Positions 1-64,000 of a stretch of DNA of 64,000 bases are shown in pieces. The position numbers and the translations under genes were made by a program. The stretch comes from Clostridia bacterium (GTDB taxonomy: Bacteria > Bacillota > Clostridia > Oscillospirales > CAG-272). Position 1 is the first letter of the stretch. Each line of letters opens with the position of its first letter. Where the stretch lies: positions 2,962 through 66,961 of the forward strand of contig JAFTMJ010000075.1 in assembly GCA_017452475.1 (NCBI GenBank), read 5' to 3'. Below the pieces are notes generated by a model. That model saw only the letters and a list, made by a program, of their open reading frames with translations. It made no database searches and was not told where the DNA came from.

Positions 1-381
1 TACATTGTCCTTTTTAATAGCATTGTGCACAAAAGTAAGCGCAGGCTCGCGGATTTCCTCATAGCCATAAGTAGAGAAGTAGCTTGCTAAAAATGCTGTT
101 AGCATGGCAAGAATGATAATACCTGCATAAATTAAAGCATAAAAAACACGCCTTTTTTCGTGGAAGCAAAGCTTGTTTTTAACAATGCCAATAAAAAAGC
201 TGCTAACAAGGAAGGAGGCAACGGCACAGGCGCAGAAAACAATAATACCGTTTAATGTCCTGCCCAATACTAAAAGTAAAACTCCAATTACCTCACTTAG
301 TATAATGCCGAGTATAGCAATCGCGCGTACAATTTTTTCATTGCGCGAATAATAAAATTTTCTTTTTTCTTTTGTCTCCAT
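1..381 (-). CDS. Integral membrane protein; the C-terminal part runs off the left edge (partial)
   Basis: Absent from the ORF track because it is open at the window edge. A reverse-strand ATG at 379-381 opens a frame reading METKEKRKFYYSRNEKIVRAIAILGIILSEVIGVLLLVLG... with several hydrophobic helices and no stop before position 1. Confidence 0.45.
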   Translation of the reverse strand, partial: METKEKRKFYYSRNEKIVRAIAILGIILSEVIGVLLLVLGRTLNGIIVFCACAVASFLVSSFFIGIVKNKLCFHEKRRVFYALIYAGIIILAMLTAFLASYFSTYGYEEIREPALTFVHNAIKKDNV

Positions 382-530
382 TATATCCCACCGATAATTT
401 TATTTGATACAAGTATACCACGAAAAGAGAAATTTGTAAATACCAAATGAAAAAACCGCTTTAAAATCCGTGTTTTATTAATATCTAAATATGAACATAT
501 AATCAAATGAACACAAAGACATATGAAATA

Positions 531-549
531 GGCTCCCAAAACGGGAGCC
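531..549 (-). terminator. Stem-loop downstream of the small ORF at 560-724
   Basis: GGCTCCC-N4-GGGAGCC hairpin followed on the minus strand by TATTT, which is a weak U-tract. Confidence 0.4.
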
Positions 550-559
550 TAAGGTGCGA

Positions 560-724
560 TTAGTGATTTTTCTTGCTGCCGTGCTTGATTTCACAAGCAC
601 CCTTATCGCAATCACCGTCACCACTCTTCATTTCTGTCCTTGCTCTGTTTGGCACAGGTGGGTTAGGTACATTTGCGATTTGGTCATTTGCTTTTTTCAT
701 TTCGGCCTTATTTTTCTTGCTCAT
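560..724 (-). CDS. Small hydrophilic basic protein of 54 aa, below the ORF-track length cutoff
   Basis: Reverse-strand ATG at 722-724 sits 5 nt downstream of GGGGGTG. The frame reads MSKKNKAEMKKANDQIANVPNPPVPNRARTEMKSGDGDCDKGACEIKHGSKKNH and ends at TAA 560-562, followed by a hairpin. Confidence 0.5.
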   Translation of the reverse strand: MSKKNKAEMKKANDQIANVPNPPVPNRARTEMKSGDGDCDKGACEIKHGSKKNH

Positions 725-771
725 TTTATCACCCCCAAGGTTAGTATGATAAAAATAGCTAAAAATATTCC

Positions 772-1290
772 TTAGTCATACTCAACTAAAATTTCCATTT
801 TATTTAAAGCATTAACAATTCTTTCAAATGCTCCCTCATCCTTAACAGAGATTGTATGCAGGTGTAAGCCCTCTGTTAGCTGGCTAAGCGGTGCGGCTTC
901 AGTTTCGGTAACCTTTTTTACAAATTCATCAACCTCATACCGCGAGGATAAATTCAAATCCGCGCAAATCCTGCCGTAAACAGAATGTTCAACAATAACA
1001 TCAATGGCTTTACCGCCGTTATCAACAATTGCGTAAAGCTCGTCCCTTAGCTGCTCACTTCCGTGCTTAACAGCTATTCTTTTAATAATGCCGTCGTTTT
1101 GCGCCTTTTCAAGAACATAACCGTAATGCTCCGCGCGGATTTGCTGCCCTGCTGCGCGCAAAAGAGCAATATCCGCAACAATTATCTGTCTTGTCACACC
1201 AAACGCCTCAGCCAAGCGTGTAGCGCTGATAGGAGAAGACGATTCTTGTAGTTTAATTAATATTTGGCTTCTTCTTTGTTCGTTTTTCAT
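772..1290 (-). CDS. niaR: Niacin-responsive transcriptional repressor NiaR (HTH plus 3H domain)
   Basis: 172 aa. The N-terminal HTH (ISATRLAEAFGVTRQIIVADIALLRAAG) and the C-terminal 3H-type domain (VKHGSEQ...VEHSVYG...LHLHTI) match. It is divergent from a nicotinamidase-like gene. Confidence 0.8.
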   Translation of the reverse strand: MKNEQRRSQILIKLQESSSPISATRLAEAFGVTRQIIVADIALLRAAGQQIRAEHYGYVLEKAQNDGIIKRIAVKHGSEQLRDELYAIVDNGGKAIDVIVEHSVYGRICADLNLSSRYEVDEFVKKVTETEAAPLSQLTEGLHLHTISVKDEGAFERIVNALNKMEILVEYD

Positions 1291-1388
1291 AATAACTTTC
1301 CTTTGTAAATCAATATATTTATTGTATCATACAAAATTATTAAAATCAAGAAATTTATAATTGACATTTACTTTTTCTTATGCAAAAG

Positions 1389-1412
1389 TTGTATACACAT
1401 ATGTGTAAACAA
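1389..1412. promoter_or_regulatory. Candidate NiaR operator, an imperfect 24-bp palindrome
   Basis: TTGTATACACATATGTGTAAACAA has a perfect 14-bp core, TACACATATGTGTA. It lies in the niaR/pncA divergent intergenic region, about 40 nt upstream of the pncA-like start. Confidence 0.4.
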
Positions 1413-1449
1413 ATTAAGTTGAAACAAAACTGAAAGGAAAAATGAAAAA

Positions 1450-1995
1450 ATGGAAAAGAAATATGCAGTGTTGGTAGTAGACATGTTAAACGATTTTGTA
1501 ACAGGCGCTCTAAAGTGCGACCGCGGCTTGGCAATCGTCCCAAAAACAAAGGAGCTTTTGGCTGGATGCCGTGAAAAGGGCGTTCCTGTAATTTTCTGTA
1601 ATGATGCTCACATTAAAGGAATCGACCACGAGCTTAAGTTCTGGGGCGACCACGCAATTGCAGGTACAAAGGGAGCTGAGGTAATTCCCGAGCTTGACCT
1701 TTGCGATAAGGACTACATAGTTCCAAAGCGCCGTTACAGTGGTTTTTTCCAAACAGACTTGAAGCTTTTGCTTGATGAGCTTGGTGTAAATACAGTTATT
1801 ATGACAGGACTTCATGCCCATATGTGCGTTCGTCACACCTCAGCGGATGCATACCAGTATGGCTACGATGTTGTGGTTGCAAAGGACGCAACCGACTCCT
1901 TCACCGAAGAAGACTATAACTACGGCATCAAGTACCTAAAGGAAACCTACGACGCAGTAATTTCCGACGTTGATTCAATCCTAAAGATGCTATAA
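1450..1995 (+). CDS. pncA: Isochorismatase-family cysteine hydrolase, probably nicotinamidase
   Basis: 181 aa with the D/K/C triad context (VVDMLNDF, PKRRYSGF, GLHAHMCV). The nicotinamidase assignment is supported by the divergent pairing with niaR. Confidence 0.7.
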   Translation: MEKKYAVLVVDMLNDFVTGALKCDRGLAIVPKTKELLAGCREKGVPVIFCNDAHIKGIDHELKFWGDHAIAGTKGAEVIPELDLCDKDYIVPKRRYSGFFQTDLKLLLDELGVNTVIMTGLHAHMCVRHTSADAYQYGYDVVVAKDATDSFTEEDYNYGIKYLKETYDAVISDVDSILKML

Positions 1996-2000
1996 AAGCT

Positions 2001-2028
2001 AACCCCTCACGCTTGTGAGGGGTTTTAT
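2001..2028 (+). terminator. Rho-independent terminator of the pncA-like gene
   Basis: AACCCCTCAC-GCTT-GTGAGGGGTT stem-loop followed by a T-rich tail. Confidence 0.8.
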
Positions 2029-2062
2029 CGTGAAAAGGAATAAGGGCAACAGGCAAGGATAC

Positions 2063-2328
2063 GGGAAGGCTCCTAACGGAGCTATTTTTGCCCGACCTTT
2101 TCCTTGCAAGCAGAGAACGGTCTTGGTCAAAAATGCGAACCCAATCCAAAATGCAATGCATTTTGAAGATGGGTCGATTCGTTGTTTTTAGCACCCGCAA
2201 CTTTATGGGAAGGCTCCTAACGGAGCTATTTTTGCCCGACCTTTTCCTTGCAAGCAGAGAACGGTCTTGGTCAAAAATGCGAACCCAATCCAAAATGTAA
2301 CGCATTTTGGAGATGGGTCGATTCGTTG
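2063..2328. repeat. Tandem direct repeat: two 122-bp copies (2063-2184 and 2207-2328) with a 144-bp period
   Basis: I see only 3 mismatches between the copies when aligning by eye. Each copy contains a GCTCC-TAAC-GGAGC hairpin and an AAAATGC-AAT-GCATTTT hairpin. Confidence 0.9.
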
Positions 2329-2336
2329 CAGGAACT

Positions 2337-2373
2337 AAAAAAGCCATAGCACAAAAATGTGCTATGGCTTTTT
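2337..2373. terminator. Bidirectional terminator hairpin between the repeat region and tRNA-Arg
   Basis: AAAAAAGCCATAGCAC-N6-GTGCTATGGCTTTTTT, with an A-run and a T-run on the two sides. Confidence 0.8.
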
Positions 2374-2448
2374 TGGCACCCGCAACGGGAATCGAACCCA
2401 TAACTAACCCTTAGGAGGGGTTTATTATATCCATTTAACTATGCAGGC
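2374..2448 (-). tRNA. tRNA-Arg (anticodon CCT)
   Basis: Hand-folded 75-nt cloverleaf: acceptor GCCTGCA/TGCGGGT, D-arm GTTA-AATGGATA-TAAT, anticodon arm AACCC-CTCCTAA-GGGTT, T-arm ATGGG-TTCGATT-CCCGT, with an encoded CCA. Confidence 0.9.
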
Positions 2449-2493
2449 ATAATGGCTAACTTGAGTCAGCCATAATATTATAACAGAAACTTT

Positions 2494-3240
2494 CTAAAAT
2501 TTCAAGTCTATTTTCCCTTTAAAAGCAGGTTTTTGTGAACTATTTTCAACCTGAAGGCTAACAGTGTTGTGTATAATGGGGCAAAACTCGTTTCCGGCAA
2601 CGACAAAATGCTCAATTAGCCTAATATCAAAGGCGTTGAATGCCGCCATTAGGTTAGCGGTTGTTTCAATATCGTCATTAGATGGGCAAACCGTGCCGTT
2701 TGGATGGTTATGCACAAGGACAACCATTGAAGCATTATGCTTAACAACCAAATCAAGTATTTTTCTTGCGGAAACATAGGTTGAGTTAACGCTACCCTCG
2801 TGGATTTTTGCAACAGTCAAAAGCTCAAACTTGTTGTTCAGGAGCATAACATAAACAATTTCCCGTTGCTCGCCAAAATACTTATTAACAAAGTATTCGC
2901 CGATTTTGTTGGCAGTATCGTAAACTGTAGTTTCCCTTAAGCTGTCACTTGCGTACCTGCTTGCAATCTGCGGCACCATCTTAATAAGGGTGGCGCTGCT
3001 TTCCTTAATCCCGTCAACCTGAATAAGCTCATCAAAGGAGGCATCAAAAACATCCTTAAGTGAGCCGAAGTGGTTAATTAGCTTGTGGGCAATCTCGTTT
3101 GTATCCTTCCTTGGGATGGAATAAAAGAGAAGAAGCTCTAAAATATTATGTGGCTCAAATCCCTGAAAGCCGTTTTCCAAAAACTTGTTTTTAAGGCGCT
3201 GCCTATGCCCATCATGCAATCCAACCTTTTCCTTTGCCAT
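2494..3240 (-). CDS. radC: RadC-family JAB/MPN domain protein
   Basis: 248 aa. N-terminal HhH region (HGHRQRLKNKF...ELLLFYSIPRKDTNEIAHKLINHFGSL) and a JAMM motif (HNHPNG...PSNDD). Confidence 0.85.
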   Translation of the reverse strand: MAKEKVGLHDGHRQRLKNKFLENGFQGFEPHNILELLLFYSIPRKDTNEIAHKLINHFGSLKDVFDASFDELIQVDGIKESSATLIKMVPQIASRYASDSLRETTVYDTANKIGEYFVNKYFGEQREIVYVMLLNNKFELLTVAKIHEGSVNSTYVSARKILDLVVKHNASMVVLVHNHPNGTVCPSNDDIETTANLMAAFNAFDIRLIEHFVVAGNEFCPIIHNTVSLQVENSSQKPAFKGKIDLKF

Positions 3241-3315
3241 AGCTTACAACTCCCTTCTAAAAAGATATACATAAAATATTTTATCATATTAAATCGGTTA
3301 TGTCAACTTATTTTA

Positions 3316-3344
3316 TTGACAATAGGCATTAAATGTGATAAACT
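3316..3344 (+). promoter_or_regulatory. Sigma-A type promoter of the three-gene module
   Basis: TTGACA (3316-3321), 17-nt spacer, TAAACT (3339-3344). Confidence 0.6.
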
Positions 3345-3372
3345 AAAGTATATTAAGTCGAAAGGGTACACT

Positions 3373-4128
3373 ATGTTCAAGGTTAAGATAGCGGGCTTCG
3401 TGATAGAGGTCGACAACAAGTATGGCTATATTGAAAGGCTATGCTCAAAATATAAATACCAAGGTAACGGGGCGGATTTTTGCGCCACCTGCACTGAGGA
3501 AGAAATTGATAATGAATATATAGCTGCCCAAAGCGACGAGGAGATTAAAAATCTGCTCCTTTCAATGAACACTGAACAACAGCGGGGCTATTTAGAGGGT
3601 GTTTGTATATATAGGTCAATTTGTCTACAGCTCCCGGAGCGCGGCTCCTTCGTTATGCACGCCGCAACCATCGAGGTTGACGGGCAGGCATATGCTTTTA
3701 CAGCCCGTAGCGGCACAGGAAAAAGTACCCATATTGCCTTGTGGAAGCAATATCTTGGGGACAGGGTTCAAATTGTAAATGGGGACAAGCCAATTGTCCG
3801 TGAAATAGACGGTGTTTTCTATGCCTACGGCACACCTTGGTGCGGTAAAGAGGGGTGGAACCGTGATGTTTGCGTGCCTCTTAAGGGTCTTTGCTTTGTA
3901 GAACGAGCAAAGGAAAATAGCATCAGCAAGCTCCCGTTAGATGAGGCGGCAAGCCGTATAATGAAGCAAATTTTAATTCCCAAGGACGCAATGGGTGCAA
4001 TTAACACCTTTGACCTTGTGGATAGAATGTTAAATAAGGTAAATTGCTGGCTTTTGGGCTGTAATATTTCAGTTGAAGCAGCCGAAATAGCGTATAAGGC
4101 AATGAGTGGAGGAAAAAATGAAGATTAA
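3373..4128 (+). CDS. HprK/PEPCK-fold-like P-loop protein with an unassigned roughly 100-aa N-terminal domain
   Basis: ATG at 3373 follows AAAGGG. The upstream part of track ORF 3148 overlaps radC and the promoter. The P-loop FTARSGTGKSTH is followed by IVNGDKPIV and GTPWCGKEG, which resembles HPr-kinase-related kinases found next to PqqD proteins. Confidence 0.6.
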   Translation: MFKVKIAGFVIEVDNKYGYIERLCSKYKYQGNGADFCATCTEEEIDNEYIAAQSDEEIKNLLLSMNTEQQRGYLEGVCIYRSICLQLPERGSFVMHAATIEVDGQAYAFTARSGTGKSTHIALWKQYLGDRVQIVNGDKPIVREIDGVFYAYGTPWCGKEGWNRDVCVPLKGLCFVERAKENSISKLPLDEAASRIMKQILIPKDAMGAINTFDLVDRMLNKVNCWLLGCNISVEAAEIAYKAMSGGKNED

Positions 4129-4384
4129 GAACGGATTTATATTAAGAGATGTTGGCGGTAAGACCTTCGTAGTTGCCGTTGGCGAGAGAAGCCGCGAGTT
4201 TAAGGGTATGATAACCTTGAATGAAACAGGCAAGCTTATTTGGCAAACCCTTGAAAAGGGCGCAACCGTTGAAGAGGTTGTTAACGCAATCCTTGCCGAG
4301 TATGAGTGCGATGACAAGGCGCTGGTTGAAAGCGATGTAAACGCCTTTATTGCTAAGCTTGAGGGAGATGGCATCCTTGAATAA
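4118..4384 (+). CDS. PqqD-family protein (RiPP recognition element-like)
   Basis: 88 aa from ATG 4118, with GGAGG at 4108-4112. MKIKNGFILRDVGGKTFVVAVG...LNETGKLIWQTLEKGATVEEVVNAILAEYECDDKALVESDVNAFIAKLEGDGILE is the typical PqqD pattern. It overlaps the upstream gene by 11 nt. Confidence 0.8.
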   Translation: MKIKNGFILRDVGGKTFVVAVGERSREFKGMITLNETGKLIWQTLEKGATVEEVVNAILAEYECDDKALVESDVNAFIAKLEGDGILE

Positions 4385-4841
4385 TTCAGGTGTTAGCTTA
4401 AAGGAATTTTGGCCAATAATGAAGGAGGTTATCGAAAGTGGCGGGGAGTTTACCTTCAAGCCCAACGGTATTAGTATGATGCCTCTTATTAGGCAGGGCG
4501 TGGATGAGGTTGTCCTCGTTTCTCCAAGCAACATTAAGCTTGGGGACGCGGTTTTTTACCAAAGAGATAACGGTCAGTTCGTTCTGCACCGCATTGTGAA
4601 AATCAAAAACGGTGAGTATGTTATGTGCGGGGACAATCAGTTTGATTTGGAATACGGCATAACCGACAAGCATATTTTGGCAAAAATGAAGTGTGTCATT
4701 CGTGACGGTCAGGTAATTGATGAGTCGAACAAAAAATACCGCAAGTATGTTAAAGGCTTACCTATGCGCCGCTTCAAGAAGCGCACACATAATTTCCTTG
4801 GCAGAGTAAAAAGAAAAATATTTAAAAAGAAGGCAAAATGA
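4368..4841 (+). CDS. S24/S26-family peptidase, SipW/ER-type Ser-His dyad, with no membrane anchor
   Basis: Ser motif NGISMMPLI and His motif FVLHRIV. There is no hydrophobic segment, and the C-terminal tail is very basic (KKYRKYVKGLPMRRFKKRTHNFLGRVKRKIFKKKAK). The start is uncertain: ATG 4368 or TTG 4350. Confidence 0.7.
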   Translation: MASLNNSGVSLKEFWPIMKEVIESGGEFTFKPNGISMMPLIRQGVDEVVLVSPSNIKLGDAVFYQRDNGQFVLHRIVKIKNGEYVMCGDNQFDLEYGITDKHILAKMKCVIRDGQVIDESNKKYRKYVKGLPMRRFKKRTHNFLGRVKRKIFKKKAK

Positions 4842-4857
4842 TTTTTGCCTTCTTTTT
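4824..4857. terminator. Bidirectional terminator between the S24 peptidase gene and rlmA
   Basis: AAAAAGAAGGCAAAA-TGA-TTTTTGCCTTCTTTTT. Confidence 0.8.
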
Positions 4858-4861
4858 AAAT

Positions 4862-5689
4862 TCAAATTTTTCTGTAAATAGAGAAGTTTACCTCAACAGT
4901 TGTGGTAATTTCATCCACTCCCTCAAGCTTTTTCTTATCCTCAAGGGATGTACGGTGGTAATACGGCGTCATTGTAAACAGGTTCTTAATAGCTTCATTG
5001 CCACTTATTTTTGCCGTGTATTTTAAATTGTCACAGCGCAAAAGCTCAAAGCCCTCATAGTTAAGAATTTTTTCTTCATTTTTATAAACACTGTCATAAA
5101 TAACCGCCTTAAGCCCGTCTAAGTGGTCAATTCCCGCGGAGGCAACTATAAAGTGCCCACCCTGCTTTAAGGTACGCCTAAATTCCTCACCTGCAACAGG
5201 TGCAAACATATTTACAATTAAGTCGGTGCTTTCGTCATTAACGGGCAATTCAAAGATACTTCCAACAGTGTAGATAACATTATTTATACCCTGCCTCTTT
5301 GCGCTTTTTGCGCCATGCTCACAGCCGAATTTTGACATATCTACACCAATTACAAGGCGAGACGTGTCTGATTTTGCTATGTTTTCAGTGTAATATCCTT
5401 CACCACAGCCCGCATCAATAACAAGCCTTGGCTTAAGCTCATTTGCAAGGGCGCAAATCTTATTGCAAATGGCACTGTAAGCGCCGCTTGTAAAAAAGGA
5501 AGTGCGCGCATTAATCATATCCTTGCTATCCCCTGCGTGAGCATTATTTTTTTTGCCGGGCTTTAGTAAGTTCACATAACCCGAGGCAGCTATGTCAAAG
5601 GAATGATTGCCTCGGCACTTTAAGCTCCTGTCCTTAATGGTTAGGGGAAGAGAGCAAATTGGACAAATCAAATTATCAAATATATTCAT
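4862..5689 (-). CDS. rlmA: 23S rRNA (guanine-N1)-methyltransferase, RlmA family
   Basis: N-terminal Zn motif CPICSLPL...CRGNHSFDIAASGYVNLL and SAM motif VIDAGCGEGYY. Confidence 0.8.
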   Translation of the reverse strand: MNIFDNLICPICSLPLTIKDRSLKCRGNHSFDIAASGYVNLLKPGKKNNAHAGDSKDMINARTSFFTSGAYSAICNKICALANELKPRLVIDAGCGEGYYTENIAKSDTSRLVIGVDMSKFGCEHGAKSAKRQGINNVIYTVGSIFELPVNDESTDLIVNMFAPVAGEEFRRTLKQGGHFIVASAGIDHLDGLKAVIYDSVYKNEEKILNYEGFELLRCDNLKYTAKISGNEAIKNLFTMTPYYHRTSLEDKKKLEGVDEITTTVEVNFSIYRKI

Positions 5690-5768
5690 ATTAGCTCCAA
5701 TATTTCTTGCATTTTCCTTTAAATTATACTATAATTATAGTGTAAATTCAAGTGAAAGGCGACATTTT

Positions 5769-7043
5769 ATGCTAAAGATAGGACAAAGATTTAAGGTAAA
5801 AATTGAAGACACTAATATTTTTGCAAACGGCATCTGCCGCCTTGACAATATGGTTGTTTTTGTAAAGGGAGCAATAACAGGTGAGGAGTGTGAAATTGAA
5901 ATTACCGATGTATACCCAAAATATGCCTTCGCCACCTGCAAATCAGTCCTTGCCCCGTCCATTCACAGGGTTGAACCGTCTTGTCCATATGTTGATAGTT
6001 GCGGCGGATGTGCCTTTTCTCACTTAACCTGTGAATTTGAAAATGAAATCAAGGAAGGCTATGTTAAATCCGCATTTGCCAAGCAGCATTTGGATGTTGA
6101 AGTCGAAAAAATAGTCAGCCCTGTGTCGGTAAATTACAGAAACAAGGTTGTTCTTTTCTATAACGGTACCTCCTTTGGCTATATGTCGCAGGGCACAAAC
6201 ACCGTCATCCCTCACAAAAGATGCTTGCTGAACTCCCCTTTGTTTGATGAAATTGCAAGCTTTACCGCAAAGGAGCTTAAGGGCACACCCCTCCGCGCCC
6301 TGTTTTTGCGTAAGTCCTATGATGAAAAGGAAATAATGGTTTGCCCAATATTTTTTGAAAAAACTAACATTATACCCTATGCCTCAAAGCTTGTTTACCG
6401 CTTTCCAAATGTAAAGGCGGTGTTATACGGCGTATCAAAGGAAAAGAGCTTCGCCCTTGAAAAGGTAAAAATGTCAAATGTATACGGTGACGGCTACATA
6501 AATGACACCTTGTGCGGAATAGATTTTAGAATTTCCCCCGACTCATTTTATCAGGTTAACCACACCTGCACGGAGCTTTTGTATGAAAAAGCAATTGAGC
6601 TGGCAGACCTAAATAAGGACAGTATCTGCGCAGACCTGTTTTGCGGCACAGGCACAATTGGCATAATAGCCGCAAAAAGAACAGGCGCCACTGTCTATGG
6701 CGTGGAAATTGTGGAAAGCGCAGTGAAGGATGCACGGCATAACGCAAAAGCGAATAATATTAGAAATGCTCACTTTGAAGCAATGGACGCAAGTAAATTC
6801 AACAAGCAGGTGGACACCTGCATCATCGACCCACCGCGTAAGGGCTGCAGCCTCTTTATGATTGAAACATTAAAACGCTTAAATCCCCAAAAAATCGTTT
6901 ACGTCTCCTGCAATACCGACACAATGACAAGAGATATAAAAGCACTGTCAGAAAACTATAAAATATCCACCCCTGTGTCTGTTTTTAATCTTTTCCCTCG
7001 CACAAGCCACGTAGAAAGTGTTGTTTGTCTGTCACGAAAATAA
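5769..7043 (+). CDS. rlmD: 23S rRNA (uracil-C5)-methyltransferase, RumA/RlmD family (TRAM, 4Fe-4S and MTase domains)
   Basis: ATG at 5769. TRAM domain (KIGQRFKVKIEDT...), Cys cluster CPYVDSCGGCAFSH, then FYQVN, DLFCGTGTIG, DPPRKG and the C-terminal FPRTSHVESVVCL. Confidence 0.85.
   Translation: MLKIGQRFKVKIEDTNIFANGICRLDNMVVFVKGAITGEECEIEITDVYPKYAFATCKSVLAPSIHRVEPSCPYVDSCGGCAFSHLTCEFENEIKEGYVKSAFAKQHLDVEVEKIVSPVSVNYRNKVVLFYNGTSFGYMSQGTNTVIPHKRCLLNSPLFDEIASFTAKELKGTPLRALFLRKSYDEKEIMVCPIFFEKTNIIPYASKLVYRFPNVKAVLYGVSKEKSFALEKVKMSNVYGDGYINDTLCGIDFRISPDSFYQVNHTCTELLYEKAIELADLNKDSICADLFCGTGTIGIIAAKRTGATVYGVEIVESAVKDARHNAKANNIRNAHFEAMDASKFNKQVDTCIIDPPRKGCSLFMIETLKRLNPQKIVYVSCNTDTMTRDIKALSENYKISTPVSVFNLFPRTSHVESVVCLSRK
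7007..7030 (+). repeat. Direct repeat copy 1 (the 3' coding end of rlmD)
   Basis: CCACGTAGAAAGTGTTGTTTGTCT matches 7983-8006 at 23 of 24 positions. Confidence 0.9.
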
Positions 7044-7982
7044 GCCAAAATCGGCTTAAAATGGACAAAATTAAGCCGTTTCGAGCGATTTTGAGATAAA
7101 AATTTAAAAAATTAGTGTTCAAAATTAAAAAATGCCCCAAGTTTGCGTTGGGACAAATGTGATTTTCGAGCAAGACTCGAAAGTTTATTTTACAGCAGTT
7201 TAGTATAACATATCGAAAGGAGATTACCAAAAGTGACGTATGGTATCATAAAGAACAAAGACGGTTCGACATATGTGTCACCGATCTTTGCTTTGAAATA
7301 TGTTGGGTGGAAGTCAGAAGCGATTATCTTTGATGAAACATTTTCAAAAATCAAAAGAATAAAATTACATGACACTAGATTAGGTGGAATTGGCAGAACT
7401 GTATTTGTGATTGAAAACGACTTTGATACAAGCAAAGGCGATTGGGCTGGCTTTGATTGGGTAATCAATGATAAAGCACTTTTTAAGGCACTTCGTTCAA
7501 AAAAAGGAGCAGATATAGAGTTGTTCCCTTTGTTCAAAAATCATTGCAAAGAAATCCAATTGCCAGACTTTTTTGAAATAAAAGACGATAAAGATATCGC
7601 GGCTCTTGAAGGCGTTTCATTTGGTTTTCACGATTCTCTTATAAGTGAGTATGTGGAGAACGGAAATAGTATCGTAGTACGTTTCGATACCACTTGGGGT
7701 TGCTACATTACCGCGACTTTTGAAGACGTTATAGAAGCTGACTTCAAGGAGAAAGTTGGTCAGATATTAGATTCCGAAATCAAGAAAACGGATGAGGGAT
7801 TCTCATTCACTGTACTGGATGGCTTTGCAGGTTGGATTGACGGCTGTGATTACGACTCGGAAATGGGAGAGCCATACATTAAGTGTAAAAAGATTTTTTG
7901 GCAAATTGAAATTGCTTAAAATATACCTTTTGGCTTTACAACCCCGTTTTTGACACAAAAATATACCTTTTGTACTCTTGCA
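7031..7982 (+). mobile_element. Possible decayed or cis-mobilizable insert at the rumA 3' end, with no recombinase present
   Basis: Bracketed by duplicated rumA 3' ends. It is AT-rich, by eye its codon choice (AAA over AAG for Lys) differs from the flanking genes, and it carries a single orphan ORF. Confidence 0.35.
7233..7919 (+). CDS. Hypothetical acidic cytoplasmic protein, 228 aa
   Basis: GTG start 9 nt after AAGGAG. No signal peptide or TM segment and no motif I recognise. Confidence 0.6.
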   Translation: MTYGIIKNKDGSTYVSPIFALKYVGWKSEAIIFDETFSKIKRIKLHDTRLGGIGRTVFVIENDFDTSKGDWAGFDWVINDKALFKALRSKKGADIELFPLFKNHCKEIQLPDFFEIKDDKDIAALEGVSFGFHDSLISEYVENGNSIVVRFDTTWGCYITATFEDVIEADFKEKVGQILDSEIKKTDEGFSFTVLDGFAGWIDGCDYDSEMGEPYIKCKKIFWQIEIA

Positions 7983-8028
7983 CCACGTAGAAAGTGTCGT
8001 TTGTCTTAAACGACAGATTCAACAGTGA
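7978..8028 (+). pseudogene. Displaced remnant of the rumA/rlmD 3' end
   Basis: Reads L-H-H-V-E-S-V-V-C-L-K-R-Q-I-Q-Q-stop, paralleling the intact C-terminus SHVESVVCLSRK-stop. It includes direct repeat copy 2 at 7983-8006. Confidence 0.7.
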
Positions 8029-8189
8029 ATTACAACCTTGCGGTTGCGTGAATTGAGCAGAGAAACTCATAAATTGGCATCGCCATGAATTGCGCTGCAG
8101 CACGTTGTGGTTGCAAGTCAATTTATGGAGCAAAGTGGAAAATCATGGCGTCAAAAAGAAGAAAGCGGATGGCGACAAAAAGAAAACAG

Positions 8190-8218
8190 TTGACTATGTA
8201 AAATAAATATGATAAAAT
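8190..8218 (+). promoter_or_regulatory. Sigma-A type promoter of the beta-helix lipoprotein gene
   Basis: TTGACT, 17-nt spacer, TAAAAT. Confidence 0.55.
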
Positions 8219-8257
8219 ATATATGTATAAATTCCTACCCCCAAAAAGGAGAACAAA

Positions 8258-10129
8258 ATGAAAAAGCTTTTTGCACTGTTATTAGCAATGATTTGCGCTT
8301 TGATGATTGTTTCCTGTGGTGATGAGGAGGGTACAGCTCCTTCAACTCCATCATCTGCAGCTACCACATCAAGCGATACAGGTACCCCTCCAAAGCCTGA
8401 TCAACCGCTTGGTCCAAGCGATACATATCAGCCGCCTGCTGACTATGATAAGCCAACCGTACAAGAGGTTTTGGGTGAGCTTATGAATGTGTTCACTGCA
8501 GAGGACACCTTCGGTAACGAAAGCAAGGTTCAGTCCTTTACCGATTATACCGATATTGATGTTTCCAAGGTAACAAACACACAGGTTGTTATCAGCCAAG
8601 GCGGTGTTTACAGGGTTCACGGCAAAAACGCCAACTGTCAGCTCTACCTAAAGGCGCAGGAGAAGGGCACACAGAAGGTTTACCTGCTTTTAGACGGGCT
8701 TGACCTTTCATACAGTGGCTCCAGCCCTGTTATCTTTGCAGATGACTTTAAAGAGGTTCACATTGTTTTGGCAAAGGGCTCATACAATACCCTCCGGGAT
8801 AGCGCAACAAACGGTGAAAACGGTGCTATCAAGGTTAAATCCTGCAATTTGGTTTTAGACGGCACAGGCAAGCTCACCATTACCGCAAACGCAAAGCACG
8901 GCATTTCCAACACCAAGGAGCTTACTATTAATGGCGGTAATTACAACATTACCTCCGTTGGTCACGGTATATACGGTAAGCAGGGTGTTATCATTAACGG
9001 CGGTAAGTACAATATCAGCTCTGCAAAGAGTGGCATTAAAGCGGGTGATGATGAGGTTGGCAACGAATATGTTGGCAAAATCGAAATTAACTCAGGCAGC
9101 ATAAAAATCCGTAGCACAACAAACGGTATTAACAGCTACGGTACAGTTTCTATCATCAACGGCAGAATTACAGTTGAATCTAACGGCAAGGGTATTGTTG
9201 CCACAAATGACCTTAACATAAGCGGCGGCACACTTATCCTTAGCACCGTTGAGGATACAATTAAGAGTGATGCTTCGGTTAACATTACAGGCAAGGCAAA
9301 TATTAAGATTACCACAAACGGTAACGGAGTTGAGGCAGTAAATGCAACCGTTTCCACAACGGGCGTTATCTACATCAAAACAATGCCTGTATTTACAAAG
9401 GATGTTACGGGCTCCTACATTTATGTAAACGGCGCATATGTTCATATTGAGGACACAGATGATGACTCAGGCGAAAGATATGCGGTTGCCGAGTGCAAGG
9501 GCTTTGAAATTAAGGAAAAGCTCACATTAAACAAGGCAACTATCGGTGTTGACTCCTTTGAGGACGGTCTTAATGCCGCAACCGTTGATGCTCAAAGCGG
9601 CAAATTGGTTATCAGCACAACCAGGGACGGTGTGGACGCTTCTAACGAGGTTGTAATCGGCGGCACAGTCAATGTGAACATTGTTGACTCCAATAAGGGC
9701 ATAAAGGCTGCTACAAAGGTTACATTGAGCGCAGGCGAAACAACCGTAACTGCAGATACAGATGCTATCAAGGCAGACACAGTTTCTATCGTTTCAGGTA
9801 AGCATATATTGTTTGAAAAGGTTGAGTATGTAACTGACTTTACAATAAGAGGCGGCGTGCTTCTTTGCGTATCTACAACAAACAATCCCGTTTCAATTAA
9901 AGCAACTATCCCTAATGCATCAGGCGTGATTGTAAATAAGGATATGTGCAAAAACGGTCAGCTTTTAACCCTCGCTATGGGTACTGAAACCGTTGGTGTT
10001 GTTTTAACAAAGGACTTTACTGAAAAGATGTCCGTTTTATATGCGGCGCCCTCACAGGGACAGTGTCTTGTAATCATCGGTCAGGATGAAAAGAGGGAAA
10101 CCCTTGTACAAGGCTCCTTCTACGGTTAA
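8258..10129 (+). CDS. Lipoprotein with a parallel beta-helix carbohydrate-binding domain (Cthe_2159-like)
   Basis: Signal peptide with lipobox MIVSC, a Pro/Ser/Thr linker, then repeated turns (INGGNYNITS, INGGKYNISS, INSGSIKIRS, ISGGTLILST). Confidence 0.7.
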   Translation: MKKLFALLLAMICALMIVSCGDEEGTAPSTPSSAATTSSDTGTPPKPDQPLGPSDTYQPPADYDKPTVQEVLGELMNVFTAEDTFGNESKVQSFTDYTDIDVSKVTNTQVVISQGGVYRVHGKNANCQLYLKAQEKGTQKVYLLLDGLDLSYSGSSPVIFADDFKEVHIVLAKGSYNTLRDSATNGENGAIKVKSCNLVLDGTGKLTITANAKHGISNTKELTINGGNYNITSVGHGIYGKQGVIINGGKYNISSAKSGIKAGDDEVGNEYVGKIEINSGSIKIRSTTNGINSYGTVSIINGRITVESNGKGIVATNDLNISGGTLILSTVEDTIKSDASVNITGKANIKITTNGNGVEAVNATVSTTGVIYIKTMPVFTKDVTGSYIYVNGAYVHIEDTDDDSGERYAVAECKGFEIKEKLTLNKATIGVDSFEDGLNAATVDAQSGKLVISTTRDGVDASNEVVIGGTVNVNIVDSNKGIKAATKVTLSAGETTVTADTDAIKADTVSIVSGKHILFEKVEYVTDFTIRGGVLLCVSTTNNPVSIKATIPNASGVIVNKDMCKNGQLLTLAMGTETVGVVLTKDFTEKMSVLYAAPSQGQCLVIIGQDEKRETLVQGSFYG

Positions 10130-10168
10130 TAAAAGAATAGCCTCCCCAAGCTTGGGGAGGCTAAAATT

Positions 10169-11551
10169 TTATTTGCTTTCAGCATTTAACGGAGAAGAGT
10201 AATTTGCTTCACACTTGTCAATAACAGCAAGGATGATGGCATAAATAAAGGTAGGATAAATATTAAAGAAGTGGTTGTCAAGCATGCTTGTCAGCAGAAG
10301 AGAAGCGATGCAAAGCGCAGAGAACAACGTAAATATACTGCGTTTTTTCCACATCAATACAACCGTTTGAAACCTATGGAACAAATAAGCTAAAAGACCT
10401 ACAATTCCGCAGGTGCCAAGGAGCTGAACAAATGTGTTGTGATATCTGTCGGGCATAAAGATTGCAAACTCATACTCCTGCGCCTTGGCAGAAGAGAAGC
10501 CGCCGCCAAAAACAGGGTGGTTAAGGAAGTTTTCAATGCCTCGCCTGTAAATATCAAATCTGCCGTTGTCGTCAAATCCACGGGATAAGTAGTCGCCCAA
10601 AATGTTAGAAATCTTGCTCCAAAGAACAATAATTCCAATAATTCCAACCGCAATAATTCCCACGGTAATTATGCGGTTGATTTTTTTGTTGCAGCCTGCA
10701 AAGCAGCACACAATAGCGCATACACCGATTATTAATGTGGAAATTAACAGAGAGGAACGGCTTAGGGAAAGAACAATTGCTAAATATGACACAAGCCCGC
10801 TTCCGTAAAACAGGAATCCAAACCTTTTTGCCGTGCAAGCAAAATAGAAGTGGGAAGGTAATAAAAAGGCAAGCAATCCGCCCATATTGTTCCACATTCC
10901 CCAACCAAACATTACGCTTTCCTTTACAATTTCACCGTTTACAAGCTCTATTTGATAAATAAATGAAAGAAAAAACTGAAGGGTAGCCATTATAGAAATT
11001 AAATAAAGGACAAAGAAAAGGTATTTCTTTGTGTCCCCTGCGTCGGGCAACCCAGTTCTGAAAAGAAAGAATATGACGCCTGTGGAGATTATCATAACTA
11101 ATGCAAAGGCAATGTTACCAAAAGTATATTCGTCAAAATTAAAAAAACCGTTTAGCAAATATGCACCGCAAAGGGCAACAAAGCCCCAAAAAAGCTTTGA
11201 TTTGTAAAAGCCCTTAAAGTCACTGCTTTTTTTGTGAATAACAAAGTGAAGCACCATAATGGTAACAAGATAAACCGCAAAAATTACTATTGCAACAATA
11301 TACGGAGTCTTGTAAAATATTCCGCTTTTCACGCTTTTTTGGGAAAACATCAAAATAAATGTAATAATGGGCGTGATAAAGAAGCGTAAATCCTCACACA
11401 GTATAAAGCCAAAGGCAACCGTAATTCCATATACGGCGATGCCGAAGGGTTCAATAGAGAAGGTGTGGGTAATTAGTGCGGTAGCAACTATTAAAATTGG
11501 GTAGTAATAGCTGTTTAAAAAATCCTTTGTCTTGTGTAAAAATCTTTCCAT
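10169..11551 (-). CDS. O-antigen ligase / polymerase (Wzy_C) family membrane protein
   Basis: 460 aa with at least 10 hydrophobic helices, and a central motif LAIVLSLSRSSLLISTLI followed by a large loop. Confidence 0.65.
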   Translation of the reverse strand: MERFLHKTKDFLNSYYYPILIVATALITHTFSIEPFGIAVYGITVAFGFILCEDLRFFITPIITFILMFSQKSVKSGIFYKTPYIVAIVIFAVYLVTIMVLHFVIHKKSSDFKGFYKSKLFWGFVALCGAYLLNGFFNFDEYTFGNIAFALVMIISTGVIFFLFRTGLPDAGDTKKYLFFVLYLISIMATLQFFLSFIYQIELVNGEIVKESVMFGWGMWNNMGGLLAFLLPSHFYFACTAKRFGFLFYGSGLVSYLAIVLSLSRSSLLISTLIIGVCAIVCCFAGCNKKINRIITVGIIAVGIIGIIVLWSKISNILGDYLSRGFDDNGRFDIYRRGIENFLNHPVFGGGFSSAKAQEYEFAIFMPDRYHNTFVQLLGTCGIVGLLAYLFHRFQTVVLMWKKRSIFTLFSALCIASLLLTSMLDNHFFNIYPTFIYAIILAVIDKCEANYSSPLNAESK

Positions 11552-11628
11552 AATCCTCCTGCATTATTAATAAAGAATAAAAAATAGGAATTCGGAATAA
11601 AGAAATCCGAATTCCTACATTAGTAAGA

Positions 11629-12468
11629 TTATTTTTTGTTTTTCTTTTTGGAGCTCTTTTCGTTACTTGTGTCAGTCTTGTCCTCTTCGCCGTAGCCGTA
11701 GCCGCCGTACTGACCGTAGCCGTAATAGTGACCGTACTTGCTGTACTTGCCGTACCTGCCGTACTTACCGCCGTAACCGTACTTCTTGTATCTACCGTAA
11801 TACTTCTTGTAGTAGTTATTGTAGTAAGAGCCGTTTCTCATAGGAATACGGTTAAGGATAGCACCAAGCACCCTACAGTTACTCTTTTCAAGCTGGAGCT
11901 TAACATCCTGTGCAAATCTGTAGCTGATTTCGTTTGCGGTGATAACTAAAATAGCACCGTCAACAAAAGCAGAAATAGCAGAAGCATCAATAACCGCGCC
12001 AAGAGGGGCAGCGTCGACAATTACATAGTCATACTTTTCTCTTGCGTCAGCAAGCAAAGCCTGGAACTTAGCGGAGCCGAGAAGCTCAACAGGGTTTGGT
12101 GGAACCGCGCCCGCAAAAATCATATGAAGATTTTCATTTTGAGTAGCGTAAAAAATATCATCCAAGGTTGCTTGACCGGACAAATATTCGCTAAGACCTA
12201 AAATTTCATTTGCGTTTTGTGTATACTTTGTTGCAAAAACGGACTTGCGAAGGTCGGCGTCAACAAGCAAAACCTTCTTTTCCGAAATAGCCAAGGACTT
12301 GGAAAGCTCCAAGGAAATAGTACTCTTACCTTCGTTCTTAACGCAGCTTGTGATAAGAACTGTCTTAATGTCATCACCGCAGAAAAGGAAGTTGGTACGT
12401 AAAGCCTTGAAAGCCTCGCGAACTGAGTAGTTTAACTTTTTAGTTTCATTTAATACTGTAGATTTCAT
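11629..12468 (-). CDS. CpsD/CapB-family tyrosine autokinase (BY-kinase) with a hyper-extended Tyr/Gly tail
   Basis: Walker A (SCVKNEGKST), Walker A' (LLVDADLR) and Walker B (VIVDAAP). The C-terminus has 19 Tyr in 47 residues. Confidence 0.85.
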   Translation of the reverse strand: MKSTVLNETKKLNYSVREAFKALRTNFLFCGDDIKTVLITSCVKNEGKSTISLELSKSLAISEKKVLLVDADLRKSVFATKYTQNANEILGLSEYLSGQATLDDIFYATQNENLHMIFAGAVPPNPVELLGSAKFQALLADAREKYDYVIVDAAPLGAVIDASAISAFVDGAILVITANEISYRFAQDVKLQLEKSNCRVLGAILNRIPMRNGSYYNNYYKKYYGRYKKYGYGGKYGRYGKYSKYGHYYGYGQYGGYGYGEEDKTDTSNEKSSKKKNKK

Positions 12469-12478
12469 CGTTTACACC

Positions 12479-13306
12479 TCATGCTTCGTCAATTTCAGGA
12501 ATAGCACCCAAAACGCTTAATCCAAGCTGCTTTTCAATATCATCCGGTGTCTTTACCTTATCATCAAAGATGAAAATAATAATCAATATAGCACAAACCA
12601 AAACAGCACCGATAGCGCCGAAGATAATAGCGTTTCTTGTTGCATTCGCATTGGAAGGCTCGCGTGGAACTGTACCGGAGGTGGAGATGCTTGTTCTGAT
12701 TGTGTCAACCTGCATAAACTCGTTAATGTGTGCGTGGAACAAGCACATCACAGCATTTGAAATAGCAGCGGAAAGCTTTGCATTTTCAGTGGTAGCAGTA
12801 ACGGAAACGATACAGGTTTCATCATCTGATGTTACCTCAATGTGGTTGCGGATGTAGCTGCCTGTAATGCCCTCAGAGCCAAAATGCTGGCTAAAGTAAG
12901 CAGAGAAGGATGAGCCTACATTCATAATTTTGTCATCGCAAAGCGCCTTTGTTAGCGCAATGTCAGCATCGGTTTCGGGTGTTGCGCCATTGTGCTTGTT
13001 TAATGCCTCTGCAACCTTATCGCAATAGTCACCCATAATAAGCTCACTACTTGTTTTGGTGAGCTGCTTACCGATGGACCAGTCCTCGGCCTCGGTAGTT
13101 GTACTCGAAGAGGTATTTATAATAAATATCTCGGTTGTGGATGTGTACTCCTCAGTAACAAAGAAGCTTGTCCACAAAAATGCGATTATAGCAAAACAGA
13201 GAACAACAAGTGCGATAATCCAAAGCTTGCTTAAAAGAAAGTTTGCTATATCTCTGATATCAAGTTCAGTGTTTTTCTTAGCAGGTGCGGTGTTGTTAGA
13301 ATCCAT
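12479..13306 (-). CDS. Wzz/CpsC-type chain-length determinant (BY-kinase transmembrane modulator)
   Basis: N-terminal TM (LWIIALVVLCFAIIAFLW), C-terminal TM (IIFGAIGAVLVCAILIIIFIF), and the C-terminal juxtamembrane DDKVKTPDDIE. It sits immediately upstream of the kinase gene. Confidence 0.75.
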   Translation of the reverse strand: MDSNNTAPAKKNTELDIRDIANFLLSKLWIIALVVLCFAIIAFLWTSFFVTEEYTSTTEIFIINTSSSTTTEAEDWSIGKQLTKTSSELIMGDYCDKVAEALNKHNGATPETDADIALTKALCDDKIMNVGSSFSAYFSQHFGSEGITGSYIRNHIEVTSDDETCIVSVTATTENAKLSAAISNAVMCLFHAHINEFMQVDTIRTSISTSGTVPREPSNANATRNAIIFGAIGAVLVCAILIIIFIFDDKVKTPDDIEKQLGLSVLGAIPEIDEA

Positions 13307-13316
13307 TTTATACTCC

Positions 13317-14063
13317 TTAGAATTTTTTTTCGTTCAAAAGAATTGATAGGGGCTTTCTGCAAAAAACATCGTTTGCGTATTCTTGACCGTATTTTTTGGA
13401 AATAACCTCATAGGCATTTGATAGCCGTGGCGGCAGGCTTGAATCATTGTGCGCATCGGTAGCAACAATATCAACAAGCTTCTTTTTAAAGCAGCTCTTT
13501 AAAAAGCTTGCTATTCTGCCAAGCTTGAATCTTGTAACGGAACGGGCGTTAACCTGTAGCATAGCACCGCTTTCGCGCAAGCTTTCAGCCAAGGAGGGGT
13601 CCTTGATAAAGGCTGAATAGCGTTCAATGTGCGCAATAACAGGGCGGATACCCTTTCGCAAAAGCTTGATAATTGTGTTTTCAATTTCAAAGCCTGTGCA
13701 ATCCGGTGGAAATTCAATCAAAGCGTATGAGCTGTTTCCTAAAAAGTGGCATCTATTGTTGAAAAGAGAATCGCTGATATCGGCATGATACATTATCTCA
13801 TTTCCCAAATAGAGCTTAAGGTCGGGATATTTTTCATTTACATAATCACAGGCAACCTTAAACCTTCTGTCAAGCCTGCCCATATGAAAATGCATTTGCT
13901 CCTCATCCTCGAACTCAAATATTTTAAAGTGCGGTGTAAAGCATATATGCCGTATTCCGTCAGAATAGGCAATATCAATCATTTTTTTCATAGCATCCTC
14001 ATCCTGCGCGCCGTCATCAACACGGAAAAGCAGGTGGCAATGCAAATCAACAAAATCGACCAA
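13317..14063 (-). CDS. CpsB/CapC-type PHP-family protein-tyrosine phosphatase
   Basis: VDLHCHLLFRVDDGA at the N-terminus, plus TPH and ATDAH metal-binding motifs. Confidence 0.8.
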   Translation of the reverse strand: MVDFVDLHCHLLFRVDDGAQDEDAMKKMIDIAYSDGIRHICFTPHFKIFEFEDEEQMHFHMGRLDRRFKVACDYVNEKYPDLKLYLGNEIMYHADISDSLFNNRCHFLGNSSYALIEFPPDCTGFEIENTIIKLLRKGIRPVIAHIERYSAFIKDPSLAESLRESGAMLQVNARSVTRFKLGRIASFLKSCFKKKLVDIVATDAHNDSSLPPRLSNAYEVISKKYGQEYANDVFCRKPLSILLNEKKF

Positions 14064-14209
14064 GACTTTACTCCTTAAAATAAATTAGCAAGTTAATTCT
14101 AACACATTCGACCAATTTTGTCAATACTAAAATAATTATTATATATAATAAATGTAAAAGGTTTGACAAAACCTAATGTATTTGTTAAAATGGATGAAGA
14201 GGTGATTGA

Positions 14210-15859
14210 ATGAGAATTGTTTTATGCGCCATAAACAGTAAGTTTGTTCACTCAACCCTTGCCGTTTGGTATCTAAAGGCGGCAGCAGAGCAGGTGGGGT
14301 GCGAGTGTGCTGTTGTGGAAGGAACAATAAATGAAAGAGCAGATGAAATATACAACCGTATTGCTGCGTGCAATCCAACCCTTGTGGCGTTTTCAACATA
14401 CATATGGAATAAGGATAATGTTTTGCAAATTGCAAAAAGAGCTAAAGAGAGCTTGAATGCAGAGGTCCTGTTGGGCGGACCTGAGGTTAGCTATAATCAA
14501 GGAGAGCTTTTCGAAAAATACGGGTTTATAGATTACATTATTTCCGGCGAGGGAGAAGAGCCGTTTGCAAAGCTTTGCAGTGGCATCGACATAGAAAGCA
14601 TTGAAGGTGTTTCCTATAAAAAATGCGGGGGAGTGTTTATAAAACCGCCAAATATCAATAAAAATCTGCCGCCGAATCCCTATTCGAAGGAGTACTTGGA
14701 TGGACTGAATGGCAGGATAGCATACCTTGAAACAAGCAGGGGCTGCCCCTTTAGCTGCTCCTTTTGTCTGTCAGGCAGATGCGGCGGGGTGCGGTTCTTC
14801 AACTTAGAGCAATCAAAGAAAAATATCATTACCTTGGCGAACAGTGGCACACAAACGGTAAAGCTGGTGGACAGAACCTTTAATGCAAATAAGAAAAGGG
14901 CAAGGGAGCTTTTTAAGTTCATTATTGACCAATACGGAGTAAATATTCCAAAAGGCGTATGCTTCCATTTTGAAATTGAGGGCGAGCTTCTTGATGATGA
15001 AACGATAGAGGTATTAAGTAATGCGCCAAAGGGCTTGATACAATTTGAAATAGGCTTGCAAAGCTTTAATTCAAAAACTCTTGAGGCAATTAACAGAAAA
15101 ACAAATATGGAGCTTTTGACGGAAAACATTAAAAAGATAATTGCACTTGGCAATATCCATACTCACATTGATTTAATTGTAGGCTTGCCGTATGAAAATA
15201 TGAATAGCTTCAAGACAAGCTTTGAAAAAGCCATTGCCCTAAAACCGCATATGCTGCAAATCGGCTTTTTGAAGCTTCTTCACGGGGCAAAAATCAGGGA
15301 GGAGAGCGATACCTATAAAACTGTGTTTATCGACACTCCCCCATATGAAATAGTGTCAAATAACTGCATTTCACAAAAAGAAATGGACGAGCTGCATGCT
15401 TTTGAGGATGCATTTGAAAAAATGTACAATTCCCGTCGCTTTGCTCTAACCTGCTCTTATCTTTTCGGCTGCTTTGATAGCAGCTTTAGTATGTTCTTCG
15501 ACTTTGCCAAGTATTTACTTGAAAATCCTACGCCTAATACTCTTGATGATTTTACAAGGCAGATTTTTGAGTATTTTGGTAGGAAGGAGAGCGTTGACAA
15601 GAATTCATTAAGAGATGCCTTAGCCATAGACAGGCTTGCAACAAACCGTATGGGAGCTTTGCCCGAATTTTTGAAGGTTCGCTCTTTACATTTAAAAAAG
15701 GCGCTTAACATGCTTGAGGAAAACGAAAGCACAAAAAAGCCTAAAAATGTTAAAAGAGCCGCCACGGTTTTGTTAACAAAAAATTTACTTGCCTATGTGG
15801 ATTATGTGGAAAGTGATTATATAACTAACAGGTTTTTGGTAAAATTCACTAAACTTTGA
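14210..15859 (+). CDS. B12-binding-domain radical SAM protein with a DUF4080-like C-terminus
   Basis: N-terminal B12-like domain (RIVLCAINSKFVHSTLA) and radical SAM motif ETSRGCPFSCSFC. Confidence 0.75.
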   Translation: MRIVLCAINSKFVHSTLAVWYLKAAAEQVGCECAVVEGTINERADEIYNRIAACNPTLVAFSTYIWNKDNVLQIAKRAKESLNAEVLLGGPEVSYNQGELFEKYGFIDYIISGEGEEPFAKLCSGIDIESIEGVSYKKCGGVFIKPPNINKNLPPNPYSKEYLDGLNGRIAYLETSRGCPFSCSFCLSGRCGGVRFFNLEQSKKNIITLANSGTQTVKLVDRTFNANKKRARELFKFIIDQYGVNIPKGVCFHFEIEGELLDDETIEVLSNAPKGLIQFEIGLQSFNSKTLEAINRKTNMELLTENIKKIIALGNIHTHIDLIVGLPYENMNSFKTSFEKAIALKPHMLQIGFLKLLHGAKIREESDTYKTVFIDTPPYEIVSNNCISQKEMDELHAFEDAFEKMYNSRRFALTCSYLFGCFDSSFSMFFDFAKYLLENPTPNTLDDFTRQIFEYFGRKESVDKNSLRDALAIDRLATNRMGALPEFLKVRSLHLKKALNMLEENESTKKPKNVKRAATVLLTKNLLAYVDYVESDYITNRFLVKFTKL

Positions 15860-15965
15860 TATGGGTTAGTACTTATTTTTTATCTAATATTTATCGAAAA
15901 CTCTTGAATTTTTATTTAAAATGTAGTAAAATATTTACGAATAAATTATAAGGAAGGAAAATATC

Positions 15966-16784
15966 ATGTCAGAATGTACACATGATTGTTCAACCTGCTC
16001 CGAGAAGTGTTCCTCAAGGGAGATACCAAAGGAGAAGTTGAATGAGCTAAGCTCCGTTAAGCATGTTATAGGAGTTGTGAGTGGCAAGGGTGGTGTAGGT
16101 AAGTCTATCGTTACATCTATGCTTGCTGTTTTAATGCAGAGAAAAGGATACAAAACTGCAGTTCTTGACGCTGATATAACAGGACCTTCAATTCCAAAGA
16201 ATTTTGGAATAAAGGAAAGGGTAGTGTCTAACGGTGAATATCTCATCCCTGCCTCCTCAAAGACAGGCATAGACATTATGTCCATCAATCTTCTTTTGGA
16301 GGATGAGACAAAGCCTGTTGTTTGGCGCGGACCTGTAATTGCGGGTATGGTTAAGCAGTTCTGGACAGAGGTTGTTTGGAACGAGGTTGACTATATGTTT
16401 GTTGATATGCCTCCGGGCACGGGCGACGTTCCGCTTACTGTTTTTCAGTCCCTGCCAATTGATGGCATTGTTGTTGTTACCACTCCACAGGATCTTGTTT
16501 CTATGATTGTTGAAAAGGCTGCCAATATGGCGCAGCTTATGAACATTCCCGTTATAGGTCTTGTTGAAAATATGAGCTATGTTGTTTGCCCCGATTGCGG
16601 TAAGGCAATCCACATTTTCGGTGAAAACAAATCCAACCAGGTTGCTGAAAAATTCGGTTATGAGGTTCTTGGCAAGCTACCTATGGATCCTAAGCTTACC
16701 GCCCTTTGCGACAAGGGAATTATTGAGCTTATGGAGAATGATTATCTCGATAAAGCTGCTGAGGCTATCGAAAACAAGTTTTGA
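15966..16784 (+). CDS. Mrp/NBP35/ApbC-family Fe-S cluster carrier ATPase
   Basis: Deviant Walker A VVSGKGGVGKS, CPDCG motif, and a Cys-rich N-terminus (CTHDCSTCSEKC). Confidence 0.85.
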   Translation: MSECTHDCSTCSEKCSSREIPKEKLNELSSVKHVIGVVSGKGGVGKSIVTSMLAVLMQRKGYKTAVLDADITGPSIPKNFGIKERVVSNGEYLIPASSKTGIDIMSINLLLEDETKPVVWRGPVIAGMVKQFWTEVVWNEVDYMFVDMPPGTGDVPLTVFQSLPIDGIVVVTTPQDLVSMIVEKAANMAQLMNIPVIGLVENMSYVVCPDCGKAIHIFGENKSNQVAEKFGYEVLGKLPMDPKLTALCDKGIIELMENDYLDKAAEAIENKF

Positions 16785-16815
16785 TTAAAAAATTTATTTA
16801 TAAAGGAGTTCCTCT

Positions 16816-17313
16816 ATGAAAAAGAAATTGACAACCGTCGCTTTCAATGGCACTGCTGAGCAATTGAAGCAGCTTGATGAGCTCATTGCAAAGCACAAAG
16901 GGGAGAAGGGCGCTCTTATGCCTGTTCTTCAGGGCGCGCAGGGTATCTATGGATACTTGCCAATTGAGGTGCAGAAGCACATCGCACTCTCCATGGATGT
17001 TCCACTATCTGAGGTATATGGTGTTGCATCCTTCTATTCACAGTTCATCCTTAATCCAAAGGGCGAGTATGCAGTTGCTGTTTGCTTAGGTACTGCTTGC
17101 TACGTTAAGGGTGCAGGCTTGCTTATGGACAAGCTTGAGTCCTTGCTCGGCATTAAGAATGGCGAAATCTCCGCAGACAGAAAGTTCAGCTTGGATGCTA
17201 CCCGTTGCATCGGTGCTTGCGGTCTTGCTCCTGTTCTCACAGTTAACGAAGAGGTTTACGGCAGACTCACACCTGATATGATCAAGGGCATTCTCGATAA
17301 ATACAATAATTAA
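16816..17313 (+). CDS. hydC: [FeFe] hydrogenase gamma subunit, NuoE-like with a 2Fe-2S cluster (HydC)
   Basis: 165 aa. Thioredoxin-like 2Fe-2S Cys pattern (VCLGTAC...CIGACGLAP). Confidence 0.85.
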   Translation: MKKKLTTVAFNGTAEQLKQLDELIAKHKGEKGALMPVLQGAQGIYGYLPIEVQKHIALSMDVPLSEVYGVASFYSQFILNPKGEYAVAVCLGTACYVKGAGLLMDKLESLLGIKNGEISADRKFSLDATRCIGACGLAPVLTVNEEVYGRLTPDMIKGILDKYNN

Positions 17314-17333
17314 GGAAAGGACGGAAAAAGATA

Positions 17334-19244
17334 GTGATTAAGAATATAAACGAACTTGCTCAAATTAGAGCAGCTTACGAAAACAAAATTAATTTCCGTC
17401 AGCATTCCAAGGACGCAACCGTTTCTGATGGCAACGTTAAGAAGCACGTCCTCATTTGTGGCGGTACAGGCTGTACATCCTCTAAGAGTGTACAGATTAA
17501 GGCAGAGATGGAAAGAGCAATTAAGGAGGCAGGCATTGAAAATGAGGTACAGGTTGTACTTACAGGCTGCTTCGGTCTTTGCGCACTCGGCCCAATCGTA
17601 ATTGTATATCCTGAAGGCACCTTCTACTCAAGAATTGCGATTAAGGATGCTGAAACAATCGTTAAGGAGCATCTTGTTGGCGGTAACCCTGTTAAGAGCC
17701 TTCTTTACTCCGAAACTGTTAAGGGTGATGAAATTCTTTCCCTTAACGAAACAGCTTTCTATAAGAAGCAAAAGAGAGTTGCACTCCGTAACTGTGGCGT
17801 TATCGACCCAGAGTGCATCAATGAATACATAGGTACAAACGGCTACACCGCGCTTGGTAAGGTTCTTACCGAGATGACTCCTGATGATGTAATTAAGGAA
17901 ATCCTTGATTCCGGTATCAGAGGTAGAGGAGGCGGCGGCTTCCCAACAGGTAGAAAGTGGGCATTTGCAGCAGCTCAGCCTAAGGGTCAGAAGTATGTTG
18001 TTTGTAACGCAGACGAGGGTGACCCGGGTGCATTTATGGACCGTTCCATCCTTGAGGGCGACCCACACGCATTGATTGAGGCTATGGCTATTGCAGGCTA
18101 CGCAATCGGTGCTAACCAGGGCTACGTATATGTTCGTGCTGAGTATCCAATCGCCGTTAACAGACTCCAGAAGGATATTGACGACGCAAGAGCAGAGGGC
18201 TTGCTTGGTAAGAACATTTTCGGTACAGACTTTGAGTTTGACCTTCAGATAAGACTTGGCGCCGGTGCTTTCGTATGCGGTGAGGAAACAGCTCTTCTAA
18301 CCTCCATCGAGGGTAACAGAGGTGAGCCACGTCCACGTCCTCCATTCCCTGCTGTTAAGGGTCTTTGGGGCAAGCCAACCATTATCAATAACGTTGAAAC
18401 ATACGCAAACATTCCGCAAATCATCAATAAGGGTGCTAAGTGGTTTGCATCTATGGGTACTGAAAAGTCCAAGGGTACTAAGGTATTTGCTTTGGGCGGT
18501 AAGATTACCAACACAGGTCTTGTTGAAATTCCTATGGGTACAACTCTTCGTGAGGTTGTTGAGGAAATCGGCGGCGGTATTCCAAACGGTAAGAAGTTTA
18601 AGGCTGCTCAGACAGGCGGTCCTTCCGGCGGATGTATTCCTGCTTCCAAGTTCGATGTTGAAATCGACTATGACAACTTGATTGCACAGGGCTCAATGAT
18701 GGGCTCAGGCGGTCTTATCGTTATGGACGAGGACACCTGTATGGTTGACTTGGCTAAGTTCTTCCTTGAGTTCACAGTTGATGAGTCCTGCGGTAAGTGC
18801 GCACCATGCCGTATCGGTACTGTAAGACTTCTTGAAATTCTTACAAAGATTACCGAGGGTAACGGTGAGATGGAAGACCTTGACAAGCTTGAAGAGCTTG
18901 CTAACTATATTAAGAGCGCATCTCTTTGCGGTCTCGGTCAGACAGCTCCAAACCCTGTTCTTTCCACTCTTGCTAACTTCCGTGACGAGTATATCGCTCA
19001 CATTGTTGATAAGAAGTGTCCTGCAGGTGTATGTAAGAACCTTATGACATACAAGATCGACCAAGAGAAGTGTATCGGTTGCGGTATGTGTATGAGACAG
19101 TGTCCTGCTGACGCAATTTATAAGACTGATTATGTAGCTCCCGGCCACAAGCTTCCATCACTTGCAATTGACGCATCTAAGTGCGTTAAGTGCGGCGCTT
19201 GTATGACAGGCTGCAAGAAGATCAATGCAATTTATAAGGACTAA
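17334..19244 (+). CDS. hydB: [FeFe] hydrogenase beta subunit, NuoF-like NADH/FMN subunit (HydB)
   Basis: GTG start. GRGGGGFPTG (FMN/NADH site), ESCGKCAPCR (N3 cluster), and a C-terminal 2x[4Fe-4S] ferredoxin domain. Confidence 0.9.
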   Translation: MIKNINELAQIRAAYENKINFRQHSKDATVSDGNVKKHVLICGGTGCTSSKSVQIKAEMERAIKEAGIENEVQVVLTGCFGLCALGPIVIVYPEGTFYSRIAIKDAETIVKEHLVGGNPVKSLLYSETVKGDEILSLNETAFYKKQKRVALRNCGVIDPECINEYIGTNGYTALGKVLTEMTPDDVIKEILDSGIRGRGGGGFPTGRKWAFAAAQPKGQKYVVCNADEGDPGAFMDRSILEGDPHALIEAMAIAGYAIGANQGYVYVRAEYPIAVNRLQKDIDDARAEGLLGKNIFGTDFEFDLQIRLGAGAFVCGEETALLTSIEGNRGEPRPRPPFPAVKGLWGKPTIINNVETYANIPQIINKGAKWFASMGTEKSKGTKVFALGGKITNTGLVEIPMGTTLREVVEEIGGGIPNGKKFKAAQTGGPSGGCIPASKFDVEIDYDNLIAQGSMMGSGGLIVMDEDTCMVDLAKFFLEFTVDESCGKCAPCRIGTVRLLEILTKITEGNGEMEDLDKLEELANYIKSASLCGLGQTAPNPVLSTLANFRDEYIAHIVDKKCPAGVCKNLMTYKIDQEKCIGCGMCMRQCPADAIYKTDYVAPGHKLPSLAIDASKCVKCGACMTGCKKINAIYKD

Positions 19245-19257
19245 GGAGGAACTAATA

Positions 19258-20988
19258 ATGGAAAATATGGTAAATGTTAAAATAAACAACAGAGAATATT
19301 CAGTTCCTGCTAACTCAACCGTTCTTGAGGCTGCAAGATATGCAGGCATTGATATTCCAACACTTTGCTATCTTAAGGATATAAACGAAATCGGCGCGTG
19401 CCGTCTTTGCCTCGTTGAGGTTAAGGGCGCAAGAGGCTTGGCTGCAGCTTGCGTATACCCTGTAAACGAGGGTATGGAGATTATGACAAATACTCCTGCA
19501 ATCAGAAAGGCAAGAAAGACAAACCTTGAGCTTGTTCTTTCCGCACATAAGAAGAAGTGCTTAACCTGTATCCGTTCCACAAGCTGCGAGCTTCAGAAGC
19601 TCTGCCTTGAGTACGGTGTAGATGAGGATCACTTCGTTGGTAACAACAACGAGTACCCACTTGACGCTTCCACTGCTTCTGTAATCAGAGATAATGAGAA
19701 GTGTATCCTTTGCCGTCGTTGCGTAGCTGCATGTAAGAATATGCAGAAGATCGGTGTTATCGGCGCTAACGACCGTGGCTTTGACACACACATCGCTTCC
19801 GCATTTGAGGTTCAGCTTGGTACAACCTCTTGTATCGGTTGCGGTCAGTGTATCGTTGCTTGCCCTGTTGGTGCTATCTATGAAAGAGATGACACAGCAA
19901 AGGTATTTGATGCAATTTCTGACCCAACAAAGCACGTTGCAATCTGTGCAGCTCCTTCCATCCGTGCTACTCTCGGTGAGTGCTTCGGCTATGAGCCCGG
20001 CACTGATGTTGAGGGCAAGATGGTTGCTGCTATGAAGGCTCTCGGCTTTGACGGCGTATATGATATGAACTTGACAGCTGACCTTACCATTATGGAGGAG
20101 GCTACTGAGTTCTTGGCAAGATTTAAGGAAGGCAAGAATCTCCCGCTTATCACATCCTGCTCACCTGGATGGGTTAAGTACTGTGAGCACTACTTCCCTG
20201 ACTTTACCGATAACCTTTCTTCCTGCAAGTCACCACAACAGATGTTTGGCGCACTTTACAAGACATACTATGCACAAAAGGTAGGTCTTGATCCTAAGGA
20301 TATCGTATTTGTTTCCGCAATTCCTTGTACAGCTAAGAAGTTTGAGGTTAAGAGAAACTTCCAAAATGCCGCAGGTGTTCCTGACGTTGATGTAGCTATC
20401 ACAACAAGAGAGCTTGCAAGAATGATTCAGCAGGCAGGCATCAACTTCACAGCATTGAAGGATGAGAAGTTTGATGAGCCATTTGATATCGGTTCAGGCG
20501 CAGGCGCTATCTTCGGTGCAACAGGTGGTGTTATGGAGGCTGCACTCCGTACAGCTGCTGCCGTTCTCGAGGGTAAGGACCTTGTTGAGGTTAGTGAGGT
20601 TAGAGGTACAAACGGTATTAAGAGGGCAACATACACTCTCGGTGGCGCTGAGATTAAGGTTGCTGTTGCCAGCGGTACAGCTAATGCTAAGGAGCTTCTT
20701 GAGTCCGTTCAAAACGGCGAAAAGATTGACTTTATCGAAATCATGGCGTGTCCCGGTGGATGTGTAAACGGCGGCGGTCAGCCTACACAGCCTGCAGTTG
20801 TTCGTAACAACGTAGACTTGAAGACTCTCCGTGCAAGCGTTCTTTACACAGCTGACAAAAACCTTGACGTAAGAAAGTCACACGAGAACTCCGCTGTTAA
20901 GAAGCTTTATGATGAATTCTTTGGTGAACCCGCAAGCCACAAGGCTCACGAGATTCTCCATACAAAGTATGTAAAGCGCGGTCTTTAA
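19258..20988 (+). CDS. hydA: [FeFe] hydrogenase catalytic subunit (HydA)
   Basis: ATG at 19258 after GGAGG. N-terminal 2Fe-2S and ferredoxin-like domains, with H-cluster motifs TSCSPGW, PCTAKK and MACPGGCVNGGG. Confidence 0.9.
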   Translation: MENMVNVKINNREYSVPANSTVLEAARYAGIDIPTLCYLKDINEIGACRLCLVEVKGARGLAAACVYPVNEGMEIMTNTPAIRKARKTNLELVLSAHKKKCLTCIRSTSCELQKLCLEYGVDEDHFVGNNNEYPLDASTASVIRDNEKCILCRRCVAACKNMQKIGVIGANDRGFDTHIASAFEVQLGTTSCIGCGQCIVACPVGAIYERDDTAKVFDAISDPTKHVAICAAPSIRATLGECFGYEPGTDVEGKMVAAMKALGFDGVYDMNLTADLTIMEEATEFLARFKEGKNLPLITSCSPGWVKYCEHYFPDFTDNLSSCKSPQQMFGALYKTYYAQKVGLDPKDIVFVSAIPCTAKKFEVKRNFQNAAGVPDVDVAITTRELARMIQQAGINFTALKDEKFDEPFDIGSGAGAIFGATGGVMEAALRTAAAVLEGKDLVEVSEVRGTNGIKRATYTLGGAEIKVAVASGTANAKELLESVQNGEKIDFIEIMACPGGCVNGGGQPTQPAVVRNNVDLKTLRASVLYTADKNLDVRKSHENSAVKKLYDEFFGEPASHKAHEILHTKYVKRGL

Positions 20989-21013
20989 TCTTAATAAAGC
21001 GTTAAGTTAACTT

Positions 21014-21050
21014 AACCCGCCAAGGCGAAACGCCTTGGCGGGTTTTGTTG
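21014..21050 (+). terminator. Rho-independent terminator of the hyd operon
   Basis: AACCCGCCAAGGCG-AAA-CGCCTTGGCGGGTT followed by TTGTTG. Confidence 0.85.
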
Positions 21051-21118
21051 TATAATCAAAGACACCCCAAGCAGTGCCCTGATTTATCGCAGATCGTCGC
21101 TTGAGGTGTCTTTTTAAG

Positions 21119-22819
21119 TTATTCTATTGCAATTGTAAAGCTTACACACTTATCTTGTGTTTTAAGGCTTAAATCAGTCAGATACACGGTAACCCCCTTG
21201 GTGGTATTACCGTTTACATCACATTCGAGAGTGTGCGTATCTGTCGAATACGAAGCATCAAAAATTTCTTTATCAAATTTTATGTGTGCTTTGCCAATGA
21301 TTACCTCGCCGTTTTTAAATGTCGGCTCCAAGTAGCTTACAAGCCTTTCCGTAAGAGTAAATTCGCCCTCAATATCGAGCTTGTCACATACTGTGACGGA
21401 ATTATCTGTAAAGGAGAACATTCTTGTCAGCTTTTTCAGCTCTTTTATGCTGTAAATATCCTCGAAATCAATGGAAAAAATACCGTTTTCATATTTTGTG
21501 TAGGAAAATGTTTCTGGAATGTTTTTTTGATATTGTCCGTTGATAATTGGCACATTGTGTCCTCTTGACGAGGTTTCAAGATAGGTGTACCTTGTGTCCT
21601 GCTCGAAATACTGCCTTGTGTAAGGGCGCCCACCCATATCAATAAGCACCTGTTCGTTATCAATAGACAGAATAAAAGAGCCCACATCATTGTGATTATG
21701 GCTTTCACGGTTTGTGCCACCGCGAGAGGCAAAGCCGTATTTTTCGCATCTCTTTACAAACCAACCGGTGTCGCCCATATAGTTTGTCACTTCTTTTGGA
21801 AACTCATTTTGAGTAAATGAAGAATCATAGTCATTAAATGCACGGAGCATAAAGGGAAAATAATGCACATCATATCTTCTGCGGTTCTTTTGCGGAAGCT
21901 CGAAAGCATCTTTAAAACAGCTTTTTAAGCCGAACAGAAAGCCGGCGTGTAATGAAAACTTGCCAAAAGGCCTGCAGTCACCGTATGTAACTATTACATC
22001 CCTGTCTAAATATAATTTTTGTAAAAATGTAGAAATATTCTGCACCTTTTCCGTATCAACTAAATTATATTTACCGTTAGTAAATATGCTTTGCATTCTT
22101 GCATATTCCATAAAATAGCCAAAGCCGTAGGACCAGTAACCTGCGCCCTCAACACAGACACCGTCATCCTTGTAAGAACGCAAATAGTCAGCCATATTCT
22201 CGTTTAGTCTGTCTCTTACAATCTCAAAAAGCTCGGGACGGTTGAGCATAATGGTACATCCGGTAGCACCTGTACAAACAGCAGTCCAGTTGTTTTGCCG
22301 ATATTCCCAGTGCCATCTTTTTTTCAAAAAGGGCTTAATTAAACGCCTGTCAAGCTCGTAATCAATTCTTGACCTTATAAGAGGGTGCAATCTGCCTCCA
22401 AGCAAGACCTTGATAATAGCAAGTGCCATTGACATAGTTGTGGCATCCAAATCAAGCTCACAATTATTATTGACGTCAATATTCTCAATATGTGCAGGTA
22501 AAGCCCAAACATACTGGTCGCAGACCTCCCAAATTGTGTTTTGCAAAAGCTCTAAATACCCGTCGTTTTCAGGAAAAAGCAGACACATAAAAGCCGCCGC
22601 ATACATACGGTGCTGGCGCTTGAAAAAAACATCTTGATATGCGTTTCTGTCTCCCTTTTCTTTAAACAAACAAAACTTAGAAAACTTAGTTGCTTCGATT
22701 TCACCAACACAGCAATCCGCATATTCTTTTGTTATTGCATCAACCATTTCTTTGTATTCAGGCTTGCTTTTTAACTCTGCCCAAAATTTTGGGTCAGATA
22801 CCTTTCCAAGTAAATTCAT
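21119..22819 (-). CDS. Heparinase II/III-like polysaccharide lyase family protein
   Basis: 566 aa. The C-terminal region has NRESHNHNDVGSFIL, which is typical of the heparinase II/III family, and the N-terminus looks like an alpha/alpha toroid. Confidence 0.55.
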   Translation of the reverse strand: MNLLGKVSDPKFWAELKSKPEYKEMVDAITKEYADCCVGEIEATKFSKFCLFKEKGDRNAYQDVFFKRQHRMYAAAFMCLLFPENDGYLELLQNTIWEVCDQYVWALPAHIENIDVNNNCELDLDATTMSMALAIIKVLLGGRLHPLIRSRIDYELDRRLIKPFLKKRWHWEYRQNNWTAVCTGATGCTIMLNRPELFEIVRDRLNENMADYLRSYKDDGVCVEGAGYWSYGFGYFMEYARMQSIFTNGKYNLVDTEKVQNISTFLQKLYLDRDVIVTYGDCRPFGKFSLHAGFLFGLKSCFKDAFELPQKNRRRYDVHYFPFMLRAFNDYDSSFTQNEFPKEVTNYMGDTGWFVKRCEKYGFASRGGTNRESHNHNDVGSFILSIDNEQVLIDMGGRPYTRQYFEQDTRYTYLETSSRGHNVPIINGQYQKNIPETFSYTKYENGIFSIDFEDIYSIKELKKLTRMFSFTDNSVTVCDKLDIEGEFTLTERLVSYLEPTFKNGEVIIGKAHIKFDKEIFDASYSTDTHTLECDVNGNTTKGVTVYLTDLSLKTQDKCVSFTIAIE

Positions 22820-22856
22820 AATATCTCCTTAGCTGAAATTTGTTACTGTTACTAAT

Positions 22857-23630
22857 CTAATTAGCGGCTTTTTGTTGCCGGTATTCGCTGGGCGAGCTGC
22901 CGATTATTGATTTGAAGCTTCTGTTAAAGCTTCTAAGGCAGTCAAAGCCACATTCGTGGGCTATATCAAGCACAGTACAATTTGTTTGTGTTAATAGACG
23001 GCACGCCTCATCTATGCGAAAGCGGTTAACATATTCCGTATAACTAATTCCTGTGAATTTTGAAAAATGCTGTGATAGATATGAATAATTATAATCAATT
23101 TCATTTGCCAATTCATAAAGAGAGCAGTTTTCTTTATAATTTTCTGCAACAAAATTAAAAATTTTAAAAAGTAATTTATGCTTGTCATCCTTAAATTCTA
23201 TGTATGATGCATTTTTATCAAAGCTGCCGCAAATTGAATAAAGAAGCCCCTTAATTTCAAATATAGTTGTGTTATTGTCAAGCCCCCTAATTTTGTCAAT
23301 GTCAAGGCAATCTAAATAAAACTTATTGCTTTTAGGCACATAATTTTCAACCTTTTTAGTATATGTCATAACCAACTGAGGTGAAAAAATCAAAACAACA
23401 TATTCTGAATGAATTTCAGTTTTAATTTCGTGAAGCTGATTTGGGAAAACAAAAACACACTCATTCCCGGAGATTATATACTTTTTTCCTGCGACTGTTG
23501 CTTCCATTTTTCCGCTTGTCGCTATTATTATCTCAAAGCTATTATGAATATGAGCGGAGAAATTGAGGTTGATTCCTTTTTCAACAGTAACCTCGTTAGC
23601 GATTATGGAATGTCCTTTTTGGTAAAACAT
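22857..23630 (-). CDS. AraC-family transcriptional regulator (cupin domain plus HTH)
   Basis: Start taken at MFYQKG, 5 nt after GGAGGG. C-terminal AraC HTH (ELANEIDYNYSYLSQHFSKFTGISYTEYVNRFRIDEACRLL). Confidence 0.8.
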   Translation of the reverse strand: MFYQKGHSIIANEVTVEKGINLNFSAHIHNSFEIIIATSGKMEATVAGKKYIISGNECVFVFPNQLHEIKTEIHSEYVVLIFSPQLVMTYTKKVENYVPKSNKFYLDCLDIDKIRGLDNNTTIFEIKGLLYSICGSFDKNASYIEFKDDKHKLLFKIFNFVAENYKENCSLYELANEIDYNYSYLSQHFSKFTGISYTEYVNRFRIDEACRLLTQTNCTVLDIAHECGFDCLRSFNRSFKSIIGSSPSEYRQQKAAN

Positions 23631-23868
23631 ATAACCCTCCATAAAAATAACATTTTGTCTTATGATTATATCACGCTTTTTGTGATTTTTCAACATTTTT
23701 AACGTAAATAAAGGCGTTGAAAAGGCGTTGGATGGTCATTCGTTTTTTTGAATAACAAAAGAACTAAAATATTGTCTATGTTTCGCCCGTGTTTTGTCTT
23801 GAATACCAACTGAAAATAGTTTACAATTAAATTGAAATGATATTTTATGTTTTAAAAGGAGAAAGAAA

Positions 23869-25647
23869 ATGAAAAGAAAGCTTTTAATTGTAACTCTTGG
23901 CATTATGATTTTTACATGTCTGTTTGCAATTTCCGTATTTGCTGATGCAAATTATAGTGAAAGCGTTACTCTCGCAGACGGAACGTCATTACGGCTATGG
24001 GACGAGGATGGCTCGGGCTTAATTTGGTACATAAGCGGTACCAATGCGGATACAGGCAAAAATACATATGCCTGCGTATCCAATTTACAGCAGGACTCAA
24101 CTCTTGGTGAAGCATATGTAAAATATACCTCATATACCGGCAATACAAAGGAAAACTACTATTTAAATAACCTAAGTATTGTCGATGCAAATGGCACTAC
24201 ATATGATAAAAATAAAGTAGTTGTCGCTAACTTGAGTTATTCTGATGAAAAGCCATTGTATTTACCTAATCAAACGGTACCCTTCAATGCACTTAATGAA
24301 AAGGCTTTTCAAAATTGTACAAATCTTGAGTACGTGCTTTTGCCCGATAATCTTATAAAAGTGCATAACTATTGCTTTTCCGGTTGCAGTAAGCTTAAAG
24401 AATGTGATATGTCAAACACAAGCCTTGTGGAAATTGGAACAAATGTGTTTATGAATGACACAGCTTTGGTTTCCGCAGGACTTCCAGATACTCTTGAAAG
24501 TCTATCAGGAAATATTTTTTACGGCTGTACAGCACTCCAAAAGGTTGATGGGATAAATTCAATATTCAAAAATATTGCTGAAAATGGCGGTAGCTTGCCA
24601 AACGGCCTGTTCCGCGATTGCTCCAGCCTTAATATGGATATAATCTTATACGAGGGAATTACAGCAATAGGAGAATATACATTTCTGGGCTGCACAAGCC
24701 TGAGCTGCTTTAAGGATTTGGTTATACCAAACACGGTTACAAAAATAGGCAGAAGCTCTTTTAATAGCTGTACACAGATAGAAACAATCGGGCTTGGCTC
24801 ATCCCTTGTTAGTTTTGGCGGACAGACAGTGTTTAGAGGATGCTCGAGTGTAACAACAGTATACATCCCTGCAACACTTACCGGTGTAGCTAACGGTACA
24901 TTCTATGGCGTTGCAAGCAACTGTGTGTTCTATTATACAGGAACAAAGGACCAGTTGGCTACCTTAATGGAAAATGTGGTTAGTACAGATAATAACGCGT
25001 TCTTGGGAGCAACGCAAAAAAGTCTTGCTGAATTTGAGGCGATGACGCCATCATCGAAAAAGAGATATATAGTTTATGACTATAATATGTGCGATGCTTT
25101 CTACGGTAGCAAGCATTCAGAGGATGTGGAATACTCTTACGAAAGCTATGATGCTGTGGGAACAAAAACCACCGCTTGCACAAGAGTCGGTTGCACATAT
25201 AGCAGCACAGGAGAGGCAAAAGCATTGTTTACCTACATCGGTCGTTCCGTTCCGGAGAACGGTGCAGATGGAATTGCTATAGGCTATATCATAAACGATA
25301 TTGCAATTAGCGAATATGAAAGTGCAACAGGTAAGAAAATAACTTATGGCGTGTTTGCTGTATTGAAGACACGATTGGGCGACAATGAAATTTTTAATGG
25401 CGAGGGAGTTGCTGCAAACGGCGTAATTTATGCAGAAATGTCAGTCTATGATTTTACAGCATTTGAATTAAAGATAGTTGGCTTCAAAACCGATGAGCAA
25501 AAAAACGCACAGATTGCAATGGGCGCGTATGTGCTTGAAACGGCTGGTGAAGTGTCAGAATATTCGTACCTACAGCTTGGCACACCGAAGGAAAATGAAA
25601 AATATTACTTCGCTTCATATAATGACATAATAACTGCGGCAAATTAA
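23869..25647 (+). CDS. Secreted leucine-rich-repeat (BspA/LRR_5-type) surface protein
   Basis: Signal peptide ending VFA-DA. LRR_5-like repeats (FQNCTNLEYVLLPDNL, FSGCSKLKECDM, FYGCTALQKV, FLGCTSLSCF, FNSCTQIETI). Confidence 0.8.
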   Translation: MKRKLLIVTLGIMIFTCLFAISVFADANYSESVTLADGTSLRLWDEDGSGLIWYISGTNADTGKNTYACVSNLQQDSTLGEAYVKYTSYTGNTKENYYLNNLSIVDANGTTYDKNKVVVANLSYSDEKPLYLPNQTVPFNALNEKAFQNCTNLEYVLLPDNLIKVHNYCFSGCSKLKECDMSNTSLVEIGTNVFMNDTALVSAGLPDTLESLSGNIFYGCTALQKVDGINSIFKNIAENGGSLPNGLFRDCSSLNMDIILYEGITAIGEYTFLGCTSLSCFKDLVIPNTVTKIGRSSFNSCTQIETIGLGSSLVSFGGQTVFRGCSSVTTVYIPATLTGVANGTFYGVASNCVFYYTGTKDQLATLMENVVSTDNNAFLGATQKSLAEFEAMTPSSKKRYIVYDYNMCDAFYGSKHSEDVEYSYESYDAVGTKTTACTRVGCTYSSTGEAKALFTYIGRSVPENGADGIAIGYIINDIAISEYESATGKKITYGVFAVLKTRLGDNEIFNGEGVAANGVIYAEMSVYDFTAFELKIVGFKTDEQKNAQIAMGAYVLETAGEVSEYSYLQLGTPKENEKYYFASYNDIITAAN

Positions 25648-25698
25648 AATTAAAACAGGACAGAGGAGAAAACACTCTGTCCTGTTTTTATACAAATA

Positions 25699-26418
25699 TT
25701 AAATTATATACCCGCCGTTCACACCCAAAATTTGTCCTGTTATAAAGGATGATTTGTCCTCGCTTAAGTAAACGAGAGTGTTTACAACATCCTCGGTTTT
25801 TCCAATTTTACCGAGGGGAGTGTCGCTTTTTAACTGTTCCAAGTCGTCATTAGATAGGTGCTTGTTCATATCGGTGTCGATAACGCCCGGGCAAACACAG
25901 TTGACTCTTATATTAGAAGGCCCAACCTCTTTAGCAAGTGCCTTGGTAAGACCTATCATTCCCGCCTTGGAAACAGAGTAGTGGGCTTCACAGGAAGCGC
26001 CAACCTGTCCCCACATGGAGGAAACGTTGATTATAACACCGTTTTTTTGCGAAATCATCTGCGGTAGCACTTCTCTTGAAGCATAGAACGCGCTTGAAAG
26101 ATTGGTGTCAATCATATTGTGCCACATTTCATCAGTGATATCGGTAAGTAGTGCAAATTCATCAATGCCTGCATTGTTGATTAAAATGTCAATTTTTCCG
26201 TGCTTGTCTGTGGCAATTTTAATAGCCTTTTTAATATCTTCACTTTTGGAAACATCGCAATAAATCCCACACGCCCCCGTGTCTTTTTCAATTTCCTCGG
26301 CTTTTTCCTTAGATTTAAAATAGGTGAATGCCACACTGTAACCAAGCCTTGCAAATTCATAAACGGCGCACGCGCCAATGCCACGGCTGCCGCCTGTAAT
26401 AAAAACTGTTTTACCCAT
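25699..26418 (-). CDS. SDR-family oxidoreductase (FabG-like)
   Basis: TGGSRGIG cofactor motif, NNAG, and the catalytic YSVSK. Confidence 0.85.
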   Translation of the reverse strand: MGKTVFITGGSRGIGACAVYEFARLGYSVAFTYFKSKEKAEEIEKDTGACGIYCDVSKSEDIKKAIKIATDKHGKIDILINNAGIDEFALLTDITDEMWHNMIDTNLSSAFYASREVLPQMISQKNGVIINVSSMWGQVGASCEAHYSVSKAGMIGLTKALAKEVGPSNIRVNCVCPGVIDTDMNKHLSNDDLEQLKSDTPLGKIGKTEDVVNTLVYLSEDKSSFITGQILGVNGGYII

Positions 26419-26550
26419 AAAAGCTCCTTTGAAAACCTACTAAAAATATTCTATCACAATCCTGCCAAAAAGTAAATATATTTGTTGACTTAAATTCACA
26501 AGTATGGTAAAATTATAGCAGTAAAATATATTACTCACGAGGTGAAAAAT

Positions 26551-29382
26551 ATGAGATTTTATGAAAATCCCTTAAAAACATCCGAAAACAGGGAAAAACA
26601 AAGGGCATACTATATTCCGAAGGGTAGCGCCGAGTATCAATCCTTAAACGGTAAGTGGAGGTTTGCTTTTTTTGAAAACAGTGACCTTGCCACTGAGCCC
26701 GATTCTTGGGATGAAATTGATGTGCCTTCCTGCTGGCAGCTAAAGGGATATGAAAATCCTAACTACACAAACATTAATTTCCCATTCCCCTGCGATATGC
26801 CATATGTTCCCAATGTGAACCCAATGGGCGTTTATGAAAGGGAGTTTACAGTAAATGATACAAACAAGGAAACGTATATTGTTTTCGAGGGAGTTTGCTC
26901 CTGCGCCGTTCTTTACATTAACGGTAAATATGTGGGCTTTACACAGGGTAGCCATCTTCAGGCGGAAATTAAGATTTCCAAGTATGTAAGCAAGGGTACC
27001 AATACTGTAAGGGTGTATGTGTACAAGTGGAGCTGCAGCACATATGTTGAGGATCAGGATATGTTCCGTTATAACGGCATTTTCCGTGATGTTTATGTGC
27101 TTTCACGTGAGAAAAACCACATTAAGGATGTGGACATTCGTACAGTAGACAACAAAAAAATCGTTGTTAAGGCTGACCGCAAGGCAAATATTAAGCTTTA
27201 TGATAACGGTGAGCTGATTGGTGAAAAAAACGGCACCCAGTGTACGTTTTACGTTAAAAAGCCCCATCTTTGGACAGCTGAGGATCCGTACCTTTATACT
27301 GTTGTCATAACTCGCGGCGAGGAGGTTATAGAGCAGCGTATCGGCATTCGTACCATTAAGGTTTCCGAAAAGTATGAGCTTTTAATTAATAACACACCCG
27401 TTAAGCTTAAGGGCATTAACCACCACGACACAATGGTTGGTAAGGGCTACTGTATGAGTGATGAGGATATGAGGCGCGACCTTGAGCTTATGAAGGAGCT
27501 TAACATTAACTGTATTAGAACCTCCCACTATCCACCCCATCCGAAATTTGTTGATATGTGCGATGAAATGGGCTTCTATGTTGTCCTTGAGTGTGACAAT
27601 GAGGCTCATGGAATGATTCGCCGCTATCCTAATGCTGACTACAATTATGACGTAACGGAAAATGAGTGGCCCTGCTCTCACCCCGATTGGATTAAGGAGC
27701 ACGAGGAAAGAATGGCCCGTACCTATGAAAGAGATAAGAACCATTCATCGATAATTATTTGGTCACTGGGTAATGAGGCGGGTTATCATTCACTTTGTAA
27801 TGACCCAATGATTAACTATATCCGTCAGCACGACGGTGAAAGGCTTGTTCACTTTGAAAGTGCTTGCTGGAGGCAGGAGGGCATAGACAAAACCGATCTT
27901 TATTCCTGTATGTATCCAAGCATAGAGCGTACAGTAAAAGAGCTTACGGTAAATGACCGCAAAAAGCCTATTTATTTGTGCGAATTTTCCCACGCAATGG
28001 GTAATGGCCCGGGAGATGTATGGCAGTATGTTGACCTAATGTATAAGTATGACAACTTTGCGGGCGGCTGCATTTGGGAATGGGCTGATCACGTTGTTTT
28101 GGTTGACGGTGTACAGAAGTACGGCGGCGACTTCCCGGGTGAACTCACCCACGACGGTAACTTCTGCTGTGACGGTCTTGTTTTTGCAGATAGGTCATTT
28201 AAGGCAGGCTCATATGAAGTAAGGGCTGCATATGCACCCTTCCGTTTCGAATATAAGGCAGGAAGAATTAAAATTACCAACCACTATGATTTCACCAATC
28301 TTGCGGACTACACCTTTAAGTATTCCGTAAGGGTTGATGAAAGTACGGTAGAGGAAAAGAGTATAAAGCTAAAGCTTGCTCCTAAAAAGTCCGCTTTTAT
28401 TAAGCTTGATAAAATTCCAAAGGAGTGCAAGCTTGGCGCAAGCATAGATGTTGAGCTTTTCGACCCACAGGGTAAATCCTTGGGCTTGCTTTCACAGGAG
28501 CTTGATTGCAGGGTTGTTGGCGAAAAGAAGGACTTAACTCCTGCAAGCATTGTAAATGATACACACTTTGTATATGCTTCGGGGGATAACTTCTTGTATC
28601 GCTACAACAAGCAAATCGGCAACTTTGACAGCCTTGTTGTAAACGGAGAGGAGCTTCTTGCCGAGGGGGTTAAGATGTCCGCCTTCCGCGCTCTTACCGA
28701 TAATGACAAGAGAATGTCAGAGTTCTGGTCTAAGCAAACAACCTGGAAGGGCGAGAATATCGACTTTACTTCAACAAAGGTTTATAGCGTTAGCGTTAAC
28801 AAAAACACAATAACCGCTGAATGTAGCCTTGGCGGAATATCAATTATGCCGTACTTTAGATTTAAGCTTAAAACCACAGTTTACGCAAACGGCAGAATTT
28901 CCTATGCCGTAACAGGTGATGTAAGGAAGGATGCCGTATGGCTACCTCGCTTGGGCTTTGAGTTTACTCTAAAGAAGGAAAACAAGCAGTTTACATATTA
29001 CGGTATGGGTCCTGACGAAAACTACTGTGATATGTGCCACCATGCAAGGCTTGGTATGTTCTCAAGCTCTGCTGATATGGAATATGTAAACTATGTTCGC
29101 CCACAGGAGCACGGCAACCATATGAAAGCAAGGCTTTTGAATATTGAGGACAAGATTGAATTTACAGGAAAGGGCTTTGAGTTCAATGTTTCCAACTACT
29201 CAATTGAGCAAATTCAAAAGGCAGAGCATACTGATGAGCTTGGGGAAAGCACCGCAACCCATGTAAGGATTGATTACAAGGTGTCTGGTGTTGGCTCATC
29301 CTCCTGCGGACCCGACATTTTGCCTGAGTACACAGTTAATGAAAAGCACATTGCCTTTAATTTTGATTTGAACCTACTGTAA
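26551..29382 (+). CDS. GH2 beta-galactosidase (LacZ-like)
   Basis: ATG at 26551, 6 nt after GAGGTG. Motifs CWQLKGYENPNYTNINFPF, IRTSHYP, WSLGNEAG and CEFSHAMGNGPG. Confidence 0.85.
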   Translation: MRFYENPLKTSENREKQRAYYIPKGSAEYQSLNGKWRFAFFENSDLATEPDSWDEIDVPSCWQLKGYENPNYTNINFPFPCDMPYVPNVNPMGVYEREFTVNDTNKETYIVFEGVCSCAVLYINGKYVGFTQGSHLQAEIKISKYVSKGTNTVRVYVYKWSCSTYVEDQDMFRYNGIFRDVYVLSREKNHIKDVDIRTVDNKKIVVKADRKANIKLYDNGELIGEKNGTQCTFYVKKPHLWTAEDPYLYTVVITRGEEVIEQRIGIRTIKVSEKYELLINNTPVKLKGINHHDTMVGKGYCMSDEDMRRDLELMKELNINCIRTSHYPPHPKFVDMCDEMGFYVVLECDNEAHGMIRRYPNADYNYDVTENEWPCSHPDWIKEHEERMARTYERDKNHSSIIIWSLGNEAGYHSLCNDPMINYIRQHDGERLVHFESACWRQEGIDKTDLYSCMYPSIERTVKELTVNDRKKPIYLCEFSHAMGNGPGDVWQYVDLMYKYDNFAGGCIWEWADHVVLVDGVQKYGGDFPGELTHDGNFCCDGLVFADRSFKAGSYEVRAAYAPFRFEYKAGRIKITNHYDFTNLADYTFKYSVRVDESTVEEKSIKLKLAPKKSAFIKLDKIPKECKLGASIDVELFDPQGKSLGLLSQELDCRVVGEKKDLTPASIVNDTHFVYASGDNFLYRYNKQIGNFDSLVVNGEELLAEGVKMSAFRALTDNDKRMSEFWSKQTTWKGENIDFTSTKVYSVSVNKNTITAECSLGGISIMPYFRFKLKTTVYANGRISYAVTGDVRKDAVWLPRLGFEFTLKKENKQFTYYGMGPDENYCDMCHHARLGMFSSSADMEYVNYVRPQEHGNHMKARLLNIEDKIEFTGKGFEFNVSNYSIEQIQKAEHTDELGESTATHVRIDYKVSGVGSSSCGPDILPEYTVNEKHIAFNFDLNLL

Positions 29383-29422
29383 ACAAAAAAACGCATTGCC
29401 CGCTTGTGGCAATGCGTTTTTA

Positions 29423-29959
29423 CTATTTGGTTTGTTCGATTAAAAGACGCTTAATTGCGGTGCTTTGCATAAGCAGGTGGCAAACAGCAGTGCCGACAAC
29501 AAAGCATACAGAGCCTTGGATAAGGTTAAAGGGTATGCTTGCTATAGCCATACTAACACCGTAAACAATAGATTCGTAAGCAAAATATCCTAAGACCATA
29601 ACTCCCTCGGCAATAAGGGCGCTTAACAGCCTTGACAAAATATTGCCAATCCTTTCATCCTTTATAAGCCTTACGAAAAGGAAAAAGCTGTAATAGCAAC
29701 TTAACGCCACGATAGCCTTAATTACAAGTGTAGCGGGCGCGTAAATTGCAAAGCCCGAAAAAATATCGGCTAATGAAGCGCCAATGCCCGATGCCAAGGC
29801 ACCCCAAGGACCTAAAAGCCAAGCGGAGCAAAGGATGAAAATGTCGCCTAAATTGATGCTTCCAATGGCAGGAGCAGGGACTGCCACAAAGGTGGTAACC
29901 ACACAAATTATAGCTGCAAAAATGCCGCAGATTGTAAGCTTTTTAATGTGCTTGTTCAA
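29423..29959 (-). CDS. ECF-transporter S-component-like membrane protein
   Basis: TTG start 9 nt after GGAGG. The longer track ORF would run through the rplU promoter. About 5-6 TM helices; the substrate is unknown. Confidence 0.55.
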   Translation of the reverse strand: MNKHIKKLTICGIFAAIICVVTTFVAVPAPAIGSINLGDIFILCSAWLLGPWGALASGIGASLADIFSGFAIYAPATLVIKAIVALSCYYSFFLFVRLIKDERIGNILSRLLSALIAEGVMVLGYFAYESIVYGVSMAIASIPFNLIQGSVCFVVGTAVCHLLMQSTAIKRLLIEQTK

Positions 29960-30063
29960 GAAAAATCGCCTCCGTAAATGGTATGAAAATATAATAGCAC
30001 ACGCAAAGAGTAAAGTCAATACTTTTATTGCACATATTATAACAAAAAAATCGCAAAAAAGTA

Positions 30064-30092
30064 TTGACAAGCAACAAAACCTATGATATAAT
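30064..30092 (+). promoter_or_regulatory. Sigma-A promoter of rplU-prp-rpmA
   Basis: TTGACA, 17-nt spacer, TATAAT (perfect consensus). Confidence 0.75.
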
Positions 30093-30165
30093 CTGTATCG
30101 CCGCATAATGCTGTGGTCACAAAAGGCTTGTCCTACCCGGCTTAGCGAGTTTTCGATGAAAGAGA
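30093..30165 (+). promoter_or_regulatory. Probable ribosomal protein L21 leader
   Basis: An untranslated leader of about 75 nt between a consensus promoter and rplU, in the Firmicutes rplU-ysxB-rpmA context where the L21 leader is known. The structure was not verified by hand. Confidence 0.45.
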
Positions 30166-30175
30166 GGTGCTTTTC

Positions 30176-30487
30176 ATGTTTGCAATCATTCAAACAGGCG
30201 GAAAGCAGTACAAAGTAAACGAAGGAGACGTTATCTTCGTTGAGAAGCTTGGAGCTGAAGAAGGCGCTGAGGTTGTATTTGATCAGGTACTCGCAGTATC
30301 TAACGAAAACGGCTTCGTTGCAGGTGCTCCATATGTTTCCGGTGCTTCCGTAACAGCAAAGGTTGTTCGTAACGGCAAGGCAAAGAAAATTTACGTTATG
30401 AAGTACAAGGCTAAGAAGAACGAGAAGAAGAAGATCGGTCACAGACAGCCTTATACAAAGGTACAGATCGAAAAGATCGTTGGCTAA
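30176..30487 (+). CDS. rplU: 50S ribosomal protein L21
   Basis: [25 protein letters not shown].... Confidence 0.95.
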
Positions 30488-30501
30488 TTTCGGAGAAAAT
30501 T

Positions 30502-30870
30502 ATGACAAAGGTCGTATTTTTCAAGTCTAACGGAGTTTTCTGGGGCTTTGAGGAGCAGGGTCACACAGGGCTTGCAAGCAGCGGTAATGATATACTTTGC
30601 TCGGCAATTTCCGCAATGACAATGCTTGTTATCAACTCAATTGAGGTTGCATATGCTTCAGAGGTTGACTACGAAATAGACGAAAAGACAACAAATGTAC
30701 GTGTTGCCGCCCGTGGCGCGTTACCCGCTTACGAGAGTGATGAGAAAAAGAATTTTGCAATTTCAGGACTTATCATGGGCTACTACTACCAGCTTAATGA
30801 CTTGGTAGAGGAATACTACGATTACCTTGAGGTAGACGTGGTAGAGAAAGAATATGAAGGTAACAAATAA
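30502..30870 (+). CDS. prp: Ribosomal-processing cysteine protease Prp
   Basis: Located between rplU and rpmA. Catalytic context GHTG...[10 protein letters not shown]. Confidence 0.85.
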
Positions 30871-30898
30871 ACGTAAAAATTTAACGGAGGAACATATA

Positions 30899-31177
30899 AT
30901 GTTAAGACTTGGTTTACAGTTCTTCGCTCACAAAAAGGGTGTTGGTTCTACAAAGAACGGCAGAGACAGTGAGTCTAAGCGTCTTGGTGTTAAGAAGTCA
31001 GACGGTTCTAATGTAATCGCTGGTAACATCATTGTAAGACAAAGAGGAACAAAAATTCATCCTGGTACCAATGTTGGTATCGGTAAGGACGACACACTCT
31101 TTGCTTTGGCAGACGGTGTAGTTAAGTTTGACTACATGGCTAAGGACAAGAAGCGTGTTAATGTTATTGCGAAGTAA
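30899..31177 (+). CDS. rpmA: 50S ribosomal protein L27 with an N-terminal propeptide
   Basis: [32 protein letters not shown], with GGAGG at 30886-30890. Confidence 0.95.
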
Positions 31178-31194
31178 TTTAATTTAACTTAGAT

Positions 31195-31233
31195 AAAAGG
31201 CGCTTGAAAAAACAAGCGCCTTTTATCTTTTTT
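31195..31233 (+). terminator. Terminator of the rplU operon
   Basis: AAAAGGCGCTTG-AAAAAA-CAAGCGCCTTTT followed by ATCTTTTTT. Confidence 0.85.
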
Positions 31234-31322
31234 GCCAAAAAAGTATAATTTTATGAAAACATCTTCACAATATGATAAAAATGTGGTAAAATAACTAAGA
31301 ATATAAAAGTTACGAGGTAATT

Positions 31323-32045
31323 ATGTTAGAGTTAAAAAATGTTTCCTTCAAGGTCACCACTGAGGACGGCGGTGAAAAGGAAATTTTAAAGAATGTAAGC
31401 CTTAAAATTGAAGATAGATTTGTGGCAATCACAGGACCTAACGGCGGCGGTAAATCCACTCTTGCAAAAATAATTGCGGGCATTTACCCTGTAACAAGCG
31501 GTCAAATATTCTTAGACGGTGAGGATATAACAAGCAAGTCAATAACAGAAAGGGCAAAAATGGGCATCAGCTTTGCCTTTCAGCAGCCCGTTCGCTTTAA
31601 GGGCTTGACCGTGCGTGACCTAATCACATTAGCGGCAGGAAAGAGAATAAGCGTAACAGAGGCTTGCACATACCTTTCCGAGGTTAGTCTTTGCGCAAGA
31701 GATTATATTGACAGGGAGATTAACGCTTCCTTGTCAGGCGGTGAGCTCAAGAGAATTGAGATTGCAATGATAATGGCGCGAGGTACCAAGCTTTCGGTAT
31801 TTGATGAGCCTGAGGCAGGTATTGACCTTTGGTCTTTTAATAATCTAATTAGGGTGTTTGAAAAGATGCACGAAAAAATCAACGGCAACATCATTATTAT
31901 TTCTCACCAGGAAAGGATACTTGATATTGCTGACAAGATTATCGTTGTTTCAAACGGCGAGGTAACAAATTACGGTAAGAAGGAAGAAATTTTGCCATCC
32001 CTTCTCCGTGGAGACTATTCAAAATTCGGCTGTGTAAAGCTATAA
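31323..32045 (+). CDS. SufC-like ABC ATPase
   Basis: Walker A GPNGGGKST, signature LSGGELKR, Walker B LSVFDEPEAG. Paired with a SufB/D-like gene. Confidence 0.75.
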   Translation: MLELKNVSFKVTTEDGGEKEILKNVSLKIEDRFVAITGPNGGGKSTLAKIIAGIYPVTSGQIFLDGEDITSKSITERAKMGISFAFQQPVRFKGLTVRDLITLAAGKRISVTEACTYLSEVSLCARDYIDREINASLSGGELKRIEIAMIMARGTKLSVFDEPEAGIDLWSFNNLIRVFEKMHEKINGNIIIISHQERILDIADKIIVVSNGEVTNYGKKEEILPSLLRGDYSKFGCVKL

Positions 32046-32062
32046 TAAAGTAGGAAATTAAA

Positions 32063-32980
32063 ATGGATGCAATACAAAAGGGTCTGCTCGAAAAGGTTGC
32101 GGACTTACACGAAATACCGGAGGGCGCTTATAATATAAGAGCAAACGGCGGCTTAGGCGGCAGGAACACAACTGCCAACATTGATATCGTTACAAAGACG
32201 GATAAGCCGGGTATCGATATAATAATAAAGCCAAATACAAAAAATGAGAGTGTGCATATTCCTGTGGTTATCAGCGAAAGCGGAATTAAGGAAATGGTTT
32301 ATAACGATTTCTTTATCGGCGAAAATGCAGATGTCATAATCGTGGCAGGCTGCGGAATTCACAACAGTGGGGACAGTGACTCTGCTCACGATGGTATTCA
32401 CACCTTTCATGTAGGCAAAAACGCGAAAATTAAATATGTTGAGCGCCATTACGGAGAGGGTGAGGGCACAGGCTCAAGGATAATGAACCCCGAAACCGTA
32501 ATTGAAATTGATGATGGCGGATATATGGAGATGGAAACAACCCAAATTAAGGGAATTGAGTCAACCGTCAGAAAAACCACCGCCACCCTTGGTAACGATG
32601 CAAAGCTTGTCATTAAGGAAAGCTTGATGACCCATGGCAAGCAGTTTGCAAAAACGGATTTTACCGTTGATTTAAACGGTGAAAACAGCTCTGCTAACGT
32701 TATTTCCCGTTCTGTTGCAAGGGACGAATCGTACCAAGAGTTTTACTCCAATATAAGAGGAAATAACAAGTGCGCGGGCCACACTGAGTGTGATGCAATT
32801 TTGATGGATAAGGCAAGGGTTATTGCAATTCCCGAAATTGCTGCAAACCACATTGATGCCAGCCTGATTCACGAGGCGGCAATAGGTAAAATAGCGGGAG
32901 AACAGCTTATGAAGCTTATGACCTTGGGTCTTACCGAGGCAGAGGCTGAGGAGCAAATTGTAAACGGCTTTTTGAAATAA
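32063..32980 (+). CDS. SufB/SufD-family protein
   Basis: 305 aa. The C-terminus, LIHEAAIGKIAGEQLMKLMTLGLTEAEAEEQIVNGF, is typical of the SufBD beta-helix family. Confidence 0.7.
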   Translation: MDAIQKGLLEKVADLHEIPEGAYNIRANGGLGGRNTTANIDIVTKTDKPGIDIIIKPNTKNESVHIPVVISESGIKEMVYNDFFIGENADVIIVAGCGIHNSGDSDSAHDGIHTFHVGKNAKIKYVERHYGEGEGTGSRIMNPETVIEIDDGGYMEMETTQIKGIESTVRKTTATLGNDAKLVIKESLMTHGKQFAKTDFTVDLNGENSSANVISRSVARDESYQEFYSNIRGNNKCAGHTECDAILMDKARVIAIPEIAANHIDASLIHEAAIGKIAGEQLMKLMTLGLTEAEAEEQIVNGFLK

Positions 32981-33050
32981 TAGACATTTGTCTAAAATCT
33001 AAACCTCCCTTCTTTCAAGGGAGGTTCTATGTTATTTGGAGGGCGAAGCG

Positions 33051-33971
33051 GTGAATATACAGTATTTAAAGTATGCCTTAGAGGTTGACAAGCATAAATC
33101 GATAAGCAAGGCTGCAAGGGAGCTTTTTATGGGACAGCCTAATTTGAGCCGCGCCATTAAGGAGCTGGAGGATGACCTTGGCATAACAATTTTTGAAAGG
33201 AACTCGAAGGGTGTTTCACCAACACCTGACGGTGAGGAGTTTTTGCAATACGCAAGGAGAATACTTCTCCAAATCAACGAGGTTGAGGATATATATAAGA
33301 TAGGCAAAAAGAAAAAGTCCAGCTTTTCCGCCTGTGTTCCCCGTGCGGGCTATATTGCTTATGCCTTTGCGGAGCTATCTAAAAATATAGATACGCAAAG
33401 CCCGGCGGAAATATTTTATAAGGAAACCAACTCAATGCGTACCATAAATAATGTGGTAAAGGGGGACTATAACTTAGGAATTATAAGGTATTTAACCACA
33501 TTTGAAAAATATTTTGAGTCCCTGTTCCTTGAAAAGAATTTAGTGGCTGAAACAATAACGGAGTTTTCCTATGTCCTTGCAATGTCACAAAACAACCCAC
33601 TGGCAAAAAAGAAAAATATTAAACCCGAGGATTTGGGTGAGTACATAGAAATAGCCCACGCAGACCCGTATGTACCCTCCCTGCCCGTTATTGACGTAAA
33701 AAAAGCGGAAATGTCTGAGTTTGTGGATAAGAGAATATATGTGTTTGAGCGCGCAAGCCAATATATGCTTCTTGAAAACGTGCCAAACACCTTTATGTGG
33801 ATATCCCCAATTCCTGACGAGATGCTTGAGCAGCATAACCTTATTGAGAGGGAGTGCAGCTTTTCAAAGAAAAAGTACAAGGATGTCCTAATATACCGTC
33901 AGGGCTACAAGCTGACCGACCTTGACAAAATGTTTATAGAAAATGTAAAAAAGGCAAACGAAGGACGTTAG
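33051..33971 (+). CDS. LysR-family transcriptional regulator
   Basis: GTG at 33051, 7 nt after GGAGGG. HTH: IQYLKYALEVDKHKSISKAARELFMGQPNLSRAIKELEDDLG. Confidence 0.8.
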   Translation: MNIQYLKYALEVDKHKSISKAARELFMGQPNLSRAIKELEDDLGITIFERNSKGVSPTPDGEEFLQYARRILLQINEVEDIYKIGKKKKSSFSACVPRAGYIAYAFAELSKNIDTQSPAEIFYKETNSMRTINNVVKGDYNLGIIRYLTTFEKYFESLFLEKNLVAETITEFSYVLAMSQNNPLAKKKNIKPEDLGEYIEIAHADPYVPSLPVIDVKKAEMSEFVDKRIYVFERASQYMLLENVPNTFMWISPIPDEMLEQHNLIERECSFSKKKYKDVLIYRQGYKLTDLDKMFIENVKKANEGR

Positions 33972-34065
33972 TTTAAATAGAAATTAATATGTTGACATAC
34001 AATTAAATTTGTGCTATAATATTCCTACAATCAAGTTGGGGGAATGGCTTAAGCCATATTTGCGT

Positions 34066-34281
34066 ATGAAATACAAAACCTTTAAGGAAGAAATGCGTGG
34101 AAAATGCAGGAAATGCATTAATGAGCAGTTGGGCGTTCATTTTAAACATCAGGACTGTGAGTTTTGGGATTTTCCTGAGGAGTGTGTTAGCTGTAAAGCA
34201 GTAAAGAACATTGTAACGGACATTAAATTTATCAAAAGGCACAAGCTTTGGTTCAAAAAGGTATCAAAGGCAGAAAAATAA
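34066..34281 (+). CDS. Small Cys-rich (putative zinc-ribbon) protein, about 71 aa
   Basis: Has its own TTGACA-17-TATAAT promoter (33992-34020) and a terminator hairpin (about 34300-34330). Cys pattern CRKC...C...CVSC. The start is uncertain and has no good SD. Confidence 0.45.
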   Translation: MKYKTFKEEMRGKCRKCINEQLGVHFKHQDCEFWDFPEECVSCKAVKNIVTDIKFIKRHKLWFKKVSKAEK

Positions 34282-34424
34282 CAATCTTATATAAGCATAA
34301 GTGCGGCTGTGTATTCAGCCGCACTTTTAAGTATTTGTTAATTTTGGTTATATTTTTTAATGCTAATTGACATCAAAACACTAATGTGCTAAGATATAAT
34401 CAAATTATTTTAAGGAGAAGAGAA

Positions 34425-35894
34425 ATGATAAAGAGAATAATATTAGTTATGTTTTTGGTGATATGCCTCACGCTGTGTATTGCTTCTTGCGGTGAGAGTG
34501 AAACTGCTCCAAGCACGACAGGTTCAAGCACTGCGCAGTCAAAGCCACCTCACACCCACATATACGGTGAGTGGAATGAAACTAAGGCGCCAACCTGCCA
34601 AGAGGACGGGCAAAGGGAACAAAGCTGCTCCTGCGGAGATAAGAAAACAGAAGCAATCCCCGCATTGGGTCACACAGAGGAAACAGTTGGCGGTAAAGAA
34701 CCGACCTGTACTGAGGACGGCTTAACCGACGGCAAAAAATGCTCCGTATGTGGTGAAATTCTGCTTGCCCAAGCACCTATCCCTTCGACAGGTCACACTG
34801 ATGAAACGGTTGAAGGAAAAGAGCCAACCTGTACAGAAAAGGGCTTAACCGACGGCAAAAAATGTACCATCTGCGGTGAAACTACCCTTGAACAGACAGA
34901 AATCAAGGCTAAAGGACATACCGAAGAAACGGTAAAGGGCTATGAAGCTACTTGCACCGAGGCAGGCTTAACCGACGGTAAAAAATGCTCCGTCTGCGGT
35001 GAAATCACTGTTGAACAAGAAACTATTGATGCGGCAGGGCATAATTACGAGGACGGTGCCTGCACAGTATGCAAAATTAAATATGTAAGCGCAGGGCTTG
35101 ATTTTGTTTTGTCTGAGGATGAGACATATTATATTGTTGCCGGCTTAGGAAAGTGCGAGGATATAGAGCTGTATATTCCGGCAACATATGAAAATAAGCC
35201 TGTTTTGGAAATTGCAAAGTTTGCATTTAAGGACAAATACCACCTTGTAAAGATTTTCATTTCCGACGGCATTAAAAGCATAGGCAACGGCGCCTTCCAA
35301 AACTGTACCCTTGCCACTGTAATAGAGGTGCCCGATAGCGTTACAGAAATAGGAACAAATGCATTTATGAGCTGTGTAGCATTAACGGAATTTTATATTC
35401 CAAAGGAGCTTACAGTAATAAGCGGCACAACATTTTCTAACTGCAAGAGCCTTAAGAGCATTGAAATTCCGTCAAAGGTAACAACTATCGGAAACGGCGC
35501 ATTCTCTGACTGCAAGGGCTTAACCGAGGTAGTGATACCGTCAAATGTAAAGGACATCGGCTCCACAGCATTTTATAACTGCACGGGCATTAAGACTCTT
35601 GTGCTTCATAGCGGCGTAGAGTTTATAAGAGATCAGGCGTTTGCCAAATGCGTATTACTGGAAAAGGTGGTAATACCCGAAAGCGTAAATTACTTGGGCG
35701 GATATGCATTTGCTCAGTGTGCTGCGTTAAAATATGTATATGTACCGCAAAGTGTGGAAACCGTTGGCAGTCAGCTATTTTACAGCTCCTACAACGCATC
35801 TGTGTACACCGATGCATCAAGTAAGCCAAGTGGCTGGGCTTCCGATTGGAACAGTGGACTGAATGTTAATTGGGGATACACGGAAGAAAATTAA
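34425..35894 (+). CDS. Lipoprotein with Cys-rich 41-aa tandem repeats and a C-terminal LRR_5 (BspA-like) domain
   Basis: ATG at 34425 after AAGGAG. Lipobox CIASC, repeats of GHTxETVxGxExTCTExGLTDGKKCxxCGE, then LRR_5 units (FQNCTLATVIEVP, FMSCVALTEFYIP, FSNCKSLKSIEIP, FSDCKGLTEVVIP, FYNCTGIKTLVL). Confidence 0.85.
   Translation: MIKRIILVMFLVICLTLCIASCGESETAPSTTGSSTAQSKPPHTHIYGEWNETKAPTCQEDGQREQSCSCGDKKTEAIPALGHTEETVGGKEPTCTEDGLTDGKKCSVCGEILLAQAPIPSTGHTDETVEGKEPTCTEKGLTDGKKCTICGETTLEQTEIKAKGHTEETVKGYEATCTEAGLTDGKKCSVCGEITVEQETIDAAGHNYEDGACTVCKIKYVSAGLDFVLSEDETYYIVAGLGKCEDIELYIPATYENKPVLEIAKFAFKDKYHLVKIFISDGIKSIGNGAFQNCTLATVIEVPDSVTEIGTNAFMSCVALTEFYIPKELTVISGTTFSNCKSLKSIEIPSKVTTIGNGAFSDCKGLTEVVIPSNVKDIGSTAFYNCTGIKTLVLHSGVEFIRDQAFAKCVLLEKVVIPESVNYLGGYAFAQCAALKYVYVPQSVETVGSQLFYSSYNASVYTDASSKPSGWASDWNSGLNVNWGYTEEN
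34668..35036 (+). repeat. Three in-frame 123-bp tandem coding repeats
   Basis: Units start at 34668, 34791 and 34914, with degenerate copies on both flanks. Confidence 0.9.
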
Positions 35895-36064
35895 ATAAAA
35901 AATGAAAAAAGCATATGCTGATATTAGTTTTTACTAAGCTAAATTGGCTATGCTTTTTTTAATATACCCATATATTTTATTAGCATTTCACAAATAATAA
36001 CCAATATGATAAAATACAAACATAATTTTGATATGTCGTTTTTTGGCGACAAAAAGGAGCAGAA

Positions 36065-38677
36065 ATGAAGGAATATGCAATTGTAAACAGTGTAGATACC
36101 TTTAAGGAAGCCTTGGAAAGGGTCAAGGCAGCGCAAAGGAAATTTGCCACCTACACACAGGAGCAGGTTGATAAAATCTTCACCGCTGCCGCTATGGCTG
36201 CTAATCGCGCAAGAATTCCCTTGGCAAGGCTTGCGGTTGAGGAAACAGGCATGGGTGTTGTAGAAGACAAGGTTATTAAAAACCACTTGGCATCCGAGTT
36301 TGTATACAATAAACACAGAAACGAAAAAACCTGTGATGTAATTGAGGTTGACGAGGCAGGGGGAATGGAGAAGATTGCATCCCCTGTTGGAGTAGTTGGC
36401 GCAGTTATCCCAACCACAAACCCCACATCAACAGCAATTTATAAAACACTTATTTCTTTGAAAACAAGAAACGGTATTATTATAAGCCCACACCCAAGAG
36501 CAAAAAGGTCTACCATTGAGGCTGCAAAAATCGTCCTTGAGGCGGCGGTGAGTGCAGGCGCGCCTGAGGATATAGTTGCTTGGATAGACGTTCCGTCCTT
36601 GGAGCTTACTAACCTGCTTATGTCCACGGTAGACATAATTCTTGCCACGGGTGGACCGGGTATGGTTAAGGCGGCATATTCAAGCGGAAAGCCTGCCTTA
36701 GGCGTTGGCGCGGGTAACACCCCTGCAATAATTGATGAAAGCGCTGATATTGTCTTGGCGGTTAACTCGATTATCCACTCAAAAACCTTTGATAACGGTA
36801 TGATTTGCGCATCAGAGCAGTCCGTTATCGTGCCGGAGTCAATCTACGACGATGTAAAGGCGGAGTTTACAAAAAGGGGCTGCTATTTCTTAACACCCGA
36901 CGAAACAGAAAAGGTTAGAAAAACCATTATCATAAACGGCGCATTAAATGCAAAAATTGTTGGTCAAAGCGCATTTAGAATAGCAGAGCTTTCAGGTGTT
37001 AGCGTTGACCCCAAAACCAAGGTTTTGATTGGCGAGGTTGAAAGCGTTGACTTAACCGAGGAGTTTGCCCATGAGAAGCTTTCTCCCGTGCTTGCAATGT
37101 ATAGGACCAAGACCTTTGATGAGTCCCTTGAAAAGGCGTATGCTTTAATTGAGGATGGGGGCTTGGGTCACACCTCATCCATCTATCTTAATGAGCAGAC
37201 CGAAACAGAAAAGCTTAACAAGTTCAAGCTTTTGATGAAGACCTGCCGTATCCTTGTTAATACCCCATCATCCCACGGCGGCGTTGGCGATGTTTATAAT
37301 TTCCGCTTAGCCCCGTCCTTGACTCTTGGCTGTGGCACTTGGGGTGGAAACTCAATTTCCGAAAATGTTTGCGCAAAGCACCTTTTAAATATTAAAACCG
37401 TTGCGAAAAGGAGAGAGAATATGCTTTGGTTCAGAGTTCCCGAGAAGGTTTATATCAAAAAGGGATGTCTTACAGTTGCACTTGACGAGCTTGGTACTGT
37501 AATGAACAAAAAGAGAGCATTTGTAGTAACTGACACATTCTTGTTTGAACACGGCTATACAAAGCCGATTACCGATAAGCTCAATGCAATGGGTATTCAG
37601 TATGCAACCTTCTCAAATGTTGAGCCTGACCCAACCCTTGCTTGCGCAAAGGCAGGCGCAGAGCAGATGCGTTCCTTTAAGCCCGATGTTATCATAGCTC
37701 TTGGCGGCGGCTCCGCAATGGATGCGGCTAAGATTATGTGGGTTCTTTATGAGCATCCCGAGGTAGACTTTATGGATATGGCAATGCGCTTTACAGATAT
37801 AAGAAAGCGTATTTATACATTCCCCAAAATGGGAGAAAAGGCATATTTCGTTGCTATCCCAACCTCAGCGGGCACAGGCTCTGAGGTAACACCCTTTGCT
37901 GTTATTACAGATGAAAACAGCGGTGTAAAATATCCTCTTGCAGACTATGAGCTTCTTCCCAATATGGCAATAGTGGATACCGACTTCCATATGAGCGCGC
38001 CTAAGGGCTTGACTGCCGCTTCGGGTATTGACGCGGTTACCCATGCTCTTGAGGCATATGCTTCAATTATGGCAACTGATTATACAGACAGCTTGGCTCT
38101 TCGTTCACTTAAAATGATATTTGAGTACTTGCCAAGAGCATACGAAAACGGTGCAAACGATATTGTAGCCCGCGAAAAAATGGCTAATGCGGCAACTATG
38201 GCGGGTATGGCATTTGCAAACGCCTTCCTCGGCGTTTGCCACTCAATGGCGCACAAGCTTGGCGCATTCCACCACTTGCCTCACGGCGTTGCAAACGCAC
38301 TTATGATTGATGAGGTTATCCGCTTCAACGCAACTGAGACACCAACTAAGATGGGCACCTTCTCACAGTATGACCACCCAATGGCAATAGAGAGATATGC
38401 GGAGGTTGCAGACTACCTTGGGCTCAAGGGCGAAACCGATATGGATAAGGTAGAGGCGCTTATTGGCTACATTGATGAGCTTAAGAGTGCTATCGGTATT
38501 AAGAAGAGCATAAAGGATTACGGAATTGACGAGGATACATTTATGTCTAACCTTGATGAAATGGTAGAGCAGGCGTTTGACGACCAATGCACAGGCGCAA
38601 ACCCACGCTACCCATTAATGAGTGAGATAAAGGAAATGTATATTAACGCATATTACGGCACAAACAAGAGGGTATAA
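36065..38677 (+). CDS. adhE: Bifunctional acetaldehyde-CoA / alcohol dehydrogenase
   Basis: 870 aa with an N-terminal ALDH domain and a C-terminal Fe-ADH domain (GGGSAMDAAK, HSMAHKLG). Confidence 0.95.
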   Translation: MKEYAIVNSVDTFKEALERVKAAQRKFATYTQEQVDKIFTAAAMAANRARIPLARLAVEETGMGVVEDKVIKNHLASEFVYNKHRNEKTCDVIEVDEAGGMEKIASPVGVVGAVIPTTNPTSTAIYKTLISLKTRNGIIISPHPRAKRSTIEAAKIVLEAAVSAGAPEDIVAWIDVPSLELTNLLMSTVDIILATGGPGMVKAAYSSGKPALGVGAGNTPAIIDESADIVLAVNSIIHSKTFDNGMICASEQSVIVPESIYDDVKAEFTKRGCYFLTPDETEKVRKTIIINGALNAKIVGQSAFRIAELSGVSVDPKTKVLIGEVESVDLTEEFAHEKLSPVLAMYRTKTFDESLEKAYALIEDGGLGHTSSIYLNEQTETEKLNKFKLLMKTCRILVNTPSSHGGVGDVYNFRLAPSLTLGCGTWGGNSISENVCAKHLLNIKTVAKRRENMLWFRVPEKVYIKKGCLTVALDELGTVMNKKRAFVVTDTFLFEHGYTKPITDKLNAMGIQYATFSNVEPDPTLACAKAGAEQMRSFKPDVIIALGGGSAMDAAKIMWVLYEHPEVDFMDMAMRFTDIRKRIYTFPKMGEKAYFVAIPTSAGTGSEVTPFAVITDENSGVKYPLADYELLPNMAIVDTDFHMSAPKGLTAASGIDAVTHALEAYASIMATDYTDSLALRSLKMIFEYLPRAYENGANDIVAREKMANAATMAGMAFANAFLGVCHSMAHKLGAFHHLPHGVANALMIDEVIRFNATETPTKMGTFSQYDHPMAIERYAEVADYLGLKGETDMDKVEALIGYIDELKSAIGIKKSIKDYGIDEDTFMSNLDEMVEQAFDDQCTGANPRYPLMSEIKEMYINAYYGTNKRV

Positions 38678-38725
38678 CCTTAAAAATCCTTGTTTATACG
38701 AAATATTAAAACTATGGAGGATTTT

Positions 38726-39478
38726 ATGAAGCTTGGAAATGTAATTTTTGAAGGCAACGGTAAGGCGGTTTACCGTGACGGCGATTTGAAGATAAAGGTT
38801 TACGGAGAGGGCTATTCAAAGGTAAATGTTCTCGTTTCTGCGCTTAATCAAGCAAAGATTGAGGGCGTGGGACTGAATGTGCCAAAGCTCCATTCCGTTA
38901 CCACCACAGATGACGGCAAATGGGTAGTTGTAACCGACTATATTGAGGGCACACCCTTAGATGTGCTTATGCGTGAGCATCCCGAGCGCGAGGATGAATA
39001 TTTACAAAGGTTCGTTGACCTACAGGCGTTAGTGCACACAAAGCGCTCCCAAGGCCTTTTGAAAATCAAGGAAAAGATGAGCGCAAAGATAGAACAAACC
39101 GAGTTTGACGAGGCTATAAGATTTGAGCTGCAGGCAAGGCTGGCAGGAATGCCAAATCACGATAAGCTCTGCCACGGTGATTTTGTTCCGTCAAATATTA
39201 TCGTTACCGAAAGCGATGAGTGGTATATTATTGACTGGTCGCACGCAACTCAGGGCAATGCCTCTGCCGATGTTGCAAGAACCTATCTTTTGTTCAACCT
39301 CGCAGATAAGCGCGACTTAGCGGAGAAGTATCTTAAGCTATTTATGGCGAAAACAGGAATTTCAAGAGCATATTATATGCGTTGGATACCAATAGTTGCC
39401 GCTTCCCAAACTGTGAAAAGAAACGAGCACGAAAAAGAGCTTTTGAGCAGCTGGGTAAATGTAGTTGACTTTGAATAA
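38726..39478 (+). CDS. Aminoglycoside/choline kinase-like phosphotransferase (APH family)
   Basis: ATG 5 nt after GGAGG. Catalytic loop LCHGDFVPSNIIV and IIDWSHA. Confidence 0.7.
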   Translation: MKLGNVIFEGNGKAVYRDGDLKIKVYGEGYSKVNVLVSALNQAKIEGVGLNVPKLHSVTTTDDGKWVVVTDYIEGTPLDVLMREHPEREDEYLQRFVDLQALVHTKRSQGLLKIKEKMSAKIEQTEFDEAIRFELQARLAGMPNHDKLCHGDFVPSNIIVTESDEWYIIDWSHATQGNASADVARTYLLFNLADKRDLAEKYLKLFMAKTGISRAYYMRWIPIVAASQTVKRNEHEKELLSSWVNVVDFE

Positions 39479-39545
39479 AATATATTGTATAATATTCTCG
39501 TGGCTTAAACCGCCACGGGAATATTTATTTCAAGGATAAAAGCTT

Positions 39546-40412
39546 ATGAAAATAATTGATATCGTAAAGGGCGAAAAGCCGTCATTGTCCTTTGAGGTTT
39601 TCCCGCCGAAAACCTCGGATAAGTTTGAAATTGTGCAGGCGGCAACTGAAAAAATCGCATCCTTAAAGCCATCGTTTATGAGCGTTACATATGGCGCAGG
39701 CGGCGGTACAAGCGAATATACATTGTCAATAGCTAAGGACATACAGGATAACTACGGTGTTCCCGCATTAGCTCACTTGACCTGCGTTAACTCCACTAAG
39801 GAGGAGGTTAAGGCGCGTCTTGAAATGCTAAAGAAAAGCGGAATAGAGAATATTCTCGCCCTAAGAGGGGATATCACTCCCGAAAACCGTGACAGAGAAA
39901 AGTGGGATTACCACTATGCAAACCAGCTTGTTGAGGAAATTAAAGCAAGCTATGAATTTTGCGTTGGCGGTGCCTGCTACCCCGAATGCCATCCTGAGTC
40001 TATCCATCAAAAGGAGGACATTGCTAACCTTAAAAGGAAGATTGACGCAGGCTGTGAGTTCTTAACTACGCAAATGTTTTTTGATAACAATGTTTTGTAT
40101 AACTTTATGTACAAAATAAGAGAAGCGGGAATAACCGTTCCTATTGTTGCGGGTATTATGCCTGTTACAAATGCAAAGCAAATTAAGCGTAGCTGTGAGC
40201 TTTCCAACTGCAGTCTGCCGCAGCGCTTTAAAACAATACTTGACAGGTATGGGGACAACCCCGAGGCGATGAAGCAGGCGGGAATTGCCTACGCAACCGA
40301 CCAAATTATAGACCTGTTTGCAAACGGTATAAATGCGGTTCACGTTTACTCAATGAACAAGCCCGATGTTGCCGAAAAAATACAGGCGAATATATCGGAG
40401 ATTATAAAATGA
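39546..40412 (+). CDS. metF: Methylenetetrahydrofolate reductase
   Basis: SFEVFPPKT...SVTYGAGGGT...ILALRGD motifs. Confidence 0.9.
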   Translation: MKIIDIVKGEKPSLSFEVFPPKTSDKFEIVQAATEKIASLKPSFMSVTYGAGGGTSEYTLSIAKDIQDNYGVPALAHLTCVNSTKEEVKARLEMLKKSGIENILALRGDITPENRDREKWDYHYANQLVEEIKASYEFCVGGACYPECHPESIHQKEDIANLKRKIDAGCEFLTTQMFFDNNVLYNFMYKIREAGITVPIVAGIMPVTNAKQIKRSCELSNCSLPQRFKTILDRYGDNPEAMKQAGIAYATDQIIDLFANGINAVHVYSMNKPDVAEKIQANISEIIK

Positions 40413-41002
40413 TAGATATAGGCACAATGGCGCTGTCTGATATTACTCGGCTTAAGGTGAACCGAGGTGAGGCTATGCGTTATTTAGGTGTAAAAGAGGA
40501 TGATTGTAGCCTTACAGAGCTTTTAGACCAAGGGGAAACGGATGCTTTATCTGTATCAAGCCCTCGCGCTGTATATGTCAAAGTGCCAATTGCGGTTGAA
40601 GGCAAAACGGTTGACTTTGGCTTTATGAAGGTTGAAAGTGAAAGGCTTGTCAAAAACTTAGAGGGATGTAATGAGGCATATGTTTTTTGCGCAACCCTCG
40701 GCATAAGTGCTGATAGGCATTATGAAAAGCTAGCGCGAATATCCCAGGCAAGGGCGGCTGTGTTCAGTGCATCCTGCTCCTCCTTGATAGAAAGCTTTTG
40801 CGACTATGTTAACGGTGAGCTTGCAAGGGACAAGCGCTGTAAGCCCAGGTTCTCCTGCGGCTACGGTGATTTTTGCATTAAGCATCAAGCGGATATCTTA
40901 AATGTGCTTGAGGCAAGTAAAAGGTTGGGCGTGTGCTTAACCGACTCGTATATGATGGTACCTGTAAAAACAGTTACCGCAGTAATTGGAATTAGGAGAT
41001 AA
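40409..41002 (+). CDS. Stand-alone methionine synthase activation (AdoMet-binding) domain protein
   Basis: RFSCGYGDF motif and overall similarity to the MetH C-terminal reactivation domain. It overlaps metF by 4 nt. Confidence 0.75.
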   Translation: MIDIGTMALSDITRLKVNRGEAMRYLGVKEDDCSLTELLDQGETDALSVSSPRAVYVKVPIAVEGKTVDFGFMKVESERLVKNLEGCNEAYVFCATLGISADRHYEKLARISQARAAVFSASCSSLIESFCDYVNGELARDKRCKPRFSCGYGDFCIKHQADILNVLEASKRLGVCLTDSYMMVPVKTVTAVIGIRR

Positions 41003-41004
41003 AA

Positions 41005-43356
41005 ATGGATATTTTATCTTATGTTAAAAAAGGCTTCGTGTTTTTTGACGGCGGAATGGGCACACAGCTTCAGGCAAGGGGAATGAAGGCGGGTGAGTGC
41101 CCCGAAATGTGGAATATTACAAATCCGCAAGCCATTACAGAAATCCACAGAGCGTATTTTAAGGCTGGTGCAAGCATTGCCACCACCAACACCTTTGGCG
41201 CAAATCCGTTGAAAATTGACAATACAGAAGCGGTTGTGGCAAGTGCGGTGGAAAATGCCAAAAGGGCAAAGTTTGCAGAAAATCAATTTGTCGCTCTTGA
41301 TATAGGACCCACGGGCAAGCTTCTAAAGCCCTTGGGGGATCTTGATTTTGAGGATGCCTACAATGCCTTTTCCGTAACTGTTAAGGCAGGGGCTAACGCA
41401 GGCTGTGACCTGATAATCATCGAAACAATGAATGACCCTTATGAGATGAAGGCGGCGGTTTTGGCGGCAAAGGAAAACTCGTCTCTTCCTATTTTTGCCA
41501 CCTTTGTCCTTGATGAAAAAGGAAAAACCGTAACAGGCTGTGATATCCCTGCTATGGTTGCTATGCTGGAGGGACTTGGGGTGGATGCCCTGGGCGTTAA
41601 CTGCTCACTTGGGGCAGAGGAGCTTGAAAAATTCGTTCCCGAGCTCGTTAAATGCTCATCCATACCGGTAATAGTAAATCCGAATGCGGGAATGCCCTGC
41701 GTTCATAACGGTAAAACCTGCTATGATTCTACACCCGAAAAATTTGCATCAGCTTGTGTTGAAATAGCAAAAATGGGGGCTCGTCTTTTGGGCGGCTGCT
41801 GCGGTACAACGCCTGAGCATATAGAAAAGCTGACAAGGGCTCTTAGTGGCTGTAAGCCACTTCCTGTTACACAAAAGAACGATACCGTTGTTTCTTCATA
41901 CTCCCACGCGTGTAGCTTTGGTGACAAGGTTGTGTTAATAGGAGAAAGGATAAACCCAACGGGAAAATCAAAGCTCAAGGCTGCATTAAGAGAGAATAAT
42001 CTTGACTACCTTGTTTCCGAAGCAATAGGGCAGGAGGAAAAGGGGGCGGATATGCTTGATGTTAATGTGGGCTTGCCCGAAATTAACGAGGGCGAAATGC
42101 TTGTTTCAGTAATTAAGGAAATACAGGCTGTCTCTGCCTTGCCGTTGCAAATTGATACATCTGATCCTATCGCGCTTGAGGGTGCAATGAGGATATATAA
42201 CGGAAAGCCTCTTGTTAATTCCGTAAACGGAAAGCAAAAGAGTATGGATAGCGTGCTTCCTCTCGTGAAAAAATACGGTGGCGTGGTTATCGCCCTCACC
42301 CTTGACGAAAGCGGTATTCCGTCAAGTGCAGAGGGTAGAGTAGAAATAGCGAAAAGAATAATCGAAAGAGCCAAGGAATATGGCATAGACAAAAAAGACA
42401 TAATAGTCGATCCACTCTGCCTAACTGTCAGCTCGGATAAAAATGCGCCGTTGGTTACACTTAAATCGATTGAGCTTCTAAAGTCTATGGGGGTTAAGAC
42501 CTCCCTTGGCATTTCCAATGTATCGTTTGGCTTGCCAAGCAGGGACTATGTAAACTCTGTTTTCTTTGCCCATGCCCTGTCAAAGGGACTTGATGCGGTT
42601 ATTATGAACCCGTATTCTTTTGAGATGATGAAGGTGTACTATGCTCACAACGCGTTGATGGGTATTGATGATATGTGCGGTGACTACATCAATTTTGCAA
42701 GTAACAGTCAGTCTGTTACCATAGCAGCAGAGGTAGGAGAAATTACCCTTGAAAGAGCCATTTTAAAGGGCTTAAAAAAGGATGCTAAGGAAATAACCGC
42801 TAATTTGCTTAAGGAAAATGCTCCACTTGATATTGTAAATAATCACATTATTCCTGCACTTGATACGGTGGGGGATAATTATGAGAAGGGAAAAACCTTC
42901 TTGCCGCAGCTCCTAATGAGTGCAGAAACCGCAACCGTTGCCTTTGAGGTGGTTAAGGAGAAAATCAAGGGAGAGGGCGAAACAAATAAGGGGGAAATCA
43001 TTCTTGCAACCGTTAAGGGTGATATACACGATATAGGTAAGAATATTGTTAAGGTTATTTTGCAAAACTACGGCTTCCGTGTTCACGACCTTGGCAAGGA
43101 TGTCCCACCGAAAAACGTGCTTGATTATGCAAGGGAGCATAGCATTAAGCTCATTGGCTTGTCTGCTCTTATGACAACTACCGTTCCTTCAATGGAAGAA
43201 ACAATTAAGCTTGTAAAGGCGGAGCTGCCCGACACCAAATTTATGGTTGGCGGAGCTGTGCTTAATAAAGAGTATGCAGAGATGATAGGTGCAGACAACT
43301 ATTCCAAGGATGCTATGGAATCTGTCCGCTACGCGCAACAATTTTTTAAAACCTAA
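41005..43356 (+). CDS. metH: Cobalamin-dependent methionine synthase core (Hcy, pterin and B12 domains)
   Basis: 783 aa. Hcy domain (GGCCGTTPEHI), pterin-binding domain, and B12 motif GDIHDIGKNIV. Confidence 0.9.
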   Translation: MDILSYVKKGFVFFDGGMGTQLQARGMKAGECPEMWNITNPQAITEIHRAYFKAGASIATTNTFGANPLKIDNTEAVVASAVENAKRAKFAENQFVALDIGPTGKLLKPLGDLDFEDAYNAFSVTVKAGANAGCDLIIIETMNDPYEMKAAVLAAKENSSLPIFATFVLDEKGKTVTGCDIPAMVAMLEGLGVDALGVNCSLGAEELEKFVPELVKCSSIPVIVNPNAGMPCVHNGKTCYDSTPEKFASACVEIAKMGARLLGGCCGTTPEHIEKLTRALSGCKPLPVTQKNDTVVSSYSHACSFGDKVVLIGERINPTGKSKLKAALRENNLDYLVSEAIGQEEKGADMLDVNVGLPEINEGEMLVSVIKEIQAVSALPLQIDTSDPIALEGAMRIYNGKPLVNSVNGKQKSMDSVLPLVKKYGGVVIALTLDESGIPSSAEGRVEIAKRIIERAKEYGIDKKDIIVDPLCLTVSSDKNAPLVTLKSIELLKSMGVKTSLGISNVSFGLPSRDYVNSVFFAHALSKGLDAVIMNPYSFEMMKVYYAHNALMGIDDMCGDYINFASNSQSVTIAAEVGEITLERAILKGLKKDAKEITANLLKENAPLDIVNNHIIPALDTVGDNYEKGKTFLPQLLMSAETATVAFEVVKEKIKGEGETNKGEIILATVKGDIHDIGKNIVKVILQNYGFRVHDLGKDVPPKNVLDYAREHSIKLIGLSALMTTTVPSMEETIKLVKAELPDTKFMVGGAVLNKEYAEMIGADNYSKDAMESVRYAQQFFKT

Positions 43357-43392
43357 ATTAAAGCCACGCTGAGAAAAACAGCGTGGCTTTTG

Positions 43393-44373
43393 CTATATTG
43401 TAACCTGGTTTTCGCACTTTCCGTGTAAAAAGAAATCATTTATATTTTTTACCGTTGTTTCCGCAATGTTTTCGAGGGCTTCGTTCGTTAAAAATGCTTG
43501 GTGAGAGGTTACAAGCACATTTGGCATAGACAAGAGAATGGCAAGGGTGTCATCATCTATAATGTCGCTTGAATAATCCTCATAAAACACATCTGCCCCC
43601 TCCTCGTAAACATCAAGGCACGCGCCACCTATTTTCTTAGATTTAATGCCTTCAATTAAGTCCTCTGTGTCAATCAGCGCGCCTCTTGAGGTGTTGACAA
43701 TAACAACCCCCTTTTTCATCATTCTTATGGTATTTTCGTTAATCATATGATATGTGTCCTCGGTAAGAGGGCAGTGCATAGAAATTATGTCAGCGCTTTT
43801 GAACAGGTTTTCAAGGGTTGTGTACTCTGTGTCATCATCATTTTTTCTGTATTTATCGTAGGCAAGCACACGCATACCGAAGCCACGGCAAATATCAATG
43901 AAAATCCTGCCAATTTTACCCGTACCAACAACACCTACGGTTTTACCGTGTAAATCAAAGCCGCAAAGCCCGTTTAGGCTGAAGTTATAGCCCTTTGTTC
44001 TAATGTAAGCCTTATGAGTATTTCTAACATGAGTTAATAGCATAGCGATGGCATGCTCCGCAACGGCATAGGGAGAGTATGCAGGTACGCGCACAACAGT
44101 TATTTTGCCCTCGGCATGCTTGATATCAACATTGTTAAATCCTGCGCATCGTAGAGCAATGAGCTTAACTCCATAGCTGTATAGATCATCAATTACTTTG
44201 CTGTTCACATCGTCATTTACAAAAACGCAAGCAACATCGTATCCCTTGCAAAGGGAAGCGGTGTCCTCATTAAGCCTGGTTTCAAAAAACTTGAAGTCAA
44301 TGCTATGAGTTTTGTACTTTTCAAAGGAGCTTATGTCATATTTTTTAGTATCAAAAAAAGCTATTTTCATCAT
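43393..44373 (-). CDS. ldhA: D-lactate / D-2-hydroxyacid dehydrogenase
   Basis: MKIAFFDTKKYD..., NAD motif VGVVGTGKIGR, and catalytic R/E/H context (NTSRG...TSHQAF). Confidence 0.8.
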   Translation of the reverse strand: MMKIAFFDTKKYDISSFEKYKTHSIDFKFFETRLNEDTASLCKGYDVACVFVNDDVNSKVIDDLYSYGVKLIALRCAGFNNVDIKHAEGKITVVRVPAYSPYAVAEHAIAMLLTHVRNTHKAYIRTKGYNFSLNGLCGFDLHGKTVGVVGTGKIGRIFIDICRGFGMRVLAYDKYRKNDDDTEYTTLENLFKSADIISMHCPLTEDTYHMINENTIRMMKKGVVIVNTSRGALIDTEDLIEGIKSKKIGGACLDVYEEGADVFYEDYSSDIIDDDTLAILLSMPNVLVTSHQAFLTNEALENIAETTVKNINDFFLHGKCENQVTI

Positions 44374-44545
44374 AAATTACCTCAGCCGATTTTTACTTAT
44401 TATATCAAAAATAACGGGACAAATGTGTTGTTAACAAAAAATTTACAATGGAAAAACCAACAAAATGAGTTGTTGATTTGTCAAAAATTACAAAAAAGAT
44501 CGGGAAAAACCGCCAATTTTCGATACAATAAAACCTATTTACTTA

Positions 44546-44574
44546 TTGACATTCACGCACGCACGTGTTAAAAT
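44546..44574 (+). promoter_or_regulatory. Sigma-A promoter of the pur operon
   Basis: TTGACA, 17-nt spacer, TAAAAT. Confidence 0.7.
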
Positions 44575-44582
44575 ATTAAGCG

Positions 44583-44695
44583 GTGAGGTTTTTGCAACTG
44601 ACGGGTGGCGGGTTTAACCGCATGGAAGCAAAAACATGTTTTGTCGACCGTCTGGGCAGTCCTACCGTATGGGGTAGTACTGTCTTTTTTGTTTT
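44583..44695 (+). promoter_or_regulatory. ZTP (pfl-motif) riboswitch with a terminator expression platform
   Basis: P1 is GTTTTTGC/GCAAAAAC. Conserved ACTGACGG, P2 GCGG-GTTTAA-CCGC, and a 3' subdomain CGACCGTCTGGGCAG whose CCGTC can pair with GACGG. An overlapping terminator hairpin follows, then TTTTTTGTTTT. It sits upstream of the purine genes. Confidence 0.8.
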
Positions 44696-44728
44696 AACCG
44701 CCAAAAGTCAGCTTTTAAGGAGAAAAAG

Positions 44729-45223
44729 ATGAAAAAAGTAGCAATTATTATGGGTAGTGACAGCGACCTTCCAATTGTGGAGAAGGGCATCAATGTTTTA
44801 AGGGATTACGGTGTACCCTTTGAGGTGCATGTTTACTCCGCACATAGAACACCTGCTCAAGCGGCAGAGTTTGTTAAGGGTGCGCGTGACAATGGCTTTG
44901 GTGTAATTATTGCGGCGGCTGGTATGGCGGCGCATTTAGCGGGTGCAGTTGCGGCAAATACTGTTTTGCCTGTTATCGGCATTCCGGTTTCCTGTAAGAA
45001 CACAGGCGGTGTAGATGCACTTTGGTCGACTGTACAGATGCCAAGCGGTATTCCTGTTGCAACCGTTGCTATTGACGGTGCGGCTAACGCGGCGCTTTTG
45101 GCTGTGGAAATGCTTGCCTTGTCCGATGATGAGCTTTATGGTAAGCTTGTTGCGGCAAGAAAGGCAGGAGAAGAAACAGTTCTCTTAAAGAACAAAGCGA
45201 TTGAGGAAAAATTTAATAAATAA
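44729..45223 (+). CDS. purE: N5-carboxyaminoimidazole ribonucleotide mutase
   Basis: VAIIMGSDSDLP...YSAHRTP...AAGMAAHLAG. Confidence 0.95.
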   Translation: MKKVAIIMGSDSDLPIVEKGINVLRDYGVPFEVHVYSAHRTPAQAAEFVKGARDNGFGVIIAAAGMAAHLAGAVAANTVLPVIGIPVSCKNTGGVDALWSTVQMPSGIPVATVAIDGAANAALLAVEMLALSDDELYGKLVAARKAGEETVLLKNKAIEEKFNK

Positions 45224-45255
45224 TTTTTTATTTGGATTTTCAAGGAGTTAAGTAA

Positions 45256-46665
45256 ATGGGAGTTTTTGGAATAATCGGAAACGAGAGGACAAATGTTGCT
45301 TCAAGCGTATACTACGGCTTATATGCCCTTCAGCACAGAGGTCAGGAAAGCTGCGGTATTTCTGTAAATGATGACGGCGTTTTCCACACACATAAGGATT
45401 CAGGCTTAGTAAACGATGTGTTCACGGGTCAAGTGCTAAGCTCACTCGGTCAAGGCACAATGGCTATTGGACATGTGCGTTACGGCACACTTGGCACAAA
45501 GGCAAGGGTTAATGCAGAGCCACTTGTTGTTAACCACACAAAGGGTCATTTGGCAATTGCAACAAACGGCAGGCTTACTAACGGCTCTGTGCTTAAGCAA
45601 GATCTTGAGCTTAAGGGTATGATTTTCCACACGTCAAGCGATGCTGAAATCGTGTCCTATATGGTTATACAGGAAAGAATTAAGTCAGCATCAATTGAGG
45701 AGGCGGTTAGTCGAGCAATGGACAAGCTTAAGGGTGGCTACTGCTTGCTTATGATGTCACCGAAGAAGATAATCGCGGCGCGTGATGAAATGGGTATGCA
45801 TCCCCTTTGCTACGGCAAGCGTGAAAACGGCGAATATGTAATCGCCAGTGAAACCTGTGCCCTTGACTCTGTTGGCGCGACCTTCATTCGTGAGCTTGAG
45901 CCGGGTGAAATCCTTGTTTTCTCCAAGGACGGCATTAAGTCAATAAAGGATCACTGCGGTAAGGCAAAGGAAGCGCTTTGCGTCTTTGAATATGTTTACA
46001 CAGCACGTCCCGACTCTCATATTGCAGGCTGCTCGGTTCACAAGGCAAGAAGAAAGGCAGGAGAATATTTAGCTTCTGTTAAGCCTGTGGAGGCAGATGT
46101 AGTTATTGGAGTTCCCGACTCGGGTCTTGATGCGGCAATCGGCTATGCCCAAGCATCGGGTATTCCATACGGAATTGGTCTTATTAAAAATAAGTACATA
46201 GGCAGAACATTCATTGCTCCCGGTCAAGATGTCCGTGAAGATAAGGTTAAGATAAAGCTTAATCCTGTAAGTGATACGGTTGCAGGCAAGAGGGTTGTGC
46301 TTGTTGATGACTCAATTGTTCGCGGTACAACCTGCGCAAGAATTGTTAAGCTTTTGCGTCACGCAGGCGCAAAGGAAGTGCATTTGAGGTCATCAGCCCC
46401 TGCATTCTTAAACCCCTGCTACTATGGAACTGATGTTGATTCCAAGGAGAATTTGATTGCTTGCATACATACCGAGGAGGAAATTGCTAAAATCGTTGGC
46501 GTTGATTCCTTGGCATACTTAAATCTTGAGGATGTTACCAAAATAGGTGCAAGCGGCACCTGCAGCGGCTTCTGCACCGCTTGCTTTGACGGCAAATATC
46601 CTACCGAAACCCCTGTTATGATAAGAAATAAATATGAAAATAAATTATCGGAAAGTGAGAACTAA
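45256..46665 (+). CDS. purF: Amidophosphoribosyltransferase (4Fe-4S type) that lacks the N-terminal Cys
   Basis: Starts MGVFGIIG...LQHRGQESCGI. PRTase motif VVLVDDSIVRGTT and Fe-S cysteines (CVFEY, NPCYYG, CTACFDGKYP). An in-frame TAA lies directly upstream of the ATG. Confidence 0.9.
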   Translation: MGVFGIIGNERTNVASSVYYGLYALQHRGQESCGISVNDDGVFHTHKDSGLVNDVFTGQVLSSLGQGTMAIGHVRYGTLGTKARVNAEPLVVNHTKGHLAIATNGRLTNGSVLKQDLELKGMIFHTSSDAEIVSYMVIQERIKSASIEEAVSRAMDKLKGGYCLLMMSPKKIIAARDEMGMHPLCYGKRENGEYVIASETCALDSVGATFIRELEPGEILVFSKDGIKSIKDHCGKAKEALCVFEYVYTARPDSHIAGCSVHKARRKAGEYLASVKPVEADVVIGVPDSGLDAAIGYAQASGIPYGIGLIKNKYIGRTFIAPGQDVREDKVKIKLNPVSDTVAGKRVVLVDDSIVRGTTCARIVKLLRHAGAKEVHLRSSAPAFLNPCYYGTDVDSKENLIACIHTEEEIAKIVGVDSLAYLNLEDVTKIGASGTCSGFCTACFDGKYPTETPVMIRNKYENKLSESEN

Positions 46666-46668
46666 GAG

Positions 46669-47715
46669 ATGAAGAATTCAAGATCTGAAAGCTATGCAGC
46701 AGCGGGCGTTGACATTACAGCAGGCTATAAGGCTGTTGAGCTTATGAAAAAGCACATTGCCCGTACTAAGAACGAGGGCTGTGTTGATGATGTAGGCGGC
46801 TTTGGCGGTTGCTTCGGCTTGCCAATTGCAGGTATGGAGGAGCCTGTGCTTGTTTCCGGTACTGACGGATGCGGTACAAAGGTTAAAATGGCTATCCTTA
46901 TGGATAAGCACGATACAATCGGTATTGATGCAGTTGCAATGTGTGTAAATGACATTATTTGCTGCGGTGCGAAGCCACTTTTCTTCCTTGACTATATCGC
47001 TTGCGGTAAAAACATTCCCGAAAAGATTGCTGACATTATTGGCGGTGTTGCTGAGGGCTGCGTGCAGTCAGGCGCTGCGCTTATCGGTGGTGAAACTGCT
47101 GAGCATCCCGGTATGATGCCGGTTGAGGAATATGACTTGGCTGGATTTGCTGTTGGTATTGTTGATAAGAAGAAGATTCTTGACAATACAAGAATGGCTG
47201 AGGGCGATGTTGTTATTGCTTTGGCTTCAAGCGGCGTTCACTCCAACGGCTTCTCACTTTGCCGTAAGGTATTTGATATTGATAATAATCCAAATAGCCT
47301 CTATGTTGCAAACGAGGCTTTGGGTGGAAAGAGCATAGCGGAAACACTTTTGACACCAACTAAGATTTATGTAAAGAGTGTTTTGGCGCTTCTTGAAAAG
47401 GTTGATGTTAAGGGTATTTCCCATATCACAGGCGGCGGCTTCTACGAGAATATTCCACGTTCTATTCCAAAAGGACTTACCGCTAAGGTTAATAAGAGCG
47501 CTGTTAAGGTGCTTCCAATCTTTGAACTTATCCAAAAGACAGGTAACATCCCTGAAAGAGATATGTACAATACCTACAATATGGGTGTTGGTATGAGCAT
47601 TGTTGTTCCTGCTGACCAGGTTGACACAGCACTTGAGGTTCTTCGCGCAAACGGCGAGGAGGCTTACGTTATCGGTGAAATCATCAAGGGCGACGAGGGA
47701 GTTATCCTATGCTAA
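46669..47715 (+). CDS. purM: Phosphoribosylformylglycinamidine cyclo-ligase (AIR synthetase)
   Basis: SYAAAGVDI...GTDGCGTK...GGETAE motifs. Confidence 0.95.
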   Translation: MKNSRSESYAAAGVDITAGYKAVELMKKHIARTKNEGCVDDVGGFGGCFGLPIAGMEEPVLVSGTDGCGTKVKMAILMDKHDTIGIDAVAMCVNDIICCGAKPLFFLDYIACGKNIPEKIADIIGGVAEGCVQSGAALIGGETAEHPGMMPVEEYDLAGFAVGIVDKKKILDNTRMAEGDVVIALASSGVHSNGFSLCRKVFDIDNNPNSLYVANEALGGKSIAETLLTPTKIYVKSVLALLEKVDVKGISHITGGGFYENIPRSIPKGLTAKVNKSAVKVLPIFELIQKTGNIPERDMYNTYNMGVGMSIVVPADQVDTALEVLRANGEEAYVIGEIIKGDEGVILC

Positions 47716-48317
47716 AGGCTAATATTGCTGTACTTGTGTCAGGTGGTGGCACTAATTTACAGGCGCTTATAGATGCTGAAAAAAGCGGCATTATTCAAAG
47801 CGGCTCAATTAAGCTTGTTGTTGCTAACAACGCGAAGGCTTATGCCTTGGAAAGAGCAAAAAACGCAGGCATTGATACTGCCACTGTGCTAAAGAGTCAG
47901 CTTGGCTCTCAAGAGGCTTTTGAAAAGGAGCTTATCCGTGTGCTTGATGAGGCAAACACGGATTTAATCGTGCTTGCAGGCTTTATGAGCATTTTGAGCG
48001 CAGATTTTACCAACCACTTTAAGGACAGAATAATAAATGTGCATCCTTCCTTAATTCCCTCCTTCTGCGGCAAGGGCTTTTATGGTCTTAGAGTTCACGA
48101 GGCAGCGCTTGAATACGGCGTTAAGGTTAGCGGTGCAACGGTTCATTTTGTTAATGAAATTCCCGACGGTGGAAAAATTATTATGCAAAAGGCTGTTGAA
48201 ATAGAGGATGGCGACACCCCCGAGGAGCTTCAAAGGAGAATAATGGAACAGGCGGAGTGGAAAATACTTCCCCTTTCCTGTGAAAAGATTTGTTCCCAAA
48301 TCATTAAGGAGAAATAA
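47709..48317 (+). CDS. purN: Phosphoribosylglycinamide formyltransferase
   Basis: IAVLVSGGGTNLQALID...NVHPSLIP...GATVHFV. Confidence 0.9.
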   Translation: MLKANIAVLVSGGGTNLQALIDAEKSGIIQSGSIKLVVANNAKAYALERAKNAGIDTATVLKSQLGSQEAFEKELIRVLDEANTDLIVLAGFMSILSADFTNHFKDRIINVHPSLIPSFCGKGFYGLRVHEAALEYGVKVSGATVHFVNEIPDGGKIIMQKAVEIEDGDTPEELQRRIMEQAEWKILPLSCEKICSQIIKEK

Positions 48318-48319
48318 AA

Positions 48320-49039
48320 ATGAATATTTACGAAATCAACGAATTAAAGAACTTGCTTTCTACAAATACATATCCGGGCAGAGGAATTGTTATCGGTAAG
48401 ACCGAGGACGGAAAGAACGCAGCTATTGCATATTTCATTATGGGTAGAAGCGAAAACAGCCGTAACAGGGTATTCAAGGAGGTTGACGGTGACATTTTTA
48501 CCGAGCCCTTTGACTACTCAAAGGTTGAGGACCCATCCCTTATTATCTATGCCGCAATCAGAAGCTATGAAAATAAGCTTGTTGTGACAAACGGCGACCA
48601 AACAGATACAATTTATAATTTCTTAAAGGATGGCAAGTGCTTCAAAAAAGCACTTAAGACAAGAGAGTTTGAGCCTGATGCTCCAAACTTCACCCCTCGT
48701 ATCAGCGGTATTTTGAAGTTTGATAACAATGACTTTACATATCAAATGAGCATTCTTAAGAGCGCTGATGAAAAGGGCAGTGCCTGCAACAGATACTTTT
48801 ACGAGTACTCACCTATAAATGGTCTTGGACATTTCATCCATACATATGTATGCGATGGCAACCCAATCCCAACCTTCCAGGGCGAGCCTGAAAGAGTTAA
48901 GATTTCCAATGACATTGATGCTTTCACAAGCGAAATTTGGGATAACCTTAACGAGAATAACAAAATCTCCTTGTATGTTCGCTATGTAAATCTTGAAAAC
49001 GGCGAAGTACAAAACAGAATGACTAACAAAAACAAATAA
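48320..49039 (+). CDS. purO: PurO-type (archaeal-like) IMP cyclohydrolase
   Basis: YPGRGIVIGKTEDGKNAAIAYFIMGRSENSRNR pattern. Located immediately upstream of the AICAR formyltransferase gene. Confidence 0.7.
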   Translation: MNIYEINELKNLLSTNTYPGRGIVIGKTEDGKNAAIAYFIMGRSENSRNRVFKEVDGDIFTEPFDYSKVEDPSLIIYAAIRSYENKLVVTNGDQTDTIYNFLKDGKCFKKALKTREFEPDAPNFTPRISGILKFDNNDFTYQMSILKSADEKGSACNRYFYEYSPINGLGHFIHTYVCDGNPIPTFQGEPERVKISNDIDAFTSEIWDNLNENNKISLYVRYVNLENGEVQNRMTNKNK

Positions 49040-49063
49040 TTCGTCTTGGAAAAGGAGCAAAAA

Positions 49064-50248
49064 ATGAAAGAATTTGAACTTAAATACGGCTGTAACCCTA
49101 ACCAAAAGCCTTCAAGAATTTATATGGCAAACGGACAGGAGCTTCCAATTGAAATTCTTTGCGGAAGACCGGGCTACATTAACTTTTTAGATGCATTCAA
49201 CTCTTGGCAGCTTGTTAAGGAGCTTAAGGAGGCAACAGGAATGCCTTGCGCAACATCCTTTAAGCACGTAAGCCCCACATCCGCCACAGTTGGAAAGAAG
49301 CTTTCCGATAAGCTTAAGAAGGCTTGCTTCGTTGATGATATTGAGGGTCTTGACGAGAGCCCCCTTGCTTGCGCATATGCAAGGGCAAGAGGAACTGACA
49401 GGATGTCCTCCTTTGGTGACTGGATCGCACTCTCCGATGTTTGTGATGTTACAACTGCAACACTTATTAAGAGAGAAATCTCCGACGGTGTTATAGCTCC
49501 CGGCTATACAGATGAGGCTCTTGAAATCCTAAAGTCAAAGAGAAAGGGTAACTACAACATTGTTAAGATTGATCCTAACTACATTCCCGAGGTTCAGGAG
49601 ACAAAGCAGGTGTTCGGCATTACCTTTGAGCAGGGCAGAAACAACTTTAAGATTGACAGAGAATTGCTCTCTGACATAGTTACAAAGAACAAGGAATTTA
49701 CCGAGGATGCAATTACCGACCTTATCATTTCCTTGATTACTCTTAAGTACACACAGTCAAATTCCGTATGCTACGCATATGACGGACAGGCTATTGGCGT
49801 TGGTGCAGGTCAGCAGTCAAGAATTCATTGCACACGCTTGGCAGGCACAAAGGCAGACACTTGGCATCTCCGTCAGCACGAAAAGGTTCTTAACCTTCCA
49901 TTCCTGCCAACAATTGCACGTCCCGACAGAGACAATGTAATTGACGGATACATTAACAAGAATGAAGAGGATGTTTGCGCTGACGGCGTATGGCAGAAGT
50001 ACTTTACCTCGCAGCCGGAGCCGTTAACCGCTGAGGAGGCAAGAGCATATCTTGATACAATTACAGGCGTTAGCGTTGGCTCTGATGCGTTCTTCCCGTT
50101 CAGTGACAATATTGAAAGGGCAAGAAAGAGTGGCGTTTCCTTCATTGCTGAGCCCGGTGGATCTATCCGCGATGACCTTGTTATTGAGTGCTGTGATAAG
50201 TACGGCATTGTAATGGCGTTTACAAAAATGAGACTTTTCCATCATTAA
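49064..50248 (+). CDS. purH: AICAR formyltransferase-only PurH (no MGS-like IMP cyclohydrolase domain)
   Basis: ATG at 49064 after AAGGAG. MKEFELKYGCNPNQ... and the C-terminus GSDAFFPF...IAEPGGSIRD match the AICARFT domain only. Confidence 0.8.
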   Translation: MKEFELKYGCNPNQKPSRIYMANGQELPIEILCGRPGYINFLDAFNSWQLVKELKEATGMPCATSFKHVSPTSATVGKKLSDKLKKACFVDDIEGLDESPLACAYARARGTDRMSSFGDWIALSDVCDVTTATLIKREISDGVIAPGYTDEALEILKSKRKGNYNIVKIDPNYIPEVQETKQVFGITFEQGRNNFKIDRELLSDIVTKNKEFTEDAITDLIISLITLKYTQSNSVCYAYDGQAIGVGAGQQSRIHCTRLAGTKADTWHLRQHEKVLNLPFLPTIARPDRDNVIDGYINKNEEDVCADGVWQKYFTSQPEPLTAEEARAYLDTITGVSVGSDAFFPFSDNIERARKSGVSFIAEPGGSIRDDLVIECCDKYGIVMAFTKMRLFHH

Positions 50249-50261
50249 TGAGGTGGTGTAG

Positions 50262-51533
50262 ATGAAGGTTTTAGTTGTAGGTGGCGGCGGAAGAGAGCAC
50301 GCCATTATAAGAAAGCTTAAGGAAAGCAAGGGTGTTACAGAAATTCACGCAACTCCGGGCAACGGCGGTATGTATAAGGATGCTAAGACTGTAAGCATTG
50401 GCGCAAAGGATATCGATGCCATTGTTAAGTATGCGGTTGATAACAAGATTGACTACGCAGTGGTTGCACCTGATGACCCGCTTGTGCTTGGTTGTGTAAA
50501 CGCACTTGAAAATGTAGGTATCCCTGCCTTCGGTCCGCGTGCTGAGGCGGCTATCATTGAGGGTAGTAAGGTTTTTTCCAAGAACTTAATGAAAAAGTAC
50601 GGCATTCCCACTGCGGATTATAATGTTTTTTCAGATGCTAACAAGGCGCTTGAATTTATAAAGACAGCACCTATCCCAACAGTTATTAAGGCTGACGGCT
50701 TGGCGCTTGGCAAGGGCGTTATAATCGCATTTACAAGAGAAGAGGCAATTGATGCAATTAACTCCGTTATGAACGACAAAAAGTTCGGCTCCAGCGGTGA
50801 TAATATAGTTATTGAGGAGTTTTTGGAGGGACCTGAGGTTTCCGTTCTTGCATTCACAGACGGAAAGACAGTGAAGCCAATGGTTTCATCAATGGACCAC
50901 AAGCGCGCGCTTGACGGCGATAAGGGCTTAAACACAGGCGGTATGGGTACAATTGCACCTAATCCCTATTACACCAAGGAAATAGCCGATATTTGTATGG
51001 AAACAATATTCTTACCAACAATTGACGCTATGAACAAGGAGGGCAGAACCTTTAAGGGATGCCTGTACTTTGGTCTTATGCTCACAAAGAACGGACCTAA
51101 GGTAATAGAGTACAACTGTCGCTTTGGCGACCCTGAAACACAGGTCGTTTTGCCACTTCTTGAAAGTGATTTGCTTGAGATAATGCAGGCAACAACAAAC
51201 GGCACGCTTGACAGCTGTGAGGTTAAGTTCTCAAACGACTGTGCTTGCTGTGTAATTATGGCATCCAAGGGTTACCCCGAAAAGTATGAAAACGGCTTTG
51301 AAATGGTGATTCCCGAGGACATCGAAAAAGATGTTTATGTTGCTGGCGCAAGGTATGAAAACGGAAAAATTTATTCCGCAGGCGGCCGCGTGCTTGGCGT
51401 TACCCATGTAAATGAAACCTTGAAGGGCGCAATTGACGGCGCTTATGCAAAGGTTAATAAAATAAAATTTGACAATGCGTTTTATCGCCACGACATAGGT
51501 GCAAGAGCGCTTTTGGCAACGGAGGAGAAATAA
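50262..51533 (+). CDS. purD: Phosphoribosylamine-glycine ligase
   Basis: MKVLVVGGGGREHA...ATP-grasp...EYNCRFGDPE. Confidence 0.95.
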   Translation: MKVLVVGGGGREHAIIRKLKESKGVTEIHATPGNGGMYKDAKTVSIGAKDIDAIVKYAVDNKIDYAVVAPDDPLVLGCVNALENVGIPAFGPRAEAAIIEGSKVFSKNLMKKYGIPTADYNVFSDANKALEFIKTAPIPTVIKADGLALGKGVIIAFTREEAIDAINSVMNDKKFGSSGDNIVIEEFLEGPEVSVLAFTDGKTVKPMVSSMDHKRALDGDKGLNTGGMGTIAPNPYYTKEIADICMETIFLPTIDAMNKEGRTFKGCLYFGLMLTKNGPKVIEYNCRFGDPETQVVLPLLESDLLEIMQATTNGTLDSCEVKFSNDCACCVIMASKGYPEKYENGFEMVIPEDIEKDVYVAGARYENGKIYSAGGRVLGVTHVNETLKGAIDGAYAKVNKIKFDNAFYRHDIGARALLATEEK

Positions 51534-54500
51534 ATGGTATATCGCATTTATGTAGAAAAGAAGGAAGGACTTCAAAACGAGGCAAACGGCTTACTTTCTG
51601 AACTTAAAACCTTCTTAGGAATTGACTGCGTTGAGAATATTAGAATTTTCAACCGTTACGATGCAGAAAATATCACTGAGGAGCTTTTTGACTATGCTGT
51701 AAAGACCGTATTTTCAGAGCCACAGCTTGATAATGCATCAAAGACAATTGATTTAAGCGGCGCAACAGTTTTTGCAACAGAGTTTTTGCCGGGTCAGTTT
51801 GACCAGCGCGCTGACTCTGCCGCACAGTGTATTCAGCTTATTTCTCAGGGTGAGAAGCCTGTAATCCAAAGTGCAAAGGTTTACGCACTTTACGGCAATG
51901 TGACTGATGAGGCGCTTGCAAAGATAAAGAAATATGTTATAAACCCCGTTGAGGCAAGGGAAGCTGAATTAGGCGAGAAAACAACCTTAAAGGCTGAGTA
52001 TGATATCCCGACAGAGGTTGCAACCCTTGATGGCTTTATCGAGCTTGACGAAAAGGGCCTTAACGATTTTGTTAAGTCATACGGTCTTGCAATGGACTTG
52101 GACGACATTAAGTTCTGCCAGGCATACTTCAAAACAGAGAAGAGAAACCCAACTATCACCGAAATCAGAATGATAGATACATACTGGTCTGACCACTGCC
52201 GTCACACCACCTTCTCAACAACTATTGACAGTGTTAAGTTCCACGATGAGGTGCTTGAAAAGACATATAACGAGTATGTTGCAACAAGAAAGGACCTTAA
52301 CAGGACAAAGCCTGTTAACCTTATGGATATTGCAACCTTAGCGGTTAAATATCTTAAGAAGGAGGGCAAGCTTGATAAGCTTGACGAGAGTGAGGAGATT
52401 AACGCCTGCACAGTTAAGATTGATGTAACAGTTAACGGTGTAACTGAGCCTTGGCTCCTTCTTTTCAAGAATGAAACCCATAACCACCCAACAGAAATTG
52501 AGCCATTTGGCGGTGCCGCTACCTGTATTGGTGGCGCAATCCGTGACCCCTTGTCAGGTCGTTCATATGTTTACGGTGCTATGCGTTTAACAGGTGCTGC
52601 TGACCCGTTAAAGCCAATTAATGAAACAATTGAGGGTAAGCTCCCACAGAGAAAGATTGTTACAACTGCTGCAGCAGGCTATTCCTCCTACGGTAACCAA
52701 ATCGGTCTTGCAACAGGTATTGTTGACGAGATTTATCACGATGGCTATGCGGCAAAGCATATGGAGGTTGGCGCAGTAATTGCGGCAGCTCCTGCAAAGA
52801 ATGTAAGGCGTGAGGTTCCTGCCGACGGGGACATAGTTGTTCTTCTTGGCGGACGTACAGGACGTGACGGCTGTGGAGGTGCAACAGGCTCATCCAAATC
52901 TCATACTGTTGAGTCCCTTGAGAACTGCGGTGCAGAGGTACAAAAGGGTAATGCTCCTGAGGAAAGAAAGCTTCAGCGCTTGTTTAGAAATTACGAGGCT
53001 TGCCGTATGATTAAGCGTTGCAATGACTTCGGTGCAGGCGGTGTTTCCGTTGCTATCGGTGAGCTTGCTGACGGTCTTATGATTGACTTAAACGCAGTTC
53101 CTAAGAAGTATGACGGTCTTGACGGCACCGAGCTTGCAATCAGTGAATCTCAGGAGAGAATGGCTGTTGTAATCGAAGCTCACAATGTTGAAAGGTTTAT
53201 GGCTCTTGCAAACAAGGAAAACCTTGAGGCTACCGTTGTTGCTAAGATTACCGCTGAGCCAAGGCTTAGAATGACTTGGAACGGTAAGACCATTTGCGAT
53301 ATTTCAAGAGAGTTTTTAAACTCCAACGGTGCTGAAAAGCATATTGATATTGAATGTAACAAGGTACAGTGCTATAAGAAGGAAGCTCCTATTAGCTTTG
53401 AAAAGGGAATTGTTGATGTAATGAGCGACCTTAATGTTTGCTCAAAGAGGGGCTTGAGCGAGCGCTTTGACTCCACAATCGGCGCAGGCACAGTTCTTAT
53501 GCCCTTTGGCGGTAAGAATCAAAGGACACCTATTCAGTCAATGGTACATAAGATTTCCTGCGAAAAGGGTCATACAGATGATTGCTCACTTATGTCTTGG
53601 GGCTATAACCCATACATTTCCGAAAAGAGCCCATATCACGGTGCTTACTTGGCAGTAATTGAGTCTGTTTCCAAGCTTATCGCAACAGGCGCTAAGTTTG
53701 AGGATGTTTATTTGACCTTCCAGGAGTACTTTGAAAAGCCAACCAAGGACCCAACCCGTTGGGGCAAGCCATTGTCTGCGCTTTTGGGCGCATTTAAGGC
53801 TCAAAAGGAGCTTGGAATTGGCGCTATCGGCGGTAAGGACTCAATGAGTGGCTCATTTGAAAAGCTTGATGTTCCACCAACACTTATTTCCTTTGCCGTA
53901 ACAACAGAAAAGACAAAGGATATCGTTTCACCCGAGTTTAAAAAGGCTGGAACAAAAGTAGTTATGCTTTCGCCTGAATATGATGAAAACAACCTGCCAA
54001 AGACAGACTCCTTGCTTGCAGTATTCAATAAGGTTACCGAAATTGCAAGAAACGGCAAGGCGCTGGCTATCTACACACCAACAATCGGCGGTGTGTGCGA
54101 GGCTGTTGTTAAGATGGCAATGGGTAACGGCTACGGCTTTAAGTTTGATGATAACCTTACAATGGATGATATCTTTGGCTACAATTACGGCTCCTTCATA
54201 ATTGAGCTTGATTGCACCTGCGATATCGGTAAGCTTATTGGTTATACAACTAATGATAACAAGTTTGCTTACAAGGGCGAAGAAATTTGCACCTGCAAGG
54301 TATATGAGGCATATGAAAATAAGCTTGAAAGCGTATATCCGTGCAACATTTCTTACAACGAGGAAAAGCCGCAAACCGTTTCCTATAACTCTGAAAAGAG
54401 ATATGGCGCTAACATTAAGGTAAATAGACCAAAGGTTCTTATCCCTGTATTCCCCGGCACAAACTGTGAGTTTGACTCCGCAAAGGCGGCTGATGACGCA

Positions 54501-55223
54501 GGCGCTGAAAGCGAAATTTACGTTATCAACAACTTGACAGCCGATGGCATTAAGAGGAGCGCTGAGGAGTTCACACAAAAGATAAGGGAAAGCCAAATGA
54601 TCTTTATCCCGGGTGGCTTTAGCGGCGGTGACGAGCCTGACGGTTCAGGTAAGTTCATCACAGCCTTCTTCAGAGGTAACGATGTTAAAGCTGCAGTTAC
54701 CGATTTGCTTGACAACCGCGGCGGACTTATGTGCGGTATCTGTAACGGCTTCCAGGCTCTTGTTAAGCTTGGCTTAGTTCCTTACGGTAAGATTATCGAC
54801 ACAGATGAAAGCTGCCCAACCTTGACCTTTAATAACATTTCAAGGCACCAGTCTAAGATTGTTAGAACAAGAGTAGCATCCAATATGTCCCCTTGGCTCT
54901 ATGAGTGCAATGTTGGTGATATTATCAATGTTCCAATCTCCCACGGCGAGGGTAAGTTCTTGGCTAACGATGAAACAATTAAGCAGCTTATTGCAAACGG
55001 TCAGATTGCAACACAGTATGTTGATGCAAACGGCGAAGCAACCTACGATATCCAATACAATCCAAACGGTTCAACTCTCGCAATTGAGGGTATCACATCA
55101 CCCGACGGACGTGTGTTCGGTAAAATGGGTCACTCCGAGCGTATCGATAACGGTCTTTACAAGAATGTATACGGCGAGTACGACATTAAGATGTTCAAGT
55201 CCGCTGTTAAGTTCTTTAAATAA
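51534..55223 (+). CDS. purL: Single-chain phosphoribosylformylglycinamidine synthase
   Basis: 1229 aa. Synthetase repeats (ETHNHPTEIEPFGGAAT) and a C-terminal glutaminase domain (GICNGFQ...SHGEG). Confidence 0.95.
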   Translation: MVYRIYVEKKEGLQNEANGLLSELKTFLGIDCVENIRIFNRYDAENITEELFDYAVKTVFSEPQLDNASKTIDLSGATVFATEFLPGQFDQRADSAAQCIQLISQGEKPVIQSAKVYALYGNVTDEALAKIKKYVINPVEAREAELGEKTTLKAEYDIPTEVATLDGFIELDEKGLNDFVKSYGLAMDLDDIKFCQAYFKTEKRNPTITEIRMIDTYWSDHCRHTTFSTTIDSVKFHDEVLEKTYNEYVATRKDLNRTKPVNLMDIATLAVKYLKKEGKLDKLDESEEINACTVKIDVTVNGVTEPWLLLFKNETHNHPTEIEPFGGAATCIGGAIRDPLSGRSYVYGAMRLTGAADPLKPINETIEGKLPQRKIVTTAAAGYSSYGNQIGLATGIVDEIYHDGYAAKHMEVGAVIAAAPAKNVRREVPADGDIVVLLGGRTGRDGCGGATGSSKSHTVESLENCGAEVQKGNAPEERKLQRLFRNYEACRMIKRCNDFGAGGVSVAIGELADGLMIDLNAVPKKYDGLDGTELAISESQERMAVVIEAHNVERFMALANKENLEATVVAKITAEPRLRMTWNGKTICDISREFLNSNGAEKHIDIECNKVQCYKKEAPISFEKGIVDVMSDLNVCSKRGLSERFDSTIGAGTVLMPFGGKNQRTPIQSMVHKISCEKGHTDDCSLMSWGYNPYISEKSPYHGAYLAVIESVSKLIATGAKFEDVYLTFQEYFEKPTKDPTRWGKPLSALLGAFKAQKELGIGAIGGKDSMSGSFEKLDVPPTLISFAVTTEKTKDIVSPEFKKAGTKVVMLSPEYDENNLPKTDSLLAVFNKVTEIARNGKALAIYTPTIGGVCEAVVKMAMGNGYGFKFDDNLTMDDIFGYNYGSFIIELDCTCDIGKLIGYTTNDNKFAYKGEEICTCKVYEAYENKLESVYPCNISYNEEKPQTVSYNSEKRYGANIKVNRPKVLIPVFPGTNCEFDSAKAADDAGAESEIYVINNLTADGIKRSAEEFTQKIRESQMIFIPGGFSGGDEPDGSGKFITAFFRGNDVKAAVTDLLDNRGGLMCGICNGFQALVKLGLVPYGKIIDTDESCPTLTFNNISRHQSKIVRTRVASNMSPWLYECNVGDIINVPISHGEGKFLANDETIKQLIANGQIATQYVDANGEATYDIQYNPNGSTLAIEGITSPDGRVFGKMGHSERIDNGLYKNVYGEYDIKMFKSAVKFFK

Positions 55224-55226
55224 TAA

Positions 55227-55257
55227 CAAAAAGCTCTCGTTTTGCGAGAGCTTTTTT
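55227..55257 (+). terminator. Terminator of the pur operon
   Basis: AAAAAGCTCTCG-TTTT-GCGAGAGCTTTTTT. Confidence 0.85.
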
Positions 55258-55334
55258 GTTATGATATGAGCAATTGACTTTATTTTATCTCTATGCTATA
55301 ATTATGATATAAAATATTTTGAAGGAGCAAATAT

Positions 55335-56924
55335 ATGTTAACTGCAAAAAACCCCATATTAACGGGCTTTCATCCTGACCCCTGCTTATTAAGAGTGGGC
55401 GAGGATTACTACCTTGCAACATCAACATTTCAGTGGTTTCCCGGTGTACAGCTTTATCATTCAAGAGATTTAGTAAACTGGGAGGAAATGCCCTCACCCT
55501 TAAGGCGCAAATCTCAGCTTGATATGGTTGGAAATCCGAATTCGGGCGGAATTTGGGCGCCCTGCTTGACCTATAATAACGGAACTTATTACCTTATATA
55601 TACTAATACCAAGAATTTTCACGGTATTTTCAAGGACGTTCATAATTACCTTGTAACAACCACCGACCTGTACGGTGAATGGAGTGAGCCTATTTACTTA
55701 AATTCAAGCGGCTTTGACCCGTCCCTGTTTCACGATGATGACGGTCGAAAATACCTGCTTAATATGTGCTGGGACCCTCGCCCGGAAAAAAATGACTTTT
55801 CTGGAATTTTGATGCAGGAATACTCCGAAAAGGAGGGCAAGCTAATAGGCGAGGCGAAAAATATATTTGCAGGCACTCCTATTGGCGCAACAGAGGCTCC
55901 TCACCTTTATAAAATTAATGGATATTATTATTTGATGGTTGCAGAGGGCGGCACAATGTACAATCACGGTGTTCAAATGGCTCGCTCAAAGAACATTTGG
56001 GGACCCTATGAGGCTGACCCACAGCCTCTTTTGACCGTTCGTGACAATCCAAGCTCGCCATTGCAGAGAACAGGTCACGGCTCATTAATTGATACACCAA
56101 ACGGAGATTGGTACGTGGCATATCTTTGCGGCAGACCTATTGGCGAAAAGGGCAGATGCACCTTAGGCAGAGAAACCTGTATTGCCGAGGTAAAATGGGA
56201 TGAAAACGGCTGGATTAGATTGAAAAACGGCGGCACAACGCCCCCAACAGAATATAATTCATATTTACCCGAATACAAGGTGGCAAAAGCTCCCGAAACT
56301 GACGTGTTTGATATGGATAAATTGCCCTCAAGATATAATACCTTGCGTATTCCTCTTGATGAAATCGGCTCTTTGTCGGTGCGCAAGGGTTATTTAAGAC
56401 TATACGGTCACGAGGCAATAACCTCTTGGAATAAGCAATCTATGGTAGCAAGAAGGCTTCAGCACCATAAAGCAGAGGCGACAATTGAGATGGAGTTTGA
56501 CCCGAAGAATTTTCAGCAAACAGCGGGATTGAGTGTATTTTACGATACGTATAATTTCTTTTACCTCTTTATGTCTTATGAGGAAGAGGGTAAAAATGTT
56601 CTTCGAATAATCGTTCGTGACAGCTTGAAGTTTTATGATCCCCTTATGCGCGGTGTTGATATTGGCAGCGCAACAAAGGTGTGGCTAAGAGCAAAAATTG
56701 ATAATTGCACCCTTCAATTCTACTACTCATTAAACGGAGTAGATTATTTTGAAATTGCAGGAGCGCTTGATTGCTCAAATCTTGCAGACGAGGCATATTG
56801 CGACATAGACCACGAGGGACATACGGGCACCTACATTGCAATGTGCTGCAATGACCAATCCACAGGCGAAAACGAAAACCGTTGCTTTGCCGATTTTAAA
56901 CAAATTACCTATAAGCAAATATAA
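55335..56924 (+). CDS. GH43 beta-xylosidase / alpha-L-arabinofuranosidase (XynB-like)
   Basis: NPILTGFHPDPCLLRVGEDYYLATSTFQWFPGVQLYHSRDLVNW, a catalytic region with EAPHLY, and a C-terminal beta-sandwich. Confidence 0.85.
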   Translation: MLTAKNPILTGFHPDPCLLRVGEDYYLATSTFQWFPGVQLYHSRDLVNWEEMPSPLRRKSQLDMVGNPNSGGIWAPCLTYNNGTYYLIYTNTKNFHGIFKDVHNYLVTTTDLYGEWSEPIYLNSSGFDPSLFHDDDGRKYLLNMCWDPRPEKNDFSGILMQEYSEKEGKLIGEAKNIFAGTPIGATEAPHLYKINGYYYLMVAEGGTMYNHGVQMARSKNIWGPYEADPQPLLTVRDNPSSPLQRTGHGSLIDTPNGDWYVAYLCGRPIGEKGRCTLGRETCIAEVKWDENGWIRLKNGGTTPPTEYNSYLPEYKVAKAPETDVFDMDKLPSRYNTLRIPLDEIGSLSVRKGYLRLYGHEAITSWNKQSMVARRLQHHKAEATIEMEFDPKNFQQTAGLSVFYDTYNFFYLFMSYEEEGKNVLRIIVRDSLKFYDPLMRGVDIGSATKVWLRAKIDNCTLQFYYSLNGVDYFEIAGALDCSNLADEAYCDIDHEGHTGTYIAMCCNDQSTGENENRCFADFKQITYKQI

Positions 56925-56961
56925 AAAATCACTGTCGCAAATGTTTTTGCGACAGTGATTT

Positions 56962-57861
56962 TTATTCTATAACCGGATTTTTACCTAAATCAAGCACCTT
57001 GAATTTTCGCGATTCTTGCCTGTATCCGCTTGGTGTTAAGCCGACCTCGTTCTTGAAGGTCTTGCTAAAGAAATTAAGGTCATCGTACCCGCAGGTAATT
57101 GCAACCTCGGTAATAGGTAAATCCGTAAATTCAAGCAGCTCCTTCGCCGAGCTCATTCTTAGTTCAATGATATATTTTGTGGGTGATACTCCCATAATGT
57201 TTTTAAAATGCTTGTTGTATGTTGTCATACACATATTTTCTATGGAGGCAAGGTGCGGAATTGGGATTTTTTTATTAAAATATTCATTAATATAATTGAT
57301 GGATTTGTTTAAAAGTATAGTACCTTTTCCCGCGCCTTCGCTGGCGCGAGCAGCTTCTATCAAAATTCTTTCAAGCAAGCAGGACAGGTCGTAGTCACGG
57401 AAGCGATCGTTTCTTGCAAATCCCTCAAAAAGCTTTTTAAAGCGCAATTGCATATGGTTCTTTGGATTTAAAGTGTTAATTTTAGGAAAAACAGGGATAC
57501 CGTATTCTTCTAATTTAGAAACAACCTCCGAGCCTGTAAAATGTACGGTTAAAAAATAAATAGTTTCTCCTGCGCAATCGATTTCGTAAGGAGTTTTAGG
57601 TGGAAAGATTGCAACATCTCCGCCCTCAATGACGGCATCACCCGAGGGTGTTTTGGCTTTTAATGTTCCTTCTATAACATAAATAAGCATATAATCAAGT
57701 CGCCCCTCAGCATTGGTATTTTTGTGCTGCTCAGGGGTGTTAACACAGCTTGCGCAGTTTACAATAAGCGGCCTGTTATGTGATTCTTCACTTGCATAGC
57801 TTGTATCGGACCAGTTTAAATATTTGCCGTTATATTTTAAATAGTATAGGTAACTTTTCAA
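56962..57861 (-). CDS. AraC-family transcriptional regulator (cupin domain plus HTH)
   Basis: The preferred start is TTG at 57861, 7 nt after GGAGGAG (the track starts at 57882). C-terminal HTH: LASIENMCMTTYNKHFKNIMGVSPTKYIIELRMSSAKELL. Confidence 0.75.
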   Translation of the reverse strand: MKSYLYYLKYNGKYLNWSDTSYASEESHNRPLIVNCASCVNTPEQHKNTNAEGRLDYMLIYVIEGTLKAKTPSGDAVIEGGDVAIFPPKTPYEIDCAGETIYFLTVHFTGSEVVSKLEEYGIPVFPKINTLNPKNHMQLRFKKLFEGFARNDRFRDYDLSCLLERILIEAARASEGAGKGTILLNKSINYINEYFNKKIPIPHLASIENMCMTTYNKHFKNIMGVSPTKYIIELRMSSAKELLEFTDLPITEVAITCGYDDLNFFSKTFKNEVGLTPSGYRQESRKFKVLDLGKNPVIE

Positions 57862-57981
57862 ATCAGAACTCCTCCGCGTCAAATATTACTAATGGTGTGT
57901 CAAATTTTCAATTTACTTTGTCTGGTTATTATTGTATCATATAAGTGTAAAAATGTCAAATATTACAAAAGGAGAATATTT

Positions 57982-59514
57982 ATGAAGAAAAAGATTTTGT
58001 TTTTGCTAATTGCTGTATCATTGATTTGCTTAATGGCAATTTCAATCAGTGCAGAGCGTTACACCCCGACCTTTGGAGCTGTAACTACAGTTGATGGCAT
58101 TGCTGAGCCAAAAATTTTGGATACTACCTCAAGGGTAGTTATGACAGACGGTACAACATACCCTGCATACTACATTTTGAATGACTCAACAAGCTTTTCG
58201 CCTAATTTTAACAAGCTTAACAATGCGCTTAAAGCTTTAGGTCAAACCGTTTCATATAGCAGAGGAACCGTTAAAGCTTTGGAAATTCCCGAGGGCATTA
58301 TTGATCTTCCTTCGTGCTATAACGCAGGTGGCTTTTTCCAGGGCGACAAGTTTACTCCAACTATTGAGTATTTGCGCCTGCCAAGCACACTTGAAACTAT
58401 GGGTGATGCTGCGATTTACAGAATTAATACCCTTAAGGTTATTGATAATTTTGAGAATACAAAGGTGGTAAATATTCCAACAAGGTTAGAAGGACTTTCT
58501 TCTTTGCAATATATCCACTTACCAAACACTGTTAAGACTATTCCAGGAGGAGCTTTTAGAGATTGTACGAGCGTAGAGTATATTATTTTGGGTGCATCAA
58601 TTGAAGAAATTAATACTCAAGCATTTCTTTATGCAGGAAAAAACTCGGGAAAAGAGTGCTTAAAGCTTTATGTTTCAGGCTCACTTCTTTCTGTTGTAAA
58701 TGCATATGGTGACGGACCTCTACAAGGCTCAAACGCTGTGGTTGTTTTGTATTATACAGGTACGCTTACCGATGTGGGTATGCAGCAAATGATAACAGGA
58801 ACAGGAATTAAAAAGGGTGCTTCTAAGTGGAAGTTTGTAGATGCAAGCGCTAAGGACTTTGATAAGAATGCCACATATACAGAAAGCACAATAATTTATA
58901 ATTATAATGCTTGTGACGCATTTTATAACGGCGAGCATGTAATGGAGAATGTAAGCGGATGTCAGGTGAAATGTAAGAATTGCGGTCTTGCACAAGAGAA
59001 GGATAATTCCGTACATACAAATACAGTAACGATGCAAAAAACAGAGAAGGGCTACTTTGATACTATCGTAGCATCAACCGTCTGCAGTAGCTGCGGCAAG
59101 GTTGAAAAGGAAGAAAGTATTGCGCCTTTGTTTACACATCTTGGTTATTCAGTGTCCACATATGGTGACGGATACGCAATGGTACAGGGCTACTATGTAA
59201 ATAAAGCAGCGGTAGATGCTTACAAGTACTATGCACCAAACTTCAAATTCGGTGTTATAGCTGCAAACAACGCAACAGAAGGAAGCATTGCTCCTAAAGT
59301 AGATGATGCAAATGCTATAGCTGCCCCACTTGATAACCTAAATCATGATTATTTCGATATTAAAATTTCGGGAATACCGGTAGACAAGTGCGATTCCTTA
59401 TTAGTTTTCTGTGCATATGTAATTGAAAGTGACGTTATGTATTATTTAGATAATAATGTAACCTCAACATCGGTTACCGGCTTTTCTTACAATCAAGTTT
59501 CTCAAATGAAGTAA
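57982..59514 (+). CDS. Secreted LRR_5 (BspA-like) protein, paralogous to 23869-25647
   Basis: ATG at 57982 after AAGGAG and a signal peptide ending ISA-E. It has LRR_5 units and shares a C-terminal module with the first LRR protein (IIYNYNACDAFY, LFTHLGYSV). Confidence 0.8.
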   Translation: MKKKILFLLIAVSLICLMAISISAERYTPTFGAVTTVDGIAEPKILDTTSRVVMTDGTTYPAYYILNDSTSFSPNFNKLNNALKALGQTVSYSRGTVKALEIPEGIIDLPSCYNAGGFFQGDKFTPTIEYLRLPSTLETMGDAAIYRINTLKVIDNFENTKVVNIPTRLEGLSSLQYIHLPNTVKTIPGGAFRDCTSVEYIILGASIEEINTQAFLYAGKNSGKECLKLYVSGSLLSVVNAYGDGPLQGSNAVVVLYYTGTLTDVGMQQMITGTGIKKGASKWKFVDASAKDFDKNATYTESTIIYNYNACDAFYNGEHVMENVSGCQVKCKNCGLAQEKDNSVHTNTVTMQKTEKGYFDTIVASTVCSSCGKVEKEESIAPLFTHLGYSVSTYGDGYAMVQGYYVNKAAVDAYKYYAPNFKFGVIAANNATEGSIAPKVDDANAIAAPLDNLNHDYFDIKISGIPVDKCDSLLVFCAYVIESDVMYYLDNNVTSTSVTGFSYNQVSQMK

Positions 59515-59516
59515 GC

Positions 59517-59550
59517 AAAATCCCACGGCACTGCCGTGGGATTTTTGTTG
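59517..59550 (+). terminator. Rho-independent terminator
   Basis: AAAATCCCACGGC-A-CTGCCGTGGGATTTT followed by TGTTG. Confidence 0.85.
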
Positions 59551-59754
59551 TAAAAAGCAAACGTAATATAGAAAAACCGACAGATTGCATAATATTCAGC
59601 AAAAATTGAATTATTTTTCAAAAAACCTGAAAAAATCTTCAAAAAGGTATTGACATTACTTTAGTGTAGTAGTATAATAAAGCATATTTATTTTTTTGCA
59701 AGGACTAATATATAAATATATTAGGTTGCAAAAGAGATTTTGGAGGATAGAATT

Positions 59755-60843
59755 ATGAGTAGAGTTTACAATTTTTCAGCAGGACCGTCAATGCTCCCAT
59801 TACAGGTGCTTGAGACATGCGCAAAGGATATGCTTGACTACAACGGTAGCGGTATGTCCGTTATGGAGATGAGTCATAGATCCCCTGTTTATGATGAAAT
59901 TATTAAGGATGCTGAGGCAAAGCTCCGTCAGCTTATGAATATTCCTGACAATTATAAGGTTCTTTTCTTGCAGGGCGGCGCTTCAACACAGTTTGCGGCA
60001 GTTCCTCTTAACCTTATGAATAAGAACAAAAAGGCTGATTACATTGTTTCGGGTCAGTTCTCAGGCAAGGCGCAAAAGGAAGCTGTAAAGTACGGTGATG
60101 TTAAGATTGCCGCTTCCAGTAAGGATGCTAACTTTACATTTGTTCCTAAGACAGATAGAAGCTCCTTCCGCCCCGATGCTGACTATGTTCACATCTGCTT
60201 TAACAATACAATTTACGGTACAAAGTTCCCATACATTCCCGACACAGGTGACATTCCCCTTGTTGCTGATATGTCATCCTGCATTATTAGTGAGCCGGTT
60301 GATGTTTCTAAGTTCGGTATGATTTACGCAGGCGCACAGAAGAATATGGCTCCTGCGGGACTTACAGTTGTTATCATCCGTGAGGATTTGATGGGCAACG
60401 CAAGAGAAGACATTCCTGTTATGCTTGACTACAAGACAATGGCAGATAATGATTCTATGTATAACACACCGCCTTGCTACTGCATCTATGTTGCTAAGCT
60501 CGTTTATGAGTGGATTTTGGGTCTTGGCGGACTTGAAAAGATGAAGGAAATGAACCAAAAGAAGGCAGCGCTTCTTTATGATTATCTTGACAGCCAGGAT
60601 TACTACATTGCTCCTGTGGAAAAGGAAAGCCGTTCTATGATGAACGTTACATTTGTAACAGGCGATGCTGATCTTGACAAGAAGTTTGCTAAGGAAGCAG
60701 ATGCACAGGGTCTTAAGAACCTTAAGGGTCACCGTTCCGTTGGCGGTATGAGAGCATCTATTTACAACGCAATGCCATATGAGGGCGTTGAAAAGCTTGT
60801 AGAATTTATGAAGGAATTTGCAAAAAACAACCCAAAGGCGTAA
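59755..60843 (+). CDS. serC: Phosphoserine aminotransferase
   Basis: ATG at 59755 after GGAGG. YNFSAGPSMLP...GAQKN(M)...KGHRSVGGMRASIYNA. Confidence 0.95.
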   Translation: MSRVYNFSAGPSMLPLQVLETCAKDMLDYNGSGMSVMEMSHRSPVYDEIIKDAEAKLRQLMNIPDNYKVLFLQGGASTQFAAVPLNLMNKNKKADYIVSGQFSGKAQKEAVKYGDVKIAASSKDANFTFVPKTDRSSFRPDADYVHICFNNTIYGTKFPYIPDTGDIPLVADMSSCIISEPVDVSKFGMIYAGAQKNMAPAGLTVVIIREDLMGNAREDIPVMLDYKTMADNDSMYNTPPCYCIYVAKLVYEWILGLGGLEKMKEMNQKKAALLYDYLDSQDYYIAPVEKESRSMMNVTFVTGDADLDKKFAKEADAQGLKNLKGHRSVGGMRASIYNAMPYEGVEKLVEFMKEFAKNNPKA

Positions 60844-60858
60844 TTTAAGAGGTACACA

Positions 60859-62019
60859 ATGAAAAATATTAAGTTAATGAATAAAATTGCATCTGTCGGA
60901 ACAGATATATTTGACAGAAGCATATACAATGTGGCAGACGACGTAAATAATGCGGATGCTATTATGGTGCGTTCCGCCGCTTTACACGAGATGGAGTTTA
61001 ACCCGGAGCTTGAGGCTATCGCAAGATGCGGCGCAGGTGTAAACAACATTCCCGTTGACAAATGCACAGAGAACGGCGTTGTAGTATTTAATACTCCGGG
61101 CGCTAACGCAAACGGCGTTAAGGAGCTTGCAATTTGCGCTCTTATTATGGCTGCAAGAGATGTTGTTGGAGGCATTAAGTGGGCAGAGAGCTTAAAGGGT
61201 CAAGAGGGTGTTGCTAAGCTTGTTGAAAAGGGCAAGAGCGCCTATGTTGGTAATGAGCTTGTAGGCAAAAAGCTTGGCGTTATCGGTCTTGGTGCTATCG
61301 GCGGTATGGTTGCAAACGCAGCAAACGCTCTTGGTATGGTTGTTATGGGCTGTGACCCATACATCACTCCTCGCGCGGCTTGGAGCTTGGCTCCTGCAAT
61401 TAAGCAGGCATCCAGCTATGAGGAAATCTATAAAACCTGTGACTATATTTCTATTCACGTTCCCGCAACTCCTCAAACAAAGAATATGATTTGCGAAAAG
61501 ACCCTTTCTATGATGAAGGACGGAGTTAAGATTATCAACCTTGCAAGAGCAGACCTTGTTAATGCGGCTGATATTAAAAAAGCAATCGCTGAAGGTAAGG
61601 TTTCAAGATATATTGTTGACTTCCCAACCGAGGAAACTGTTGGCGAAGCCGGTATTGTTAATATTCCACACTTGGGCGCTTCTACCTTTGAGAGTGAGGA
61701 TCACTGCGCAGTTATGGCTGCAAAGCAGCTTGATGAGTACTTAAAGTGCGGTAACATAGTTAACAGTGTTAACTTCCCGAATGTTTCTATGCCACATAAT
61801 TCTGCTGCAAGAGTTTGTGTAATGCACAAGAATATTCCAAATATGATTTCACAGATTACAGCTGCCTTTGCCGCTTCCAATGTTAACATTGAGAACCTTG
61901 CAAACGGCTCTAAGGGTGATGTTGCTTATACGATTGTTGAAACAAACGATAAGGCTGATGAGGCAATTGTCAGCAGTGTTTCCGCAATTGATGGCGTATT
62001 CAAGGTAAAGTGCTATTAA
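60859..62019 (+). CDS. serA: D-3-phosphoglycerate dehydrogenase with a C-terminal ACT domain
   Basis: NAD motif LGVIGLGAIGG, catalytic context ARADLV...PHLGAST, and an ACT-like tail. Confidence 0.85.
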   Translation: MKNIKLMNKIASVGTDIFDRSIYNVADDVNNADAIMVRSAALHEMEFNPELEAIARCGAGVNNIPVDKCTENGVVVFNTPGANANGVKELAICALIMAARDVVGGIKWAESLKGQEGVAKLVEKGKSAYVGNELVGKKLGVIGLGAIGGMVANAANALGMVVMGCDPYITPRAAWSLAPAIKQASSYEEIYKTCDYISIHVPATPQTKNMICEKTLSMMKDGVKIINLARADLVNAADIKKAIAEGKVSRYIVDFPTEETVGEAGIVNIPHLGASTFESEDHCAVMAAKQLDEYLKCGNIVNSVNFPNVSMPHNSAARVCVMHKNIPNMISQITAAFAASNVNIENLANGSKGDVAYTIVETNDKADEAIVSSVSAIDGVFKVKCY

Positions 62020-62072
62020 TTTTCGCAACAAAAGCAATAGCTTTTGAACAATAATTTTATCCTTTTTTCAGG

Positions 62073-62109
62073 GGAACAGGCATCCGTAAGGGTGCCTGTT
62101 TCTCGTTTT
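62073..62109 (+). terminator. Terminator after serA
   Basis: GGAACAGGCATCC-GTAA-GGGTGCCTGTTTC followed by TCGTTTT. Confidence 0.6.
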
Positions 62110-62187
62110 AACTAAAAAGCATAAAATTTTTAGAAAAAGGGAATCATATCATAAACAGCTACAATAATATATTTTTATAAAACGGTC

Positions 62188-62216
62188 TTGACAAGAAAAT
62201 AAAAAAATGATAAAAT
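62188..62216 (+). promoter_or_regulatory. Sigma-A promoter of the P-type ATPase gene
   Basis: TTGACA, 17-nt spacer, TAAAAT. Confidence 0.7.
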
Positions 62217-62221
62217 TGTTT

Positions 62222-62336
62222 CATAAGGGAGTAATCGGCGGTTCCCCGCAATAAAGTCAACAACAAGATCGCAGATCTGGCTTTATTTTAAATGATGAGA
62301 CTTATCTGTGCTTTTACAGGTAGGTCGTTTTTATTT
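62222..62336 (+). promoter_or_regulatory. yybP-ykoY (Mn2+) riboswitch with a terminator that competes with P1
   Basis: CATAAGGGAGTAATCGGCGG...AAAGTC...TGGCTTTAT...GAGACTTATC parallels the conserved GGGGAGUAG / AAAGUC / GGCUUU / AGAC blocks. P1 is ATAAG/CTTAT. An 11-bp terminator, GACTTATCTGT/ACAGGTAGGTC followed by GTTTTTATTT, reuses the 3' arm of P1. Confidence 0.7.
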
Positions 62337-62367
62337 AATGCCGAAATTTTCAAATTGGAGAAAACAA

Positions 62368-64000
62368 GTGAAAGAGTACTTAAGAAGTAAAGAAGAGGTT
62401 CTTAACGAGCTTGAGGTTACCGAAAACGGTCTTTCCGCAAATGAAGCAGAGGCCCGCTTGGAGAAAAACGGTAAAAATAAGCTTGCAGAGGGCAAAAAAG
62501 AGTCATTAGTTCACAGGTTTTTAAAGCAGCTTGCTGAGCCAATGACAATTATCTTAATTGTTGCCGCAATTATTTCGGGTGTGCTTGCAATCGTTGAAAA
62601 GGAATTTCCAACGGATGTAATCATCATTATGGCAGTAGTTTTGATAAATGCTGTTTTGGGCGTGCTACAGGAGAGTAAGGCGGAAAAGGCACTGGAGGCT
62701 CTTGAAAAGATTGCCGCCGCCACCTCAAAGGTTATTCGTGACGGTCACCAAATTTCTATTAAGAGTGAGGATTTGGTTGTTGGTGACATAATCGTTTTGG
62801 AGGCAGGTGATGCAGTTCCTGCAGATTGCCGTATAATTGAGTGTGCAAGCCTTAAAATTGAGGAGGCAGCCTTAACAGGTGAGAGTGTTCCTGTTGATAA
62901 AAAGGAGGCAGCTCTTGAGGCAGGCGCAAGCGGTGATGTCCCCTTGGGTGACCGTAAAAATATGGTGTTTATGGGTAGCACCGTTGTTTACGGCAGAGGC
63001 AAGGCGGTTGTTGTTGCAACAGGTATGGATACCGAAATGGGCAAGATTGCCGATGCGCTAACAAATGCGCAGGAGGGCAAAACCCCACTTCAGAGAAAGC
63101 TTAGTCAGCTTAGTAAAATCCTTACCTACTTGGTAATCGGCATTTGCGTTCTTGTATTCGCTATAAACATTATCCGTTCCTTGGCAACAGGCGCCGATAT
63201 CAACTTCGGCACAGTTCTTGACACCTTTATGGTTGCTATTTCCTTAGCGGTTGCAGCAATCCCTGAGGGACTTGCAACGGTTGTTACCATCGTTCTTTCT
63301 ATTGGCGTTACCAATATGTCCAAGAGAAATGCGATTATAAGAAAGCTTACAGCGGTTGAAACCCTTGGCTGTACACAAATTATCTGCTCTGATAAAACAG
63401 GTACATTGACACAGAATAAGATGACCGTTGTGGAAAGCTTTAGCAATGATGAGGCTCTGCTTGCAAACGGTATGTCCCTGTGCTCCGATGCGGAATTTGA
63501 TGTAAATGTTAACGCCGCAATCGGTGAACCTACAGAGTGCGCGCTTGTTAACTATGCAGAAAAGCTTAACCTTTCTAAGAACAGTCAAAAGGGCATATAT
63601 CCCCGTATCGGCGAGGTACCGTTTGACTCAATGAGAAAGATGATGACCACCGTTCACAATAAAGGTGGTGAGCTTGTTCAGTTTACGAAGGGCGCTCCCG
63701 ATGAAATATTAAAGCGTTGCACCTACACCTATGAAAATGGTGAGCCTGTTTCCTTAAGCGATGAAAAGAGACAGGAAATAATGAACGCAAACAAGGCTAT
63801 GGCAGATAAGGCGTTGCGCGTACTTGCACTTGGCTTTAAAAAGCTTGACAGTGAGCCTACTGTATACGAGGCAGAGCCACTTGAAAATGACCTTTGCTTT
63901 GTCGGCTTGGTTGGTATGATTGACCCTGTAAGACCGGAGGTTAAGCCCGCAATTGACGAGTGTCGTAGTGCTGGTATCCGTCCAATTATGATTACAGGTG
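62368..64000 (+). CDS. Cation-transporting P-type ATPase (P2, Ca2+/Mn2+-type), partial at the right edge
   Basis: Absent from the ORF track because it is open-ended. GTG at 62368, 8 nt after GGAG. VKEYLRSKEEVLNELEVTENGLSANEAEARLEKNGKNKL..., then TGESVPV and the phosphorylation motif ICSDKTGTLTQNKM. Confidence 0.9.
   Translation, partial: MKEYLRSKEEVLNELEVTENGLSANEAEARLEKNGKNKLAEGKKESLVHRFLKQLAEPMTIILIVAAIISGVLAIVEKEFPTDVIIIMAVVLINAVLGVLQESKAEKALEALEKIAAATSKVIRDGHQISIKSEDLVVGDIIVLEAGDAVPADCRIIECASLKIEEAALTGESVPVDKKEAALEAGASGDVPLGDRKNMVFMGSTVVYGRGKAVVVATGMDTEMGKIADALTNAQEGKTPLQRKLSQLSKILTYLVIGICVLVFAINIIRSLATGADINFGTVLDTFMVAISLAVAAIPEGLATVVTIVLSIGVTNMSKRNAIIRKLTAVETLGCTQIICSDKTGTLTQNKMTVVESFSNDEALLANGMSLCSDAEFDVNVNAAIGEPTECALVNYAEKLNLSKNSQKGIYPRIGEVPFDSMRKMMTTVHNKGGELVQFTKGAPDEILKRCTYTYENGEPVSLSDEKRQEIMNANKAMADKALRVLALGFKKLDSEPTVYEAEPLENDLCFVGLVGMIDPVRPEVKPAIDECRSAGIRPIMITG

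Follow-up and report, generated by a model that had tools for sequence, protein, structure and literature searches.

Organization of the Locus

The window analyzed here, a 64-kb stretch of Clostridial DNA, carries on its forward strand, between positions 3373 and 4841, three translationally coupled genes with overlapping reading frames. Gene 1 (3373-4128) encodes a P-loop protein of 251 aa, gene 2 (4118-4384) a discrete PqqD-type RiPP recognition element (RRE) of 88 aa, and gene 3 (4368-4841) a predicted soluble SpI/SipW-like serine peptidase of 157 aa that is homologous to LppS (see below). The first two genes overlap by 11 nt (4118-4128) and the last two by 17 nt (4368-4384), as had been noted in the original prediction, whose implied start for gene 1 was off by one base, the ATG being located at 3373.

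A sigma-70-type promoter on the forward strand (TTGACA-17-TAAACT, with TG upstream of the -10 element) was placed by a consensus scan at 3316-3344, exactly where it had been proposed, in a region where the count of promoter-like sites in the same scan does not rise above that of shuffled sequences. The columns of its -35 and extended -10 elements are invariant in an alignment of the window with three other species. Downstream of the trio, the bidirectional intrinsic terminator that had been suggested was recovered on both strands as a 19-pair stem at 4820-4861, with a folding energy of -25.1 kcal/mol (z = -7.7 against shuffles); it is shared by the trio and the convergent RlmA-like gene.

The neighbors of the trio are RadC, RlmA-like and RumA-like genes together with polysaccharide genes, and in the window, as in its closest relatives, gene 1 is directly preceded by either a divergent RadC gene or GT2 and RadC genes. 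No mobile-element genes were found around the trio, and its chromosomal context is stable. Horizontal transfer was also considered on grounds of composition and rejected, since the GC content of the trio (0.44) falls near that of the window (0.42 +/- 0.027) and thus reveals no anomaly. Note also that polysaccharide loci recurrently adjoin the trio, as they do LPP clusters; as this reflects few independent events, we report it as an observation and not as evidence.

The three genes are confirmed to be real and under purifying selection. Homologues number 5373 for gene 1 and 607 for gene 3, dN ranges from 0.12 to 0.45 with saturated dS, and dN/dS does not exceed 0.17 wherever it is defined. On re-check, all of the sequence-level statements made earlier about reading frames, motifs, the basic tail, the promoter and the terminator hold.

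Relationship of the Three Proteins to LPP Enzymes

In Bacilli, linear polyphosphorylated peptides (LPPs) are made by the lppK-lppB-lppS genes (Popov et al., Nat Commun 2026, PMC13381572). As these homologous genes were characterized biochemically in 2026, the earlier statement that function and substrate were uncharacterized is out of date. The complete cluster, lppA-K-B-S-D-N, occurs in Paenibacillus alginolyticus and other Bacilli, and its core comprises an HprK-like kinase, a discrete RRE, a SpI-like peptidase, an MsbA-like exporter and NTP_transf_5 (PMC13381572). LppK places one to four phosphates on Ser3 of the core peptide, while LppS removes the leader solely when the leader is presented by the RRE LppB; the S29A, H68A and D93A mutations each inactivate LppS (PMC13381572). 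The domain table of LPP clusters lists TIGR02228, PqqD, TIGR04249 (found in 67 of its 126 loci), TIGR02203 and NTP_transf_5 (PMC13381572), and the window proteins, like the extra genes of their relatives, find their best models among them.

Gene 1 had been described as an HprK/PEPCK-like P-loop protein, and this description stands. Its best family model is TIGR04249 (ScmC, E=2e-8), although the score of 34 bits against a cut-off of 125 means that it is not an ScmC equivalog; the Pfam ScmC family PF27840 is likewise precomputed on a 99%-identical protein (P0001) and on syntenic homologues. The top Foldseek matches of the AF2 model (pLDDT 93) are HprK/P and ATP-PEPCK, each with a probability of 1.00, which supports an HprK/PEPCK fold, with a resemblance to HprK at the level of the fold only. 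Neither Hpr_kinase_C (PF07475) nor TIGR00679 matched gene 1 at E<=1, while L092, a relative from another cluster type, gave a weak TIGR00679 match (E=5e-4). As a search of PDB sequences with the gene 1 profile returned nothing at E<=10, just the fold search is informative here with respect to the PDB. The Walker A motif ARSGTGKSTH (3703-3732, forward strand) corresponds to residues 111-120, and the IVNGDKPIV and GTPWCGKEG motifs to residues 134-142 and 153-161, as had been stated. Invariant in 60 homologues are S113, G114, G116, K117, T119 and H120, as well as H96 and the N136-G137-D138-K139-P140 segment.

The gene 1 family was compared with the protein occupying the LppK position in a Bacilli-type K-B-S-N locus (L089), to which it aligns by hhalign with a probability of 96% (E=3e-9, 22% identity). 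This locus was retrieved by a metagenome scan with a single LppS sequence, and a search of plasmids with LppS gave no match. On TIGR04249, the LppK-position protein itself reaches 32.6 bits, where gene 1 has 34. As judged from these profile comparisons, gene 1 is a remote homologue of the peptide kinase LppK and a putative kinase. The family comprises 7854 clusters at 50% identity, and some of its members are fused to NTP_transf_5, an S24-type peptidase, a radical SAM enzyme or a tyrosine-phosphatase domain.

The assignment of gene 2 as a PqqD-type RRE is borne out by Pfam PF05402 (E=2.5e-16; 60.2 bits against a gathering threshold of 23.4), whereas the scores stay below the equivalog cut-offs for PqqD of the PQQ pathway (27.1 vs 46) and for lasso B1 (39.1 vs 70). 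Among PDB sequences it matches TbiB1 (7e-6), PbaB1 (3e-4) and LppB (9e-3). RREs located beside Clostridial SpI genes are classed as 'others' and not as LPP RREs (PMC13381572); gene 2, which matches lasso B1 better than LppB, is of the 'MKIKxGFxLR..' type listed under 'RRE others' in the same work and shares 34% identity with the RRE given there as adjoining a Ruminococcus SpI. Its residues N35, Y62, D73 and F77 align with the Tyr-pocket residues N33, Y60, D70 and F74 of LppB.

Gene 3 shows by Foldseek the S24/S26 fold that had been anticipated (AF2 pLDDT 86; LexA and signal peptidases are among the fold matches), and matches TIGR02228 with E=9e-8, at 32.1 bits against a cut-off of 51.85. The SipW-type Ser and His boxes are both present on the forward strand: GISMMP (4467-4484, residues 34-39) contains the predicted nucleophile Ser36 (codon 4473-4475), and LHRIV (4584-4598, residues 73-77) the predicted general base His74 (codon 4587-4589). 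Across 40 homologues no variation occurs at G34, S36, M37 and P39, and L73, H74, R75 and E95 are invariant as well. The relationship with LppS can be seen by BLASTP (27% identity, E=1e-15) and by profile-profile alignment with hhalign (98.7% probability, E=3e-16). Ser36, His74 and Glu95 align with S29, H68 and D93 of LppS, and E13 and I17 of the N-terminal helix with E6 and I10 of the LppS helix that contacts the RRE. No 19-residue hydropathy window exceeds 1.0 in any of the three proteins (the maximum in gene 3 is 0.96), so that none of them has a membrane anchor, in agreement with the anchorless enzyme originally described. The Lys/Arg-rich tail was also found as reported: it consists of residues 122-157 (4731-4838, forward strand), with 18 K/R and no D/E among its 36 residues, it forms one long helix (122-152) in the AF2 model, and homologues retain its basic character, also where they belong to clusters with a precursor. 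Gene 3 is predicted to be a soluble, cytoplasmic enzyme of the SipW/archaeal type and, by its homology, a protease.

Related Loci and Missing Partners

The order of the trio is kept in 62 of 75 evaluable related species loci, which answers the question of synteny that had been set as a check; the view of the trio as a unit holds to this extent, but the unit is not obligatory, as loci with gene 1 alone, with genes 1 and 2, or with genes 1 and 3 also exist. The trio persists in dozens of species, at identities as low as 43%, and its branch, in gut and rumen Clostridia, gives at least about 590 matches in species-representative genomes. In some relatives an MsbA-like ABC exporter directly follows the trio, and in a few Lachnospiraceae the trio is accompanied by a precursor family, a radical SAM/SPASM enzyme, an exporter and NTP_transf_5. 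This precursor family, the one known in Clostridia (36 clusters), has a conserved leader of 22 residues (MKYEKAKAEVVLFDNSDV..). The term orphan therefore applies to the trio of the window, but not to those relatives in which an MsbA-like exporter, NTP_transf_5, a radical SAM enzyme or a precursor is present.

The absence of a precursor-like ORF, a peptide-maturing radical SAM enzyme and an exporter, noted earlier for the vicinity of the trio, extends across the whole window: no precursor-like ORF, SPASM-type radical SAM, NTP_transf_5 or ABC exporter homologue was found in its 64 kb. The sole ABC match is a 240-aa ATPase at 31323, and the nearest radical SAM gene (14210-15859), 9.4 kb from the trio, is of the B12-binding/DUF4080 type. 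Precursor scans covered the window and the related loci. An HMM of the Lachnospiraceae leader, run against six frames of the window and of 84 loci, matched just its three source loci; clustering of 1252 small intergenic ORFs yielded just translated tRNA/RNA elements and acyl carrier protein; and regular expressions for the LPP leader (YxxPxVLxHQxIxFETxxS) and for a generic [Y/W]xxP motif gave nothing credible in the six frames of the window. Precursors of the LPP, Lachnospiraceae or [Y/W]xxP types were found in none of the trio loci that lack a radical SAM gene. Lasso cyclase (Asn-synthetase-like) and B2 protease genes are absent from the neighbors in the window and from the annotated recurrent flanking gene clusters of 81 related loci, and no PqqA, PqqB, PqqC or PqqE was found near the trio. 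The N-terminal linker of the Cthe_2159 lipoprotein of the window was compared by HMM and BLASTP with the C-terminal motif of lipoproteins encoded upstream of the trio in sister clades, and a resemblance was rejected because the similarity is confined to the signal peptide.

Interpretation

We consider it probable (roughly 0.6) that the trio represents the LPP core lppK-lppB-lppS in a divergent, Clostridial form. In favor of this are the direct homologies and shared family models described above, the fuller clusters of some relatives, the fusions within the gene 1 family, the purifying selection and the gene order kept in 62 of 75 loci. Under this interpretation, the RRE encoded by gene 2 would by homology bind a leader motif in a ribosomally made peptide or small protein, and the alignment of its N35, Y62, D73 and F77 with the corresponding LppB residues makes a motif of the Tyr-x-x-Pro type probable. 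The P-loop of gene 1 (K117, together with H96 and D138) would use ATP to place one or more phosphates on a Ser near the start of the core, and gene 3 would dock through its N-terminal helix on the sheet formed by RRE and leader, after which its Ser36, His74 and Glu95 would cleave the leader; both steps are modeled on the homologous enzymes. The earlier proposal of an RRE-guided kinase and protease is upheld in its domain assignments and supported as an idea, with the activities of the window proteins themselves inferred. By elimination, the gene for the precursor would lie outside the 64-kb window, as would that of any exporter or NTP transferase. A substrate encoded elsewhere, as had been suggested, fits both the lack of a precursor in the 64 kb and the precedent of LPP precursors and RREs that lie elsewhere in the genome (Supplementary Data 1, PMC13381572).

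Several findings speak against the LPP interpretation. The match of gene 2 to LppB (E=9e-3) is not closer than its match to lasso B1 proteins (E=7e-6), none of the three proteins reaches the curated cut-offs of specific NCBIfam models, the window lacks a precursor, an exporter and NTP_transf_5, and some relatives keep gene 1 alone, so that gene 1 may not strictly require the RRE. LPP clusters are, moreover, patchy and horizontally mobile (PMC13381572), while the trio sits in a stable neighborhood (RadC, RlmA, RumA) with a host-like GC content. This vertical, housekeeping-like setting would suit a different role, in which the trio matures a membrane-anchored small protein instead of a classical secreted RiPP, the window clade using an equivalent encoded elsewhere. 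In sister clades, the gene just upstream of gene 1 occupies the position of lppA in lppA-K-B-S-D-N, and it belongs to one of three unrelated families on the same strand as gene 1 (14, 8 and 21 of 81 loci), whose products are a small lipoprotein in which a Ser/Thr/acid-rich linker is combined with a C-terminal motif that is conserved, a second type of small lipoprotein, and a two-helix membrane protein. For both lipoprotein families the gap to gene 1 is often just 1-6 nt; the C-terminus of family c11 reads ..EGENxNxELGxG[YW]TxP.., with [Y/W]xxP in 7 of 11 members, that of family c22 ends in an invariant-like GGxDPYVEDxF, and gene 3 could be held at the membrane by its C-terminal helix, which is basic and amphipathic. 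However, the upstream proteins have signal peptides of the Sec/lipoprotein type, whereas all three trio enzymes are predicted to stay in the cytoplasm; the motif conserved in the upstream proteins lies at the C-terminus, in contrast to the known leaders of LPPs and lasso peptides; and the window and its closest relatives have the divergent RadC, or GT2 and RadC, in place of such genes. Adjacency of small-protein genes is in itself no proof of a substrate relationship, and we regard this role as unlikely, though as one that has to be taken seriously.

The missing precursor, exporter and NTP transferase, and the occurrence of partial versions, might also suggest a functionless, decaying remnant of a complete LPP-like or radical SAM RiPP cluster. 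Decay is very unlikely and largely refuted by the selection data (dN 0.12-0.45 with saturated dS, dN/dS <= 0.17), and neither the invariance of all catalytic and motif residues, nor the conserved promoter and coupled overlaps, nor the retention of the trio across dozens of species down to 43% identity would be expected of it; the 7854 clusters of the gene 1 family (50% identity) also stand against 36 clusters for the sole known Clostridial precursor family. Hardly tenable is the view that the trio brings together ordinary neighbors, namely an HPr kinase/phosphorylase of carbon catabolite control, a PqqD of the PQQ pathway and a type I signal peptidase or LexA-like self-cleaving regulator, even if the folds, which match HprK/P and LexA/signal peptidases, and the housekeeping neighbors point that way. 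Gene 1 lacks an Hpr_kinase_C or TIGR00679 match (the weak TIGR00679 match, E=5e-4, is that of the relative L092), PqqA, PqqB, PqqC and PqqE are absent nearby, and gene 3 has no DNA-binding domain and carries His where LexA has Lys; having no membrane anchor, it cannot get to the outer side of the membrane, as a secretory signal peptidase would. One common pathway is instead argued by the strict coupling of the genes and by the gene 1 fusions. As LPP and paeninodin clusters have been described as patchy and conflict-like in Bacilli (PMC13381572), a role in anti-phage defense or conflict was also considered, but we give it practically no credence: the stable chromosomal context, the lack of mobile-element genes and the unremarkable composition oppose it, and PADLOC returned no credible match, the single one (13.9 bits) falling on the basic tail.

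Significance

LPP biosynthesis was defined in 2026 for Bacilli only, and the trio represents a distant and much larger branch in Clostridia of the gut and rumen; the divergent Clostridial branch to which the window belongs is listed just in the supplement of that work (PMC13381572). In this branch the core usually lacks precursor, exporter and transferase, yet keeps a stable chromosomal position under strong purifying selection. The trio loci are thus natural minimal systems for asking what the core does alone. The Lachnospiraceae precursor family, with its 22-residue leader and its link to a radical SAM enzyme, is a directly testable substrate for the Clostridial RRE and peptidase, and the small lipoproteins at the lppA position are candidate non-classical substrates.

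It is conceivable, if rather improbable, that the bare kinase-RRE-peptidase trio is a vertically inherited housekeeping pathway of hundreds of gut and rumen Clostridia species that phosphorylates and cleaves a cell-envelope protein instead of making a secreted natural product. Its substrates may then be the lppA-position small lipoproteins or the two-helix membrane protein of the sister clades. If true, RiPP machinery would have been re-used for protein maturation, which might be linked to the surface-polysaccharide loci found beside the trio and LPP clusters. Finding the substrate would show whether abundant gut anaerobes have turned recognition and leader processing of the RiPP type to a core function of the cell.

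Comparison With Known Systems

With HprK/P and ATP-PEPCK, gene 1 has in common its P-loop-containing fold, but it differs from them in lacking membership at the sequence level and the N-terminal domain of HprK, in being about half the size of PEPCK, and in its genomic context. Gene 3 resembles SipW and the archaeal and ER-type signal peptidases I (S26B) in its fold and in its GxSMxP, xHR and GDN boxes. Differently from these enzymes, it has no transmembrane anchor, is predicted to be cytoplasmic, scores under the TIGR02228 cut-off, carries a docking helix at its N-terminus and a basic helix at its C-terminus, and is encoded by a gene coupled to an RRE.

The SynChlorMet cassette (TIGR04248-TIGR04251; ScmC, ScmD, ScmE, ScmF), for which no published function was found in the literature, is similar in that ScmC is the best curated model for gene 1, that a PqqD-like partner is adjacent, and that the radical SAM/SPASM enzyme of some trio relatives is weakly similar to ScmE. 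However, the scores lie far under the equivalog cut-offs (34 vs 125 bits for ScmC, 18 vs 100 bits for ScmD), and a radical SAM gene of the SynChlorMet type is missing from the window. The trio itself was not found in the ScmC/SynChlorMet literature or in RRE genome-mining papers.

In the paeninodin and pseudomycoidin lasso systems, whose tailoring enzymes also include the nucleotidyltransferase PsmN, a kinase of the HprK family (PadeK/PsmK) likewise acts with a PqqD-type RRE on a ribosomal peptide, and phosphorylation of Ser can precede glycosylation. The trio differs from them in having neither a lasso cyclase nor a B2 cysteine protease, leader removal being attributed to a serine peptidase of the signal-peptidase fold, and the phosphorylated Ser of lasso peptides is C-terminal, not near the N-terminus of the core.

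Differences from LPP biosynthesis are also evident. The window proteins are all remote homologues of their LPP counterparts, with just 22-31% identity; no lppA-type precursor (YxxPxVLxHQxIxFETxxS), lppD or lppN is found in the window; gene 3 has Glu95 as the third catalytic residue, where LppS has Asp, and its C-terminal helix is strongly basic; inheritance of the trio is stable, within a housekeeping neighborhood of gut Clostridia, whereas LPP clusters are patchy; and some trio relatives add a radical SAM/SPASM enzyme that is absent from LPP clusters. The likenesses are nevertheless extensive: the trio consists of the three LPP protein types in the order lppK-lppB-lppS, its best models (TIGR04249, PqqD and TIGR02228) are those of LPP, gene 3 retains the catalytic positions of LppS and the RRE-contact helix residues (E13/I17), gene 2 retains the Tyr-pocket residues of LppB, relatives of the trio add an MsbA-like exporter and NTP_transf_5, and both the trio and LPP clusters lie near cell-surface polysaccharide genes.

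The Three Genes and Their Transcription Unit

Three tightly coupled genes on the forward strand encode a P-loop protein of 251 aa (gene 1, 3373-4128), a RiPP recognition element (RRE) of the PqqD type of 88 aa (gene 2, 4118-4384) and a peptidase of 157 aa (gene 3, 4368-4841), with overlaps of 11 nt between genes 1 and 2 and of 17 nt between genes 2 and 3. The original prediction of a coupled trio framed by its own promoter and terminator was borne out, all of these elements being located in the sequence, and every motif that it had cited was found at the position it gave. The promoter, TTGACA-17-TAAACT with an upstream TG (3316-3344, forward strand), comes from a consensus scan that by itself performs at chance level (11 sites against 9.0 ± 2.6 expected); in an alignment of the window with three other species, the -35 element and the extended -10 element are invariant and the remaining spacer varies. 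The hairpin terminator (4820-4861; -25.1 kcal/mol, z = -7.7) overlaps the stop codon of gene 3 and also terminates the convergent RlmA-like gene. In the public annotation, gene 3 (P0121) is called as a protein of 140 aa starting at Met18. This start is probably too short, and the ATG at 4368 is the likelier one, since residues 9-17 are kept among homologues and contribute to a confident N-terminal helix, as judged from the alignment and the AlphaFold2 model.

The genes of the trio are real and constrained. Comparison with species at 50-83% protein identity gave dN values of 0.12-0.45 at saturated synonymous sites, and dN/dS did not exceed 0.17 wherever it was computable. Homologues of gene 1 number 5373 at E<=1e-3 when counted as 90% identity clusters and 7854 among 50% identity representatives, 718 of the latter having E below 1e-30, and those of gene 3 number 607. 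The GC content of the trio (0.44) differs from that of the window (0.42 ± 0.027) by less than one standard deviation.

Protein Families and Folds

Gene 1 gave a weak P-loop match, and otherwise nothing, against the local Pfam copy. Among curated models it is matched best by TIGR04249 (ScmC, from the SynChlorMet cassette; E=2e-8, far under the model cut-off), with weak matches of the models for HprK-related kinases A and B and for PEPCK over the P-loop, and the newer Pfam family PF27840 'ScmC' is assigned to gene 1 homologues, one of them 99% identical. The AlphaFold2 model (pLDDT 93) has HprK/P and ATP-dependent PEPCK as its top PDB matches (probability 1.00, E ~3e-6, with modest TM-scores of 0.3-0.55), which supports the HprK/PEPCK-like fold first proposed from motifs. 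Invariant among 60 homologues are H96, the P-loop S113-G114-x-G116-K117-x-T119-H120, N136-G137-D138-K139-P140 and G153-x-P155-W156-x-G158-K159-E160. The family to which the protein of 3373-4128 belongs also contains natural fusions (database proteins P0320, P0392, P0348, P0342 and P0400), in which a gene-1 domain is joined to NTP_transf_5, to an S24-type or gene-3-type peptidase with no RRE between, to a radical SAM domain (in the order radical SAM, gene 1) or to a Y_phosphatase3 tyrosine-phosphatase domain. Such fusions appear to tie these parts to one pathway involving phosphate chemistry.

Gene 2 is a clear member of the Pfam PqqD family (60 bits, the gathering score being 23), in agreement with its description as a PqqD-type RRE. 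Gene 3 scores slightly under the cut-offs of Pfam Peptidase_S24 and of TIGR02228 (archaeal-type signal peptidase I). Its model (pLDDT 86), with a beta core between an N-terminal helix (11-23) and a long helix at the C terminus (122-152), matches LexA, lambda cI, UmuD, SipA and SpsB, i.e., the S24/S26 fold, and among 40 homologues G34-x-S36-M37-x-P39, L73-H74-R75, G88-D89-N90-Q91 and E95 are invariant. Fold and invariant Ser and His boxes thus agree with the SipW-type S24/S26 peptidase originally proposed. The protein was also rightly called anchorless, as a hydropathy check found no hydrophobic segment in any of the three proteins, and its basic tail has 18 Lys/Arg and no acidic residue among the last 36.

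Conservation of the Trio and Genomic Context

When one genome was scanned for each species, at least 589 encoded gene 1 relatives came up, of which the best 80 all belong to Clostridia; these are mainly from metagenome-assembled genomes, mostly labeled Oscillospiraceae, Acutalibacteraceae, Lachnospiraceae or Eubacteriales. At the 75 loci having sufficient downstream DNA, the order of the window is kept in 62, where the trio is syntenic; five have genes 1 and 3 but no free-standing gene 2 (L064 has it fused to gene 1), four have genes 1 and 2 only, and four have gene 1 only. The overlap between genes 2 and 3 is 8 nt at most junctions among the relatives. The flanks are lineage-dependent: in close relatives of the window, RadC precedes the trio and RlmA-like and RumA-like methyltransferases follow it, and in other clades the trio lies among quite different housekeeping neighbors.

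A set of surface-polysaccharide genes (Cthe_2159 lipoprotein, Wzy_C protein, CpsD-like P-loop kinase, Wzz and CpsB) occupies 8258-14063, 3.4 kb downstream of the trio, and is also found in close relatives; in some relatives a GT2 glycosyltransferase gene lies directly upstream of the trio. The same association is reported in Bacilli for clusters of the 'linear polyphosphorylated peptides' (LPPs) defined by Popov et al. (PMC13381572). The association of the trio with polysaccharide genes represents few independent events, and its significance is unclear.

Upstream of the trio, two tandem copies of a ~110-nt element (2063-2329, forward strand; 144-bp period, 97% match) sit between an isochorismatase-like gene and tRNA-Arg/RadC, the tRNA-Arg gene (anticodon CCT; 2374-2448, reverse strand) lying between the element and RadC. 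At least 14 related species have the element, each in one to three copies and nearly always in the same orientation. RNAalifold folded 18 copies into three hairpins with 31 pairs, of which 15 show compensatory double changes, and the G-U pairs indicate the forward strand as the RNA. A search of Rfam returned nothing at the gathering score and nothing credible at E<=1, and the element is a candidate for an unannotated structured small RNA or repeat.

Fuller Clusters in Relatives

In eight loci of the Acutalibacteraceae/Ruminococcaceae type, an ABC exporter (best model MsbA) directly follows the trio, and in two of these eight an NTP_transf_5 gene lies ~8 kb off. Three Lachnospiraceae loci carry, in this order, the gene-1 homologue, the RRE, in some cases NTP_transf_5, the gene-3 homologue and a small ORF, followed by genes for a radical SAM/SPASM enzyme, an MsbA-like ABC exporter, NTP_transf_5 and a conserved 320-aa protein that has no Pfam match. 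Such hybrid clusters (L039, 10001-17291; L049, 9925-16180; L062, 6527-13059; also L085 and L087) usually sit within a capsule-type locus. In L092 the order differs (N-D-B-radical SAM-K-S, with N for NTP_transf_5, D for exporter, B for RRE, K for kinase and S for peptidase).

The small ORF has a near-invariant 22-residue leader, MKYEKAKAEVVLFDNSDV[VI]T[TAS]S, and after it a tail that is hypervariable and often has Cys; in L062 and L049 it reads MKYEKAKAEVVLFDNSDVVT.. This is the pattern of a classic precursor. Precursors of this type form only 36 clusters in a collection of 5.8 billion proteins. Two more loci reached via the precursor have an RRE-peptidase-precursor-radical SAM-exporter core, with an ScmC gene a few kb upstream. 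Over its full length, gene 3 of the window shares 29% identity with its L062 counterpart, the basic C-terminal helix included, and gene 2 likewise shares 40%. In these relatives the core is extended to a hybrid by the addition of a radical SAM enzyme and a new family of leaders.

The Substrate of the Trio

The absence of a precursor-like ORF and of an exporter near the trio, initially noted for its vicinity, holds for the whole 64-kb window: it contains no leader ORF of the LPP, Lachnospiraceae or generic [Y/W]xxP type, and no MsbA-like exporter, NTP_transf_5 or SPASM radical SAM enzyme. Nor was a conserved small intergenic ORF found in the trio loci that have no radical SAM gene. As the trio is under strong constraint, a substrate must exist, and the simplest reading is that the precursor gene lies at another genomic site. 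The LPP data set, in which precursors and RREs at other sites of the genome have columns and entries of their own, provides a precedent (PMC13381572).

A different kind of substrate, or of partner, might be sought in the membrane-anchored proteins that occupy the position of the LPP precursor gene, lppA, in sister clades. Three unrelated families are encoded immediately upstream of the kinase gene in these clades, in many cases with a gap of 1-6 nt: in 14 loci a small lipoprotein whose linker is acidic and rich in Ser/Thr and whose C-terminal motif is ..EGENxNxELGxG[YW]TxP.., in 8 loci a small lipoprotein with GGxDPYVEDxF at its end, and in 21 loci a protein of 219 aa that has two transmembrane helices. 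Together they account for about half of 81 loci (examples adjoining a gene-1 homologue are L014, 9668-9958; L033, 9638-9997; and L030, 9205-9864). The clade of the window has none of the three, and we therefore regard these proteins as no more than a lead.

Comparison With LPP Systems

The view that the function of such a trio is uncharacterised is outdated, as work from 2026 covers a homologous system (PMC13381572). LPP operons have the order lppA-K-B-S-D-N and encode precursors of 35-200 aa, in which the leader has the motif YxxPxVLxHQxIxFETxxS. In Bacillus subtilis, the kinase LppK places one to four phosphates onto Ser3 of the core. The peptidase LppS frees the core and acts poorly on unphosphorylated precursor; its cleavage in vitro requires the RRE LppB, it is inactivated by S29A, H68A or D93A, and leader residues F-3, E-2 and T-1 are important. 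The N-terminal helix of LppS (E6, I10) packs on the LppB-leader sheet (PMC13381572).

The best models of genes 1, 2 and 3 and of the relatives' extra genes are those that score LPP clusters, where TIGR02228 is found in 126/126 and TIGR04249 at 67 loci, together with PqqD, NTP_transf_5 and TIGR02203 (PMC13381572). Gene 3 shares 27% identity with LppS (E=1e-15; family profiles match at 98.7% probability), with S36, H74 and E95 aligned to S29, H68 and D93. Its 'KEFWPIM' is aligned to 'KEFVQIM', which places E13 and I17, within the 17 residues ahead of Met18 (4368-4421), a stretch conserved among homologues, on the RRE-contact residues E6 and I10. The gene-1 profile matches the LppK-position protein of L089, a Bacilli-type K-B-S-N locus from a metagenome (96% probability, E=3e-9, 22% identity), from H96 via the P-loop to the C-terminal domain, and the two score alike with TIGR04249 (32.6 bits for the L089 protein, 34 for gene 1). 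The match of gene 2 to LppB (9x8z_B) is weak (E=9e-3), and among PDB sequences the lasso B1 proteins are closer (TbiB1, 7e-6; PbaB1, 3e-4); in our reading of this weak alignment, N35, Y62, D73 and F77 fall on LppB N33, Y60, D70 and F74, which grip the leader Tyr and Pro. What these alignments suggest about mechanism in the window proteins is inferred from remote homology and conserved residues.

The shared models and remote homology thus point to the trio as a remote branch, in Clostridia, of the LPP type of system. Popov et al. noticed this branch but left it unstudied: Clostridia pairs of peptidase (SpI) and RRE are present in Supplementary Data 1 as small similarity clusters (#4, Dehalobacter, Desulfosporosinus and Anaerocolumna; #9, uncultured Ruminococcus), with the RREs filed as 'others' and the remaining columns as 'not determined' (PMC13381572). 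Genes 3 and 2 of the window are each 34% identical to the cluster #9 Ruminococcus pair. The radical SAM enzymes of the Lachnospiraceae hybrid clusters lie outside the published LPP core. To these systems the window adds a minimal kinase-RRE-peptidase core with no linked precursor, exporter or transferase, a core that gut and rumen Clostridia inherit stably and that is very widespread among them.
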